The translations under genes and the position numbers were made by a program. Source: Thermodesulfobacteriota bacterium (GTDB lineage: Bacteria > Desulfobacterota_D > UBA1144 > Nemesobacterales > Mycalebacteriaceae). Taken from it: a stretch of 64,000 nt of DNA. Below are positions 1-64,000 of the stretch, one piece after another. The stretch covers positions 1,120,001 to 1,184,000 of the forward strand of contig OZ245366.1 in NCBI GenBank assembly GCA_965226585.1, read 5' to 3'. Under the pieces are notes generated by a model. That model saw only the letters and a program-made list of their open reading frames with translations. It was not told the origin of the DNA and made no database searches. Every line of letters starts with the position of its first letter. The first letter of the stretch is position 1.

Positions 1-200
1 AGCTTTTTCATTCCCGCGGCAATCGCCCCCGAAGACACTATGATGACACGCGTTCCCTGCTCGCGCAGACGGGAAACCTCATCCGCGATGGAGCCGAACA
101 CGTCTTCGTTCAAGCCGCCGTTTGAGACAAGAACACTGCTTCCTATCTTTATGACAGCGGTTTTAACCCGCGAAAAAAACTTTCTGTTTGTCTCCGGCAT
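1..200 (-). CDS. proB: glutamate 5-kinase, N-terminal part (runs off window start)
   Basis: Manual translation from ATG at 200: MPETNRKFFSRVKTAVIKIGSSVL...VIIVSSGAIAAGMKKL. The KIGSS and VSSGAIAAG motifs are typical of ProB. Confidence 0.9.
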   Translation of the reverse strand, partial: MPETNRKFFSRVKTAVIKIGSSVLVSNGGLNEDVFGSIADEVSRLREQGTRVIIVSSGAIAAGMKK

Positions 201-230
201 TTGCGTCTCCGGCGCGGCTTTGCGGGATGA

Positions 231-259
231 TTGACAGCCCCCGGCGCCGGTGGTATTTT
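231..259 (+). promoter_or_regulatory. sigma70-type promoter of tRNA-Gly(CCC)
   Basis: TTGACA-17nt-TATTTT with a TG extension, 26 nt upstream of the tRNA. Confidence 0.6.
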
Positions 260-285
260 CCCTCTTTGCGGTCAAAAGTAAAATC

Positions 286-359
286 GCGGGAGTAGCTCAG
301 TTGGTCAGAGCATTTGCTTCCCAAGCAAAGGGTCGCGGGTTCGAATCCCGTCTCCCGCT
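286..359 (+). tRNA. tRNA-Gly(CCC)
   Basis: GCGGGAG/CTCCCGC acceptor stem; anticodon arm TTTGC-TTCCCAA-GCAAA; GGTTCGAATCC T-loop. Confidence 0.96.
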
Positions 360-373
360 CGCCTTAAAACCTG

Positions 374-402
374 TTGACATAAAAACTTGCGGGGGATAGC
401 CT
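374..402 (+). promoter_or_regulatory. sigma70-type promoter of tRNA-Gly(GCC)
   Basis: TTGACA-17nt-TAGCCT just upstream of the tRNA. Confidence 0.55.
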
Positions 403-415
403 CATAGCCTTGAAT

Positions 416-489
416 GCGGGAGTAGCTCAGCTGGCTAGAGCGTTTCCTTGCCAAGGAAAAGGTCGCGGGTTCGAATCCCGTCTCCCGCT
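416..489 (+). tRNA. tRNA-Gly(GCC)
   Basis: Cloverleaf with anticodon arm TTTCC-TTGCCAA-GGAAA. Confidence 0.96.
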
Positions 490-492
490 CAC

Positions 493-1092
493 TTAACCGC
501 TCATCGGAACAAATCCGGGTTGAGACTCAACCCTCTTCACCCATCCGGTAACCGCCGTGTATTGAGAAATGTCAACCTCGCCCTCATGCGCGAGCGCGAC
601 GTACGGATAGCAGGCAATGTCTGCGATTGTGTAAGAGCCGGTGAGAAAATCCTTTCCCTCAAGGCAACCGTTTAGCACTTCAAGAGCCGCCCGCCCTTCC
701 GCGCGTTTTTGTTCAAGCGCGGCTGTATCGATCTTTTTAGAGGGATATTTTGTCCAGAAACGCGAGAGCGCGAGTGGTGTGTCCAGAGTGGTTTTCCCGA
801 AAACAACCCACTGGGCGGCTTTGCCGAAACCTTCCGGGTCTTCCGGCAGATACTTGTTCGGCGCAAACTTGCGTCCTATGTAGAACAGAAGCGCGTTTGA
901 CTCCCACATAACAAAATCGCCGTCCACAAGAACGGGTATTTTGCAGTTCGGGTTCAGTTTCCTGAACTCATCCGTCTGATGCTCGCCGCTGAAAATATCA
1001 ACATTCACCTTCTCATACTCCGCGCCGAGATGAGAAAGCAGAAGTTCGGATTTGTAAGCGTTGCCCGAAAGGGGATGGGTATAAAGTTTCAC
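493..1092 (-). CDS. glutathione S-transferase family protein
   Basis: KLNPNCKIPVLVDGDFVMWESNALLFY and TIADIACYPY GST motifs. Confidence 0.92.
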   Translation of the reverse strand: MKLYTHPLSGNAYKSELLLSHLGAEYEKVNVDIFSGEHQTDEFRKLNPNCKIPVLVDGDFVMWESNALLFYIGRKFAPNKYLPEDPEGFGKAAQWVVFGKTTLDTPLALSRFWTKYPSKKIDTAALEQKRAEGRAALEVLNGCLEGKDFLTGSYTIADIACYPYVALAHEGEVDISQYTAVTGWVKRVESQPGFVPMSG

Positions 1093-1583
1093 TCCTTAAC
1101 ATACCTCTCAAACTTTCCTTTCAGCGTATCCTCTCCCAGAATGGCGTCCAGAGTTTTTCTGTCGGGCAGTCCGTAGGTTACAACCGCTTTCAGGGAGCTT
1201 CTGCCGTTTGCCCCCTTTATTGAAGCCGAAACGCGGACTGTTCTGCCCTTCTCTTCAAGCACCTTCGCGCGCGCTTCAAGAGGCCCGTCAAATCCCACCG
1301 GAGACAAGTAGCGCATATCTATCCTCGTTGTAACGCCCAGTTTTCCAACCTTGTCAAACATCGCCCAGAAAGCGAGTTCGTCTATAATCGCGCATTGAAT
1401 GCCGCCGTGAAGAATCCCCGGAAATCCGTTGAAATGCCTCTCAGGGCTCACGGTTGTGAACACCTCTTCTGTTTCATCATCAGCGTAGAATTTGAGTTTC
1501 AAACCGAACTCGTTGCCGGGGTGGCAGGCAAAACAGTTGTTGCCCGGAAGGTCTATAAAAACGTTTTCTATCTCTCGCGGCAC
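1089..1583 (-). CDS. PaaI/hotdog-fold thioesterase
   Basis: CFACHPGNEFGL and GFPGILHGGIQCAIIDE motifs. Start reassigned to GTG at 1583, just after the gyrA stop. Confidence 0.85.
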   Translation of the reverse strand: MPREIENVFIDLPGNNCFACHPGNEFGLKLKFYADDETEEVFTTVSPERHFNGFPGILHGGIQCAIIDELAFWAMFDKVGKLGVTTRIDMRYLSPVGFDGPLEARAKVLEEKGRTVRVSASIKGANGRSSLKAVVTYGLPDRKTLDAILGEDTLKGKFERYVKE

Positions 1584-1590
1584 AGACGCC

Positions 1591-4152
1591 CTACTCTTCC
1601 TCTTCTCCGCCGTCCGGCTCTTCCGTGCCGGCGGGTTCGGCTCCGTTCGCGCCCTCAGGTTTGACATCTGATGCCCCGGAAGCGGCTTCTGTGCCGCTGC
1701 CCTCTTCGTCATCGTCCTCTCTCTCAACAACCCTTGCCGCCGCCGCTATGGTTTCGCCATCTTCAAGACGCACAATTCTCACGCCCTGCGCCACGCGCCC
1801 CGTGCTTCGTATCTCGCTCACGTTGACCCTTACAACCTTTCCGGCGGGCGTTGTGATGAGAATAAGCTGTGTTGCGTCCGTTACCTGAAAAGTGCCTATC
1901 ACCTTGCCGTTCTTCTGGGTTATATCAACGGTTTTCACGCCCTTGCCGCCGCGCCGTATCTGCCTGTAATTTGCCGCGCGCGTCCGCTTGCCGAAGCCCT
2001 TTTCCGTAACGGTAAGCATCTGCTGTGTTTCGGGGTCTTCCACAACTTCAAGGCTGACAAGATGGTCGCTCTGCTCCAGATTGAACCCTTTGACGCCCGC
2101 CGCCGCTCTTCCCATCGCGCGCACTTGAGACTCTTCAAAACGTATCGCCTTGCCTCCGTGAGACGACAGGAAAATCTCGCTCGACCCGTCTGTAACTCTC
2201 ACCGCGACAAGTTCATCGCCGTCTTTGATGTTGAGGGCGATTATCCCGCCCGAACGCGGACGCGAATACGCCATCAGGCTTGTTTTCTTCACAATGCCGC
2301 GCCGTGTTGCCATGAGGATAAATTTCCCCTCTTCAAACTTTTTCACCGGAAGCACGGCGGCAACCTTTTCGCCGTCACTCAGGTTGAGAAGGTTCACCAT
2401 CGCCCTGCCCTTTGCCGTTCTTCCCGCTTCGGGTATTTCGTAAACCTTCAGCCAGTGGCATCTGCCGTGATTTGTGAAGAAAAGAACATAGTTGTGGTTT
2501 GATGCCGTGAACAGGTCTTCAACAAAATCGCTCTCGCGGGTTGTCATTCCCTTTTTGCCTTTGCCGCCGCGCCGCTGGCTTCTGTAAATGCTGAGCGGCG
2601 TGGTTTTTATGTATCCCTCGTGCGAGATAGTTACCACCATATCCTCGTCTGAAATGAGGTCTTCAATTGATATTTCCTCAACGTTTCCAAGTATCTCCGT
2701 TCTTCTTTTGTCCGCGTATTTGCTTTTTATCTCAATCAGCTCTTCGCTGACGATTTTGAGAATCAGGTCTTCGTTGGCGAGAATCTTTTTGAGTTCCGCC
2801 ACGGTTTCAAGAAGTTCTTTTCTTTCTTCAAGGATTTTGTCTCTTTCAAGGGCGGTGAGACGCTGGAGCCTCATGTCAAGAATTGCCTGCGCCTGAATTT
2901 CGGAAAGAGAAAGTTTTTTCACAAGCCCGCCCTTTGCCTCTTCGGGGCTTTTGGATCCTCTTATCAGTTTGATAACTTCGTCCAGATTGTCGAGGGCTAT
3001 CTTCAGACCCTCAAGGATGTGGAGGCGCGCTTCGGCTTTTTGAAGTTCAAACAGCGTGCGGCGGATAACCACTTCCATGCGATGTTTTATAAACTCCGCA
3101 AGGGCGCGTTTGAGGCTCAGCACTTCGGGCTGGTTGCCGACAAGGGCAAGCATTATCACGCCGAAAGACGTGTCCATCTGCGTATTTTTGTAGAGTTGGT
3201 TGAGAATTACTTCCGCGTTTTCGCCCCTTTTGAGTTCAACCACAAGGCGTATTCCGTCTCTGTCTGATTCGTCTCTTATATCGCTTATGCCTTTGATTTT
3301 CTCTTCTTTGACAAGTTCCGCGATGCGTTCAATCAGTTTGACTTTATTAACCTGATAAGGGATTTCGCTTATCACAACGAGGCTTTTGTCGCCTTTTTTC
3401 TGTTTTTCTATCGCGGCGCGGGCGCGGATTTTGATTATCCCTCTGCCGGTTTCGTAAATCTCTTGCATGGGCGTACTGCCGTGGAGAAATCCGCCGGTCG
3501 GAAAGTCCGGACCGGGCATATGTTTTACGAGTTCAGCGGTTGTGATGTCCGGGTTTTTAATCTGCGCGGTAATGGCGTCAACAAGTTCGCCGAGGTTGTG
3601 CGGCGGTATGTTTGTTGACATTCCGACCGCGATACCTGCGGAGCCGTTCAGAAGCAGGTTGGGCAGTTTTGCCGGAAGCACGGCGGGTTCATGTTCTCCG
3701 CCGTCGTAGTTTGGAATGAAGTCAACGGTGTTTTTGTCAAGGTTGTCCAGAAGTTCGCCCGCTATTTTGTCAAGGCGGACTTCGGTGTATCTCATCGCGG
3801 CGGGCGGGTCTCCGTCCATTGAGCCGAAGTTGCCCTGTCCGTCAACAAGGGGGTAGCGCATGGAGAAATCCTGCGCCATTCTCACAAGTGTGTCGTAGAT
3901 TGCCGAATCGCCGTGAGGGTGAAATTTTCCCATCACTTCTCCGACTATTCTGGCGGATTTTTTGTAGGGTCTGTTCCAGGCGTTTCCGGCTTCGTGCATT
4001 CCGTAGAGAATACGTCTGTGAACGGGTTTCATTCCGTCTCTGACATCCGGCAACGCTCTGCCCACAATAACAGACATTGAGTAGGAGAGATAAGAGTCTT
4101 TCATCTCATCTTCGATGCTTGCGGGAAGGAAACGCGATTTGTCGTCTGCCAT
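1591..4152 (-). CDS. gyrA: DNA gyrase subunit A
   Basis: [20 protein letters not shown] catalytic Tyr, GyrA-box QRRGGKG, acidic tail. Confidence 0.98.
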
Positions 4153-4281
4153 ATGTAAAAGTTCTCCGGGGTTCCGCCTTTTTGAGATTGGGAAAGGCGT
4201 TAATCGATAGTGATTATATTACAAACGGGGCGCGTAATCAATCGCCACGCTGTTACTCTTTTTCCCTGTCAACTCCTCTAT

Positions 4282-4424
4282 GTCATTCCGTGCTTGACAC
4301 GGAATCCAGTATTGTTTGTTGTGTAATACCGGATTCCTGCTTTCGCAGGAATGACGAGAGGGGGCAACGGAATGAGGGGTAGAACATAGGAATGACGGGA
4401 AACAAAAATGACGGGAGGGAATGA
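4282..4424. repeat. cruciform REP/MITE-like palindromic element, copy 1, with degenerate GGAATGAC tail
   Basis: GTCATTCCGTG-CTTGA-CACGGAATCC...GGATTCCTGC-TTTC-GCAGGAATGAC (4282-4355) followed by several (GG)AATGA(C) copies. A near-identical copy starts at 48785. Confidence 0.85.
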
Positions 4425-4427
4425 AAA

Positions 4428-4973
4428 TTGCGCATAATCACGGGTTCGGCTAAGGGCAGGAAACTTAAAACCGCTTCAAGCGGGGTGCGCCCTATGTCGG
4501 CACGGGTGAAAAAATCCGTCTTTGACACCCTTGGCAACTTGAACAATGCCGAAGTGCTGGACGTGTTTGCCGGTTCGGGCGCGCTTGGGATTGAGTGCGT
4601 CAGCAGAGGCGCAGGCTCGGCGGTGTTTGTTGAGAAAAACCAGAAAGTGGCAAACATTATCGGGCAAAACATCAAGGAATGCGGCTTTGAGGACAAATGC
4701 AAACTCATTCGCGCAGACTACAAAAAAGCGGCATCCATTCTGACTGAAAGCGGAAGAAAATTTGACATCATTTTTGTAATGCCCCCCTACGCCCTTTATA
4801 AAAAGGTTTCACGCGGGGAACTGGAAAAGTGTTTTTCGCCCCTGCTGTCGCAAAACGGCAGAATTGTAATAGAGTATGAAACAGACGGGGATGACGGAAA
4901 AGCGGAATCCGGCGTAAATCGCGTGACGAAAAAATACGGCGGAACAACCGTAAGCATCATTTCTGCGGGGTGA
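4428..4973 (+). CDS. rsmD: 16S rRNA m2G966 methyltransferase RsmD-like
   Basis: MRIITGSAKGRKL and LDVFAGSGALGIE motifs; conserved rsmD-coaD gene order. Confidence 0.88.
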   Translation: MRIITGSAKGRKLKTASSGVRPMSARVKKSVFDTLGNLNNAEVLDVFAGSGALGIECVSRGAGSAVFVEKNQKVANIIGQNIKECGFEDKCKLIRADYKKAASILTESGRKFDIIFVMPPYALYKKVSRGELEKCFSPLLSQNGRIVIEYETDGDDGKAESGVNRVTKKYGGTTVSIISAG

Positions 4974-5467
4974 AAATGAAAAGGACGGCTATATATCCGG
5001 GGTCTTTCGACCCGCTCACGCTCGGGCACATCAACATCATCGAGCGCGGCGCGGAGGTCTTTGACGAAATAACAGTCGCCGTGGCGCGGCAAATCTCCAA
5101 AAACGCAATCTTCTCGCCCGAAGAAAGAGTGGATATGGTTAAGCGTGCAACGAAAGGGAAAAAGAACATCAAGGTGGACAGTTTTGACGGTCTGCTTATG
5201 GATTACGCTTCATCAAAGGGAGCAAAAACGATACTCAGGGGAATGAGAAGCGTTTCGGATTTTGAATACGAGTTGCGCATGGCGACCGCGAACAAAGCAC
5301 TCAGCCCCGAAGTGGAAACGGTTTTTATGGTTACAGACGCAAAACACTCACACATAAGTTCATCGCTTATAAAAGAGATAGTTTCTCTGGGCGGCCCGGC
5401 AAAGGGATTTGTTTCCGGCTTCGTTGAGAAACGCTTGCGGGAAAAACTGCTGAAACAAAACGTTTGA
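4970..5467 (+). CDS. coaD: phosphopantetheine adenylyltransferase
   Basis: YPGSFDPLTLGH, RGMRSVSDFEYE, ISSSLIKE. Confidence 0.97.
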   Translation: MKMKRTAIYPGSFDPLTLGHINIIERGAEVFDEITVAVARQISKNAIFSPEERVDMVKRATKGKKNIKVDSFDGLLMDYASSKGAKTILRGMRSVSDFEYELRMATANKALSPEVETVFMVTDAKHSHISSSLIKEIVSLGGPAKGFVSGFVEKRLREKLLKQNV

Positions 5468-5477
5468 GGTTGGTAAA

Positions 5478-6674
5478 ATGGGCATAGAAGTCTCAAAAAA
5501 AGCGGCGGGAATAAAGCAATCCGCCACCCTCGCCATTACGGCGAAGGTGAAAGAGTTGAAAACTCAAGGCGTTGACGTCATCGGGTTCGGGGCGGGCGAG
5601 CCGGATTTCGACACGCCCGGAAACATCAAAGACGCCGGAATTGATTCCATCAAAGACGGATTTACCAAATACACCCCGGTCGGCGGAGTCGCGGAACTGA
5701 AAGACGCGATAATAGCGAGAATAAAGCAAGACTACGGAATTGAATACTCACAAAACGAAGTGATGGCATCGTGCGGGGCAAAACACACGCTCTACAACAT
5801 AGCGCAATCCGTTTTCAACCCGGGCGACGAAGTGATTGTGCCCGCGCCCTACTGGGTTTCCTATCCGGCGCAAATCGAACTTGCGGGAGCCGTTCCGGTG
5901 ATTGTTGAAACAAACATCAAAGAAGAGTTCAAACTCACGCCTCAGGCACTTGAAAAGAAAATCACCCCGAAAACACGCGCGCTGATACTGAACTACCCTT
6001 CCAATCCCACCGGGGCAACTTATGACGAAAAAGAGTTGAAAGCAATCGCCGAAACCGCCCTTGAAGCCGGAATGTGCGTTATATCGGATGAGATATACGA
6101 CAAAATTCTCTACGGCGGACGGACGCACACACCCGTTGCGGCGCTTGGCAAAAAGTTCAAAGAGAACTCCATTCTTGTCAACGGCGTTTCAAAAACCTAC
6201 TCAATGACGGGCTGGAGAATTGGCTACGCGGCGGGAGACAAAGACGTTATCGCGGCGATGTCCAGAATACAGGGGCAGAGCACCTCAAACCCGCCGTCAA
6301 TGGCTCAAGCGGCGGCAATTGAAGCCCTTTCGGGCAGTCAGGAAGTTACGGGCAGACGCGCTGAGGAGTTTGAACGCAGAAAAGATTTCATCACCTCAAG
6401 GGTGAAAGAGATGGGATTTGACTGCATGCCGCCTCACGGCGCGTTCTATATCTTCCCCTCAATAGAAAGCTTCATAGGGAAAAAATTCGGTGATAAAACA
6501 ATTACAGACAGCTTTGAGTTCACGGAGTTTCTGTTGAATCAGGCAAAAGTCGCAGTCGTTCCGGGCGTGGAGTTCGGGATGGAAAATCACGTCAGAATCT
6601 CCTACGCGACCTCAATGGAAAACATTGAGGAGGGAATGAACAGAGTGGAGAAGGCAGTCTCCGCCCTTTCCTGA
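5478..6674 (+). CDS. aspC: aspartate aminotransferase (class I PLP enzyme)
   Basis: GEPDFDTP, PSNPTG, SDEIY, SKTYSMTGWRIG. Confidence 0.93.
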   Translation: MGIEVSKKAAGIKQSATLAITAKVKELKTQGVDVIGFGAGEPDFDTPGNIKDAGIDSIKDGFTKYTPVGGVAELKDAIIARIKQDYGIEYSQNEVMASCGAKHTLYNIAQSVFNPGDEVIVPAPYWVSYPAQIELAGAVPVIVETNIKEEFKLTPQALEKKITPKTRALILNYPSNPTGATYDEKELKAIAETALEAGMCVISDEIYDKILYGGRTHTPVAALGKKFKENSILVNGVSKTYSMTGWRIGYAAGDKDVIAAMSRIQGQSTSNPPSMAQAAAIEALSGSQEVTGRRAEEFERRKDFITSRVKEMGFDCMPPHGAFYIFPSIESFIGKKFGDKTITDSFEFTEFLLNQAKVAVVPGVEFGMENHVRISYATSMENIEEGMNRVEKAVSALS

Positions 6675-6676
6675 AA

Positions 6677-7720
6677 GTGTCTTTCTCCGCCGCCATACCA
6701 CTCAGCCTGTCGGGAGAGTTCTCGGCTCTCGGAAACAAAGCCCTTGAGGGCGTCCAACTTTGGAAACTGTATGCGTCATCGCTTTCCGGGTGTCCGGTTG
6801 AGTTGACGGTTGAAGACGACGAAAGTTCTGAGCGAAAAGCCGGGGAGATAACGGAAAAGTTTTGCGCCGACAAAACGGTTGATGCCGTTTTTGGTCCGTA
6901 TTCAAGCCGCCTCACACTTGCCGCCGCAAAAGCCGCCCGGAAGTCGGGAAGAACACTCTGGAATCACGGCGGAGCGTCTGACGAGACAGACAAATACCCC
7001 AATATCATAAGCGCCATAACCCCCGCGGGCGGCTATTTCGCCCCCGCTGTTGAAATGATCTCAGGCGGCAAATCCGGGCGCGCGGTGATTGTGAGCGCGA
7101 AGGGAAGCGGATTTTCAAAAGCGGTTACGGACGGAGCGGAAAAGCTTGCCGCAGAGGCGGGAATAAAAGTTGCGCGTGTTGAGTACGACCGCTCAGAGGG
7201 CGCGGAGCGTGTTGCCGGTGAGTTGAAAAAAACCGACTCTCTTCTGTGTGCCGGAAGAATGGAGGACGACATCGCGCTTGCTGAGAAAATTCTCTCAATG
7301 AGCGGAAAACCGGCATTTCTCTGTTTTGTCGCGGCGGGAATTGACGAGTTCGGCGCAATCTTCGGAGAACGGGCGGAAGGCGTTCATTCGGTAAGCCAGT
7401 GGGAGGAGAGCGCCGCGCCGCAAGAGCCGGACTTCGGGCCCTCTCCGGCTGTGTTTGCAGGGCTTTTCCGCAAGCGGTACGGACATCCGCCCGACTATCC
7501 CGCCGCGCAGGCGTTCAACATCGGGCTTGTGGCTCAGAAATGCGCCGCGAGCGCGGGAACAACAGATGACGAATTGATGAGAAAAGCGGCGCTTGAACTG
7601 GATTTCACAACATTCTACGGCAGGTTCAAAACCGACGGACGCGGAAAACAGATTGGACACAAAACGGTCGTTACCCTCTGGCGCGGCGGGAGGCGGGTTG
7701 TCTTGAACGATGGCGGGTAA
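6677..7720 (+). CDS. LIV-type (periplasmic binding protein type I) ligand-binding protein, no evident signal peptide
   Basis: SLSGEF, VEDDES, FGPYSS, TFYGRFK segments typical of the LivJ-like family. Confidence 0.8.
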   Translation: MSFSAAIPLSLSGEFSALGNKALEGVQLWKLYASSLSGCPVELTVEDDESSERKAGEITEKFCADKTVDAVFGPYSSRLTLAAAKAARKSGRTLWNHGGASDETDKYPNIISAITPAGGYFAPAVEMISGGKSGRAVIVSAKGSGFSKAVTDGAEKLAAEAGIKVARVEYDRSEGAERVAGELKKTDSLLCAGRMEDDIALAEKILSMSGKPAFLCFVAAGIDEFGAIFGERAEGVHSVSQWEESAAPQEPDFGPSPAVFAGLFRKRYGHPPDYPAAQAFNIGLVAQKCAASAGTTDDELMRKAALELDFTTFYGRFKTDGRGKQIGHKTVVTLWRGGRRVVLNDGG

Positions 7721-7759
7721 GGAGAAATCCTATCGCGGTGAAGGGGTTTTTCCGAAATA

Positions 7760-7835
<76 letters not shown>

Positions 7836-7862
7836 AAAAACCGGTGTCAATCTTTCCTCTAA

Positions 7863-7935
7863 TGGAGGTGAGCGGGCTCGAACCGCCGACCTCCGGCTTG
7901 CAAAGCCGGCGCTCTCCCAACTGAGCTACACCCCC
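7863..7935 (-). tRNA. tRNA-Ala(TGC)
   Basis: Reverse complement GGGGGTGTAGCTCAG...CCGGC-TTTGCAA-GCCGG. Confidence 0.96.
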
Positions 7936-7987
7936 TTTAAGAAAAGTGAAAATATTCACTCTCCCTGTAATTCCAAACCATTTTCAA

Positions 7988-8062
<75 letters not shown>

Positions 8063-8075
8063 CCGCAAAGGGCAA

Positions 8076-8104
8076 AGTGTATAAACAATCGGGGAGAGTG
8101 TCAA
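8076..8104 (-). promoter_or_regulatory. promoter of the tRNA-Ile-Ala-Ala cluster
   Basis: TTGACA-17nt-TACACT on the minus strand. Confidence 0.7.
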
Positions 8105-8123
8105 AAACGGGCGGCGGGCGTTT

Positions 8124-8492
8124 TCACTTCTTCGTCAAATGCCATCCGTTGCCCGCAGGGCACTTGTAAACATCCAGCACAACTCCCCTTTTCCCTTTCA
8201 TTTGGCATACCCGCCGCGCTTCACCCTCTGTTTCGTAGATGTCTTTGTTGACGCCTTCAGCGCTTGTGCAATGCTCGCAGGTTTTTCCCGGCGCCTGCCC
8301 GCCGGGCCCTATGTGAAAATAGCCGCAATCTTTGCACGCGTAGGGGAAAAGTTCATAGCCGTATTCCGCTTTTGCGTAGTCCGCCCCTTCCCGCGCTTCG
8401 CTCCGCGAGCCATATTCTGTGAGAGCTCCGTTTGCGCCGAAGCATGTCTTGCTTTTTCTTCTCATCGCGTTCCATCCTCTGCGGAGAAACAT
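8124..8492 (-). CDS. hypothetical Cys/His-rich protein with internally duplicated motif
   Basis: Two copies of Y-x4-EA...YxCxx(C)xxx(F/W)H. Start may be the ATG at 8465. Confidence 0.65.
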   Translation of the reverse strand: MFLRRGWNAMRRKSKTCFGANGALTEYGSRSEAREGADYAKAEYGYELFPYACKDCGYFHIGPGGQAPGKTCEHCTSAEGVNKDIYETEGEARRVCQMKGKRGVVLDVYKCPAGNGWHLTKK

Positions 8493-8536
8493 TAAAACAA
8501 ATTGGATGGAGAGCCGTCAACTCTGAAACGGGGAAA

Positions 8537-10180
8537 TCAGGGATTTTGTTTGAAGCGCGAGGAAAGAATTTTCACTATCTCCGTCAGGCGGCTTTTAGCC
8601 GCGTAAATTGAATAGGAATAGACATGTCCGACTGGCGCGTAATTTTTCAGAAAAAAGGATTCGAAATCGTCTCTGAAAATCCGGTGAGAGGAAGGAAACA
8701 CTGATTCCATGGAAAACATCTCACCCTCTTTGTGGGCAAGGAGAAAAACATCAACTTTTTGCGATTCAAGAGCGGCAATCTGAACGGACATATAAGTTTC
8801 ATTCCAATCCTTGACGGGCTCCATCATAAAGTGGGGAAAATGCGAAAGCGCCCGCCCGTTTGGATAAATAAACGGTTGCCCCGCAATGTAGAGAGTATAG
8901 AGCGAAGAGTCGCTCGGCATGACTTCAACAACAAGCCCGTTAAGTAATTGTGATGTTTTCTTCATGTTTTTTTCAAAACTGTTCCAATACGTCCTTTCAC
9001 CAATAAATCGACCTCTCTGGTGCAGGGAAGTCTGCAAATAAGAAGGAGTGTCGTGAAAGGAAAAACATAAAGAGAGCGCCGAGGCGAAAATCCAGCCGCC
9101 GCAAATAAAAGCCGCGCGTTTCCCGATTCCCGCCAGAACCGCCCTCTGTCCGGCAAGAACCATAAGAGGCGGCATCATATAAAAAATATGATCATTTCCG
9201 CTTCCCCAGTCAGTTGCGGGACCTAAAAGAATAAACACGAAAGCAAAAGTCATGAGGGTTGCCGAAATAAAAACGGGTTTTTCCCGCCTTTCCCTTATTG
9301 CTCCGATAAGAACCGCAAGAACAACGGTTCCGCCAATCAGCGACCACGGAAGATGATTCCAGGATTTAACGCGGGTTCCCGAAAAAGCCTCAATCACTGC
9401 AAAGTACGCCTCAAGTGAAAAAGAGGGATGAAGGAAAGATACAAGAGCGAAAACAATGGAAAAACCCGCCGCTCCGGCAATCCAGAGAGTTCCGCGCTCA
9501 TAAATAACAAGGGGAATCAGCGCCATAACCCCTATCGCGCCGTGAGGTTTGCCAATGGCGCACATTGCGAGACCAAGCCCCGCCAAAAGCATTGAGACGG
9601 CGGAATTGCGTATTGAAAAAGCCGCAAACAGGGAAAGAGATATGCCGAACAAAAGAGACGCCTCTTTGAGTTCAAACCGGAGCGGAATCTGGAATAAAAT
9701 CAGGGCAAAAAGGCACAAAATTGCCGCAATGCCGGCGTTTGTTCCGAAACGCCTGAGGAATAAAATTGACATTAAAGCAATAAATCCCCAGAACATCAGA
9801 AGAGACGCCACGCCGTCTGCGGTAAACGGATTGTCAAAAAAAGGAATGAAAGCCGCGCCAATCAGAAAACTGTAAGGCCCGTACACCATCAGTTGCATAT
9901 CCCCCTGCGGTGAAGAAAAGAAAACCGGCTTCATCGCCGCAACTGCCTGAGAAAGCAGTGTTACGCTTGAGGGAGTGTGGTTGAGCCGGGTGGGAAATAT
10001 GGCATACCTTACGCTGTAATCAAGCATCCATATGGCGCAAACCGCAATCGCGATTATGGAAACAGTCCGGAAATTGTCAGATAAAAAACGCGGGAAAGAG
10101 TTTCGCGGGTCTGAGCGGAAAAGAAACCAGACACCCATAAAAAATGTAAAAACTGTAATCCAGACAAGCGACTGAGCCAT
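8537..10180 (-). CDS. polytopic membrane protein, probable GT-C-type glycosyltransferase
   Basis: Many hydrophobic segments, a YGPYS loop and a soluble C-terminal domain. Start reassigned to ATG 10180, next to the upstream stop. Function is inferred. Confidence 0.55.
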   Translation of the reverse strand: MAQSLVWITVFTFFMGVWFLFRSDPRNSFPRFLSDNFRTVSIIAIAVCAIWMLDYSVRYAIFPTRLNHTPSSVTLLSQAVAAMKPVFFSSPQGDMQLMVYGPYSFLIGAAFIPFFDNPFTADGVASLLMFWGFIALMSILFLRRFGTNAGIAAILCLFALILFQIPLRFELKEASLLFGISLSLFAAFSIRNSAVSMLLAGLGLAMCAIGKPHGAIGVMALIPLVIYERGTLWIAGAAGFSIVFALVSFLHPSFSLEAYFAVIEAFSGTRVKSWNHLPWSLIGGTVVLAVLIGAIRERREKPVFISATLMTFAFVFILLGPATDWGSGNDHIFYMMPPLMVLAGQRAVLAGIGKRAAFICGGWIFASALSLCFSFHDTPSYLQTSLHQRGRFIGERTYWNSFEKNMKKTSQLLNGLVVEVMPSDSSLYTLYIAGQPFIYPNGRALSHFPHFMMEPVKDWNETYMSVQIAALESQKVDVFLLAHKEGEMFSMESVFPSSHRIFRDDFESFFLKNYAPVGHVYSYSIYAAKSRLTEIVKILSSRFKQNP

Positions 10181-10182
10181 TC

Positions 10183-11694
10183 TCAACTCTCCCTGCGGGG
10201 TACGTAACGCTCGCCTGAAACTGAACTCGCAATCCGTGAGCCGCCCGAAGCGGATTCGCTGTATTCCGTGTCCTGATGCATAAGTTCCCACGGGTTTGCG
10301 GACTCGCCTGAAATAATTCCGTTAACGGTCAAAAGCGCGGTCATCATTGAGTGATCCTGATTGTTATAGAGGTGAAGACCGTTTCTGCCGACAGGATAAA
10401 AGCCCGGCGCTTTTTTCTCAAGCTCATCCCTTATTTTGCTGACGTGCAGTTTGTAATCGCCGTCATATACCGGATACGCCTTTGGCTGACGGACAACACA
10501 GCCGTCAATAATGTCTTCGGGGCGCAGAAGGCCGGTTTCAACAATTTCGCGTTTTGCGGTTTCAATAATTTCGTGGTCTGGCATGTTCCAGGTTCCGTCC
10601 CCTTCAAAGCAGAAATACTCAAGTCCCCAGCAATTTGTTCCGGGAACCGGCACAAGTTCGGGAGACCATGCGCGGTAGTTTTGCATACGGACAAAACTCA
10701 CGTTCGGGTCGTGAACATAGACCCAGTGGTCGGGCAGAATTTCGCGGTTTTCACGGAAAATCAGGGCGCAGATCAGGTAGTCGCGGTATTTGAGCGAGTT
10801 TGCCGAAGCGGTGGAATCAAGGGCGGGTTTGATAAGCGGCACTGTTTTGCCAAGCGGGGCGGAACAGATAATATTTTTTGAGATTATCTGCCCCCCCCCA
10901 GTCTGATTTTGCCCGCCTTCGCCATTTGCGGAGGTGTAAGTTGTATGCCACATTCCGTCTTTGAGTTCATATCCCTCCGCGCGGCGGCCCATAAGAATTT
11001 CCCCGCTCTCCATGGAGTTTATTTTCTCAGCCATTTTCTCCCACATCATTCCCGGACCCTTTCGCGGATAGCGGAATGTGTTCTGCAGGCTGGTTTGCGA
11101 GTTGCCGGACACAATATTTTTCAGCATTTCCAACACTGAGAACGGTTTTATGCGCTGAGACGCCCAGTCCCGGGAAATATCGCGACAGTCCATTCCCCAA
11201 ACTTTTTCGGTGTAGGTTTTGAAGAAGATTTCAAAAAAGCGTCTTCCGAACGCCCTCACAACCCATTCTTCAAAATTTTCGGGCTCTTTGCGGGAAAAGG
11301 ACAAACGCTCTTTCAAGTACGAAAGCGCGCAAAGCAATGACTCGCGAAGACCCAGTTTTGACAGAGCGTCAAAGGGGCTGAACGGATAGTTGAAAAAATG
11401 CCCTCTGTACAGAATTCTGCTCATTCGCGAGCAGGTGAGCATGTCGTCCGGGAGTATGTCGCTCCAGATATCCTCGGCTTCCTTCCATTTTGAAAAGAAT
11501 CGGTGTCCGCCGATGTCCAGCAGGTAGCCCTTGTATCTGTGGGAGCGTGAGATGCCTCCCACATAAACGGGGTCGGATTCAAGAACTACGCAGGAGAGAC
11601 CTTTTTTGAGCAGTAAATAAGCGGCCGTCAGCCCTGCGGGACCGCCGCCGACAATGCACACATCCACGTTTTTTGTCTGAGTTGAATCTCCCAT
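10183..11694 (-). CDS. FAD-dependent oxidoreductase (protoporphyrinogen-oxidase/UDP-galactopyranose-mutase-like family)
   Basis: IVGGGPAGL, DIGGHRFFSK, FFKTYTEKVWG, VGRNGLHLYNNQDHSM. Start at ATG 11694. Confidence 0.85.
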   Translation of the reverse strand: MGDSTQTKNVDVCIVGGGPAGLTAAYLLLKKGLSCVVLESDPVYVGGISRSHRYKGYLLDIGGHRFFSKWKEAEDIWSDILPDDMLTCSRMSRILYRGHFFNYPFSPFDALSKLGLRESLLCALSYLKERLSFSRKEPENFEEWVVRAFGRRFFEIFFKTYTEKVWGMDCRDISRDWASQRIKPFSVLEMLKNIVSGNSQTSLQNTFRYPRKGPGMMWEKMAEKINSMESGEILMGRRAEGYELKDGMWHTTYTSANGEGGQNQTGGGQIISKNIICSAPLGKTVPLIKPALDSTASANSLKYRDYLICALIFRENREILPDHWVYVHDPNVSFVRMQNYRAWSPELVPVPGTNCWGLEYFCFEGDGTWNMPDHEIIETAKREIVETGLLRPEDIIDGCVVRQPKAYPVYDGDYKLHVSKIRDELEKKAPGFYPVGRNGLHLYNNQDHSMMTALLTVNGIISGESANPWELMHQDTEYSESASGGSRIASSVSGERYVPRRES

Positions 11695-11849
11695 GGCAGA
11701 AATATGAAGATGTAGTATAACAAACCTGCGGGGCGGGGAAAGTGCGGCTCCACAAGAGAGAAAAAATTGCGCGCGCAAGGGGGCGGCGCAGAAAATTGAA
11801 AAACGGATAACCCCTTGTATAATCAGGGCCTAAACGCATCATTTCCGTT

Positions 11850-12788
11850 ATGCCTTCAACTCAAATATCACGCGCCCGGGGCTGTCTGCTGGGACAACTG
11901 GCGGGAGATTCTCTTGGCAGTCTTGTTGAGTTCAGTTCTGCCGAAGAGATTGGAGGGCTTTATCCCGGCGGGGTGCGAAAACTCGCAGACGGCGGTTACT
12001 GGAACACAATTGCGGGACAGCCCACCGATGATTCTGAAATGGCTCTCGCGCTTGCGCGTTCGCTTGTGGATCTGGGGCGTTATGACGCAAAAGCCGTAAA
12101 GGCGGCGTATGTTGACTGGCTGGCGTCTGACCCGTTTGACGTTGGAAATACGGTTCGCGGGGGGCTTATTGGAGAACATAAACCGGACAGTCAGGCAAAC
12201 GGCGCGTTGATGAGAATCAGCCCTTTGGGAATTTTCGGGGTCAATTACACCGTCAGTGAGGTTGCCGAATGGGCGCGGCGGGACGCAGAGATCACGCATA
12301 TTCATAAGATATGCGCGCAATGCAACGACCTTTTCGCAACGGCAATCGCTTATTCCATAAAAAACTGTTGTAACGGCGGGGAGTTATACGAAAGCATAAA
12401 AAAGCGTGCCGGAGAAATTGACGCGGAACCGCAACTGTTGGACATCATAGCAAGAGCCGCCACTCAAAAGCCCAGTGACTACATGAAAACGCGGGGCTGG
12501 GTTTTAATCGCGTTTCAAAATGCCCTTTGGCAGTTGCTACACGCGCCGAACTTTGAGGAAGGCGTGGTTGACACCGTAATGCGCGGCGGCGACACGGACA
12601 CAAACGCCGCCATTTGCGGGGCTCTGCTTGGCTCTGTGTATGGAGAGGGTGCGATTCCCGAACAGTGGAAGAAATGCCTGAAAAACTGCCGCCCTTCTCA
12701 CGACAACCTGAAAGCGGAAAATCCCAGACCGGAATGCTACTGGCCCTGCGATGCGGTGGAACTTGCTGAGAAGTTGCTGGGGGTTTAG
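11850..12788 (+). CDS. ADP-ribosylglycohydrolase (DraG/ARH family)
   Basis: AGDSLG, TDDSEMA, ANGALMR and GGDTDTNAAICG metal-binding motifs. Confidence 0.93.
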   Translation: MPSTQISRARGCLLGQLAGDSLGSLVEFSSAEEIGGLYPGGVRKLADGGYWNTIAGQPTDDSEMALALARSLVDLGRYDAKAVKAAYVDWLASDPFDVGNTVRGGLIGEHKPDSQANGALMRISPLGIFGVNYTVSEVAEWARRDAEITHIHKICAQCNDLFATAIAYSIKNCCNGGELYESIKKRAGEIDAEPQLLDIIARAATQKPSDYMKTRGWVLIAFQNALWQLLHAPNFEEGVVDTVMRGGDTDTNAAICGALLGSVYGEGAIPEQWKKCLKNCRPSHDNLKAENPRPECYWPCDAVELAEKLLGV

Positions 12789-12823
12789 AGGCGGCGCGTC
12801 CAGTGGTAAAACGTTGCAGCAAA

Positions 12824-12852
12824 TTGACGTTTTAGTGTCATAACGCTATGAT
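12824..12852 (+). promoter_or_regulatory. promoter of the RHH-RelE operon
   Basis: TTGACG-17nt-TATGAT with overlapping TGTCAT repeats (possible operator). Confidence 0.55.
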
Positions 12853-12869
12853 GTCATCGGGAGAAAAAA

Positions 12870-13109
12870 ATGGCAAAAAACATGGAAACAAGACGCACTA
12901 CCATCTACCTTGAGTCTGAGCTTGCGCGTCAGCTCCGTCTGATAGCCGCAGAAAACGACACATCGGTCTCGGCAGTAGTAAATGATTTTTTGAAAAATTG
13001 TCTTGAAGAAGATGCCGCAGACTACGCTGTAGTTAAACAGCGCGAAAACGAACCCGCTGTTCCGTTTGAAAAAGTCGTAAAAGACCTGAAGAAACGTGGA
13101 AAGTTATAA
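12870..13109 (+). CDS. ribbon-helix-helix antitoxin
   Basis: RRTTIYL...[20 protein letters not shown] pattern; EDAADY...REnEP C-terminus; overlaps the relE start. Confidence 0.8.
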
Positions 13110-13698
13110 AATCGAATTAAGGAAGAGCGCGGTAAAAGAACTTGAGTCGCTTTCCAATGGCAAAACGAGGAGACAGGTGGCGGCAAGAATACAGTCTCTG
13201 TTGACTAATCCAAAATCCGCCCGTGGTGTGGAGAAACTTTCTGAAACCAACAAATTCAAGGATTGCTACAAAATAAGGCAGGGAAATTATAGGGTTGTTT
13301 ATACGGTTGATGACGAGAAGAAACTGGTTGTGATAGAGAGAATAAGGCACAGGAAAGACGCATTTGGGGAGCGATTAACTAAGGGATTGAGCAAAAAGAT
13401 GAACAATCAGCCGGTTTGCACAATTATAGCGGGGCCTAACGGCGCGGGGAAAACCACTTTTGCTATGGAGTTTCTGCCGCAGACAAATTGCGGAATTTTT
13501 CTGAACGCCGACATGATAGCCACAGCGCTTTCGCCGCTCGGGGAAAGTGAGAAACAACTGCTGAAAGCGGGGAAACTCTTCCTGCAAGAGGTTGAGGATT
13601 GTATTGAGAAAAGAGAGAACTTTGCTTTTGAAACAACCCTTTCCGGCAAGGCGCATTTGGGAGGGTTCACCGTATGCTGGCTGACGGCTGGCGCGTGA
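13096..13698 (+). CDS. RelE/ParE toxin read through in frame into the N-half of a zeta-toxin-like P-loop kinase
   Basis: [13 protein letters not shown]...[14 protein letters not shown]...RIRHRKD is RelE. From ATG 13399, [16 protein letters not shown] and FAFETTLSG are zeta-like. Confidence 0.8.
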
Positions 13699-14216
13699 AT
13701 ATGATTTATTTGTGGATACCGAGTGCCGAGACTTCGCTAAACCGCGTCCGCGAGCGCGTCCGGCAAGGCGGGCATAATGTGCCGGAGAAGGATATACGCA
13801 GACGATATGGAAGAACTTTGCGGAACTTGTTTGAATATGCGGCGGTTTGCAGTGAGTTTGAGTGCATTGACAGTTCCAAAAGAGAGAAAAAACTCATCTT
13901 TAGGCAGAAGGGAGAAAGTGTTACAGTATTGAATCAGGAGTTATACAATAGACTGAAACGTGAGGCTAAGATGAAAGAAACGAAAGCGAAAGAGAGCGCA
14001 AGGAAATACGAGGCGGATATGGGCAAGCCTGCAAAAGGCGCAAAACGCCATATAGGAGATGTTGACACAGAGTTTATTCTCGATTGCTGGGAGCGCGCGG
14101 TTTCCAAGGAACTGGAACGCAAACGCAAACTCGGCTATGACGCGATTATTGTTGAAGATAACATCATAATGAAGTTGCACCCGGATGGGAGTAAAACGGA
14201 GATTGGGCGGGTTTAA
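13399..14216 (+). pseudogene. zeta-toxin-like AAA kinase split by a 1-nt frameshift, with C-terminal extension
   Basis: The C-half ([10 protein letters not shown]...RVRERVRQGGHNVPEKDIRRRY) lies in the -1 frame, with the break at G-run 13659-13661. It continues in frame into a small domain starting at ATG 13971. Confidence 0.65.
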
Positions 14217-14340
14217 TTAAAAGGGGTTTTCCCGCAGACTGCGAAATTACGATGAACAAAGAGAAGCGCGTGGGAGTGTTTGATATTACACCTCAATGTA
14301 TTTGTACAAGTACAAAAATGACAGGTAGGAACGCCACAAA

Positions 14341-15468
14341 TTGGGTGCTTTTCAAGAAAACAAAAGATTCATTATTGTAAGTCTTATATCCGTAGTGGGG
14401 GTACTGTGTTTTATAGGGTATCTCCAGTGGGAATACGAGGAAAAGAAAGAAATTGAGATGTCCAGAACAGTTATGGACACACGTTATTTTTATTATTACA
14501 CCGAACTTGAGTTAATTCTGAAACAGTTCAAAGAGAATATATCAAAGGATAATGCTTTTTCTTTGATGGAACAATCTGTCAGTACCAGTAAAGACAAATT
14601 CACTAATGACATCAAGCAAATTGCACAAGAACTCCCAATAACCAGATCAAATAACTATTGCGACAGCAACGAATTTTACATATCCGTAAAACAGGCACAG
14701 GCACAGAAAGCACTTGAGGAATCGTTGTCCAGAGCTTACCAGACAATAGAGGATAGGATGACCACCACGCAGAAAGCTCAATATCTGGCAGAGGAAACTT
14801 GGGAAGGGTTTATTCTGAACTGCAAAAATCCTTACAGCAAAACAGCACGCAAGGCTTGTACCGTGGGCGGAGCAATGCGTCACACGGCTTTGGCAATGGG
14901 TGCTGGATATTTGACCCTCAAAACCGGAGGGATTGGCGGAGGATTAGTGTTCAGATTGGCACTATCCTCTCTGATTAGCGAGATAACACACAATTGGATT
15001 GAGGATGAATTTGCCAGTTCAGAATTCAAGTTGGCAATACAAAAGGAGTCGACACTCCACTTTACTACTAATCTGGTGGCGAGTATTTTTGCTGGTGGTA
15101 TGAACGCGAAAAAAATCAAAGACATGGTTTCCCTTATAAAAGGGTATGAATTTTCACACGCAATACCAGCAAGGACTTTCAACAAAATCGGTATTGAAGG
15201 AAGAAAAGGTCTGGCAAATTCAATCTGGAATGGTAATTTTGTCCCACAATTTTTTCACGGAGCAACTGATCCATTTGCCTACCATGCTCGTTTCGAGACT
15301 GGGGCAAAACTTTACCCCTCGGCGATAAGAATGCTGGGGCGTACTCCGGTAAGTTGGCACAATGCAATATCTACATCATTGGTCGATGGAGTTCCGGTTG
15401 CGATAGACAGCTTTGGACGCGCCGTAGCAGATAAATGCCACGAGCAAAAAATAGAACGCATTAACTGA
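14341..15468 (+). CDS. membrane-anchored hypothetical protein with putative HNH-like toxin tip
   Basis: N-terminal TM helix, Gly-rich hydrophobic segment, then EFSHAIP...WNGNFV...HGATDP; AT-rich. Confidence 0.5.
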   Translation: MGAFQENKRFIIVSLISVVGVLCFIGYLQWEYEEKKEIEMSRTVMDTRYFYYYTELELILKQFKENISKDNAFSLMEQSVSTSKDKFTNDIKQIAQELPITRSNNYCDSNEFYISVKQAQAQKALEESLSRAYQTIEDRMTTTQKAQYLAEETWEGFILNCKNPYSKTARKACTVGGAMRHTALAMGAGYLTLKTGGIGGGLVFRLALSSLISEITHNWIEDEFASSEFKLAIQKESTLHFTTNLVASIFAGGMNAKKIKDMVSLIKGYEFSHAIPARTFNKIGIEGRKGLANSIWNGNFVPQFFHGATDPFAYHARFETGAKLYPSAIRMLGRTPVSWHNAISTSLVDGVPVAIDSFGRAVADKCHEQKIERIN

Positions 15469-16114
15469 GTTCAGCGTACCTTTCAGCAATATTGACGATA
15501 CTTTCCTTAAACTCCGCAATCCTTTCAGGGTGTCTTGGTCCCCTGCGAGTTCCAGATTCTGGACGCTTCATGATGTATGAGTAATGTTGAATCTTCTCAG
15601 TGGCGGGAACTTGAAGCCCAAGAGACTCCATGTATTTCAAAATTCTGTCGGCTTGACCGCCAACAGCAATAAGGACTTTTGGCTTGCCAAAGTCAATTTG
15701 ACTCTGAAGAACAGGCATCCAAATCTCAGATTGACTTTTCCAGTATTGAGAATCACTACTCTTCTTCCGGTTTCTTTCTCCCACCACCTCAGGCTCTTTT
15801 ATCACATTTGTCATGTAGCACTTCCATCCCTCGTTTAGTGCTGGATTGCCGCTTTTGAGATTCGCTTCAGCAATTGCATCACGGAACAACTTGCATTCAT
15901 CGGCTCCATAATCCCACTGCAAGTTTTCTGTTTTTTCCGAATACCTGCTATCAACCTCTTTCACGGCATTGAGACTGGGATTTTCCGCAACAAACCACAC
16001 GGGCGAATTCACATCACCCAAACAACTGGTCAACCAGGGAAAATCGTTGAGCCAATTATATAAACCGTTGTCTTTTACAGTCATTCGAATAGAAGTCAGG
16101 GTATCCATAAACAA
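15461..16114 (-). CDS. uracil-DNA glycosylase superfamily-like protein
   Basis: WFVAENPS, YMTNVIK, PKVLIAVG and IQHYSY follow the UDG motif order. Confidence 0.65.
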   Translation of the reverse strand: MFMDTLTSIRMTVKDNGLYNWLNDFPWLTSCLGDVNSPVWFVAENPSLNAVKEVDSRYSEKTENLQWDYGADECKLFRDAIAEANLKSGNPALNEGWKCYMTNVIKEPEVVGERNRKKSSDSQYWKSQSEIWMPVLQSQIDFGKPKVLIAVGGQADRILKYMESLGLQVPATEKIQHYSYIMKRPESGTRRGPRHPERIAEFKESIVNIAERYAELS

Positions 16115-16129
16115 AAACCCCTCACAACC

Positions 16130-16444
16130 TCACTCCGAACCCACTTGAATATCAATCCCTTCTCTTTTATGCAGGGATGCAAGGAGTGTGGAAATGTTAT
16201 TCAAACTCGGATTGCCGGAGGAACTGAGCATTCTCATTAGGCTTTCAGGTTTCTTGTCGGTCAGTTTTGCCAATCCCTTGAATCCAATGGTGGCGTTTAC
16301 ATAGTCGCGTAACAAACTTTTCGCGACATCCGCTTCGCCCATTGCAAGGCATTTTACCGCCTCATGGAGAAGCCCGACCCTGAACTCCGGGTCTCTTTGT
16401 GCTCTCGCTTTGACTGTTTCAGCAAAATCACGCGTCAATGCCAT
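16130..16444 (-). CDS. addiction module antidote (HTH antitoxin)
   Basis: MALTRDF...RAQRDPEFR...SLMRMLSSSGNP. Confidence 0.85.
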   Translation of the reverse strand: MALTRDFAETVKARAQRDPEFRVGLLHEAVKCLAMGEADVAKSLLRDYVNATIGFKGLAKLTDKKPESLMRMLSSSGNPSLNNISTLLASLHKREGIDIQVGSE

Positions 16445-16794
16445 AGCGCTTCACCTTCTTTTTTTCTTGATTTGTATTCCATCCAAAGACCTTTGGCTTT
16501 CTCAATATCGCGACTCTGAGATTTTTTGGTTCCACCGCCAAGCAAAACAACCAGCTTGTCACCGTCTCTTCCAAAATAGACACGGTATCCGGGACCAATA
16601 TTCACCCGATATTCACTAACGCCCTGCCCCACTGACTTCACATTTGAAAAATTCCCTTGTTTCATACGGGCAACCACAGCATCAATCCTCAAAGCCGCCT
16701 GAACATCAAGACCGTCAAACCACTTACCAAAAGGACTGTTACCGTCTTTCCGCTCATACTCAACAACTTTAATCTCGCCCGTCGATACTAACAT
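16435..16794 (-). CDS. addiction module killer protein (RelE/HigB-like toxin)
   Basis: SPFGKWF, GNFSNVKSVG, GPGYRVYF, LLGGGTKKSQSRDIEKA; toxin-first order. Confidence 0.88.
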   Translation of the reverse strand: MLVSTGEIKVVEYERKDGNSPFGKWFDGLDVQAALRIDAVVARMKQGNFSNVKSVGQGVSEYRVNIGPGYRVYFGRDGDKLVVLLGGGTKKSQSRDIEKAKGLWMEYKSRKKEGEALWH

Positions 16795-16802
16795 ATATGT
16801 TA
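16789..16802. promoter_or_regulatory. palindromic operator candidate for the HigBA-like module
   Basis: Perfect 14-bp palindrome TAACATATATGTTA at the toxin start. Confidence 0.5.
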
Positions 16803-16812
16803 CACGAACTCA

Positions 16813-16851
16813 AAAATCCATTCTTCCAAAACTGAAAAGCACAAAGACAGA
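16813..16851. repeat. 39-bp direct repeat (duplicate of the 16S 3' processing-stem arm)
   Basis: AAAATCCATTCTTCCAAAACTGAAAAGCACAAAGACAGA, identical to 18952-18990. Confidence 0.92.
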
Positions 16852-16881
16852 TGAACAATCTACAGTTCACCTATCTTCTGG

Positions 16882-17901
16882 CTACCCTTTTAACCATTTG
16901 TTAAGTCTATCTTCACCATCTGGAGGTGGCAAAATTGATTCTACTTCAGCATTAGGCCAAATCTTTCTGGCTCCAGACTGTACTTGATTGGGATTCACAT
17001 CCACAACCAACACTTGCTGAATATCACGGCCATTACTTTGAAGGTGGTCGAGAAAACACCGATCATAAGCGTTGAAAGCAAAACCAAAGACAATCATATG
17101 TGAAGTTTCTTTTAAGATTTGAGCAGATAATTCCCATTCATACTTGAGAGTGTCTGGCGGTTTCTTGTATTGTGTGGGAGGAACAATAAGTGGCTTCCTC
17201 CTAGTAATAGTAAGCTTGCAGTCAGTATATTTTGTACCATATTCGTCCCAAGACAAACTTCCATGAACTTTGGCTATGGAGATGTTTCCTCCTAGTTTCA
17301 CTGGGTTCTTATTGCTATTTGCAGCAGGATAAGGGCCACGCCCCTTCAAAGGTTCTCCGTATTTTCCATAGTTAAACAACTTTGTACCCAATGCATATTC
17401 TATTAAAGTATCGTAATTAGTAGTGATAATACCATTCCCGCGAGGGTTAGAGTTCAGGATAAATTGCCGAGCAGTCTGGATTCCGGATACTTGAAATTTT
17501 CTCTCTTCATCAAACATTAAAACACGCCTGTTAATACGTCTCTGATACCCTCCCTCTTTCCAGATACAATTATCCACAAGCCTTCTTTGTAAGTACCAAA
17601 CGAGGGCATTTGTCACTATTTCGTTCTTGTTAGCAGAGGAAAATACATACTCTATAAATTGCTCGGCATTAGCCCTATGTTGTTTTTCCTTGTCCCAACC
17701 TTCTTTAAAAGATTTCAGTATTTGAGATTTTCTTTCTTCATCACGCGTATCAAGTTCCATTTGAAAGTCAAACAACTCAGACGCGACAGGCAACCCCGCC
17801 GCCCACTTTGAAAAACCTGCCCCTAGAAGCAATCCGACCATATTCTTACTCTTCCGTTCAACCGTACTAGTTTCCGGAAACAGCAGGCTAGTTTGGCTCA
17901 A
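16882..17901 (-). CDS. SIR2-like (SIR2_2) domain protein
   Basis: LLGAGFS...GLP, IITTNYDTLIE, KVHGSL, IVPPT, VFGFAF...D. Confidence 0.85.
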   Translation of the reverse strand: MSQTSLLFPETSTVERKSKNMVGLLLGAGFSKWAAGLPVASELFDFQMELDTRDEERKSQILKSFKEGWDKEKQHRANAEQFIEYVFSSANKNEIVTNALVWYLQRRLVDNCIWKEGGYQRRINRRVLMFDEERKFQVSGIQTARQFILNSNPRGNGIITTNYDTLIEYALGTKLFNYGKYGEPLKGRGPYPAANSNKNPVKLGGNISIAKVHGSLSWDEYGTKYTDCKLTITRRKPLIVPPTQYKKPPDTLKYEWELSAQILKETSHMIVFGFAFNAYDRCFLDHLQSNGRDIQQVLVVDVNPNQVQSGARKIWPNAEVESILPPPDGEDRLNKWLKG

Positions 17902-18881
17902 GATACACCCTCCAACATCCTCTTTATATCCTTAATAGTCCACCTCTCCCCTTGCAACTTGCGTATCTTCTTCACCCTTTTCGCGGAATCTGCGGCATAT
18001 ATCTGATAACCGGATTTTGTAACCTCCGCCGGTTTCAATAAGCCCTCTTTTGTCCAATGGCGTATTGTGGGAACCGTTTCACCCGTTTGAGCGGCGAGTT
18101 CGCCTATTTTCAGCAGTTTTCCGGGCTTTTTCGGTGTGCCGGACTTGCCTTTTGCCGCATTCAGCAAAGTATCAAGCGAACGGTCTGCGGCTTTGAATAT
18201 CAACTTTTCATAACTGTTCTTTGAACCGCCGAGTTGCGCCTCTTCCAAAGCGCCGATGTATGCCGCGCGGTCACGTTTGCGAACTATCGCCGGGGGATAG
18301 CCGTTTTTGAGCAAAATCAGGGTCATAAGCAAACGCGCCGTTCTGCCGTTGCCGTCCACAAACGGATGGATTGTTACCAAACGGTAATGAGCCTCGGATG
18401 CCAGAGCAACGGGATGAAGTGATTTTTCCGCTCTCAGCCACTTGAAAAAATCTCTCATCAAATCCGGCACTTTTCGCGGATTTGGCAACACAACCGGAGA
18501 ACCGGCAATTCTGACAGGCACACTTCTGTAAATCCCTGCATTTAAGTCGTCAATCCCCTTCATTATCATCCTGTGAATACTGAGAACATCCTTCTCCCCT
18601 GCTCGCGAGTTTCCACTTTCCGCCCGCTTTGCAACCCAGTCCACAGCGCGGGCGTGGTTTGTCGCCTCCAAATGCTCAACCAGACTCTTTCCGCCAATGG
18701 TCAGCCCTTTTTCAACAACCATGGCGGTTTCGCGCCGCGTGAGAGTATTGCCCTCAATCGCGTTGCTGTTATAAGTCAACTCCACACGGAACCAATCTCT
18801 GAGATTGTCCGAAAGCCCCGCCGACAAAGGACGAAACTTGTCCAGCAAGTTCTTCTTTCCTGTCAACTCATCAAACTTCAT
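17898..18881 (-). CDS. Fic family protein with C-terminal MerR-type HTH
   Basis: HPFVDGNGRTAR Fic motif, N-terminal SNAIEGN inhibitory motif, C-terminal LKIGELA...TIRHW...GL. Confidence 0.92.
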   Translation of the reverse strand: MKFDELTGKKNLLDKFRPLSAGLSDNLRDWFRVELTYNSNAIEGNTLTRRETAMVVEKGLTIGGKSLVEHLEATNHARAVDWVAKRAESGNSRAGEKDVLSIHRMIMKGIDDLNAGIYRSVPVRIAGSPVVLPNPRKVPDLMRDFFKWLRAEKSLHPVALASEAHYRLVTIHPFVDGNGRTARLLMTLILLKNGYPPAIVRKRDRAAYIGALEEAQLGGSKNSYEKLIFKAADRSLDTLLNAAKGKSGTPKKPGKLLKIGELAAQTGETVPTIRHWTKEGLLKPAEVTKSGYQIYAADSAKRVKKIRKLQGERWTIKDIKRMLEGVS

Positions 18882-18884
18882 AGC

Positions 18885-18918
18885 GTAAAGTGTAAAGTAT
18901 CACCTTACGCTTTACAAA
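18885..18918 (-). promoter_or_regulatory. promoter/operator of fic, probably leaderless
   Basis: Minus strand TTGTAA-17nt-TACACT ending 7 nt before the ATG, overlapped by a 14-bp imperfect inverted repeat GTAAAGCGTAAGGT-gat-ACTTTACACTTTAC. Confidence 0.55.
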
Positions 18919-18951
18919 CAGATATGACTAACCGATGGAAACCTAAACGGG

Positions 18952-18990
18952 AAAATCCATTCTTCCAAAACTGAAAAGCACAAAGACAGA
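18952..18990. repeat. 39-bp direct repeat; native 3' arm of the 16S processing stem
   Basis: 18960-18989 is complementary (26/30) to the 16S leader arm at 20674-20703. Confidence 0.9.
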
Positions 18991-19075
18991 CAGACATAAT
19001 AAAACCACTTCATTCAAACGATTTGGTTTGTTTCGTTTGTTGTTTACTCGCTGTGAGTAAAAATTACTCCGTGAG

Positions 19076-20635
<1,560 letters not shown>

Positions 20636-20741
20636 AATTGTAATCGTCTGGAAATGGCTCTACTGTTTGTCCGCTGTCTATGTGCTATTCAGTTTTCAAA
20701 GAACTCTAAACGCCCCGCGCTTGGAAGCATCGGGGAACTCA

Positions 20742-20770
20742 ACTCTAATGAGGCGGAATGAGCTTGTCAA
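20742..20770 (-). promoter_or_regulatory. rRNA promoter; boxA-like GTTCTTTGAAAA near 20693-20704
   Basis: TTGACA-17nt-TAGAGT on the minus strand upstream of 16S. Confidence 0.7.
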
Positions 20771-20799
20771 TACCGCGCCGGGGAAAAACCGGAAATAAT

Positions 20800-20839
20800 A
20801 AAAAAACTCCGGACAAACCCTCGTCAGATTTGCCCGGAG
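20800..20839 (-). terminator. intrinsic terminator after the OMP gene
   Basis: CTCCGGGCAAATCT-GACG-AGGGTTTGTCCGGAG followed by T7 on the minus strand. Confidence 0.75.
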
Positions 20840-20865
20840 CAATATCAGGAAACACAGTAAAGGTT

Positions 20866-21507
20866 TCAGTAAGTAAAGGAAAGTCTGGCAACACCCGAGA
20901 AGCCGAGGAGATCCTCAACTGCTCCGGCGGGGTTGTTCAGAAGGTAGTGCCCTCTAACCTCAACGCCCATCTTCAGTCTGTCATTTCTTACGTAGTCAAC
21001 TGAGAACTTGCCGATAGCAGGCATGGTTTTCTCGCTGCTAATCTTGTCTCCAACATCGTAAAGGAACAGTCCGGTTCCAACTGCGGCGGAAACCTCCATC
21101 GGTACCGAAGCGGTTTCTGCGGGAATGGGAAAGTCAGCCTGTATGTAGACGGGAACGAAGAAGTGATGAAGGGTATGGTCTGCGGCGTCTGTAAACCCGA
21201 TCATAAAGTCAGGCTCAATTCTGAACGTTGTCCGGAAGCCCGCTCCGAAAAGTTCAACGTTCTTGAAGAAACGCGACAGCCCGAATCCCATAAGAAAACC
21301 TTGCTCGGTGGCGTCTTCGCCGTCTCTGATGGTTGCCTTCTGGTAGTAGTAGCCGGAGCGGAGAATAAGTTCATTGTCGCCCGCCTCCACTTTGTATATG
21401 GATGACTCCATCGCGCTGTCTCCGTCCATTTCCCCGGCTTTTACTCCGGAACTTAATGAAAATGCGAGCGCCGCGACAAGCGCGAAAAGTATAGACTTCC
21501 TGAACAT
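20866..21507 (-). CDS. exported outer-membrane beta-barrel protein
   Basis: Signal peptide MFRKSILFALVAALAFSLSSGVKA, amphipathic strands, C-terminal LSFTY. Confidence 0.7.
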   Translation of the reverse strand: MFRKSILFALVAALAFSLSSGVKAGEMDGDSAMESSIYKVEAGDNELILRSGYYYQKATIRDGEDATEQGFLMGFGLSRFFKNVELFGAGFRTTFRIEPDFMIGFTDAADHTLHHFFVPVYIQADFPIPAETASVPMEVSAAVGTGLFLYDVGDKISSEKTMPAIGKFSVDYVRNDRLKMGVEVRGHYLLNNPAGAVEDLLGFSGVARLSFTY

Positions 21508-21721
21508 AATGGTATTTCCCCCTTTGCTGCTGTGCATATTATATCGCAGATTTAATGTAAGGCGTCCCTATTCTACAAAGCAGACCCGCAGTTTGTCAAG
21601 CCTATCTGTAACAGATATGTAATAAGTCTCCAATTTGAAATTTTCCCTCTTTGCTGTGAGTATTATGTCGCGACCGCGGCGTTCAAGCGCGGGCGTAAAC
21701 TACTAAGGAAAGGCGGTTCAA

Positions 21722-22510
21722 ATGACAACAAAAGATAAATGGGCTTTGGTTTTGGGGGCTTCGAGCGGTTTCGGAGAAGCGGCGGCGGTTGAGTTTGCGA
21801 AAAACGGGATGAACATTTGCGGTGTCCACATGGACAGAAAAGCCGGGATGGAAAACGTGGAGAAGATAAAAGGCGCGATTGAAGCGGCGGGCGCGAAAGC
21901 CCTTTTCTTCAACGTGAACGCGGCGGACGGGGAGAAACGCAAACATGTTCTGGATGAACTCACGAAGGTTGCCGGGGCGGAAGGTTCGGTAAAGGTTCTG
22001 CTCCACTCTCTCGCGTTTGGAACCCTGAAGCACTACATTTCCGACAATCCGTCTGAGATGCTCACAAACAAGAACATTGACATGACGCTTGATGTTATGG
22101 CGCACAGTCTTGTGTACTGGTCGCAGGATGTTGTAACGCGCGGGCTGATGGGCGAAGGCGGAAGGATTTTTGCGATGACGAGTTCGGGAAGCCACAGAGT
22201 GTGGCCCACCTACGGGGCGGTTTCTGCGGCAAAGGCGGCGCTTGAGCACCACATCCGCCAGCTCGCGGTTGAACTCGCGCCGAAGAAAATCACGGCAAAT
22301 TCCATCAGGGCCGGAGTAACGGACACTCCCGCGCTCAGGAAGATTCCCGGAAACGAGGCGCTTGTTGAGAATGCCATGCGCGTCAATCCGGCGGGGCGTT
22401 TGACCACAACGGAAGATGTCGCGAAATCCATCGCCCTTCTCACACAGAGCGGAGCGGACTGGATAACCGGCAACGTAATAGGCGTTGACGGCGGCGAAGA
22501 TTTGATATGA
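21722..22510 (+). CDS. SDR oxidoreductase, FabL-like enoyl-ACP reductase
   Basis: LGASSGFG, YGAVSAAK (YX6K), GVTDTPAL, VDGG. Confidence 0.8.
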   Translation: MTTKDKWALVLGASSGFGEAAAVEFAKNGMNICGVHMDRKAGMENVEKIKGAIEAAGAKALFFNVNAADGEKRKHVLDELTKVAGAEGSVKVLLHSLAFGTLKHYISDNPSEMLTNKNIDMTLDVMAHSLVYWSQDVVTRGLMGEGGRIFAMTSSGSHRVWPTYGAVSAAKAALEHHIRQLAVELAPKKITANSIRAGVTDTPALRKIPGNEALVENAMRVNPAGRLTTTEDVAKSIALLTQSGADWITGNVIGVDGGEDLI

Positions 22511-22573
22511 GAAAACTCAGATGTTTTGCCCGGAACGATTCTCCCGGGGCAACGGCACAACCGTAACACAGCA

Positions 22574-23998
22574 ATGAAACAACTCCCTGAAATCAAACTG
22601 TATAACACCGTCTCGCGGACAAAAGAGCCGCTTGAGACAAAGGAGCCGGGAAAGGTCGGCATCTATGTTTGCGGGCCCACGGTTTATGACTCCGCCCATC
22701 TGGGGCACGCCCGGAGCGCGGTGTCGTTTGACTTCATCCGCAGGTTTCTCATCCACGCGGGCTATAAAGTTTCATTCGTCAGAAACTACACCGATGTGGA
22801 CGACAAAATTATAAACCGCGCGAACGAAACCGGACAAACTTCCGAACAAATAGCCGAGACCTACATAAAGGATTACAGCGAAGACATGGATGCGCTCGGT
22901 GTTCTGACGCCGGACGTTGAGCCGAGGGTAACAACTCACATGGCGCAAATCATCTCGCTTGTTGAGAAAATTGTTGAAAGCGGAATCGCCTACGAATCGG
23001 GCGGGGATGTTTTCTTCTCCGTCAGAAAGTTCAACGAATACGGAAGCCTTTCGCGCAGGTCAGTTGACTCCATGCTTGAAGCCGTCCGCATAGACCTGAA
23101 TGAAAAAAAGGACGACTCGCTCGACTTCGCCTTGTGGAAGGCGGCAAAGCCCGGCGAGCCAAGCTGGGAAAGCCCGTGGGGAAAAGGCAGACCCGGCTGG
23201 CATATAGAGTGCAGCGCGATGAGCACCGAATATCTGGGAAGCAGTTTTGACATACACGGCGGCGGAAAGGATTTGATATTTCCCCATCATGAAAATGAAA
23301 TCGCGCAGTCTTGCGCGGCGGGCGGAAAGTTTGCGAAATACTGGATGCACAACGGGCTGATACAGATAAACAGAGAAAAGATGAGCAAATCGCTCGACAA
23401 CTTTCTCACCGTCAAACAGGCGCTTGAAAGATGGTCGCCCGAAGCCATACGGCTTTTCTTTCTGCTTCACCACTACCGCAATCCGGCGGACTTTTCAGAA
23501 CAGGCGCTTGATGAAGCCGAGGCATCTCTCGGTCGGATTTACAAAACAGTCGGCCGCGCAAAAGCCGCCGGCACAAGCAGAGGAAGCGACCCTGAACTCG
23601 CTGAGGCGGCAAAGGGTTTTGAAGAAAAAAGTTTCAGGGCGATGACTGATGATTTCAACTCCGCCGAAGCTCTCGGGCATCTGTTTGACCTGATAAGGGA
23701 AATCAACCGCTCGCTTGATTCTCGCGGAGGCACGGCGGATATCGCGCCCGCGCTGGAAGCGATAGAAAAGTTCGCGGATGTGGCGGGAATTCTGTCGCAA
23801 GACCCGGAGAGTTATCTCAAAAGCGCGCCGGACGCAGAGATATCGGAAATCGAGATAACAAAACTTATAGAGGAAAGAGAGACGGCGCGGAAGGAAAAGA
23901 ACTGGAACAGAGCGGATGAGATTAGAAACTCTCTCGCGGAAAAAGGCGTTGTGCTTGAAGACACCGCAGACGGAACAAAATGGAGTTTCCGGAAGTAG
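22574..23998 (+). CDS. cysS: cysteine--tRNA ligase
   Basis: YVCGPTVY, HLGH, GRPGWHIEC, KMSKS. Confidence 0.98.
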   Translation: MKQLPEIKLYNTVSRTKEPLETKEPGKVGIYVCGPTVYDSAHLGHARSAVSFDFIRRFLIHAGYKVSFVRNYTDVDDKIINRANETGQTSEQIAETYIKDYSEDMDALGVLTPDVEPRVTTHMAQIISLVEKIVESGIAYESGGDVFFSVRKFNEYGSLSRRSVDSMLEAVRIDLNEKKDDSLDFALWKAAKPGEPSWESPWGKGRPGWHIECSAMSTEYLGSSFDIHGGGKDLIFPHHENEIAQSCAAGGKFAKYWMHNGLIQINREKMSKSLDNFLTVKQALERWSPEAIRLFFLLHHYRNPADFSEQALDEAEASLGRIYKTVGRAKAAGTSRGSDPELAEAAKGFEEKSFRAMTDDFNSAEALGHLFDLIREINRSLDSRGGTADIAPALEAIEKFADVAGILSQDPESYLKSAPDAEISEIEITKLIEERETARKEKNWNRADEIRNSLAEKGVVLEDTADGTKWSFRK

Positions 23999-24014
23999 GC
24001 GCGGATTCTCCGCC

Positions 24015-25262
24015 CTACCCCGCGATGGCGACAACCGCGCCCGTCATGCAGGTTGCGAGAGTGCCGGGAATAAGAGAGCGCAAACCAAGCGCGGTAATCT
24101 CAGACCGGCGGCTTGGGGCGATGGCGGAAAGACCGCCAACCATAATTCCCACTGAACCGAAATTGGCAAAACCGCTCATCGCGTAAACCATAATCAACTT
24201 ACTGCGTTCGCTGAGCTCCGCTCCGCCGTCACCCGCGAGAGCAATGTACGCGATAAACTCGTTGAGAGCCGTCTTTGTTCCCATCAGCGCGCCCGCCGCG
24301 TGCGCTTCGCTCCACGGAATTCCTATAAGCCACATAAGCGGCTTGAAAATCACGCCGAATATCGCTTGAAGCGTTACGGGACCGCCGCCAAAGTGCGGAA
24401 GAAAAGACAAAAACGCATTGCATAAATATACAAGCGCGAGAAGCACAATCAGCATGAAAAGAATGTTGAAATACGGAGACATCGCCTGCTGTGTCCCTTG
24501 AGTAAGAGCATCCATTCCTCCCGAATATTCTGAACGCGGAACACGCGTGTCTCCGCTTGCTGAGGATTCGGGAGACGGAATCATAATGCGCGCGAAAATT
24601 ATGGCGGCGGGAACGGAGATAACCGAAGCCGTAAGCAGATGCTCAAGAGGGTCTGCCATTATGGGGGTGAGAAACTGCGAGTAGAGAACAAGAACGGTTC
24701 CCGCGATAGTCGCCATTCCACACGACATTATCAGGAAAATATCGGCGCGGGAAAGGGACGCGAAAATGGGCCTTATTATAAGCGGCGAATCTACCATGCC
24801 GAAAAATACGTTTGCCGCAGACGCGACTCCCACACCACCTCTGAGAGAAAATATCCGGTTCAGGGAAATGGAAAACACCTTTATAACGGCGGGCAGAATT
24901 CTCCAGTGCCAGAAAAGCGCGGACAGAGCGGAGATGACAAAAATAAGCGGAAGCAGCCCGAAAGCCAGAATAAAAGACGCCCCGGGAGCGTTCTCTTCAA
25001 ACGGCAGAGGCGCGCCGCCCAAATAGCCGAAAACAAAACCCGTTCCCTCTTGAGTCGCGGCGGCAAGAGCCTGCGCCCCCCGGTTGATTTGCAGAAAAAA
25101 GTCGTGCGCGATGTCAAACCTTACAAGGGCGACAACAAAAACTATCTGTATAAGCAGACCGGCGGCGGCTATAAACCACGGAAACGCCCGGCGGTTTTCG
25201 CTCATAAGCCAGGCAATTGCCGGAAGAGCCAGTATTCCCAGAAGAGGTTGAATTGTTTCCAT
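24015..25262 (-). CDS. concentrative nucleoside transporter (NupC/CNT family)
   Basis: GMATIAGTVL, KTALNEFIAY, GFANFGSVGI. Confidence 0.92.
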   Translation of the reverse strand: METIQPLLGILALPAIAWLMSENRRAFPWFIAAAGLLIQIVFVVALVRFDIAHDFFLQINRGAQALAAATQEGTGFVFGYLGGAPLPFEENAPGASFILAFGLLPLIFVISALSALFWHWRILPAVIKVFSISLNRIFSLRGGVGVASAANVFFGMVDSPLIIRPIFASLSRADIFLIMSCGMATIAGTVLVLYSQFLTPIMADPLEHLLTASVISVPAAIIFARIMIPSPESSASGDTRVPRSEYSGGMDALTQGTQQAMSPYFNILFMLIVLLALVYLCNAFLSFLPHFGGGPVTLQAIFGVIFKPLMWLIGIPWSEAHAAGALMGTKTALNEFIAYIALAGDGGAELSERSKLIMVYAMSGFANFGSVGIMVGGLSAIAPSRRSEITALGLRSLIPGTLATCMTGAVVAIAG

Positions 25263-25293
25263 GTTTTTCTCTAATCGGGATGGAAAGCCCGAT

Positions 25294-26298
25294 TCAAATC
25301 CAAACGCCCATATACTCAAGCGCCCTTTTCACGGTCGGCGGCGCCTGCGTTTCGCCCCGGCAACTGAACCAGCACGCTTCGCATTTTGTGGGCTGAAACA
25401 TTCCCGGTTCATACTCAGACCAGTGCGCCACAACGGGCATCTCACTGCACCGCTTGATGTGTCCGCTCGGAGTTATCTGAATATGCTCAATACCCGCCGT
25501 GCAGTCCGGCACGCCTCCGCGCTCGAAATACGCGGGAATCTCTTTAAGGTAATACTCGCTTGAAAGCACGGTTCCCTTCCATTTGCGGCGGCGTTCTATA
25601 ATCGCGTCAACAACGGAGCGCACGCGCCCTATGTGGCCAGAATCAATAAAGTGGGAAGTGTTGTTCGTCTTCATAACGGAATACGAACTGAAAGATATGC
25701 CGATTCCCCACTCCCTTGCCTTGTCGGCTATGTTCAAAACCTCGTCCAGATTGTCTTCCATTATCACGGTGTTCACGATTATGCTTTTGTCGGGAAACTC
25801 TTTCGCCATCTGCGGCATAAGTTCCGAGATGTGTTTCCACAGCCCTTTTATTCCCCTGTAACTGTCGTGCTTTTCGCCCGGAAAATCGAGCGAGATGGCT
25901 ATCTGATCCATGCCTGAATCAAAAAGTTCGCGCGCTTTGCCAATGTCGAGCAGGTCGCCTTTGGTAACCATTGAGGTAAAGATGTATGAGGATGACTCTT
26001 TTATCTGCGCGAAAATATCGGGCAGGTCTTTTCTGAGCATCGGCTCGCCGCCGGTAACAACCGTAACAAGCGGGTTTATCTTTTTTATAACGGGGCGGTA
26101 GTCGTCAAGACGCTCTTCGTGGCGGGTTTGCCAGTAGTCGCAGAAATCGCAGGTGGCGTTGCAAAGTTTTGTAACTTCAAGATTGGCAAGCACCGGTGTG
26201 CCGGAAATTCTGGAATATGCGTATTTGGCAATCCCGGCGGCGCCCTCTTTAACTGTAAGCATCGGGGGCATTTTATCACGCAGACGCGGCGGTTTCAA
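25294..26298 (-). CDS. radical SAM protein with C-terminal Cys cluster (SPASM/twitch-like)
   Basis: CNATCDFC, TGGEP, CTAG...PSGHIKRC...CEACWFSC. Confidence 0.9.
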   Translation of the reverse strand: MKPPRLRDKMPPMLTVKEGAAGIAKYAYSRISGTPVLANLEVTKLCNATCDFCDYWQTRHEERLDDYRPVIKKINPLVTVVTGGEPMLRKDLPDIFAQIKESSSYIFTSMVTKGDLLDIGKARELFDSGMDQIAISLDFPGEKHDSYRGIKGLWKHISELMPQMAKEFPDKSIIVNTVIMEDNLDEVLNIADKAREWGIGISFSSYSVMKTNNTSHFIDSGHIGRVRSVVDAIIERRRKWKGTVLSSEYYLKEIPAYFERGGVPDCTAGIEHIQITPSGHIKRCSEMPVVAHWSEYEPGMFQPTKCEACWFSCRGETQAPPTVKRALEYMGVWI

Positions 26299-26366
26299 TC
26301 AATGTTTTAACGGGAAAACCGGCGGGCGGTTGCGGGCAGGCTCGCGCGCCTGTTAAAGTTACCCGA

Positions 26367-27914
26367 ATGAAAGCCGCAACACGTGAAGAGATACGGGAGA
26401 TTGACCGCGCCTGTGTTGAAGAGCACGGAATCTCCGTGAATGTGCTTATGGAAAACGCCGGTCGTGCCGTGTGCGCGGCGGCGGAAAGGAAGTTTCCCGA
26501 AGCACGGAAAATCGCCGTCATCTGCGGCGGCGGAAACAACGGCGGAGACGGTTTTGTTTCCGCGCGTCATCTGGCGGCAAAAGGGAAAGAGGTTTCCGTC
26601 TACACTTCAAGGAAAATCGGGGAGTACACAGGGCAGCCGCTTGAAAACCTGAACTCCGCGCGCGGAAGCGGCATAGCGGTTGTTGAGATTGACGGAGACT
26701 CATCAAAAATCGCCCCGTGCGACCTTATGGTGGACGCCCTGCTCGGCATCGGGCTTGAGTCTGCCGTGCGAGAGGCGGACTCAAAACTGATTGACTTCAT
26801 AAACGGCGCGAACATTCCCGTGCTGTCGGTTGACATACCTTCGGGAATTGACTCAAACACGGGCGCGGTTTTTGGAAACGCCGTGAGCGCGGACGCAACC
26901 GTAACGTTTGTCGCGCCGAAACTGGGAATCTCCGTCTATCCCGGAGCCGGACACGCCGGAGAGATATTTGTCGCGGGGATAACAAGCCCAAAAATGCTTG
27001 AAGAAAAAATACGGTGCGAGATAGCCACTTTTGAAACCTGCGCCGGAATTGTGCGCCCGCGCGCGGAGGATTCGCACAAGGGAACATACGGGCACACCCT
27101 TGTTCTTGCCGGTTCAACGGGAAAATCAGGAGCGGCGATTCTTGCCTCCGAAGCGGCGGTTCGCTCAGGGGCGGGGCTTGTAACTCTCGGCGTTCCGGAA
27201 GGCATACACCACGTTGCAGAACAAAAGACTTCCGAAGCGATGACGGAACCGCTGGGAGAAACAGACGGCTGTTTCGGAGCGGCATCCGCTGAGAGGGCGA
27301 TAGAAATTCTGAACGGGAAAAGTTCGCTTGTAATCGGTCCGGGGCTGTCTGTTTCTGAAAACACGGCGGAATTCTTCAAACGCGTAACGGCCGCCTGTGA
27401 AGTTCCGCTCGTGATAGACGCGGACGGACTGAACATCCTTGCGGAAAACCAAGACATTTTTGACACCATACGCGCAGACGCGGTTCTAACGCCCCACCCC
27501 GCAGAAATGGCGCGGCTTTGCGGCAAAACCACAGCCGGTGTTCAGGCGGACAGAATCACGGCGGCGGGCGAGTTCGCTTCAAAAACCGGATGCTTTGTTG
27601 TTCTCAAAGGCGCGAGAACCGTAACCGCCCTGCCCGGCGGCGGGATATACATCAACCCGACCGGCAACCCGGCGATGGCTTCGGGAGGCATGGGGGATGT
27701 GCTTGCGGGAATCATCGGAGGCTTGCTCGCTCAAGGGTACTCCCCGCGTGAAGCGTGCGTGGCGGGAGTTTTTGTACACGGGCTTTCGGGCGACATGATG
27801 GCGGAACAGTCCGGCGGGATGGCGGTGAGAGCGGGCGAGGTGTCTGAAGGGCTTGCCGCCGCGTTTGCGAAAATCAGAACTTCGGAAAACAAGTTCGCAA
27901 CAGTAATTGATTAG
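26367..27914 (+). CDS. nnr: bifunctional NAD(P)HX epimerase/dehydratase
   Basis: LMENAG, GNNGGDG, HKGTYG, TPHPAEM, GGMGDVLAG. Confidence 0.95.
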   Translation: MKAATREEIREIDRACVEEHGISVNVLMENAGRAVCAAAERKFPEARKIAVICGGGNNGGDGFVSARHLAAKGKEVSVYTSRKIGEYTGQPLENLNSARGSGIAVVEIDGDSSKIAPCDLMVDALLGIGLESAVREADSKLIDFINGANIPVLSVDIPSGIDSNTGAVFGNAVSADATVTFVAPKLGISVYPGAGHAGEIFVAGITSPKMLEEKIRCEIATFETCAGIVRPRAEDSHKGTYGHTLVLAGSTGKSGAAILASEAAVRSGAGLVTLGVPEGIHHVAEQKTSEAMTEPLGETDGCFGAASAERAIEILNGKSSLVIGPGLSVSENTAEFFKRVTAACEVPLVIDADGLNILAENQDIFDTIRADAVLTPHPAEMARLCGKTTAGVQADRITAAGEFASKTGCFVVLKGARTVTALPGGGIYINPTGNPAMASGGMGDVLAGIIGGLLAQGYSPREACVAGVFVHGLSGDMMAEQSGGMAVRAGEVSEGLAAAFAKIRTSENKFATVID

Positions 27915-27932
27915 TTTTCCGGGCTTAACAGA

Positions 27933-28424
27933 GTGAAAACCGAAATCGTTATAAAAACCTCATCAGAGAATGAAACCGCGCGGCTTGGAGCGGCGGTGGC
28001 GCAAGCCCTTGAGCCCGGAGATGTTGTCTGCTTGCGCGGAAATCTGGGCGCGGGAAAAACCGTTATGGCAAGGGCGATAGCTCGCGGGCTCGGAGTTGAT
28101 GAAAACATAACAAGCCCCACTTTTGTGATAATGAACCGGTACGACACGCCTCGCGGAGACGGGCTTTTCCATTTTGACCTTTACAGAAATCCGGACGCGC
28201 AAGAGTACGAAGATCTGGGATTTGCCGAAATCCTGCGCGGCGGCGGCTTCTGTGTGGTTGAGTGGGCGGAAAACCTGCCGGAAGGGATGGCGGAAAGCGC
28301 GGCGGAGATTGAGATAACCGCAAGCGGGGAAGATGAAAACGCCAGAGAAATACAAATATCCGTGAATGAGAAAAAAGCGGCGGTTATAACGGGCGCGATG
28401 CCTGAAAAAACGCGCTCACATTGA
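27933..28424 (+). CDS. tsaE: tRNA t6A biosynthesis ATPase
   Basis: GNLGAGKT, SPTF, HFDLYR, VEW. Confidence 0.95.
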   Translation: MKTEIVIKTSSENETARLGAAVAQALEPGDVVCLRGNLGAGKTVMARAIARGLGVDENITSPTFVIMNRYDTPRGDGLFHFDLYRNPDAQEYEDLGFAEILRGGGFCVVEWAENLPEGMAESAAEIEITASGEDENAREIQISVNEKKAAVITGAMPEKTRSH

Positions 28425-28552
28425 GAAAGCCATGGAAACGCCGCCGAGGGAGTGGCGAGCACAAGGACGCCCGCGAGAAGTAAAACTCTTTCCGCTGACA
28501 AACGGCGCGCGGTTGCTGTTATAATAGCCCGCTTAAACAGAGGGCGGACAAC

Positions 28553-29779
28553 TTGAGTCTTACAGTTCAAAAATACGGCGGGACAAGCGTTTCAGACATC
28601 GCGTCCATCGGGCGCGTGGCGGAGAACATAGTCTCGCGGGCGAAGGCGGGAGGCGGAATAGTCGCGGTTGTGTCTGCGATGGCGGGCGAAACCGACCGCC
28701 TCACAAACCTTGCGCGGAAGGTTATGGACCCACCCGACAGGCGTGAGCTTGACGTTATCATCTCAAGCGGCGAGCAGGTGTCATCGGGGCTGTTGTGCAT
28801 GAGCATAAAATCTCTGGGGGTTGAAGCGGTTTCCTTTCAGGGGCATCAGGTTCGCGTTACAACCGACAACTCTTTTTCAGGGGCAAAGATAAAGAGCATT
28901 GACGACACAAAAATCAGAGAATCTCTCAGGCGCGGAATGGTGGTTGTTATCGCCGGGTTTCAAGGGGTTGACGATCAGGGCAACGTTACGACTCTCGGCA
29001 GGGGCGGCTCGGATTTGACTGCGGTTGCCATAGCGTCTGTTCTCGGCGCAGACAGTTGCGAACTGTATAAGGATGTGGACGGAATATTTTCCGCCGACCC
29101 GTCTTTGTGCAAAAACGCCTTAAAGCTGGATAAAATCTGCTACGAAGAGATGCTGGAAATGGCAAGCGCGGGCTCAAAAGTGCTTCAGGCAAGAGCCGTT
29201 GAGCACGCGAGCAAGTTCTCAATCCCCCTTCACGTGCGCCCTATAAGCGCGCCGGACAGAGAGGGAACCTGGGTTATGGAGGAAGAAGCAATGGAATCTA
29301 TGGAAGAAGCGATAATATCGGGCGTGAGCTCCGACAAAAATCAGGCAAAGCTCACAATCGCGCGCGTTCCCGACCAGCCGGGAGTGGCGGCAACAATATT
29401 TTCGGAACTGGCGCGGGAAGACATCTCGGTTGACATGATAGTTCAGAACATCAGCCATGAAGGATTCAATGACGTAACCTTCACGGTTCCGCGCGGGGAG
29501 TTCAAAAGGGCAACCGCGATAACGGGCAAACTGGCGGAAAAAATCGGCGCGGAGCATATGGAATCAGAGGAAAGCATTGCGAAAATCTCTCTGGTGGGCA
29601 TCGGAATGAAAAGCCATTCGGGGGTCGCTTCCAGAATGTTTGAAACGCTCGCGCGCGAGAAAATCAACATAATGATGATAGGCACTTCCGAGATAAAAAT
29701 ATCGTGTATAGTGCGCGAGACCGAGACCGAACTCGCCGTGCGCGCCCTTCACGATGAATTTTTCGGCGGAAAATCATGA
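28553..29779 (+). CDS. lysC: aspartate kinase
   Basis: QKYGGTSV, TTLGRGGSD, two ACT domains. Confidence 0.95.
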   Translation: MSLTVQKYGGTSVSDIASIGRVAENIVSRAKAGGGIVAVVSAMAGETDRLTNLARKVMDPPDRRELDVIISSGEQVSSGLLCMSIKSLGVEAVSFQGHQVRVTTDNSFSGAKIKSIDDTKIRESLRRGMVVVIAGFQGVDDQGNVTTLGRGGSDLTAVAIASVLGADSCELYKDVDGIFSADPSLCKNALKLDKICYEEMLEMASAGSKVLQARAVEHASKFSIPLHVRPISAPDREGTWVMEEEAMESMEEAIISGVSSDKNQAKLTIARVPDQPGVAATIFSELAREDISVDMIVQNISHEGFNDVTFTVPRGEFKRATAITGKLAEKIGAEHMESEESIAKISLVGIGMKSHSGVASRMFETLAREKINIMMIGTSEIKISCIVRETETELAVRALHDEFFGGKS

Positions 29780-31365
29780 GTGAAACTGTCGAAATCTACG
29801 ACGTAACCCTGAGAGACGGAACTCAGGGCGAAGACATATCTTTCTCGGTGGAGGAGAAACTCCGCATAACGCGGAAACTCGCAGACCTTGGAGTGAGTTA
29901 TGTTGAAGGCGGATGGCCCGGCTCCAACGACCGCGACCGCGAATACTTTGACCGCGCCCTTAAAGAGAATTTCGGAAAATTAAAAGTCAGCGCGTTTTCA
30001 AGCACTCGCCGTCCGGGAGTAAAGTGCGATGACGATGTGATTTTACAGACGCTTCTGAAAACCGGCGTCTCAACCGCCGCAATTGTGGGCAAGGGCTGGG
30101 ATTTCCACGTAACCGCCGTTCTTGAAACAACACTTGAGGAAAACCTCGCGATGATAAACGAATCGGTCAGGTATCTGAAAGAGAGGATAGACACCGTGTT
30201 TTTTGACGCGGAGCATTTTTTTGACGGATTCAAAACAAGCCCGGACTACACAATGGAAGTGGCGCGCTCCGCGCTTGACTCCGGGGCAGACGCCGTTGTT
30301 CTGTGCGACACAAACGGCGGCTCAATGCCGTGGGAGATTGAGAGCGCGGTGGCGGAAACAAGAAAGCGGCTCGGAGGAAACCCGCCGCTTGGAATTCACG
30401 CGCACAACGACACGGAGCAGGGAGTTGCCAACACCCTTTACGCCGTCAGGGGGGGAGTGCGGCAGGTTCAGGGAACTGTGAACGGATACGGGGAAAGATG
30501 CGGAAACGCCAACCTTTGCTCCATCATACCGAACCTGTCTCTGAAACTTGGCGTTGAGTGCATTGGCGAGGGAAAGATGGACAAACTGTACGAAGTTGCG
30601 CATTTCATAAACAACCTCGCGAACTTCAACCCGCTTAAGAAAAAAGCGTTTGTGGGCAAAAGCGCGTTCGCGCACAAGGGGGGAATTCACGCGAGCGCGG
30701 TGATGAAAAACTCAGACACCTACGAGCACATAAACCCCGAACTTGTGGGCAACCGCAGACGCGTTCTCGTGTCAGACCTTTCTGGCAGGGCGAACATAAT
30801 CTCAAAAGCCGCTGAAATGGGCATAAAGATAGAACCGGCAGACAAAAGGGTTCAGGCAATTCTGAAGGAGTTGAAAAATCTGGAGAACAAGGGATACGAA
30901 TTTGAGGGCGCGGACGCTTCCTTTGAACTTCTCGTGAGAAAACAGCTTGGTCTTTATGAAAAACGGTTTTTTGTGGAAGACATCAAAACATCGGTTGAGA
31001 GAAGAGGAAAAGACGGCGAGGCGGTGTCATCGGCTGAAGTGTCCGTAAAAGTGGACGGTACGGTTGAAAAATCTTCAGCGGTGGGCAACGGTCCCGTCAA
31101 CGCGCTTGACAACGCGCTCAGGCAGTCGCTTGAGGGGTTTTTTCCGTCAATACGCGAAGTGAGTTTGAAAGATTACAAAGTGCGAGTGGTATCATCGGCA
31201 AAGGGAACGGACTCCGTTGTGCGTGTTCTGGTGGAATCGGGCGACAGCAAATCGGTCTGGAACACTGTGGGCGTTTCTGAAAACATCGTTGAGGCGAGTT
31301 GGAGAGCGCTTACCGACAGCATTGACTACAAACTGCTGAAAGAAAAACTCGCGGAAAACGCCTGA
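29776..31365 (+). CDS. cimA: citramalate synthase (LeuA family)
   Basis: DVTLRDGTQGE, EGGWPGSN, FDAEHFFDG, AHKGGIH. Confidence 0.9.
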   Translation: MSETVEIYDVTLRDGTQGEDISFSVEEKLRITRKLADLGVSYVEGGWPGSNDRDREYFDRALKENFGKLKVSAFSSTRRPGVKCDDDVILQTLLKTGVSTAAIVGKGWDFHVTAVLETTLEENLAMINESVRYLKERIDTVFFDAEHFFDGFKTSPDYTMEVARSALDSGADAVVLCDTNGGSMPWEIESAVAETRKRLGGNPPLGIHAHNDTEQGVANTLYAVRGGVRQVQGTVNGYGERCGNANLCSIIPNLSLKLGVECIGEGKMDKLYEVAHFINNLANFNPLKKKAFVGKSAFAHKGGIHASAVMKNSDTYEHINPELVGNRRRVLVSDLSGRANIISKAAEMGIKIEPADKRVQAILKELKNLENKGYEFEGADASFELLVRKQLGLYEKRFFVEDIKTSVERRGKDGEAVSSAEVSVKVDGTVEKSSAVGNGPVNALDNALRQSLEGFFPSIREVSLKDYKVRVVSSAKGTDSVVRVLVESGDSKSVWNTVGVSENIVEASWRALTDSIDYKLLKEKLAENA

Positions 31366-31377
31366 GTGTTTTCAGGG

Positions 31378-32235
31378 CTAACTGTTTTGCAGCAGGGCTT
31401 TTTGAAGCCGTTCCCATTCTTTCATATATTCGGCAAGATGAGACCGCCCTTTCGCGATCTCCTCTTCTATCATGTTCTTTACCAACTGCTGTTCTTTTAC
31501 GTAATCCCCTTTGTCAAAAAAGCCGCCGAAGTGGGCAAATCTCAGCCACAGCAGATAAGTCGTAAGGGCGTCAAACTCGTTGTATCTCACGATGTCGTCA
31601 ATTCTGCCTTCAAGCCACATGGGGGCAACCTCGTTGCCGCTAACGCCGCCCATCTTTCCGGGAACGCCGGACAGCCGCGCCAGTTCGTTAAGTGATGGCG
31701 TTGACCTGCCGCCGCCCACGATTTGCATCATATCCACGTTCCATTCGCTTGCGCTTGAGAAGTAGTCTGCGCCGTCCCATGGTTTGTCAGGTCTCCGGGC
31801 AAAATCGGGAATGGAAAGACCGTTCACAATCGCTCTCTGCACAAGGATTTTCAAATCCGCGCGGACGGAGTTATATCCAACCACCTGCGGTTTTTTCTCT
31901 CCCACGCCCCTGAGAAAAACGCCGACTATGTGAGACTCGCGCCTGTTTTCTTCGGACTGTTCACCGATGCTGGGAATTGAGTGCAGAGAGACGGAAGCGT
32001 CTCCGCTTTCGTGTTCGGTTCTTGAGACGAGGGAGAGAGAGACAACTCTGCAGAGAATGGTTTTGAGAAAAGGTCTGGGGTTTTCTTCATCCGCCCCTCC
32101 CCTTTTCCACATTTCTGAGATGACTTCTTCATCGGTCATATCTTCGGGCAGTTCGTGAACAAGTTTCCCCGCAAGCGGGTCCGGAACCCATTCAACGTCA
32201 AAAGCCCAAACCCTGTTGCGAACGGATTTAAACAT
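31378..32235 (-). CDS. PolB-like 3'-5' exonuclease
   Basis: FDVEW (ExoI), VVGYN...D (ExoII), YNEFD (ExoIII). Confidence 0.85.
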   Translation of the reverse strand: MFKSVRNRVWAFDVEWVPDPLAGKLVHELPEDMTDEEVISEMWKRGGADEENPRPFLKTILCRVVSLSLVSRTEHESGDASVSLHSIPSIGEQSEENRRESHIVGVFLRGVGEKKPQVVGYNSVRADLKILVQRAIVNGLSIPDFARRPDKPWDGADYFSSASEWNVDMMQIVGGGRSTPSLNELARLSGVPGKMGGVSGNEVAPMWLEGRIDDIVRYNEFDALTTYLLWLRFAHFGGFFDKGDYVKEQQLVKNMIEEEIAKGRSHLAEYMKEWERLQKALLQNS

Positions 32236-32265
32236 GGAGATTAGACACCCTCAAAACTTGCCTTT

Positions 32266-32487
32266 TCAGCCCTTGTCCTTTGCCAGATGGCGCAGGCAGG
32301 TTGAAAGCGCGATCATAGTGGGAGCCCATATTCCTATGAAAATTCCCAATCTCTCCGCCGAAGCGCGCATTTCAAGGTCATCGGACAGACCGCCCGTGTA
32401 ATACCACGCGCCGAGAGAAATAAACACGGAAGCAATACCGCCAACAAGAGACAGTTTGCTCAAAAACATATAGATTGAACTGCTCAT
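32266..32487 (-). CDS. small two-TM membrane protein
   Basis: Two hydrophobic helices, GIFIGIWAPT, GGAGG RBS. Confidence 0.7.
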   Translation of the reverse strand: MSSSIYMFLSKLSLVGGIASVFISLGAWYYTGGLSDDLEMRASAERLGIFIGIWAPTMIALSTCLRHLAKDKG

Positions 32488-32661
32488 AATGAACCTCCCC
32501 TATACAATTGAGGGTATAGGAGAAGTGGGGAGAACTCAATACGGGGTTGGGTGAAGAAAATGGGTACGATCTTATCCTTGATTATTGATTCACTTTCCAA
32601 TATCTTCGCCATGTACTCTCAAAAGGTCACCAACCGTGATTGCGGTAAGGATGGATAAAAC

Positions 32662-33522
32662 ATGGCGAATGAAAAAGATAGCTTTCCTACTGAAGCAGAC
32701 CTCATGTTGCCAACTCTAGAGGCTATAAATCAACTCGGCGGTTCAGGAACTAATGAGGAGATAGTCGATAAGATTATCGAAATACAAAATTATCCCACAG
32801 AGGTTCAAACCGCTTCACATACCAGAGGAAATCGTACAAAGCTGGAATATCGTGCTGCGTGGGCACGTACAAACCTTAAGAGGGTAGGGGCTATCAACAA
32901 CAGCAATCTAGGTGTGTGGTCCATTACCAAAATTGGAGGGACACTCTCTGATGAAGAAATTGAGCAGCGCATTAAAAATTTCCGTACTATAGAGCGTCAG
33001 AAACGTAGAGAAACTGCAGAAACTATTAACGAGGTTAATACTGACCTAGATGACGAAACAGACCAGAACTGGAAGGTCCAGCTACTTGATGTCTTGAAGC
33101 AGATTGAACCAAGTGCATTTGAACGGCTTTGTCAGAGAGTGTTGCGCGAGTCTGGCTTTATAAAGGTACAAGTTACAGGAAAAAGCGGAGATGGTGGTAT
33201 TGATGGCATCGGTGTTTTGCGCATAAACCTTCTCTCTTTCCAAGTTTGTTTTCAATGCAAGCGACACAAAGATAGTGTCGGCTCTAGCATGGTCCGTGAC
33301 TTTAGAGGAGCCATGATTGGTCGCTGTGATAAGGGCCTGATGATGACTACCGGTTCTTTTACATTAGATGCTAGGAAAGAAGCCACACGCGATGGTGCCC
33401 CTACTATAGATTTGATAGACGGTGAATACCTTTGCGATTTGTTAAAAAAGCTCAAATTAGGCGTACAAACAGATCTTGTTGAAGAAGTCACTCCATTAAA
33501 AGAGTGGTTTGAGAAGCTATAA
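32662..33522 (+). CDS. mrr: Mrr type IV restriction endonuclease
   Basis: Mrr_N (LGGS...WARTNL...GVW) plus catalytic FERLC, GDGGIDG, QCKR, LIDG. Confidence 0.93.
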   Translation: MANEKDSFPTEADLMLPTLEAINQLGGSGTNEEIVDKIIEIQNYPTEVQTASHTRGNRTKLEYRAAWARTNLKRVGAINNSNLGVWSITKIGGTLSDEEIEQRIKNFRTIERQKRRETAETINEVNTDLDDETDQNWKVQLLDVLKQIEPSAFERLCQRVLRESGFIKVQVTGKSGDGGIDGIGVLRINLLSFQVCFQCKRHKDSVGSSMVRDFRGAMIGRCDKGLMMTTGSFTLDARKEATRDGAPTIDLIDGEYLCDLLKKLKLGVQTDLVEEVTPLKEWFEKL

Positions 33523-33586
33523 GTCTATACGAGCAAACTATGGAAATATTTGACGCTAGGAAGTGAAAGGTGGGTTCGAGTTATCG

Positions 33587-35233
33587 TTAAGACAACAACT
33601 GTTTGACTCTTGCTTCTATATTTTTATAGACGCTTTTTAGTTTTGCCTTAGCTTCCTTCGTTAGGATTGCAGTATGTGCTACGCCATCTCGTAACGGTTC
33701 ATACTCTCTTGCGTCTCTTGTGAGGCATGCCTCTATTAAAGGATCTTTCTTGTCAACTAAAGTAGCCAAGCAACCCATTGAAAGGTAATGTAGATTGTTC
33801 GCGTCTTTCCGGATTTCAATGCTGATATTTCCTTTGTTTTTTCTCTTTTCTTCCGTTTTTTTCCATTTTTCCACTTCTTTGCGTTCTCTGGTAGATAATT
33901 CAATACCTTTTTCTTCAACATATTTTCTGAGAAGATTTTCTGAGGCAAAACAATCTGCATATGATTCAAAATTAAAACTCGCATCCGTGCGCAATTCGTC
34001 ACACCACCCTTCTACTCTCCCACGCTTTACGGAATCTGTGGGCTTCTCAACACCATCAAAAACTGCTCTTGCTAATTCTTCGGATTTTCTTTGTTTTCTG
34101 GTTTTGCGTGGATTATCGGAGTCGCCATCCTCTTTGTGTTTTTCACGCAATTCATCCCATTTTTCAACAATCGCCAATGCTACACTTTTTAACTCTTCAA
34201 GAAACTTTGTGTATTCTTTGCTTTCGGCTTTGACTTCTTCCCGACTACTCGTGAAGTGGTCAGGATCGCCAGCATCTAAAATATCAAAGTGGACTTGGCC
34301 GTACAAATAAGTTTCAGGAATTCTTGCTTTAAGAGATGGTAGATGTTTAAGGATATCAGTCTCCCGCAATCTGCCATTCACAAATAAATCGATAGAGACC
34401 CTCTCACCAACTGAATAAATGTTAAGGTCTCGTGGTTTTTTAACTGAAGCGATAAAACCCTTCACCGTATCACTCATAGAAACTGGTAGCGTCTCTTTTA
34501 CTTCGGTACAAAAATTGGTTAGGTAGGGGTCTTCAAAATCATTGATGTTCCACACAAATTGTGTTTTATCAGCCAACTGTTTCAAGGATTCCAAAGTTAC
34601 CAAATCATCGTTCAAGTAAATATTGAATCCGGGGTCCACCAAAGAAAATCTGAAATATAACGCAATGACTTTTTTTAGAAAATCATCTTTGTTGTGTATC
34701 CCATCGTTTATATCTTCAAAGTAAATAATGGTTCCTTTCCTGTGACCATCCTCAAATTGTTTAAATAGAGAATCATCACATTGCCCAAGTTCATATTCAT
34801 TTGAAGAAACATTGTCTTTTATGGCTTGATCCAATCCTGCATTATCTATTGCTCCTCCTACATATTCTCCTCCCTCAGTTTTTGATTTTATGCTGACTTT
34901 TTTAGCGCATGACAAAAGGGCAAGTTTGCCGATACCTTTTCGTCCAATGTATGGCCTTCCACTAGCAGATTTATGTCCGCCAGACATCCTTTTTGAGTAG
35001 CCAATCTTCAAAAATTTATTTTCAAAATCATTAGTCGTCATTCCTTCGCCATCATCCCGTATACACAGCATATTTGTATCTCTATTCAAATAAATATGAA
35101 CATTGCGTGCGTCCGCATCCCATGCGTTAGAAATCGCCTCTCCTAAAACGGTGGTAAAACTACGGTACAAGTTACGACCTAAATGGTTGAGGATGCTAAG
35201 AGAAATATTAAATTTGAAATTCTTATTTAGCAT
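33587..35233 (-). CDS. GHKL (MORC-like) ATPase with C-terminal Swt1-like HEPN domain
   Basis: EAISNAWDA, DDGEGM, GRKGIGK, GT motifs. C-terminus has ENLLRKY...LHYL...L...LRDGVAH (Rx4H). Confidence 0.75.
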   Translation of the reverse strand: MLNKNFKFNISLSILNHLGRNLYRSFTTVLGEAISNAWDADARNVHIYLNRDTNMLCIRDDGEGMTTNDFENKFLKIGYSKRMSGGHKSASGRPYIGRKGIGKLALLSCAKKVSIKSKTEGGEYVGGAIDNAGLDQAIKDNVSSNEYELGQCDDSLFKQFEDGHRKGTIIYFEDINDGIHNKDDFLKKVIALYFRFSLVDPGFNIYLNDDLVTLESLKQLADKTQFVWNINDFEDPYLTNFCTEVKETLPVSMSDTVKGFIASVKKPRDLNIYSVGERVSIDLFVNGRLRETDILKHLPSLKARIPETYLYGQVHFDILDAGDPDHFTSSREEVKAESKEYTKFLEELKSVALAIVEKWDELREKHKEDGDSDNPRKTRKQRKSEELARAVFDGVEKPTDSVKRGRVEGWCDELRTDASFNFESYADCFASENLLRKYVEEKGIELSTRERKEVEKWKKTEEKRKNKGNISIEIRKDANNLHYLSMGCLATLVDKKDPLIEACLTRDAREYEPLRDGVAHTAILTKEAKAKLKSVYKNIEARVKQLLS

Positions 35234-36287
35234 ATTGTTCAAGGTGATGTTTTATACTCTTTCCAATAACCGATCCCATCCTAACAGGCACAGCGTTACC
35301 TATAAACTTCGCTACTTGAGTAAGGAAAAGAGGGTCCTTTGGATTGGTAAAGAGATATCCCTTCGGGAATGTCTGAAAAATAGCCGCTTCGCGTAAACTG
35401 ATAGCCCTATCTTGCTCTGGGTGTCCGAACCTTCCGTTTCCCAAGCCAATGCATTGAGTTGTCATTGTTGGAGATGGTGCATCCCAACGCATACGACCGT
35501 AAACGGTATCTCTGTAAGTTCTTCCAGAGTCTTTTTTGTGACAAGCCAAAATCAAGCTGTTGTCCCAACTTCGAGAATCGCCACCGTTGTGCGGCGTTGC
35601 TTTTATGCGCTTAGTGTTTATAGGACTTAACTTTCTTGCTCTATGTAGAGGATCAGACTTGCTCACTTCTCCAGAATTGATCGGCTCGAGATTTTTGATA
35701 GCATCTCGGACTGTTATCTTTTTATCCTTATGCGTTTTTTTTATCAATTCAATTTCACCAAAACGAGACGCCAACAGCACCAATCGTTTTCGACTCTGAG
35801 GAATGCCATAGTCTGAGACATTGACAATTTCGTATTTGCACTTGTAGCCACCCTCATCAAGCGTATCCATAAAAGTTTTGAAGACAGGATACCTTTCTAC
35901 ATCTGCAAGACCCCTCACATTTTCCATGGAAACAATGTCTGGAAGGGTTTCCTTAATCAAATGAGCAAATTTTTCGAGTGGCTCCAACTGTTTGTTGGTA
36001 ACTTGCTTCAAATTCAATCTCGAAAACGGTTGACAGGGAGCACAACCGACTAAAACTCGGATAGCCTCGTCTTTAGGACCAAACAACTTTTCTATTTCTT
36101 TCGCATTCACATCAAGAATATCACTATGTATAAACTTCGCTTTATTATTGTATTCATAACCAAACTTACAAGAATTGTCGTTGTCTACTCCAGCGATGAC
36201 ATCAAGCCCCTCTTTAATGAGCCCGTGAGATAACCCTCCTATGCCACAAAATAAATCTATAACTTTTAATTGCTCTTTCCGCCTCAT
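35223..36287 (-). CDS. DNA cytosine-5 methyltransferase
   Basis: DLFCGIGG, PCQPFS, ENV, QSRKR, IGNAVP. Confidence 0.96.
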   Translation of the reverse strand: MRRKEQLKVIDLFCGIGGLSHGLIKEGLDVIAGVDNDNSCKFGYEYNNKAKFIHSDILDVNAKEIEKLFGPKDEAIRVLVGCAPCQPFSRLNLKQVTNKQLEPLEKFAHLIKETLPDIVSMENVRGLADVERYPVFKTFMDTLDEGGYKCKYEIVNVSDYGIPQSRKRLVLLASRFGEIELIKKTHKDKKITVRDAIKNLEPINSGEVSKSDPLHRARKLSPINTKRIKATPHNGGDSRSWDNSLILACHKKDSGRTYRDTVYGRMRWDAPSPTMTTQCIGLGNGRFGHPEQDRAISLREAAIFQTFPKGYLFTNPKDPLFLTQVAKFIGNAVPVRMGSVIGKSIKHHLEQYAK

Positions 36288-36567
36288 GATAAAAACACCA
36301 ACTTCATTCTACATTGTCGAAATCAAACTGAAAATCTCTACTTCAAACTACCGGACAACCTTTCGCACTCCAATCAAGTGATAACGACGAAACGAAAAGC
36401 CTCTTAGCCCGCCTGCGACGTTAATGTACCTGCCAATACTGAGAATTAGTTAAGTTTTCCTCGTACAACAAAAGTTTCAAAACACCAAATCAGTGAGATG
36501 GAAGAACTTAAACTTTCAATCCATCTTTTTTGCAAGACAACATCCTCTTAGTGTAAAAGAACAAAAC

Positions 36568-37101
36568 ATGCCCACAAACACCCTATTCCTTTGCACCGGC
36601 AACTCCTACTGCTCCATAATGGCGGAATATCTGCTGAAACACTACGGCGGAAACCGTTTCGTGTCTTTCAGTGCCGGAAGTTCACCTACGGGCGAAATAC
36701 ACCCGCAAAGCATCTCCACCTTGAAAAAACGAGGAGTCTCCGCTTCGGGTTGCCGCAGTAAATCGTGGGATGAGTTCTTTGGTGTCAAAGGGAGTTGGGG
36801 AGGAAATATCAGTCTCCCTGAAGGTGAGTTCATAGCTCAGCACATTGATATCGTCATAACCCTTTGCGATAACGCCGCCCGGGATGAAACCTGTCCGATA
36901 TTTCACGGCGCGCCCGTAAAAGTGCACTGGGGCGTTTCCGACCCCGCAAAGTTTGAAGGCACGGAAGAAGAAATCACAAAAGAGTTTGAGCGCGTATGCG
37001 ACATTCTGGAAAAGCGCGTCAAAACCCTTACCCAACTGCCGGTTGAAAAAATGAGCAAAGACGAACTCCACAAAGAACTAGACGCCATAGGCAAACTGTA
37101 A
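36568..37101 (+). CDS. arsC: ArsC/LMW-PTP family protein with altered P-loop
   Basis: FLCTGNSYCS (canonical CTGNSCRS), SAGS, VITLCD, CP, HWGVSDP. Confidence 0.75.
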   Translation: MPTNTLFLCTGNSYCSIMAEYLLKHYGGNRFVSFSAGSSPTGEIHPQSISTLKKRGVSASGCRSKSWDEFFGVKGSWGGNISLPEGEFIAQHIDIVITLCDNAARDETCPIFHGAPVKVHWGVSDPAKFEGTEEEITKEFERVCDILEKRVKTLTQLPVEKMSKDELHKELDAIGKL

Positions 37102-37162
37102 CCACCCTTCCCGCCCCGCCCTACGCAAACGGATATCAAAGTAATAACTCAATGCTCTTGTT

Positions 37163-37192
37163 TGTCAGATAAAACTATGTAATAATCTGACA
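37163..37192. promoter_or_regulatory. inverted-repeat operator upstream of abiEi
   Basis: TGTCAGAT-14nt-ATCTGACA. Confidence 0.55.
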
Positions 37193-37208
37193 CATAGAGG
37201 ACTTAACT

Positions 37209-37829
37209 ATGTTATCTATAACTGACAAAATTCTGCAAAGAATTAAGAACAAACGCCGTGGATGGGTGTTTGGACCGGGTGATTTTCTGGATATCGGGTC
37301 GCGAGCCGCAGTAGATCAAGTGCTTTCGCGTCTGGTAAAGCGGGATGTAATCCGCAGACAAAGCCGGGGCATATACGACTATCCTAAACATCACCCGTCA
37401 TTCGGCTTGCTTTCTCCGGACGCTGACAGCCTCGCAAGGGTGATAGCCGCAGGGGATGACATTTCTCCATCCGGTGCTATGGCGGCTAATATGCTCGGTC
37501 TTTCCACGCAAGTACCCGCAAAGCCGACCTACGTTACAAACGGTCCCTCACGCACACGCACAATTGACGGACAAATCATCACTCTGAAACATGCAAAAGT
37601 GCCGCTTCTAAAGGATGTGCCGGATAGTGTTAATCTCCTGTTGCAAGCCTTCTCATACTTGGGGAAATCAAATGTGGATGACCGGATTATCAACCACAGC
37701 GCATCAGTTCTGCCGAACAGCGATATGAGCAAACTTCACAAAAATATGAAACGACTCCCCGGCTGGCTCGCGGATGTTGTGCATAAAATTGAGGATGCAA
37801 AAAATGGACAAGTTCAACAAACTGACTGA
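37209..37829 (+). CDS. AbiEi-type antitoxin (DUF6088-like)
   Basis: DFLDIGSRAAVDQVLSRL, RGIYDYP, AANMLGLSTQVPAK. Confidence 0.88.
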   Translation: MLSITDKILQRIKNKRRGWVFGPGDFLDIGSRAAVDQVLSRLVKRDVIRRQSRGIYDYPKHHPSFGLLSPDADSLARVIAAGDDISPSGAMAANMLGLSTQVPAKPTYVTNGPSRTRTIDGQIITLKHAKVPLLKDVPDSVNLLLQAFSYLGKSNVDDRIINHSASVLPNSDMSKLHKNMKRLPGWLADVVHKIEDAKNGQVQQTD

Positions 37830-38820
37830 GGAAGACAGAAAAACCGCCTTTAAACAAGCTGCCGCAAAGCAGGGTTTTACACCCGTCATTATGGAGAAAG
37901 ACTTCTGGGTGTGCTGGACGCTGAAACAACTTTTCAGTGACGATAAGATTGGCGGTTTTTTGACTTTCAAAGGCGGAACATCCCTTTCCAAAGCATACGG
38001 TCTGATTGAGCGTTTCTCTGAAGATATCGACCTCACTGTCAACAGAGATGCCCCTTTCCTGAAGGGTGGACGGAACCCGATGGAAGACGACATTTCCGGC
38101 AAAGAACGTGGGCGGCGCATCAAATCATTAAAAGAGAACACCGGGGCTTTTGTTAAAAAGATTGTGCTTCCGGTGATGAAGAAAAGAATCAAAACCTCTT
38201 TGGGAAACCACGGGAACTGGAGTCTGAGACCGGACAAGAGTGACAACCAGACTCTTCTTTTCCATTATCCGGAGCTCACAAGTGAAGGTGGAAATGGATA
38301 CATCAAACAAACGGTTCGCCTGGAGTTCGGCGCGCGAGGTGAAATAGAGCCGAACACAAATTGTACCATCACACCCTACGTGGCTGAGCAATATCCAAAC
38401 TTGTTTGATTCTCCAAAAACCGAAGCCCGAACGCTGGCGGTGGAACGCACATTCTGGGAGAAGGTTACTATCCTCCACGCGCTTTATCATGGCGTACGTA
38501 TGCGCGACCGAATGTCGCGCCACTATTACGATACTTACACAATGGATAAGAAGGGCATAACCGGGAAGGCACTAAAAGACACCGGACTGCTGGAAAAAGT
38601 GGTTAGAAATAAGAGCCTGCTTTTCACGGATAAAAAAGCTTCCTATGAAACGGCAAAAATCGGGTCGCTCAAACTGTTGCCGGACAGCACAAAGACGGCT
38701 GAGTTAAAAAGCGACTACGGCAAGATGAGCGAGATGTTTACGGGCAAAGCTCCGGACTTTAACGATATGGTCGAGGGCTTAAAAATGCTTGAAAACAAAC
38801 TGAACTCCACCGCCCCGTAA
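37804..38820 (+). CDS. AbiEii nucleotidyltransferase toxin (type IV TA)
   Basis: EKDFWV, FKGGTSLSK, RFSEDIDL, RTFWEK, SRHYYD. Confidence 0.92.
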   Translation: MDKFNKLTEEDRKTAFKQAAAKQGFTPVIMEKDFWVCWTLKQLFSDDKIGGFLTFKGGTSLSKAYGLIERFSEDIDLTVNRDAPFLKGGRNPMEDDISGKERGRRIKSLKENTGAFVKKIVLPVMKKRIKTSLGNHGNWSLRPDKSDNQTLLFHYPELTSEGGNGYIKQTVRLEFGARGEIEPNTNCTITPYVAEQYPNLFDSPKTEARTLAVERTFWEKVTILHALYHGVRMRDRMSRHYYDTYTMDKKGITGKALKDTGLLEKVVRNKSLLFTDKKASYETAKIGSLKLLPDSTKTAELKSDYGKMSEMFTGKAPDFNDMVEGLKMLENKLNSTAP

Positions 38821-38874
38821 CCCAGCACCGGCGGTGTGTTGAACCCCTTTTTGTAATTCCAGCCCTTAAATCAA

Positions 38875-41166
<2,292 letters not shown>

Positions 41167-41194
41167 CTAACGGCTCCAATCCTGAAAACCGCGC

Positions 41195-42586
41195 TCATCC
41201 ATCTTCATTAAAAGAGATTTCAAGCAGACGCAGAGGAAGTTTGCCGCCGTTTTTAACGCGCAGAGGCACGCCGTCCGGGGCTTCAAGCAGGTCTCCCTCG
41301 GCAAGCGTAACGCTTTTGCCGCCCAGAATTGCCACCGCCTCGCCCTCAAGAACCACAACACGGGAAGCGTTTGCCTGCGGCTCATAATCCATCCTTGCAG
41401 ACACATGAACGCTTCTGACTGAAAAACCGCCGCCCTTCTCTATCATCCGCTCTGAACCCCACGCGCGTTCAGTTCGCAAGGGGCGCGAGGCTTCGGAACC
41501 GCCGCCCCGGGCAACAACCTCATCAACAATGTCTTTCACCTTGCCTGCGCGCTTCATGTCAGACACAAGCACGGCGTCTCCTTCGTCAACAATCACAAGC
41601 CCTTTCAGCCCTTCAGCCGCAACAACCCTTTCCCCGGACGAGCGCACAAGGCAGTTTTTAGAGTTCAAAACAACCGCCCCTCCGCTAACGGCGTTGCCGT
41701 CAGAATCCTTTTTCGCAAGTTTGTAGACTGACTCCCAAGAGCCCACATCATCCCACTCAAAACTCGCCGGAACAACGGCTCCAAGTTCGGTTTTTTCCAT
41801 AACGGCAAAATCTATTGAGATGTCGGGAGATTTCGCGTAACTGGCGGTGTCCGCTCCGTAAGAGTCTTCTTTTGAAAGCGATCTGCGCACGGCGGAAAAC
41901 ACACCGGGAGCGTGTTTTTTTATCTCTTCAAGCATAACGCGCCCTCTGAAAACAAAGATTCCGGAGTTCCACAGAAACGACTGCTTCACATATCTCCGCG
42001 CTGTTCTAAGGTCGGGCTTCTCAACAAAACGCCCTATTTTGAAAACGCCCTGCGGCGCGCCTTCCGCCGCATCACCCTTCTGTATGTACCCGTATCCGGT
42101 TTCGGGACGGTTGGGCTTAATTCCGATGGTAACGATAAAGCCCTTCTCAGCCGCCGCAACCGCCGTTTCAACGGCTTTCAAAAATCCGTCTTTGTCGCCC
42201 ACGTGGTGGTCTGACGGCGAAACTATAAAGATGATGTCTTCGTCCTCTTCAATGTCGGGCATGGCGCGCATAATTCCCAGCGCGATTGCCGGAGCCGTGT
42301 TTCTTGAAAGCGGTTCCGCCGCGATTTCCACTCTCGCGGATACGGAGGAATCTATGTGGGAACGGAAAGCGGCTTCCTGAGCCGCGCCAACAAGCACGGT
42401 TATGTCTCGCGCGCGGCGCGAAAGCAGGGAGATGGTCTCATTTATAAGCGAACGCCCCGAAGACAAAGAGAGAAGCGGCTTGGGATTGAGCAGACGCGAT
42501 GACGGCCACAGCCGTTTGCCCGCGCCTCCCGCCATGAGAAGGCACACCCTGTGCGGCGCTTTTACTGTTTCGTTTGAACTATCCAT
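41195..42586 (-). CDS. manC: mannose-1-phosphate guanylyltransferase with degenerate cupin tail
   Basis: MAGGAGKRLWPSS, RNTAPA, PETGYGYI, FVEKP, WNSG, WDDVGSW. Confidence 0.92.
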   Translation of the reverse strand: MDSSNETVKAPHRVCLLMAGGAGKRLWPSSRLLNPKPLLSLSSGRSLINETISLLSRRARDITVLVGAAQEAAFRSHIDSSVSARVEIAAEPLSRNTAPAIALGIMRAMPDIEEDEDIIFIVSPSDHHVGDKDGFLKAVETAVAAAEKGFIVTIGIKPNRPETGYGYIQKGDAAEGAPQGVFKIGRFVEKPDLRTARRYVKQSFLWNSGIFVFRGRVMLEEIKKHAPGVFSAVRRSLSKEDSYGADTASYAKSPDISIDFAVMEKTELGAVVPASFEWDDVGSWESVYKLAKKDSDGNAVSGGAVVLNSKNCLVRSSGERVVAAEGLKGLVIVDEGDAVLVSDMKRAGKVKDIVDEVVARGGGSEASRPLRTERAWGSERMIEKGGGFSVRSVHVSARMDYEPQANASRVVVLEGEAVAILGGKSVTLAEGDLLEAPDGVPLRVKNGGKLPLRLLEISFNEDG

Positions 42587-44051
42587 CTTTCAAATCCTGA
42601 TGTGCCGGGGTCAACAAGTCAAAAACCGTTTTGACGGGATTGAAGCATTCCGGGGGGATTTCAACAAAAACCGTGTCCCAGCCCGCCATCGCTCCATTCC
42701 ATAAACCCGGCATCTCAAGGGTTCTAATCCGCCGTCCGTTGTGTGTTTTTTCCGTGACCATAAACGCGCCTTCGCCGGAGTCTCCGAATTCGCTCAGGCG
42801 GAAATCGCCCCGCCAGCACGCCATTTCAACGGGGTTGAAGTGTGTCGCCGAACGAAAAATCTCTTCCTGCCCGGAGTCCGAGCGGTCAACCTGCGCCGCC
42901 TCAACAATCTGCGGGGTTACGCCTCTGCCCGCGTCATCCGTCCAGAACGGGCCGCCTCCCGGCTCGCCCGTGTTCTTCACAACTCCGCAAACCCTCAGGG
43001 GGCGTTTTGGCGGTTTTTTCTCAAGTCTCTCCATCAGCAGACCGCCGAGCGCTCTTTTGATAAAGCCGGGGTTTTTCTCGCGCGATATGTGCCCGATGTT
43101 GTCTATGTTTGAGATAAAAACTATACCGCCGTCCATCTTTTCAAGATTTTCCATCAAAGCCCCGTGCCCCGCCGGACGAAAAACCAGACGCCCCTTTTTA
43201 TCCTTCAAAACGTTTCCGTCTTCATCAAGGGCAACCGTGTCTGTCGCCGGATTCTGCACGGAAAAATCCACGCGGTTGTGGAAGAAAAAAGAGTTTCCCG
43301 GCTCGTGCCCTTCATAACCGTAGCGCGCCTTCAAAATCCCGTAGTGAAGGTTGTGAGCGTGCCAATTCATATCCTCGTAAAAATCGCGTGAAACTGTGAA
43401 ATGAATGCGGGAAACACCTTCGGGCGGGTCGCATTGGGTGTAAAAACGGGCGCGGTAAATATGCTCAAGGAAGGCGGACGGAACGGGTTTGGCGGCGGGA
43501 ATATGGAACGGCGAAAGCCCCTTTTTGCCCCCAATAACCTGCCAGTCGGATTGTTTGCCGTATCTGTGAAACGGCACAACGCCCTTTGAAGCGTCTCCGT
43601 AGCCAAGCCCGTCTCGCGACAGAACAAGGCGGACGATTTCATCCTGCTTCATTGAGCGCAATCCGCCCTTCACTTTCTCTGCGGCGAGCCGCTTCAAGTT
43701 TTCATGGAAAGCGAACTTTTTTATGTTTTTGCAAAACCGCGAGACCGCTTTCCGGTCGCCGTCCGCAATGCTTGAAAACATTCTGCTTGCCGCTCCCGAA
43801 GCCGGAATAAAAGCGGTTGCCGAGTATGAGTTCCCCTTGGGGTTTGTAAAGTTTTCGCGGAACAGTTTTTCATAAGAGCGCGTTTGTTTTGCCGTGAGGC
43901 GGACTATGCCGTCTCCAACCGCGCAGGGTCTTTCAAGGCGGACAAAAGACGGATTTTTGAGGGCTTTTATTTGAGAGCGGACGGTTTTTTGCGTAACACC
44001 CCTTTGCGCAATCTGCTTTTTGGTGGTGTCGTCAAACTTGAAAGTGGACAT
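42579..44051 (-). CDS. DUF4301 family protein
   Basis: PASGAASRMF, FRPAGHGAL, NIDN, RPLRVCGVVKNTGEPGGGPFW, THFNPV, PGLWNGAM. Confidence 0.85.
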   Translation of the reverse strand: MSTFKFDDTTKKQIAQRGVTQKTVRSQIKALKNPSFVRLERPCAVGDGIVRLTAKQTRSYEKLFRENFTNPKGNSYSATAFIPASGAASRMFSSIADGDRKAVSRFCKNIKKFAFHENLKRLAAEKVKGGLRSMKQDEIVRLVLSRDGLGYGDASKGVVPFHRYGKQSDWQVIGGKKGLSPFHIPAAKPVPSAFLEHIYRARFYTQCDPPEGVSRIHFTVSRDFYEDMNWHAHNLHYGILKARYGYEGHEPGNSFFFHNRVDFSVQNPATDTVALDEDGNVLKDKKGRLVFRPAGHGALMENLEKMDGGIVFISNIDNIGHISREKNPGFIKRALGGLLMERLEKKPPKRPLRVCGVVKNTGEPGGGPFWTDDAGRGVTPQIVEAAQVDRSDSGQEEIFRSATHFNPVEMACWRGDFRLSEFGDSGEGAFMVTEKTHNGRRIRTLEMPGLWNGAMAGWDTVFVEIPPECFNPVKTVFDLLTPAHQDLKDG

Positions 44052-44062
44052 TAACTTAATGG

Positions 44063-44141
44063 TGGCGGCGTCGACGGGACTTGAACCCGCGGCCTCTGCC
44101 TTGACAGGGCAGCGCTCTAAACCAGGCTGAGCTACGACGCC
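44063..44141 (-). tRNA. tRNA-Asp(GTC)
   Basis: CTGCC-CTGTCAA-GGCAG anticodon arm. Confidence 0.95.
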
Positions 44142-44180
44142 TTTATTCCTAACAGTGCTCTCCGCACGGGACGGATTGCA

Positions 44181-44255
44181 TGGTGGGCGGTACCGGATTT
44201 GAACCAGTGACATCCTGCTTGTAAGGCAGGCGCTCTCCCACTGAGCTAACCGCCC
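44181..44255 (-). tRNA. tRNA-Val(TAC)
   Basis: CCTGC-CTTACAA-GCAGG anticodon arm, CCA. Confidence 0.95.
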
Positions 44256-44308
44256 CGCGCAATGAACGGGCGATAATCTAACTGAAACGGGCGATATTGA
44301 AAGGGGAA

Positions 44309-45625
44309 TTAAGAACCCACTTTCTTGCGAAGGTTGTAGTGGAAAAGCGGCTTACCCTCGCCTTTTACAACCTCTTCGGTAATCACACAACGGTTCAAAT
44401 CTTTGTCTGAGGGAACATCGTAGAGTATGTCCAGCATTATGGACTCAAGGATAGATCTGAGACCGCGCGCGCCGGTTTTCCTCTTTATCGCCTCAGTCGC
44501 TATAAGGCGAAGGGCGGAATCGGTGAACTCAAGCTCAACACCCTCAAGATCCATCAGTTTTGTGTATTGCTTCACAAGGGCGTTGCGCGGCGTGGTGAGT
44601 ATGTTCACCAGAGAGTCTTCATCAAGTTCGTCAAGAGTGGCGATAACCGGCAACCTTCCAACAAATTCCGGTATCAGACCGTACTCTATCTGGTCTTCCA
44701 TCTGCACGTCTTTGATTATTGAGTAGTCCGTCCCGCTCTCCACTCCTTCGGATATGCTCGCGCCGAAGCCGATTGAGTTTTTCCCCTTTCTTCTCCTGAT
44801 GATGTCTTCAAGCCCGAAGAACGCGCCGCCGCAGATAAACAGTATGTTCGTTGTGTCAATCTGAACAAAATCCTGCTGTGGATGCTTCCTGCCGCCTTTG
44901 GGGGGAACGTTTGTTTTCGCGCCCTCCATTATTTTGAGAAGCGACTGCTGAACCCCTTCGCCCGACACATCGCGGGTTATGGACGGGCTGTCGCCGCTTT
45001 TGCGGACAAGTTTGTCTATTTCGTCTATGTAGATGATGCCCTTTGACGCCTTCTCAATGTCGTAGTCTGCGTCTTGAAGAAGGCTGACTATCATGTTCTC
45101 CACATCTTCGCCAACGTAGCCCGCTTCCGTGTAGCAGGTGGCGTCAACAATGGCGAAGGGAACTTTCAGTATGCGCGCAAGCGTTTGGGCGATAAGGGTT
45201 TTTCCCGAACCCGTGGGACCGACAAGCATCACGTTGCTTTTCTGTATCTCCACCTCGTCCGCGCTGTTTTTGGATTTGGTTTTAAGGCTGTCCGCTTCCG
45301 CCGCCTGTATGCGTCTGTAATGGTTGTGAACCGCAACCGAGATAACCTTTTTCGCGTGTTCCTGCCCTATGACGTATTCGTCAAGAAAATGCTTCAGTTC
45401 GGACGGAGTCATAAGGCTGCCGGCTGCCGGCTGTTCCCCGCGCTTCACGGAAACCTCTTTGGCTCTTTCCTTGGCGCGCTCCTCGTCAATAATCTCGTTG
45501 CAAAGGTCTATGCATTCGTCGCAGATATAAACATCATTCGGTCCCGCTATAAGTTTGGAGACGTCGCTTTTGCCTTTACTGCAGAAAGAGCAGAGCTGGC
45601 CGCTGTCTTTTCCTCCGCGTCTCAT
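44309..45625 (-). CDS. clpX: ATP-dependent Clp protease ATPase
   Basis: C4 zinc finger, [11 protein letters not shown] loop, TGARGLR. Confidence 0.98.
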
Positions 45626-46260
45626 TTCGCCGCCTCTTCCCCTTCTGCGCTTCCAACTTCGTGAAGCGGAGCGCGGCTGTCCATTATGGAGTCAACAATT
45701 CCGTAGTTTTTCGCTTCTCCGGCGGTCATAAAGAAATCTCTGTCAGTATCTTTCTCAACATTTTCAAGTGTCTGTCCGGTGTGGGTTTCCAGAATACTGT
45801 TCAGTTCCTGCCGCACGCGCAGTATCTCTTTGGCGTGTATTTCTATGTCGCTTGCCTGCCCCTGAACTCCGCCCAGAACCTGATGAATCATGATGCGGGA
45901 ATGAGGAAGGGCGTGTCTGAGCCCCGCCGCGCCGCCGGCAAGCAAAACCGCCGCCATACTCGCCGCCTGCCCTATGCACATTGTGGAAACGTCGTTTCTT
46001 ATGTACTGCATCGTGTCGTAAATCGCCAGACCCGCCGTAACATTTCCGCCCGGAGAGTTGATATAAAGATAAACTGTCTTGTCCGGGTCTTCGGATTCAA
46101 GAAACATAAGTTGAGCTATAACAAGGTTGGCAACCGCGTCATCAATCACAGACCCTATGAAAACTATCCTGTCTCTCAAAAGACGGGAGAAAATATCATA
46201 GGAGCGTTCACCTCTTCCTGTCTGCTCCACAACAAATGGAACGTAGTTAGACATACTCAC
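45622..46260 (-). CDS. clpP: Clp protease proteolytic subunit
   Basis: YINSPGG, GQAASM, MIHQ. Confidence 0.98.
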
Positions 46261-46296
46261 ACCCGCAGCTATTTTATGTTTTCCGGACGGGAAATG

Positions 46297-47601
46297 TCAA
46301 TCCTGTTTTGGGGAATCCGGCGGCGGATTTTCGGTTTTAATGTTCGCGTTTTCTCTGATAAACGCGATAACTTTTGAGCTTACAATCTGAGAGTTCAGAC
46401 CGTTCAGCATACTGTTTTTTTCGTAATATTCCCTCACCTGTTCGGCTTTAACCCCGGACTGCGCGGCAACCGCTTCAAATCTTTCCTGAAGGTCGCTTTC
46501 CTGCGCCTCGATGGATTCTGCTTCGGCAATTTTGCTTATAACGAGAGACAGTTTCACATTGTCACCCGCTCTGCGCGTCATGCTTTCGGACAGTTTTTCA
46601 TTTTCTTCCGCTGAGAGGGCTTTGCCGCCGCCCGCAGAGTGTTCTCTTTTGAACTCCTCTTCCATGCGGGTTTTTTCTTCAAGCACAAGGCGTCCGGGAA
46701 CTTCAAACTGCGAGCCGCTGAGTTTTGAGCATATTTGTTCTTCAAGGCTTCTGCTTCTGAGAGATTCAAGGCGCGCTTTCAAGTCTTCTTCTATTTTGCC
46801 TTTGAAGTCCGCAAGGTTTTCGCTTCCGGTTTTTTTCGCGAATTCGTCATCAAGCGCGGGTGCTGTTCTGTCGAAAACCTGTGTTACTTTCAGCGTAAAT
46901 TTGACGGATTTTCCCGCCGCCTCTTCAATCTGAAAGTCTTCCGGGTAGGCGATTTCAAATTCTTTTTCATCTCCGGCGGACATACCGAGGATGTTTTTCT
47001 CAAACTCCTCTAACAACTGCCCTTTGCCGAGCAGAAATCTCACGCCGTTTTTTGCGAGTCCTTCCACGGTTTTTCCGTCAAGCGTTCCGTTGTAGTCAAC
47101 TTCAACAACGTCTTCCGCCGCGCAAGGTCTTTTATCTTTGGTCGGCTCCACGGTTGCCGAGCCTTCAACAATTTGTTCAATGGCGCGGTCAACATCTTCG
47201 GGGGTAACTGATATGGGGCTTTGTTTCAGTTCAAGCCCTTTATATTCGGGAAGTTCAAAATTGGGGAGAACATCAAAAACCGCTGAGTAGGAAAACTCTT
47301 TTTCCTGATCAACATCGCCCGGAGTAATCGCGGGTCTGCTGACGGGAGCGGCGGAGACTTCTTTAAGGGCGTCCGCAAAGCTGTTTGAGACGAGGTTTGA
47401 GACAAGTTCCTCTTTAATTTCGTCTGCGAACCGTTTGTGTATTTCGTGTTCGGGAACTTTCCCTTGTCTGAACCCGTCCACTTTGGCGTTGCGTCTGATT
47501 TTTCTAACAATCCCTTCGCGTTCAAGGCGAACGGTTTCCGCCGGAATCACCACATTAATTTGTTTTTCCGTGGAACTGCGGTCTTCAATGCTGACTTTCA
47601 T
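46297..47601 (-). CDS. tig: trigger factor
   Basis: GFRQGKVP signature; tig-clpP-clpX gene order. Confidence 0.95.
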   Translation of the reverse strand: MKVSIEDRSSTEKQINVVIPAETVRLEREGIVRKIRRNAKVDGFRQGKVPEHEIHKRFADEIKEELVSNLVSNSFADALKEVSAAPVSRPAITPGDVDQEKEFSYSAVFDVLPNFELPEYKGLELKQSPISVTPEDVDRAIEQIVEGSATVEPTKDKRPCAAEDVVEVDYNGTLDGKTVEGLAKNGVRFLLGKGQLLEEFEKNILGMSAGDEKEFEIAYPEDFQIEEAAGKSVKFTLKVTQVFDRTAPALDDEFAKKTGSENLADFKGKIEEDLKARLESLRSRSLEEQICSKLSGSQFEVPGRLVLEEKTRMEEEFKREHSAGGGKALSAEENEKLSESMTRRAGDNVKLSLVISKIAEAESIEAQESDLQERFEAVAAQSGVKAEQVREYYEKNSMLNGLNSQIVSSKVIAFIRENANIKTENPPPDSPKQD

Positions 47602-47659
47602 AAAAACACCTCACCTGCCTAAAAACAGGGGTGAATGATACATCCGTAAACGGAAAAGT

Positions 47660-48259
47660 TCAAACTCCAGTCCAACTTCCCCAACTATCCTGAAAAACAC
47701 AAGGCACCCCTTCTTTCTTGCATGCTCTGATGGTGTGCCCGGTTCCGCCGGCTTCGGGGTCTTGCAGGTTGACATAGAAAAGAGCGGCAACCGGTTTGGG
47801 GAAAGACTTTGAGTGTCCCGCCGCTTTCATAGTGTCTCGCACGAGATACGCCCCTTTTGCGGCGAGGCGGGTTCCCTCTTTTGCGTCTTCAACGAGACTT
47901 TTGTATTTCGGTGTTGCTTCCACTGTTTTGGAGACAATTTTCTTCTTTGCTGATGCGGAGAGTGATTCGGGAGAGTCGTAGAGGGCTTTTTCGTAGCGGC
48001 TTTTTTCTTTGTGTGTTTTATAGGGGGCGATTATCTGAAGCCGTTGGGCATCTATTTCCGCCACGCCTGAGGAGAAGGATTCATCCGAGCCGGATGCGTT
48101 TCCCGAGCGAAACCGCAAACCGGGGAAAATCCGCGCAAGGCGTTTTCCCGTTTCTTTTGCCTTCGCCGCATATTTGCGCGGTATCTCCCTGCGCCCTTCC
48201 AGAAGCACAACAGGGTCAGGGTGGTTTTTTATAAGTTCGGTGAATTGGGTGAGGGTCAT
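47660..48259 (-). CDS. SLOG/DprA-like fold protein
   Basis: RSGNASGSD and GGTGHTIR...GVP resemble SLOG-superfamily motifs. Confidence 0.55.
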   Translation of the reverse strand: MTLTQFTELIKNHPDPVVLLEGRREIPRKYAAKAKETGKRLARIFPGLRFRSGNASGSDESFSSGVAEIDAQRLQIIAPYKTHKEKSRYEKALYDSPESLSASAKKKIVSKTVEATPKYKSLVEDAKEGTRLAAKGAYLVRDTMKAAGHSKSFPKPVAALFYVNLQDPEAGGTGHTIRACKKEGVPCVFQDSWGSWTGV

Positions 48260-48429
48260 GGGGCGGAATCTCCGTCATCTTCAAGAGAGGCGATATATCC
48301 TTCAATCGCTTCTCTGATATTGGAAATGGCTTCCGGTTTTGTCTTCCCCTGAGATACGCAACCGGGCAGACTCGGACATTCGGCAACCCAGTAGCCGTCT
48401 TCACCGGGGTAAATCATTACTTGTCTCAT
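48256..48429 (-). CDS. hicB: HicB-family antitoxin (short, no hicA)
   Basis: GYWVAECPSLPGCVSQGKTKPEAISNIREAI. Confidence 0.85.
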   Translation of the reverse strand: MRQVMIYPGEDGYWVAECPSLPGCVSQGKTKPEAISNIREAIEGYIASLEDDGDSAP

Positions 48430-48549
48430 CGCTTTGTCTCCACCTCTGAACATACATCAAGAAGCGGAGAGTTTGAAGCACAATCAGCTAAGTGGGGAAC
48501 GGGGGAAGTTCAAATCTCACGAACGGAAGTTGTGTATAATTCGCGCATT

Positions 48550-48645
48550 ATGAAGTCGGAAACCGTTCTTGAACCGGAAGAAGTGGAAATCTGCAGGCTC
48601 TGTCTGCAAAAGAAAAAACTGGTCAACTCCCATATCATTCCAGAA
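48550..48645 (+). pseudogene. truncated N-terminus of an HNH-like protein abutting the tRNA-Leu 3' end
   Basis: MKSE...ICRLCLQKKKLVNSHIIPE then runs into antisense tRNA sequence. Confidence 0.45.
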
Positions 48646-48730
48646 TGCGGGAGGAGGGACTTGAACCCCCAAGGGATATAATCCCACCGGATCCTAAATC
48701 CGGCGCGTCTGCCAATTCCGCCACTCCCGC
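48646..48730 (-). tRNA. tRNA-Leu(TAG)
   Basis: GCGGGAG acceptor, CCGGA-TTTAGGA-TCCGG, variable arm. Confidence 0.95.
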
Positions 48731-48784
48731 GTGGAAAGTCTCAGATAATAACAGGTTTCCTACTGCCGAAAGTCCACTCTTTAC

Positions 48785-48925
48785 GTCATTCCGTGCCTGA
48801 CACGGAATCCAGTATTTGTTGGCTGTGTAATACTGGATTCCTGCTTTCGCAGGAATGACGGAAGGGGGCAGGAATGACGGAAGGGGGCAGGAATGACGGA
48901 GAGGGGCAACGGAATGACGGGAGGG
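48785..48925. repeat. cruciform REP/MITE-like element, copy 2, with ~19-bp tandem tail
   Basis: GTCATTCCGTG-CCTGA-CACGGAATCCAGTATT...AATACTGGATTCCTGC-TTTC-GCAGGAATGAC, then about 4 copies of CAGGAATGACGGAAGGGGG. Confidence 0.88.
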
Positions 48926-48973
48926 AAGAATGGGAACAGCGGGTCTATGGCTTTTGCGGAAGTAAAGGGAAAA

Positions 48974-49046
48974 TGGGCCGCGAGGGATTCGAACCCCCGA
49001 CCATTTGATTAAGAGTCAACTGCTCTACCAACTGAGCTAGCGGCCC
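48974..49046 (-). tRNA. tRNA-Lys(CTT)
   Basis: TTGA-CTCTTAA-TCAA anticodon arm. Confidence 0.95.
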
Positions 49047-49077
49047 CTGAAGAAACTATCCGCATAGCGGGGCAACA

Positions 49078-51717
49078 CTAACCGCCGCCTTCGCCTCTTA
49101 CCACCGATACAACCCGCGAATCAAGATTTATGTATTTCTTCGCCACTCGCAAAACATCTTCCGCCGTAACCGCAAACACCCTGTCCACAAAATCCCTGTA
49201 CTCATCCCAGCCCACGCCGTATAACTCATCAAAACCCATAACAGACGCCTGCGCGGAATTGCGCTGAAGCCCTATCTCAAAATCACCCGCCATTCTCCTC
49301 TGCGCCCTCTTTACCTCTTCTGTGCTTACCCCACTATCAAGAACCGCTTCCAACTGCTCAATTATTCCGCCTATCGCCTTCTGCTCTTTCTGCGGAGCCG
49401 TGCCTATGTGAACACCGAAAATACCGGACTCCACCCGCGGAGCGTAAAATGACGAAACCGAATACGCAAGACTCATCTCGTCTCTGAGTTTTATAAACAG
49501 CCGCCCGCCCTGACCTGATAAAACGGCGTTCAAAACCTGAACCGGATAGTGATCCGCATGACCAAACGGGGGAGCCGTGAAACCCACAACTATGTGCGTC
49601 TGCTGTTTTGACGGCAGTTTCTTTACCGCCTCAACGGGCTTGCCAGCCGGTTTGACTCTAACGGGCAGAGGGATTGCCTTTTTTGCCGCCCGCAGAGAGG
49701 AAAAATCATCTTCCAGACGTTTTAACACTTTGCGTGTGTCAACATCGCCAACCACAACCAGAACCATCTTCTTCGGGTTGAGAATCTTTTTGTAAAACTT
49801 CTCCGCTGAGGAACGCGTGAAACTCCGCACGTTTTTCTCCGTTCCCGTTACACTCCGCGAATACGGCGTGCCTTTGAAAAGTGTGGAAAGAAAACCGTCA
49901 ATGCAAACCGATGAAAGGTCGTCTTTCCTTCTGTTTATCGCGGCAAGAATTTCCCGCTTCGCCCTCTTTATCTCCTCATCGGGAAATGAAGGGTTGAGAG
50001 CCACATCGGAAAAAATGTCCATCGCCGCGTCAAAGTTTGAACTGAACGCCTCCATTGAAACACCCGCGCTGTCTCTGCCGGAAAAACCCTCAACATATCC
50101 GCCGAGAGATTCCATCTCCGCCGCTATCTGCTCCGCCGAACGGCTCTGTGTTCCGCGTGTGAGCATATTTGCCGCAAAGTTTGAAATGCCGTTTAACTTC
50201 TCATCCTCAAACCGCAATCCCCCCGGAAAAAGCAAACGCGCCGAAAAAAGCGGAACAGACTTGTTCTCTTTTACGATAACCCGCATCCCGTTTTTTAATC
50301 TGTGGACACCGGTTTTGCTCCGCCTCTGCGCGCGGACGGAAACCGGCTTTACACTCCGCACCGCCTTCTTCAAACCCCTTTCGCTTACCCCTGAAGACTG
50401 CGGAACAAGAGCAACCGCAGACAGGTTTGAGGGCTTGAAATACTTTGCCGCAACCCTGCGTATATCCTCCGCGCTCACCGAACGCACCCTGTCCATATAC
50501 TCATCCTCAAACATGTAGTCTCCGGCTATCGCCTCATAAAACCCAAGCGTGCGCGCCCTTCCCTGTGTCGTCTCATCGGCGCGGATGTTTTCGCTCTCAA
50601 TGTTCAGTTTCGCCTTGTCAATCTCGGACGGCTGAACCCTTCCGTCCGCAAGTGCGTAAAACATCTTCAAAATCTCCTCAAACGCGGGAGACGAGTTTTC
50701 CGGCTTCACCGTTCCGCCCACAACAAAAATACCTCCGCCTGTGGGAGCGTAGGCGTATGAATAAACGCTGTTCACAATGCCCTTCTCCTCCTTAACCGTT
50801 CTGAAAAGGCGCGAACTCTCACCGCCGCCCATTATCTCTGAGATAACTTCAAGGGCGGCTATGTCTTCATCTCTTGTGCCGGGAATTCTGAACGCGAGAG
50901 AAAAATATCCCTCCTGCACACGCCTTTTTAAGACAGACACCGCCGGAGCGGAACGCCGGGGCGGGGCGGTTTGCTCAAAACACTTTGGAACTGCGCGGCT
51001 TTTGAGAGAACCGAACCGCTTTTTGACGCGGGAGAGAACCTTGTCCGTCTCAAAATCTCCCGTTACCACAACAACCATATTGCCCGGCACATACCACTTG
51101 CGGTAGAAATTCAAAACCTTTTCGCGTGTGAACGCGCGCACGCTTTTCTCCGTGCCGAGAATGGGAAACCCGTAGGGATGTTTCTTGTAGGCGGTCTCAA
51201 AAAGCCGCTTGCCCGCAACATCAGACGGATTGTCTTTTGAGCGGCGAATCTCCTCAACCACAACCTCTATCTCTCTGTCCAGCTCTGCGGGGTCAAAAAC
51301 CGAATCCGTAACACTGTCTGCAAGCAGGTCTATGCTTCTGCCGAGAGAACGCGCCCCGGACACTATGAAATACACCGTCTGGTCAAAAGATGTGTAGGCG
51401 TTTATGCGACCGCCCGCAGACTCCACTTCAGACGCCAACTCACCGGGACCCAGTTTGTTCGTCCCCTTGAAAAGCATATGCTCGTGAAAATGGGCAAGCC
51501 CCCTCTCATCATCGCGCTCGCACGAACTGCCGACCTTTACCCAAACATTTATCGCCGCCACCGGAGCTGCGGAATTCGGCTCAAGAATTACGGTAAGCCC
51601 GTTTTTCAGTTTTACCCTTTTGACCGGGGAATTATCTTTAGCCACAGAAACGCCTCCCGCGCAGAAAATCGCGCAAATAAAAATCAGGAAAAGAAAAACC
51701 TTGTGTTTCAAAAACAC
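49078..51717 (-). CDS. exported M16 zinc peptidase (two-module)
   Basis: Signal peptide, HFHEH, NAYTS, second inactive M16 half. Confidence 0.93.
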   Translation of the reverse strand: MFLKHKVFLFLIFICAIFCAGGVSVAKDNSPVKRVKLKNGLTVILEPNSAAPVAAINVWVKVGSSCERDDERGLAHFHEHMLFKGTNKLGPGELASEVESAGGRINAYTSFDQTVYFIVSGARSLGRSIDLLADSVTDSVFDPAELDREIEVVVEEIRRSKDNPSDVAGKRLFETAYKKHPYGFPILGTEKSVRAFTREKVLNFYRKWYVPGNMVVVVTGDFETDKVLSRVKKRFGSLKSRAVPKCFEQTAPPRRSAPAVSVLKRRVQEGYFSLAFRIPGTRDEDIAALEVISEIMGGGESSRLFRTVKEEKGIVNSVYSYAYAPTGGGIFVVGGTVKPENSSPAFEEILKMFYALADGRVQPSEIDKAKLNIESENIRADETTQGRARTLGFYEAIAGDYMFEDEYMDRVRSVSAEDIRRVAAKYFKPSNLSAVALVPQSSGVSERGLKKAVRSVKPVSVRAQRRSKTGVHRLKNGMRVIVKENKSVPLFSARLLFPGGLRFEDEKLNGISNFAANMLTRGTQSRSAEQIAAEMESLGGYVEGFSGRDSAGVSMEAFSSNFDAAMDIFSDVALNPSFPDEEIKRAKREILAAINRRKDDLSSVCIDGFLSTLFKGTPYSRSVTGTEKNVRSFTRSSAEKFYKKILNPKKMVLVVVGDVDTRKVLKRLEDDFSSLRAAKKAIPLPVRVKPAGKPVEAVKKLPSKQQTHIVVGFTAPPFGHADHYPVQVLNAVLSGQGGRLFIKLRDEMSLAYSVSSFYAPRVESGIFGVHIGTAPQKEQKAIGGIIEQLEAVLDSGVSTEEVKRAQRRMAGDFEIGLQRNSAQASVMGFDELYGVGWDEYRDFVDRVFAVTAEDVLRVAKKYINLDSRVVSVVRGEGGG

Positions 51718-51734
51718 AGCCGCTCAACTATTTG

Positions 51735-52586
51735 TCAGACACCGCCGCCGGTTTCATCTTCCGAAACCGCAGAGTCTCCCCCTTGTTCATTTTCCGTCTC
51801 AAGAACGGCTTCACCCCCGGAACGCAAGGGCTTTAGTACCTGAAACAGGGGACCCGACAGAAAATATAAAACCGAAACAACCGCGAGAGACAAACCCGGA
51901 TTGATGGCCACAACCACTATCAGAACCGATGAAGTCGCCAGAAAATCAAACCTCTTGCCGCCGCTGAATCTTCCAAGACTGAAAAAACCCACCTTGCGAT
52001 ACCTTATCGCGCTAACCATAAAAAACCCGGCAACCGGAGCCGCCACGGCGTAGAAAAGAGCCATCTCATCGGGAAACGGAACCGCGCCCAGCGCGCTCGC
52101 CACAAAAATCGGGGAAACAAGAAAACCCGCCGCCATCGGGCTTGGAAGCCCCATAAAACTTCTCTTCTCTTTTGATGCGGACTGTATGTTGAACCTCGCA
52201 AGCCTTAGGGCAACGCAAACCGTGTATATCATAAGCCCTATGTTGAGAACCGGACTGGCAAGCCCGCCGAAAAGAGAGAACACAAGGGCGGCGGGAGCAA
52301 CTCCGAAGCAAACCGTGTCTGACAGCGAGTCGTAGATAACGCCGAAACGGTTGTCAATTCCGAAGGCGCGCGCGACCCTGCCGTCAAGCATGTCAAGAAC
52401 CATCGCTATGCCGATAAACACCGCGCCGCGCCACGCGAGTTCAGAGGGATATTCCACACCCGCCGCTATGCGGAACGAAACGCCGATTGAAAGCAAACCG
52501 AAGCACAGCCCCGCCGTTGTTATCAAACCCGGCAGAAAAGGCGCGACCCTCCGGTCTATTTCTCCGCGAAACTTTCTTTTTTTCAT
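51735..52586 (-). CDS. pssA: CDP-diacylglycerol--serine O-phosphatidyltransferase
   Basis: DMLDGRVAR...G...DSLSD, LRLARFN, FMGLPSP. Confidence 0.92.
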   Translation of the reverse strand: MKKRKFRGEIDRRVAPFLPGLITTAGLCFGLLSIGVSFRIAAGVEYPSELAWRGAVFIGIAMVLDMLDGRVARAFGIDNRFGVIYDSLSDTVCFGVAPAALVFSLFGGLASPVLNIGLMIYTVCVALRLARFNIQSASKEKRSFMGLPSPMAAGFLVSPIFVASALGAVPFPDEMALFYAVAAPVAGFFMVSAIRYRKVGFFSLGRFSGGKRFDFLATSSVLIVVVAINPGLSLAVVSVLYFLSGPLFQVLKPLRSGGEAVLETENEQGGDSAVSEDETGGGV

Positions 52587-53248
52587 TCGCCGTCTCCTCC
52601 CCGCGCAAGCCGGGCAACCACAGACTCCGCGCCCGTGAGAATATCACCCTTTCTCACCTCCACCTTGTATTCGGGCGGAAGAAAAAGGTCTATCCTTGAA
52701 CCGAACTTTATGATGCCGAATCTTTGCCCTCTCTTCAAAACATCTCCGCGCGAAGCGTGCGAAATTATCCTTCTCGCCACAAAACCCGCCACTTGAACCA
52801 CAACCAGTTCGGGACCGCCGCCCGAAGGTTTGATAACGGTGGCAAGACGCTCGTTCTCTCTCGACGCGGCTGAGGAAAACCCGAAACCGAACTTTCCGTC
52901 CACCCGCTCGCGAGCCGTAACCTCTCCCGAAACCGGAAACCAGTTCACATGGCAGTCAAAAAGCGAAAGGAAAACACTCACCCTCGTAACCTCGCGGTTA
53001 AGAAAACTGCTTTCAGTCTCCGTTACAACCTCAAGAACTTTTCCGTCTGACGGAGCCGTGAGGCAGTCATCAGGGGAGTCGCTTTCCCTTTCGGGGTCTC
53101 TGAAAAAATAGAGGGAAAAACCGAAGGCGAGAAGGCACAGAAACGAAAAAACGCCAAGCCCCAGAAATGAGAAAATCCACCCGCACAGAGCGAGAACGAA
53201 AAGGATGGATATTCCTTCGGGAGCAATTCTCAAAAAAGGCGTGTTCAT
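52583..53248 (-). CDS. psd: phosphatidylserine decarboxylase
   Basis: FFRDPER, APSDG, HVN, NER, FGSR. Confidence 0.93.
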   Translation of the reverse strand: MNTPFLRIAPEGISILFVLALCGWIFSFLGLGVFSFLCLLAFGFSLYFFRDPERESDSPDDCLTAPSDGKVLEVVTETESSFLNREVTRVSVFLSLFDCHVNWFPVSGEVTARERVDGKFGFGFSSAASRENERLATVIKPSGGGPELVVVQVAGFVARRIISHASRGDVLKRGQRFGIIKFGSRIDLFLPPEYKVEVRKGDILTGAESVVARLARGGDGE

Positions 53249-53289
53249 ATCCCCTCCGGACGGCTTTGAAAATCCGTCAGCAAAAAACC

Positions 53290-54827
<1,538 letters not shown>

Positions 54828-54856
54828 AGAAAACTCCGGGGCGGCTGTCCGCGCTC

Positions 54857-56572
54857 TCACGCGACATCAACCGGGTCAAATATCATCTGATTCATCGCCT
54901 CTCCGGGCTCTATCATCGGATAGACCATCTCTTCGGGGTCAACTTTGATTTCCATAAGAACAACCCCTTTTGTCTCAAGCCCCTTTTTCAGAACGCCCTC
55001 AAGATCTTCGGGTCTTTCGGCTTTGAAGCCGGTCGCGCCGAAGGATTCCGCAAGTTTAACAAAATCGGGAAGAACTTTGAACTTTGAACATGAGTAGTTT
55101 CCGCCAAAGAACATTGTCTGCCACTGCCTCACCATTCCGTGATGCTCGTTGTTGAAAACGATGATTTTGAGGTCAAGGTTGTATTCAACGGCAACGGCGA
55201 GTTCCTGCATATTCATCTGAAAACTGCCGTCTCCCGAAACGCAGATAACAAGGTCGTCCGGCTTGGCGAACTTCGCCCCCATCGCGGCGGGAAAACCAAA
55301 GCCCATTGTTCCGAGACCGCCCGAAGTGATGTGACTGCGGGGGCGGTTGAACTTGTAGAACTGCGCCACCCACATCTGGTGCTGACCAACGTCTGAAACA
55401 ACTGTCGCTTCTCCCTTAGTCATTTTGTGAAGCATATCTATCGTGTAGGTTGTCTGGATTTTGTTCTCATCCTCCCTGTATTTGAGAGGGTGCTCTTTGT
55501 CCCACTTGGCTATCTGCTCTCTCCACGCATCCCGCCCGGAAAGGTCAATGTCTGCCGGAAGCATATCCATTATCTGATCCAGAACCTGCTTGGCGTCTCC
55601 AACTATGGGGCAGTCAACGTGGATGTTTTTATCTATCGTTGACGGGTCTATGTCTATGTGGATTATGTTCGCGTTCGGGGCGAACTTGTCGAAGTTTCCT
55701 CCGGTCGCCCTGTCGTCAAACCGCGCTCCGATGGAAACAACAAGGTCGGACTCGTGAACCGCGAGGTTGGCGGCGTATGAGCCGTGCATCCCCAGCATAT
55801 CAACAAACAGCGGGTCGTTCGCGGGAAATCCGCCAAGCCCCATAAGGGTTGAAGTAACGGGTATGCGGAGACGGTGCGCGAACTTCTTGAGATGTTCGGT
55901 CGCGTTTGAGAGTATGACCCCTCCGCCCGAAAAGATTATCGGTTTCTTCGCCTTTTCTATGAGGGAAACCGCTCTTTTTATCTGAGCGGTGTTGCCCTTC
56001 ATTTTCGGTTTGTAGCCCCTGATGTTCAAGTCATCGTTGATAACAAACTCGTCTTCGCCGATAAGAACATCTTTGGGCATATCAACCAGAACCGGGCTGG
56101 GTCTTCCCGTTGAAGCGATGTGAATCGCCTCTCTGATTGCCATCGGCAGGTCTTTTGTTTTGCGCACAAGACTGTTGTGCTTTGTGCACGGTCTTGTTAT
56201 GCCGATGTGGTCGGCTTCCTGAAAAGCGTCACTGCCGAGATACTGTGTGGGAACCTGTCCGGTGAAAATAACAACCGGCGCGGAATCCATTTGCGCGGTG
56301 GCTATTCCCGTTACGGTGTTTGTTGCGGCGGGACCGGAAGTGCAGAGCACGATTCCGGGTTTGCCCGAAGCCCGCGCATAGCCGTCCGCCATATGGGTCG
56401 CCCCCTGTTCATGGCGCGCCATAACGTGGAGGAATTTCCCCTCCTCTTCGTAATCGGTCATAACGTCATAGACTTTGAGGACATAGCCTCCGGGCAGACC
56501 GAAAACAACTTCAACTCCCTCATGTATAAGGGTCTCGAAAAACATCTGCGCCCCGAGCATTTTTTTGGACAT
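54857..56572 (-). CDS. ilvB: acetolactate synthase large subunit
   Basis: RHEQGA, TSGP, RFDDR, VGQHQMW, GDGSFQM, MVRQWQ. Confidence 0.97.
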   Translation of the reverse strand: MSKKMLGAQMFFETLIHEGVEVVFGLPGGYVLKVYDVMTDYEEEGKFLHVMARHEQGATHMADGYARASGKPGIVLCTSGPAATNTVTGIATAQMDSAPVVIFTGQVPTQYLGSDAFQEADHIGITRPCTKHNSLVRKTKDLPMAIREAIHIASTGRPSPVLVDMPKDVLIGEDEFVINDDLNIRGYKPKMKGNTAQIKRAVSLIEKAKKPIIFSGGGVILSNATEHLKKFAHRLRIPVTSTLMGLGGFPANDPLFVDMLGMHGSYAANLAVHESDLVVSIGARFDDRATGGNFDKFAPNANIIHIDIDPSTIDKNIHVDCPIVGDAKQVLDQIMDMLPADIDLSGRDAWREQIAKWDKEHPLKYREDENKIQTTYTIDMLHKMTKGEATVVSDVGQHQMWVAQFYKFNRPRSHITSGGLGTMGFGFPAAMGAKFAKPDDLVICVSGDGSFQMNMQELAVAVEYNLDLKIIVFNNEHHGMVRQWQTMFFGGNYSCSKFKVLPDFVKLAESFGATGFKAERPEDLEGVLKKGLETKGVVLMEIKVDPEEMVYPMIEPGEAMNQMIFDPVDVA

Positions 56573-56674
56573 CGGAACACCTCCTGTGAAGACTCGGCTC
56601 CGAAACAACCGCGATGCTTTCGCCGCGTTCCGGCAGAACCGAAATTTGCTCCCGTTTGCTACGGAAGCGAAAGG

Positions 56675-56702
56675 ATTATATGCGTAAGAGAGAATTTTTC
56701 AA
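56675..56702 (-). promoter_or_regulatory. ilvB promoter
   Basis: TTGAAA-16nt-TATAAT on the minus strand about 100 nt upstream of the ATG. Confidence 0.55.
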
Positions 56703-56714
56703 GCGGAATTCCGG

Positions 56715-58655
56715 TCAAACGGCGAGAGACACCGCCACGAGGATGACAATCGCCGCCGCCATTGCCGCCGTGTACGCCCTTACAAAACCGGTTTGGAGAA
56801 TACTCAGAAAACCCGCAAAACCTTTTGCGATACGCGCAAGCCCGTTCACCGCGCCGTCAACAACGAGGAGGTCAAACCGCGCGAGAGCGTCTGAAAAATG
56901 GCGGAACGGGGCGACAAAAACAGAGCCGTAAAACTCATCCAGTTGAACACGGGAAAGGGAAAAACTCTTGAGCGAGGAAACCGGGGAGAACTTGAGCAGA
57001 AAACCGCAGATGCGGCTGTTTGTGCAAATAATAAGGGCGGAAACTATGCCCGTTGCCGCCGCGCCGGTTGAAACAACGGCAAGCGTCTCATGGCTGAGAC
57101 CGGAAGACGAATAGCCGTAATCGGGAACCATCGCGGCAAGCGGCTCAAGAAAGTGCGAAAGCATCTCCGTTTTAACCGGTATGAACTCCCCGATAAAATG
57201 CGGAACCGAAAGAAAGCCGCCGCCCGCTGAAAGCGCGGCAAGCAGTATCAGGGGGAAAGTCATCACAAACGGGGATTCGTGAATTTTGGAAGCGGCGGGA
57301 GCGGGTGTGTTGTTTTTCCCCTCAAAAATGCGGACGTAAAGCCGCGTCATGTAGAAACCCGTAAGCAGAGCGGCAAAAACCGCCGCGCCCCAGTGAATAA
57401 AAAATCCCGCGTCATAAAGAGAGGCGAGAATGGAATCCTTGCTGAAAAATCCCGCAAAAAGAGGCACGCCGGAAATCGCCAGAGTTCCGATGAGAAAGGT
57501 GAAAGCGGTAAGCGGTATCTTCTTTCTGAGACCGCCCATATCGCCCATATCCTGCAAACCGCCCAGAGAGTGAATCACGCTTCCCGCGCCGAGAAAAAGA
57601 AGCGCCTTGAAAAACGCGTGAGTTACCAGATGAAAAATCGCGACCGCAAACGCCCCCGCCCCCGCCGCCATAAACATAAATCCCAACTGGCTGACGGTTG
57701 AATACGCGAGAACCTTTTTTATGTCTGTTTGAGACAGCGCGATAAAAGCCGCTATCAGCGCGGTGGCAACGGCAACCGTAAGGACAACAAACTGCGCGTC
57801 CGGCGAGGCGGAAAACATAACCGCGCCGCGAGCAAGCATATAAATTCCGGCGGTTACCATAGTGGCGGCGTGTATAAGCGCGCTAACGGGCGTGGGTCCC
57901 GCCATTGCGTCGGGAAGCCACACGTAGAGCGGAAACTGAGCCGATTTGCCCGCCGCGCCGAAAAACAGGAGAAGGCATATCGCCGTCAACACCGCCGTGT
58001 CTGCCTGACCGACTGATGAGAAAACTTCAGAGAACTCAAGAGTGCCAAATGTAACAAACACGAGGAAAATGCCGAGAAGAAAACCGAAATCCCCTATCCT
58101 GTTCACAACAAACGCCTTCCTTCCCGCGTCCGCATTTTCCGTTTTGTTGAACCAGAAACCGATAAGCAGATAAGACACAAAACCAACCCCTTCCCATCCC
58201 GCGAACAGAACCGCGAAACCGGACGCGAGCACAAGCACGAGCATAAAAAACACGAACAATCCAAGCAGGGTGAAGTATCTCGCGGCGGAACGGTCTCCGT
58301 GTATGTAGCCGATTGAATAGAGGTGGATAAGGAAGCCAACCCAGGTGATAACAAGAGACATAACGGCGGAAAGGCGGTCAAAAACAAAACTGAAACTTAC
58401 CGACAGATCGCCCGATGAAAACCAGTTGAACATCTCAAACCGTGTCGCTTCGGCGCCCGTGAAAATGCCGTAAGTGAGAAACCCAGCCGCGGCGGCGGAC
58501 ACAAGAACCGCAAGGGCGGCGACCGCTCCCGAAGCCCTCTCCTCAAAAGCGGGGGAAACACCGAACACCCGCCGGGCGAGGCCGCTTGAGAGAAAAGCCC
58601 CGTTCACAAACGCGCCCGCAAGCGGGGCAAAAAGCAGTAAGGCAAAGACAGTCAT
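56715..58655 (-). CDS. nuoL: NADH-quinone oxidoreductase subunit L
   Basis: GWEGVG, NRIGD, GKSAQFPLYVWLPDAMAGPTPVSALIHAATM, THAFFKALLF. Confidence 0.97.
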   Translation of the reverse strand: MTVFALLLFAPLAGAFVNGAFLSSGLARRVFGVSPAFEERASGAVAALAVLVSAAAAGFLTYGIFTGAEATRFEMFNWFSSGDLSVSFSFVFDRLSAVMSLVITWVGFLIHLYSIGYIHGDRSAARYFTLLGLFVFFMLVLVLASGFAVLFAGWEGVGFVSYLLIGFWFNKTENADAGRKAFVVNRIGDFGFLLGIFLVFVTFGTLEFSEVFSSVGQADTAVLTAICLLLFFGAAGKSAQFPLYVWLPDAMAGPTPVSALIHAATMVTAGIYMLARGAVMFSASPDAQFVVLTVAVATALIAAFIALSQTDIKKVLAYSTVSQLGFMFMAAGAGAFAVAIFHLVTHAFFKALLFLGAGSVIHSLGGLQDMGDMGGLRKKIPLTAFTFLIGTLAISGVPLFAGFFSKDSILASLYDAGFFIHWGAAVFAALLTGFYMTRLYVRIFEGKNNTPAPAASKIHESPFVMTFPLILLAALSAGGGFLSVPHFIGEFIPVKTEMLSHFLEPLAAMVPDYGYSSSGLSHETLAVVSTGAAATGIVSALIICTNSRICGFLLKFSPVSSLKSFSLSRVQLDEFYGSVFVAPFRHFSDALARFDLLVVDGAVNGLARIAKGFAGFLSILQTGFVRAYTAAMAAAIVILVAVSLAV

Positions 58656-58955
58656 TTATCCGCGAAAGTTCCTTATAAGGTCTATGTTCAAACTTTTCAG
58701 CCCGGAATGGAGAACAACCACAAGGGCGAGCCCAAGGGCGACTTCAGACGCCGCGACCGTTATGGAAACAAGCACCAGAATATTTCCCGCGCCGTCTTCA
58801 AGAAGCCGCGAAAAGGTTACAAGGCACAGGTTTGCGGCGTTAAGCATAATCTCAACCGACATCAGCACAACAAGTATGTTTTTGCGCGTAAAGACACCGA
58901 AAGCGCCGATAACAAAAAGCGCGAAAGAGAGCGCGATGTATCCGTCCGGGGTCAA
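58656..58955 (-). CDS. nuoK: NADH-quinone oxidoreductase subunit K
   Basis: SVEIMLNAANL, AASEVALGLA. Confidence 0.95.
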   Translation of the reverse strand: MTPDGYIALSFALFVIGAFGVFTRKNILVVLMSVEIMLNAANLCLVTFSRLLEDGAGNILVLVSITVAASEVALGLALVVVLHSGLKSLNIDLIRNFRG

Positions 58956-59449
58956 CGAAGCCCCCTTGAAACGGCAACTGTTCCAATAATCGCCGCCACT
59001 ATGAGAAGCGAAGTTACTTCAAACGCCAGCAGGTATTCGGTGAGAAGCAAACGCGCCACGCCCGCCGCGCCGCCGTCAAACTGCCCTCCCCCGCCTTCCG
59101 CCGCGAAGGGAACTATCTGTTTTCCGAAATACGCCGCCGCCCCGGCGGCGGGGATAAGAAAGGTCAGTTTTTTCGCCGCGCCTGAGGAGCCGAATTCCTC
59201 CCCGCTTTTGCGCGCATTGAGAAACACGATTGTGAAAAGAAAAAGCACAACTATCGCCCCCGCGTAGACCAGAACCTGAACCGCCGCCAGAAAGTGGGCG
59301 TCAAGAATTCCGAACAGAACGGCGGATGAAATTATTGTCGCGACAAGAGCTATCGCGCTGAACGCGGTATTTTGAAGTAGAACAACGGCTATCGCCGAGA
59401 CAACGGCTGCCGCTGAAAAAATGTAAAAGAAAAGCGACTCGGCGGGCAT
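58952..59449 (-). CDS. nuoJ: NADH-quinone oxidoreductase subunit J
   Basis: QVLVYAGAIVVLFLF, FEVTSLL. Confidence 0.95.
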   Translation of the reverse strand: MPAESLFFYIFSAAAVVSAIAVVLLQNTAFSAIALVATIISSAVLFGILDAHFLAAVQVLVYAGAIVVLFLFTIVFLNARKSGEEFGSSGAAKKLTFLIPAAGAAAYFGKQIVPFAAEGGGGQFDGGAAGVARLLLTEYLLAFEVTSLLIVAAIIGTVAVSRGLR

Positions 59450-59553
59450 TTGGTTGAAACTTTACAGAAACCAGGCTTATAAATCAAAGCGGGCGCGCGC
59501 TTGTTTGACTTCGCCGATGTGTGTTATCATACACCGACAGGGGGAGAATTAAG

Positions 59554-59796
59554 ATGACCTCATTAAACGTAGCCGAAGCCCGCAAAATGCTGGCAAAGTT
59601 GATGGACAAAACCACAGAGACGCATGAGCCGATTCTTATCACAGGAAAGCAGTCAAACGCGGTTCTTGTCTCGGAAAGCGACTGGAACGCGATAGAGGAA
59701 ACCCTTCATCTCCTTTCAATAGAGGGAATGAAGGAGTCAATCACAAAGGGAATGAAAGAGCCGGCAGGCAAGTATTCAAAGGAACTTGACTGGTGA
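59554..59796 (+). CDS. yefM: YefM/Phd antitoxin
   Basis: EAR...HEPILIT...NAVLVSESDWNAIEETLHLL. Confidence 0.92.
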   Translation: MTSLNVAEARKMLAKLMDKTTETHEPILITGKQSNAVLVSESDWNAIEETLHLLSIEGMKESITKGMKEPAGKYSKELDW

Positions 59797-60053
59797 GTTG
59801 GCAGGTAGTCTATGCAAAACAGGCGCAAAAAGACGCGAAGAAACTCTCGCAAGCCGGACTTAAAAGCAACGCCGAAAAACTGCTAAAACTTCTTGAGAAA
59901 AACCCCTTTCAAAACCCGCCCCCTTACGAAAAACTCGTCGGAGACCTTTCGGGAGCGTATTCGCGAAGAATAAACATCCAGCACAGACTTGTTTATCAGA
60001 TTTTGGAAAAGGAAAAAATTGTCAAAGTTCTGCGTTTGTGGACGCATTACTGA
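59793..60053 (+). CDS. yoeB: YoeB/Txe toxin
   Basis: PPYEKLVGDLSGAYSRRINIQHRLVY...WTHY. Confidence 0.93.
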   Translation: MSWQVVYAKQAQKDAKKLSQAGLKSNAEKLLKLLEKNPFQNPPPYEKLVGDLSGAYSRRINIQHRLVYQILEKEKIVKVLRLWTHY

Positions 60054-60724
60054 CTGTTCACACCAACCCTCATACATAACTTTCTCACCGGACACTCTCC
60101 GCACTTGGGCGAGACGGGTTTGCACACCGTCTGCCCGAACGCCACAAGCAAGCCGTTGTATTCAATCCAATACTTGCGGGGCAGTTTTTCGCGCAGGGCG
60201 CACTCGGTTTTGTCGGGCGTTTTTGTGGAAACATACCCAAGACGGTTTGAGATTCTGTGGACGTGTATGTCAACGCAAATCCCCGGCTTTCCGTAGCCGA
60301 GAGTTACAACAAGATTGGCGGTTTTCCTTCCCACACCCCGAAACTCTGTCAACTCGTCTATCGTGTCCGGCACTTTGCCGCCGCAATCAGATTCAAGACG
60401 CGCGCAAAGTTCAATGATGTTTGCCGCCTTTGTTTTGTAAAAACCAACCGGATAGATGAGGGCACGCAACCTTTTCTCTCCAAGGGCGATGATGCCGCGC
60501 GGGGTTTTTGCCTCGGCAAACAGCCTTGCCGAAGCGGCGGCGGTGGTTTCATCTCTTGTTCGCAAACTGAGAACCGTTGACACAAGTATTCTGAAAGGGT
60601 CTCCGCCGTGGACGGAATTAAGACTCATAACCGGCGGCTTCCAGGCGCGAGACTCTTTTCTGAGAATGGAGACAACCTTTGATATGTCAGAATCTTTGAA
60701 CACGCGCTTTGATGACTGCCGCAT
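60047..60724 (-). CDS. nth: endonuclease III
   Basis: GVGRKTA HhH motif, VDIHV, CKPVSPKCGECPVRKLC Fe-S motif. Confidence 0.95.
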   Translation of the reverse strand: MRQSSKRVFKDSDISKVVSILRKESRAWKPPVMSLNSVHGGDPFRILVSTVLSLRTRDETTAAASARLFAEAKTPRGIIALGEKRLRALIYPVGFYKTKAANIIELCARLESDCGGKVPDTIDELTEFRGVGRKTANLVVTLGYGKPGICVDIHVHRISNRLGYVSTKTPDKTECALREKLPRKYWIEYNGLLVAFGQTVCKPVSPKCGECPVRKLCMRVGVNSQ

Positions 60725-60753
60725 TTGAAAACTACCGGAGCGGCGCGGGAAAC

Positions 60754-61797
60754 TTACGCTCTGAAAATCTCGCGTGTAACAATCTTTGTAACCCACTTTT
60801 CCAGTTTCTCCCGCGACATCCTTCCGCCCAGCATTTCTCTTACGCCCCTGACCGGAAGAACAACCTTCGCCGCAGACCTGTGTCCGCCTCCTCCGCCCTG
60901 TTTCAAACGCTCGTGCAGAACCCGTCCGCTTCCGCCGTCTGACGCGAATATATGGAATATATCCCGCGCCACTTTGCCCGCGCTTTTCACATATCCCACG
61001 TTTCGCAAAGACATAACAAAATGAGAATCGCGGAGTATGCCGAACGAAACCACCCATTCAGAGTCTTTCGCCTGCATACAGAAATCCGCCATTTTGGGAA
61101 TCATATATTCCCTTTCCACCTTGCCGAGGTTGACGAAAATAACCTTGCGCTTTACCCAGTGGCGGGCGAGAGAGTTGCCGAAAATTGTCAGTTCCTCAGA
61201 CGGCATTTCCGCCTTTTCAATCTTTTTGAGCAGTCCGAGATTCGCCTTTTTATACAGAAAAGTGAACGCCTCAACATCTTCGTCATCGGCGTCTCGGGCA
61301 AGGGAAAAGGTGTCTGTCTTTATGCCGTAGAGAAGCGCGGTCGCGAGCCGTTCTGAAATCTCAACATCAGAAGCCCTCAACAGAGCGGTCATGATTGTTG
61401 AAGTCGCGCCCTCTGAAACGCTTATCTTTGAAAAAACCGCTTCATAACTTCCCACTTCGGGATGGTGGTCTATAACGGAGTCAACCTTTGTTAAAGCCCC
61501 TCTGAAAAACGGCGGCTGAACATCAACCATCGCCACGGAGTCAAACTCTGAAACGCGGTCAACCGTAAGCGGGGTAATGTCTATCTCAAGCAGTTCCATC
61601 ATCGCAACATTTTCGGGGCGCGAAACGGTTGCGCCGAAATGCCCTATGGTGGCGGTCTGTTTGTTTCTTCCGAGCACCGCTCTGAGGGCAAGCGCGCTCG
61701 CCATCGCGTCCGGGTCGGGGTGGTCGTGAAGAAGGATAAGAATTCTGTCTTTGCCTTCGTGCGCCTTTCTCAGTTTCTTCACAAGAGATTTGCTCAA
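60754..61797 (-). CDS. DHH/DHHA1 phosphoesterase
   Basis: HDHPDPDA, IDHH, TDT, GGGH. Confidence 0.9.
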   Translation of the reverse strand: MSKSLVKKLRKAHEGKDRILILLHDHPDPDAMASALALRAVLGRNKQTATIGHFGATVSRPENVAMMELLEIDITPLTVDRVSEFDSVAMVDVQPPFFRGALTKVDSVIDHHPEVGSYEAVFSKISVSEGATSTIMTALLRASDVEISERLATALLYGIKTDTFSLARDADDEDVEAFTFLYKKANLGLLKKIEKAEMPSEELTIFGNSLARHWVKRKVIFVNLGKVEREYMIPKMADFCMQAKDSEWVVSFGILRDSHFVMSLRNVGYVKSAGKVARDIFHIFASDGGSGRVLHERLKQGGGGGHRSAAKVVLPVRGVREMLGGRMSREKLEKWVTKIVTREIFRA

Positions 61798-62612
61798 TTC
61801 GCGCCTCCCCTTTCACACGCCCCGGAAAGAGAGGAGACAAACTGCCCGATTTTTTCGGGAGCGGATGAGGGGTTTTCCTCAACAATTTTCATTATCGCGC
61901 TTCCCACTATCACGGCGTCTGCGAAAGACGCCACTTTGCCCGCCTGCGCGGGAGTTGAAATTCCGAAACCCACTCCCACCGGAAGCCCGGTGCTTTCCCT
62001 GATTTTACCGACAAGCGGTGAAAGCGAATCGCCTCCCGCATAATCCATATCGGGGCGCGCTCCCGTAACTCCGGTGATTGACACAAGGTAGATAAACCCT
62101 CCGGCAACATCGCGCACGGCGGCTATTCTGTCGTCATTTGTGTTGGGGGAAAGAAGAAACACCTGATCCATTCCGTTCTCTTTCAGGCGGCTTGAGAACT
62201 CCGCCGCCTCTTCGGGCGGAAGGTCAACCGCGAGTATGCCGTCTGCTCCGGCGGCTTTGGAATCAGAGGCAAGCCGCTTTGAGCCGTAGGTGAGAAATGG
62301 GTTTGAGTATCCGAAAAGAAGGATTGGAATGTCTGAGTTTTCCCTGATGTTCCGCACGGTTTGCAAAACCTTTTCAAGGGTGGTTCCCGATTCAAGCGCC
62401 CTTTCGCAAGCCCTTTGTATAACGGGACCGTCCGCCATCGGGTCTGAAAACGGGATGCCGATTTCCAGTATGTCGGCTCCCGCCGCCGCAATCTCTGCGG
62501 CAATTTTCTCCGTCATCTCAAGAGACGGGTCTCCCGCCGTCAGGTAGCACACAAGCGCCGCCCTGTCGCGCTTTTTCAGTTCGGAGAACTTTTTTCCTAT
62601 CGCGCTGGTCAT
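61794..62612 (-). CDS. trpA: tryptophan synthase alpha chain
   Basis: GIPFSDPMADGPVIQ, GVTG, VGFGIS, IVGSA. Confidence 0.97.
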   Translation of the reverse strand: MTSAIGKKFSELKKRDRAALVCYLTAGDPSLEMTEKIAAEIAAAGADILEIGIPFSDPMADGPVIQRACERALESGTTLEKVLQTVRNIRENSDIPILLFGYSNPFLTYGSKRLASDSKAAGADGILAVDLPPEEAAEFSSRLKENGMDQVFLLSPNTNDDRIAAVRDVAGGFIYLVSITGVTGARPDMDYAGGDSLSPLVGKIRESTGLPVGVGFGISTPAQAGKVASFADAVIVGSAIMKIVEENPSSAPEKIGQFVSSLSGACERGGAN

Positions 62613-62715
62613 ATGTTTTAAGAAAAGAGCCGGAAATGGCAGTATCGCCCGCCTCCTCATGCGGACGGGTGGAGTATATCTGTAAAAGGGGATTGGTCAA
62701 TTAAAAAGCGGGGTG

Positions 62716-64000
62716 TTACCACTTCCTCACGCGTAACTCCTCATTGCCTGATGAAACCAGCACTTGATACCGCTCGTAGTTGTTAATCACAAACTCATCA
62801 CTCAGAGCCGATATAAGGGATTTATTGCCTCCCGGAGCAACAAGAATAATCTTCGGGGGATTCTCTTTGATTATCGCCAAAGCGTCATAATCGTAGTCGC
62901 GGAAAGTGTGGTAGGCATCAAGGCAATATCCCCGGTGCGTACAAAACCAGAAAAAATCCGCGTCTTTTCTGAAAAGATTTGCCGGGTATCCGATATAAGT
63001 GTCTTGAGGGGAAGAGTTGACGCGCACAAACTCAAGAACAGCCAGCCTTCCCGCCTTTTCTTTTCCAAGTTGCGCCGCCCCCGATATCAAAGAAGGAGCG
63101 GAAAGTATCACAAGAAACGCGAGACATATTTTTATTGTTAAATCACCGGAAATACGGCGCAGAGATGAAGCGGCAACTATCGCGGCGAACGGAGACGCGG
63201 CAAGCAGATATTGCGGAAACGGTGTTTTTACAAGAAAGATTGACAAAAGAAGCCCCGCCGCCGCAACTGCCGTGAGGTTGTGAAGGGCTCCGGCTCTCAA
63301 AAGACAGCCGCGAATAAGCAGGAATACAAAAATCAGCATACTCAACGCCAGAGAAGTACCGTGAAGGGACGACAGAGGAAAGAGCGAGGAAAGCGGGGAA
63401 AACTCTTTAATCAGTCTCATATTTATCAGCCAGTTAAAATCAATATAATTTCCCAAATCCCCGTTGATAAAAAGATGCCCGGCGTAAACCAAACACAGAC
63501 CGCAGAAAATCAGCCAGTATAAGACGAACTGTTTGAGCGGCATTTTTCCGTCATAGACAAAATACAGTTGCCCGATTCCAAAAATGGCGACAAGAAAGAC
63601 GGTTTTTTGAAGGGCAAAAAAGGAAAGAAAAAGACAAACCGCGCTTAAAATCAAATGTTTTCTTGTTCCGCCCGTCATAAAAACAGCAAAGAAATAGAAA
63701 GACGCAACATTAAAAAACACCTGAATAACATCCGGTCTAATCTCCGTTCCCTTGAGTATAAAATAAGGAAACGAGAGCAGAAGAATGACGGAAATTAAAG
63801 ATGTTGTTTTGTTACGATATATTCTGCCGGCAAGTAAAAATGTAACAAAAACAGTCGCCAGAAAAACCAGATAAACAAACAGTTCCGACAGGTGGAAAGC
63901 GAGAAGCGTTTCTCCGCCCATTTTTACAAAAGGAATAAGGGCATAGTAGGAAAGAGGATGATGGTGCTGAAAGAAATCCCTGTATATTGTTTCACCGGCG
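62716..64000 (-). CDS. ArnT/PMT-like GT-C membrane glycosyltransferase (start beyond window)
   Basis: Frame open to the window end with GETIYRDFFQHHHPL; EIRPD; many TM helices. Confidence 0.65.
   Translation of the reverse strand, partial: AGETIYRDFFQHHHPLSYYALIPFVKMGGETLLAFHLSELFVYLVFLATVFVTFLLAGRIYRNKTTSLISVILLLSFPYFILKGTEIRPDVIQVFFNVASFYFFAVFMTGGTRKHLILSAVCLFLSFFALQKTVFLVAIFGIGQLYFVYDGKMPLKQFVLYWLIFCGLCLVYAGHLFINGDLGNYIDFNWLINMRLIKEFSPLSSLFPLSSLHGTSLALSMLIFVFLLIRGCLLRAGALHNLTAVAAAGLLLSIFLVKTPFPQYLLAASPFAAIVAASSLRRISGDLTIKICLAFLVILSAPSLISGAAQLGKEKAGRLAVLEFVRVNSSPQDTYIGYPANLFRKDADFFWFCTHRGYCLDAYHTFRDYDYDALAIIKENPPKIILVAPGGNKSLISALSDEFVINNYERYQVLVSSGNEELRVRKW

Follow-up and report, generated by a model that had tools for sequence, protein, structure and literature searches.

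GHKL ATPases with an S5 domain, the paraMORC type, were described in restriction-modification (R-M) operons with varied C-terminal effectors by Iyer et al. 2008 (PMC2292703). A classification of type II restriction enzymes from 2008 noted R.HgiDII, with a GHKL domain and an unassigned C-terminus, and R.NmeAIP, with a Ymh tail (PMC2441816). Furthermore, paraMORC-Ymh HEPN fusions were reported in R-M neighbourhoods and proposed to be PrrC/RloC-like by Anantharaman et al. 2013 (PMC3710099). According to that paper, the anticodon nucleases PrrC and RloC are HEPN RNases regulated by an ABC ATPase and linked to R-M loci. In addition, GHKL-ATPase-dependent phage defence was demonstrated experimentally for VcSduA (GHKL-Shedu, paraMORC3), which was modelled as a clamp-like dimer controlling its C-terminal nuclease; this effector is a PD-(D/E)xK DNase that restricts directly, and the host survives (PMC12137116).

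The locus studied here pairs a methyltransferase gene with a GHKL ATPase gene whose product ends in a predicted HEPN domain. It shares the GHKL ATPase with VcSduA but not the DNase effector, and it resembles PrrC and RloC in a putative HEPN RNase under ATPase control at an R-M locus, although its ATPase is GHKL instead of ABC. The features of the pair in the window (the whole 64,000-nucleotide stretch of DNA analysed) were as follows:

35223..36287, minus strand: C5 cytosine DNA methyltransferase (MTase), 354 aa (PF00145, PADLOC MTase_II)
33587..35233, minus strand: GHKL-S5 ATPase with predicted C-terminal HEPN fusion, 548 aa (ATG at 35233, stop at 33587)
34124..35233, minus strand: GHKL and S5-like module, residues 1-370, BbrUII/HgiDII-type (NF050001, motifs, fold)
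35138-35140, minus strand: predicted catalytic E32 of the GHKL module (motif position)
33590..34036, minus strand: predicted HEPN domain, within residues 400-548 (fold, conservation, Swt1-like profile comparison)
33926-33940, minus strand: Ex3R of the HEPN domain, E432-R436 (conservation)
33674-33691, minus strand: R-D-x3-H of the HEPN domain, R515-H520 (conservation)

The first-pass annotation had noted an 11-bp overlap between the end of the MTase gene and the next ATG, and this overlap was located at 35223-35233, with both ORFs on the minus strand. The MTase matched PF00145 with 196 bits (E 1e-57) and PADLOC MTase_II with an E of 2e-85, and its motifs FCGxGG, PC, ENV, QxRxR, and GNAV were intact. 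For the downstream protein, four GHKL motifs and an S5-like region had been claimed. Both were present: motifs I-IV (E32xxxN36, DxGxGM, GRKGIGK, and GT) were invariant in 120 of 120 listed homologues and, with the S5 domain, identify a paraMORC-type GHKL ATPase. The AlphaFold model of the whole protein had a pLDDT of 85, and Foldseek matched it to the ATPase modules of MORC2/3/4 and Hsp90 (E 1e-13).

Residues 6-372 aligned with positions 1-370 of the 659 in NF050001, the BbrUII/HgiDII restriction-enzyme family, and the module was 28-32% identical to six full members of that family. Like these enzymes, the window protein begins with a GHKL-S5 module and is encoded next to a cognate C5 MTase of the same family, in an operon of MTase then ATPase with an optional Vsr gene. 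Unlike them, it reached only 279 bits against a cut-off of 550 and left the nuclease half of the profile uncovered; the PADLOC REase_II profiles likewise matched residues 4-369 only and ended before the nuclease half. It is also shorter (548 aa versus 646-668 aa), and the D-x-E-x-K C-terminal region of the six sister enzymes appears to be replaced by the HEPN domain, with their PD-(D/E)xK-type motif absent. In the AlphaFold model, residues 339-548 were all helix and loop with no beta-sheet, so that no PD-(D/E)xK or HNH fold fits, in agreement with the earlier failure to see such a nuclease. No DNase fold was predicted for the 548-aa protein. A match to a plain type II restriction enzyme was not found; the NF050001 cut-off was not reached and the nuclease half appears to be replaced. 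Moreover, PADLOC-DB 2.0.0 contained no full-length system-protein match for the pair, with a partial match to REase_II and a weak one to PDC-M34B only.

The C-terminus had been read as a Swt1-like HEPN domain with an Rx4H motif, and the RDGVAH was found exactly at 33674-33691. When the tail was shuffled 10,000 times, 33.5% of the shuffles contained an Rx4-6H pattern and 1.5% an R[DNH]x3H; the pattern alone is therefore weak, and the HEPN case is built on conservation together with fold. A profile made from 74 rows over residues 400-548 was searched against 1.84 billion clusters at 50% identity and retrieved 250 representatives at E <= 0.001. The best 150 of these 250 supplied 151 aligned stretches, on which conservation was counted. 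The Rx4H residues were the top two columns (R515 in 124/124, H520 in 123/124), and the upstream Ex3R was also conserved (E432 in 109/111, R436 in 115/118). The residue after R515 was D in 111 and N in 9 of 120 close homologues. In the AF2 model of the isolated domain (pLDDT 95), the Rx4H was positioned at the end of the second-last helix, before a loop. The marks of active HEPN RNases were defined by Anantharaman et al. 2013 (PMC3710099), and all three sequence marks, namely the Rx4H at a helix end, the D or N after the arginine, and the upstream Ex3R, occurred in this domain, which favours a HEPN of the active-RNase type. In 70 of the best 150 of the 250 representatives, the domain was preceded by 60 residues or more, and the GHKL-S5-linker profile matched 67 of these 70; the other 80 were short sequences.

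The fold prediction pointed in the same direction. In a VIA structural comparison covering 48,161 chains, the best match was the sacsin HEPN domain (Z 9.0, rmsd 3.4, 98 aligned), ranks 1, 7, 8, and 12 were titled HEPN, and ranks 9, 10, 13, 14, and 17 were proteins or families treated as HEPN in PMC3710099. This agreement is modest, with Z 9.0 in the range where the tool advises caution for helical bundles and non-HEPN bundles tying at 8.2-8.5. Foldseek on the domain returned nothing at E <= 0.001, and the HEPN-domain profile found no relative among the sequences of solved structures.

With regard to the family, no Pfam family matched more than 4 of the 74 members, and no HEPN family was among the 25 listed of 49 weak families. 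The Swt1-like family PF18731 was absent from the matches listed for the 74 members, had none for the window member, and had 0 matches in the source genome. The deep profile matched 13 Swt1-family domains with a probability of 70% and a pairwise E of 4e-5, with RxxxxH in register; its score of 33 compared with a 95th percentile of 25.5 and a maximum of 35 in block-shuffled controls (n=100), and a shallower profile gave 0.5%. Against 8 Ymh domains, neither profile gave a match (hhalign probability 0.2-0.5%), and PF09509 (Ymh) was found in 0/74 members, its only match in the source genome being a different gene. The PADLOC candidate PDC-M34B, whose strong matches coincide with PF18731 matches, weakly matched 11/74 members, and the Atlas feature neighbours at 0.82 were Swt1-like (a lead only). 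The motif layout is shared with Swt1-like/Abi2 HEPN domains, but PF18731 itself was not among the listed matches of any of the 74 members. The checks on fold, on Rx4H conservation, and on a plain type II restriction enzyme, each named in the first-pass annotation as a possible refutation, did not overturn its reading. The HEPN assignment and the Swt1-like leaning of the first-pass annotation are supported, whereas no curated Pfam HEPN family was matched, and the C-terminal domain is probably a divergent, uncurated, Swt1-like HEPN.

Compared with the paraMORC-Ymh fusions, window-type pairs show the same plan of a C5 MTase and a GHKL ATPase with a C-terminal HEPN domain, and Vsr occurs with both types. 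The HEPN family differs, however, with no PF09509 in the window fusion family, and the GHKL module belongs to a separate clade (23-24% identity), so the fusion appears independent of the Ymh type, a cassette of which lies elsewhere in the source genome (G000:C1:157869-161078). The window protein is a member neither of the BbrUII/HgiDII nucleases nor of the Ymh fusions. To call the system undescribed was an overstatement in two respects: for the Ymh type, Anantharaman et al. 2013 had already predicted GHKL/paraMORC proteins with a C-terminal HEPN domain in R-M loci, and by its first 370 aa the protein falls in the BbrUII/HgiDII restriction-enzyme family. What is new here is the particular fusion family, a GHKL-S5 module with a probably Swt1-like HEPN domain, parallel to the Ymh fusions; the concept is not new. 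A Swt1-like HEPN fused to a GHKL ATPase was absent from Table 1 of PMC3710099, and the fusion family may be listed in the alignment supplement of that paper. The pair was not described in passages of DefensePredictor, Payne 2024, Rousset 2022, the Tiamat preprint, the BREX survey, or the S. thermophilus preprint, and no experimental study of an MTase and GHKL-HEPN pair was found in the open literature covered by the search. Sucellos was considered as a relative and rejected as RexAB-like and unrelated.

A single-protein search of genome contigs gave no relative, but the alignment-based search did. The neighbourhood set consisted of the best 80 of 393 related genome loci, all at least 50% identical, including two nearly identical to each other. 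An MTase of the same family, at least 44% identical to that of the window, was found within 6 kb in 78 of these best 80 loci, and in 73 it immediately preceded the ATPase gene in the same orientation. This supports the tight coupling of the two genes, a co-occurrence that had been proposed for survey. One of the two exceptions was truncated by the contig end; the other, L056, had only an unrelated C5 MTase near an apparently intact HEPN gene. In L002, a split MTase stood beside an intact HEPN gene, and in L005, L019, L048, and L082 the HEPN gene was broken beside an intact MTase. Of the 75 loci having a downstream ORF, 31 had Vsr as the gene that follows the pair; in the window it was not adjacent. 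Besides Vsr, no conserved third gene was found in the related loci, nor was a recurring separate nuclease family. The flanking genes varied from other R-M parts, which were common, to housekeeping genes, and in some loci the pair stood alone between the latter, as between ftsZ and lpxC in L024. A second GHKL gene separated the MTase from the HEPN gene in two loci, as a split BbrUII nuclease (L032) or a 628-aa GHKL protein with a different tail (L025). A fused MTase-ATPase-HEPN form of 960-2740 aa was not found, which is weak evidence. The HEPN domain occurred in 0/40 relatives of the source genome, and the host labels of the 80 loci covered more than 15 phyla, one of them archaeal. The cassette of MTase and GHKL-HEPN genes is real and widespread.

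The origin of the cassette was examined in trees. Six full NF050001 members, one from a phage and five from plasmids, scored 651-830 bits and had the D-x-E-x-K nuclease-type motif in their C-terminal half. The variable region of the window MTase was common to MTases beside full NF050001 members, and the MTases beside five true NF050001 nucleases shared it with HEPN-partner MTases in general. In an MTase tree of 83 rows from a quick search, the NF050001-partner MTases were scattered among the HEPN-partner MTases, two of them nested with these at SH-aLRT 99, a mixture that fits a shared DNA mark. Judged by sequence, the window MTase belongs to a family that also partners BbrUII/HgiDII restriction enzymes. 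In the GHKL-S5 trees, the HEPN proteins formed one clade (50 rows). A careful tree of 24 rows contained 14 of these 50 HEPN rows, picked by hand, 6 nucleases, and 4 Ymh-type rows as the outgroup, with one long-branch row omitted. Rooted on the Ymh type, it nested the HEPN clade (support 100/100) inside the BbrUII-type nucleases (100/99 and 96/91). Monophyly of the nucleases was rejected narrowly, at a borderline AU p of 0.045 with only 6 nuclease rows. The nested clade and the shared MTase family make an effector swap likely; in this simplest reading, HEPN replaced the DNase end on a BbrUII/HgiDII chassis and the methylase was kept.

From sequence and model, the pair is predicted to place a HEPN effector under ATPase control where a restriction enzyme would otherwise stand. 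How it might be controlled was considered next to the rivals. With confidence that is about evenly balanced, we propose a methylation-gated abortive-infection cassette of MTase and GHKL ATPase, with a predicted HEPN RNase that has probably taken the place of the DNase of a BbrUII/HgiDII-type pair. The MTase would methylate a target cytosine in host DNA, as its intact motifs and frequent Vsr neighbours suggest. The GHKL-S5 dimer would clamp DNA and hydrolyse ATP, as expected from its family and intact motifs. Contact with an unmethylated site on incoming DNA may then shift the conformation of the protein, bringing the two C-terminal HEPN halves together so that they form a composite R515/H520 active site. 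By analogy with other HEPN systems, the domain would finally cut host RNA, e.g., tRNA, and halt the infected cell. Methylation gating is favoured because the HEPN protein alone fills the restriction slot and the methylase family appears interchangeable between the two kinds of partner, DNase and HEPN. The chief doubt is that site recognition may have gone with the nuclease half: if BbrUII/HgiDII enzymes recognise their sequence through that half, a HEPN protein would be unable to read the mark. L056, with no same-family MTase within 6 kb, and L002, with its split MTase, also count against gating, as does the mixed depletion signal of the candidate site GTCGAC.

A wider proposal is offered more tentatively. 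A type II R-M pair would have become a suicide switch, in which the DNA clamp reads unmethylated sites and fires an RNase, with methylation gating abortive infection; the swap would have happened at least twice independently on GHKL chassis, as the Ymh type and the Swt1-like type, both in the source genome, and surveys have probably classed such loci as ordinary type II R-M. If gating is true, the pair would be a minimal example, of two genes only, in which DNA methylation controls an RNase instead of a DNase, and if the pair fights phage, it would likely do so by halting the infected cell and not by cutting the invader DNA. The GHKL-HEPN prediction of 2013 becomes directly testable, including on a plasmid copy from Paracoccus. 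Comparison with the DNase-bearing sisters would show which part of the poorly understood BbrUII/HgiDII enzymes is responsible for reading the DNA, and by what means a MORC-like clamp activates an effector at its C-terminus.

The main rival to methylation gating, which we regard as unlikely, is a guard like PrrC or PARIS: contact with the MTase, or with a sister GHKL nuclease, would restrain the HEPN RNase, methylation would not be sensed, and a phage anti-restriction protein or DNA mimic attacking the partner would free the RNase. The PrrC/RloC analogy proposed for the GHKL-Ymh fusions (PMC3710099) speaks for it. The 11-bp overlap, which suggests translational coupling, agrees with it as well, as do the second GHKL genes in L032 and L025 and the common R-M neighbours. 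PrrC serves as a backup to a complete type I R-M system; by contrast, no recurring cognate DNase stands beside window-type pairs, and most loci are without a second GHKL protein or nuclease to guard. The partners, moreover, appear exchangeable among the 80 loci, where the MTases nearest to that of the window were in L012, L020, and L008 (~73%) and the nearest ATPases elsewhere, in L001 and L029. MTases of this family also accompany DNases, and such exchange would be easier with a shared mark than with a protein interface.

Less likely than the guard are a role outside defence and direct restriction. In the former, which seems improbable, the protein would assist Vsr in repairing T:G mismatches in a MutL-like manner, or would be part of a selfish addiction module, with the HEPN fold only a dimerisation domain or a post-segregational toxin. 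It would account for the frequent Vsr neighbour, since ATPases of the MutL type cooperate with Vsr (Iyer et al. 2008, PMC2292703), for sacsin HEPN as the top fold match, and for the four loci with a broken HEPN gene beside an intact MTase, as expected of a costly toxin. However, the catalytic-type residues were the best conserved of the domain, which argues against a purely structural role, Vsr was not adjacent in the window or in most loci, and addiction and defence are not mutually exclusive.

The site of M.HgiDII is GTCGAC (PMC5867850). GTCGAC was the 4th most depleted hexamer in the source genome (O/E 0.32), where many other palindromes were depleted too, and it was not depleted across the 80 related loci (O/E 1.01). 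M.BbrUII was described as an adenine methylase (PMC5829577), and the literature on it is inconsistent between that paper and others. A type II-like enzyme whose HEPN-fold domain cuts DNA (or phage RNA) and leaves the host unharmed would suit the exact restriction-enzyme slot with its MTase and often Vsr, the REase_II matches, and the depleted GTCGAC, but this is the least probable reading, as the PADLOC and NCBIfam matches end before the nuclease half, the nuclease motif of the sister enzymes is absent, and the HEPN enzymes described in PMC3710099 are metal-independent RNases.

The cassette lies in a variable island, for which the following features were recorded:

32500..41056, no strand: variable island of ~8.5 kb at the 3' side of tRNA-Ser(GCT), carrying the cassette (approximate ends)
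41057-41147: tRNA-Ser(GCT)
32662..33522, plus strand: Mrr-family nuclease, convergent neighbour (PF04471, PF14338)

The Mrr nuclease was rejected as a core part of the system and is an island passenger, with a BLAST relative in only 1 of the 80 related loci. AbiE was found in the same tRNA-Ser island as Mrr and the cassette, which supports the defence-island setting suggested earlier. No convincing att repeat was found in 31000-42000. Both flanks of the island were present in 4 of 5 same-genus genomes, and the DNA between them in those four was ~0.1, 1.1, 3.3, and 10.9 kb, none matching the island of the window. The GC content of the cassette was 39%, compared with 52% for the flanks. In addition, the pair was found on a small plasmid of a cultured Paracoccus, and the two-gene cassette is mobile. 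In an E. coli phage whose genes carry P2-type names, a sister BbrUII pair was flanked by the portal gene on one side and replication genes on the other.

The genome carrying the window (G000) holds a second methyltransferase-ATPase cassette, which lies beyond the window:

G000:C1:157869-161078 (L099:4869-8078 in the coordinates of its own locus): C5 MTase, GHKL ATPase ending in a Ymh HEPN domain at its C-terminus, and Vsr.

The Ymh domain of this ATPase matched PF09509 above the cut-off. The ATPase and the MTase shared about 26% and about 37% identity with their respective counterparts in the window. The cassette corresponds to the type foreseen in 2013 as a paraMORC GHKL ATPase with a Ymh domain (Anantharaman et al. 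2013, PMC3710099). Furthermore, short palindromes were very strongly depleted across the whole 1.48-Mb genome, with O/E values for GGCC, GATC, CCWGG, and GCWGC of 0.10, 0.15, 0.19, and 0.23, respectively, which suggests that it has been under long and heavy restriction-modification pressure.

The window's own cassette resides in an island on the 3' side of tRNA-Ser(GCT) (window about 32500-41056). This site is an insertion hotspot within the genus, and four congeners carried other DNA there (about 0.1, 1.1, 3.3, and 10.9 kb). No integrase was seen among the ORFs of the island, whose further cargo was as follows:

36493-37101, plus strand: LMWPc (ArsC-like) gene.
37209-38820, plus strand: AbiEi/AbiEii type IV toxin-antitoxin pair.
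38875-41133, minus strand: catalase-peroxidase-like ORF, identified by eye.

The true start of the last ORF is likely downstream of the one called, because the longest call enters the tRNA-Ser gene.

Among the related loci, L025 (2993-7626) and L032 (2362-7656) each possessed a single MTase followed by two GHKL genes, the HEPN type being the last. In L025, the intervening gene encoded a 628-aa GHKL protein with a tail that appeared TIR-like by eye and had no Pfam match. In L032, a BbrUII-family nuclease broken into three ORFs, plus Vsr, preceded the HEPN-type gene. Moreover, a natural fusion of Vsr to the MTase was located upstream of a split GHKL-HEPN gene in another locus (L048:4467-5993). 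In addition, a phage of E. coli whose genes bear P2-type names (PV340563.1, 6021-9069; locus L081) carried a full BbrUII-family nuclease, annotated as paraMORC3, with Dcm between its portal and replication genes. This phage pair offers a ready system for comparison.
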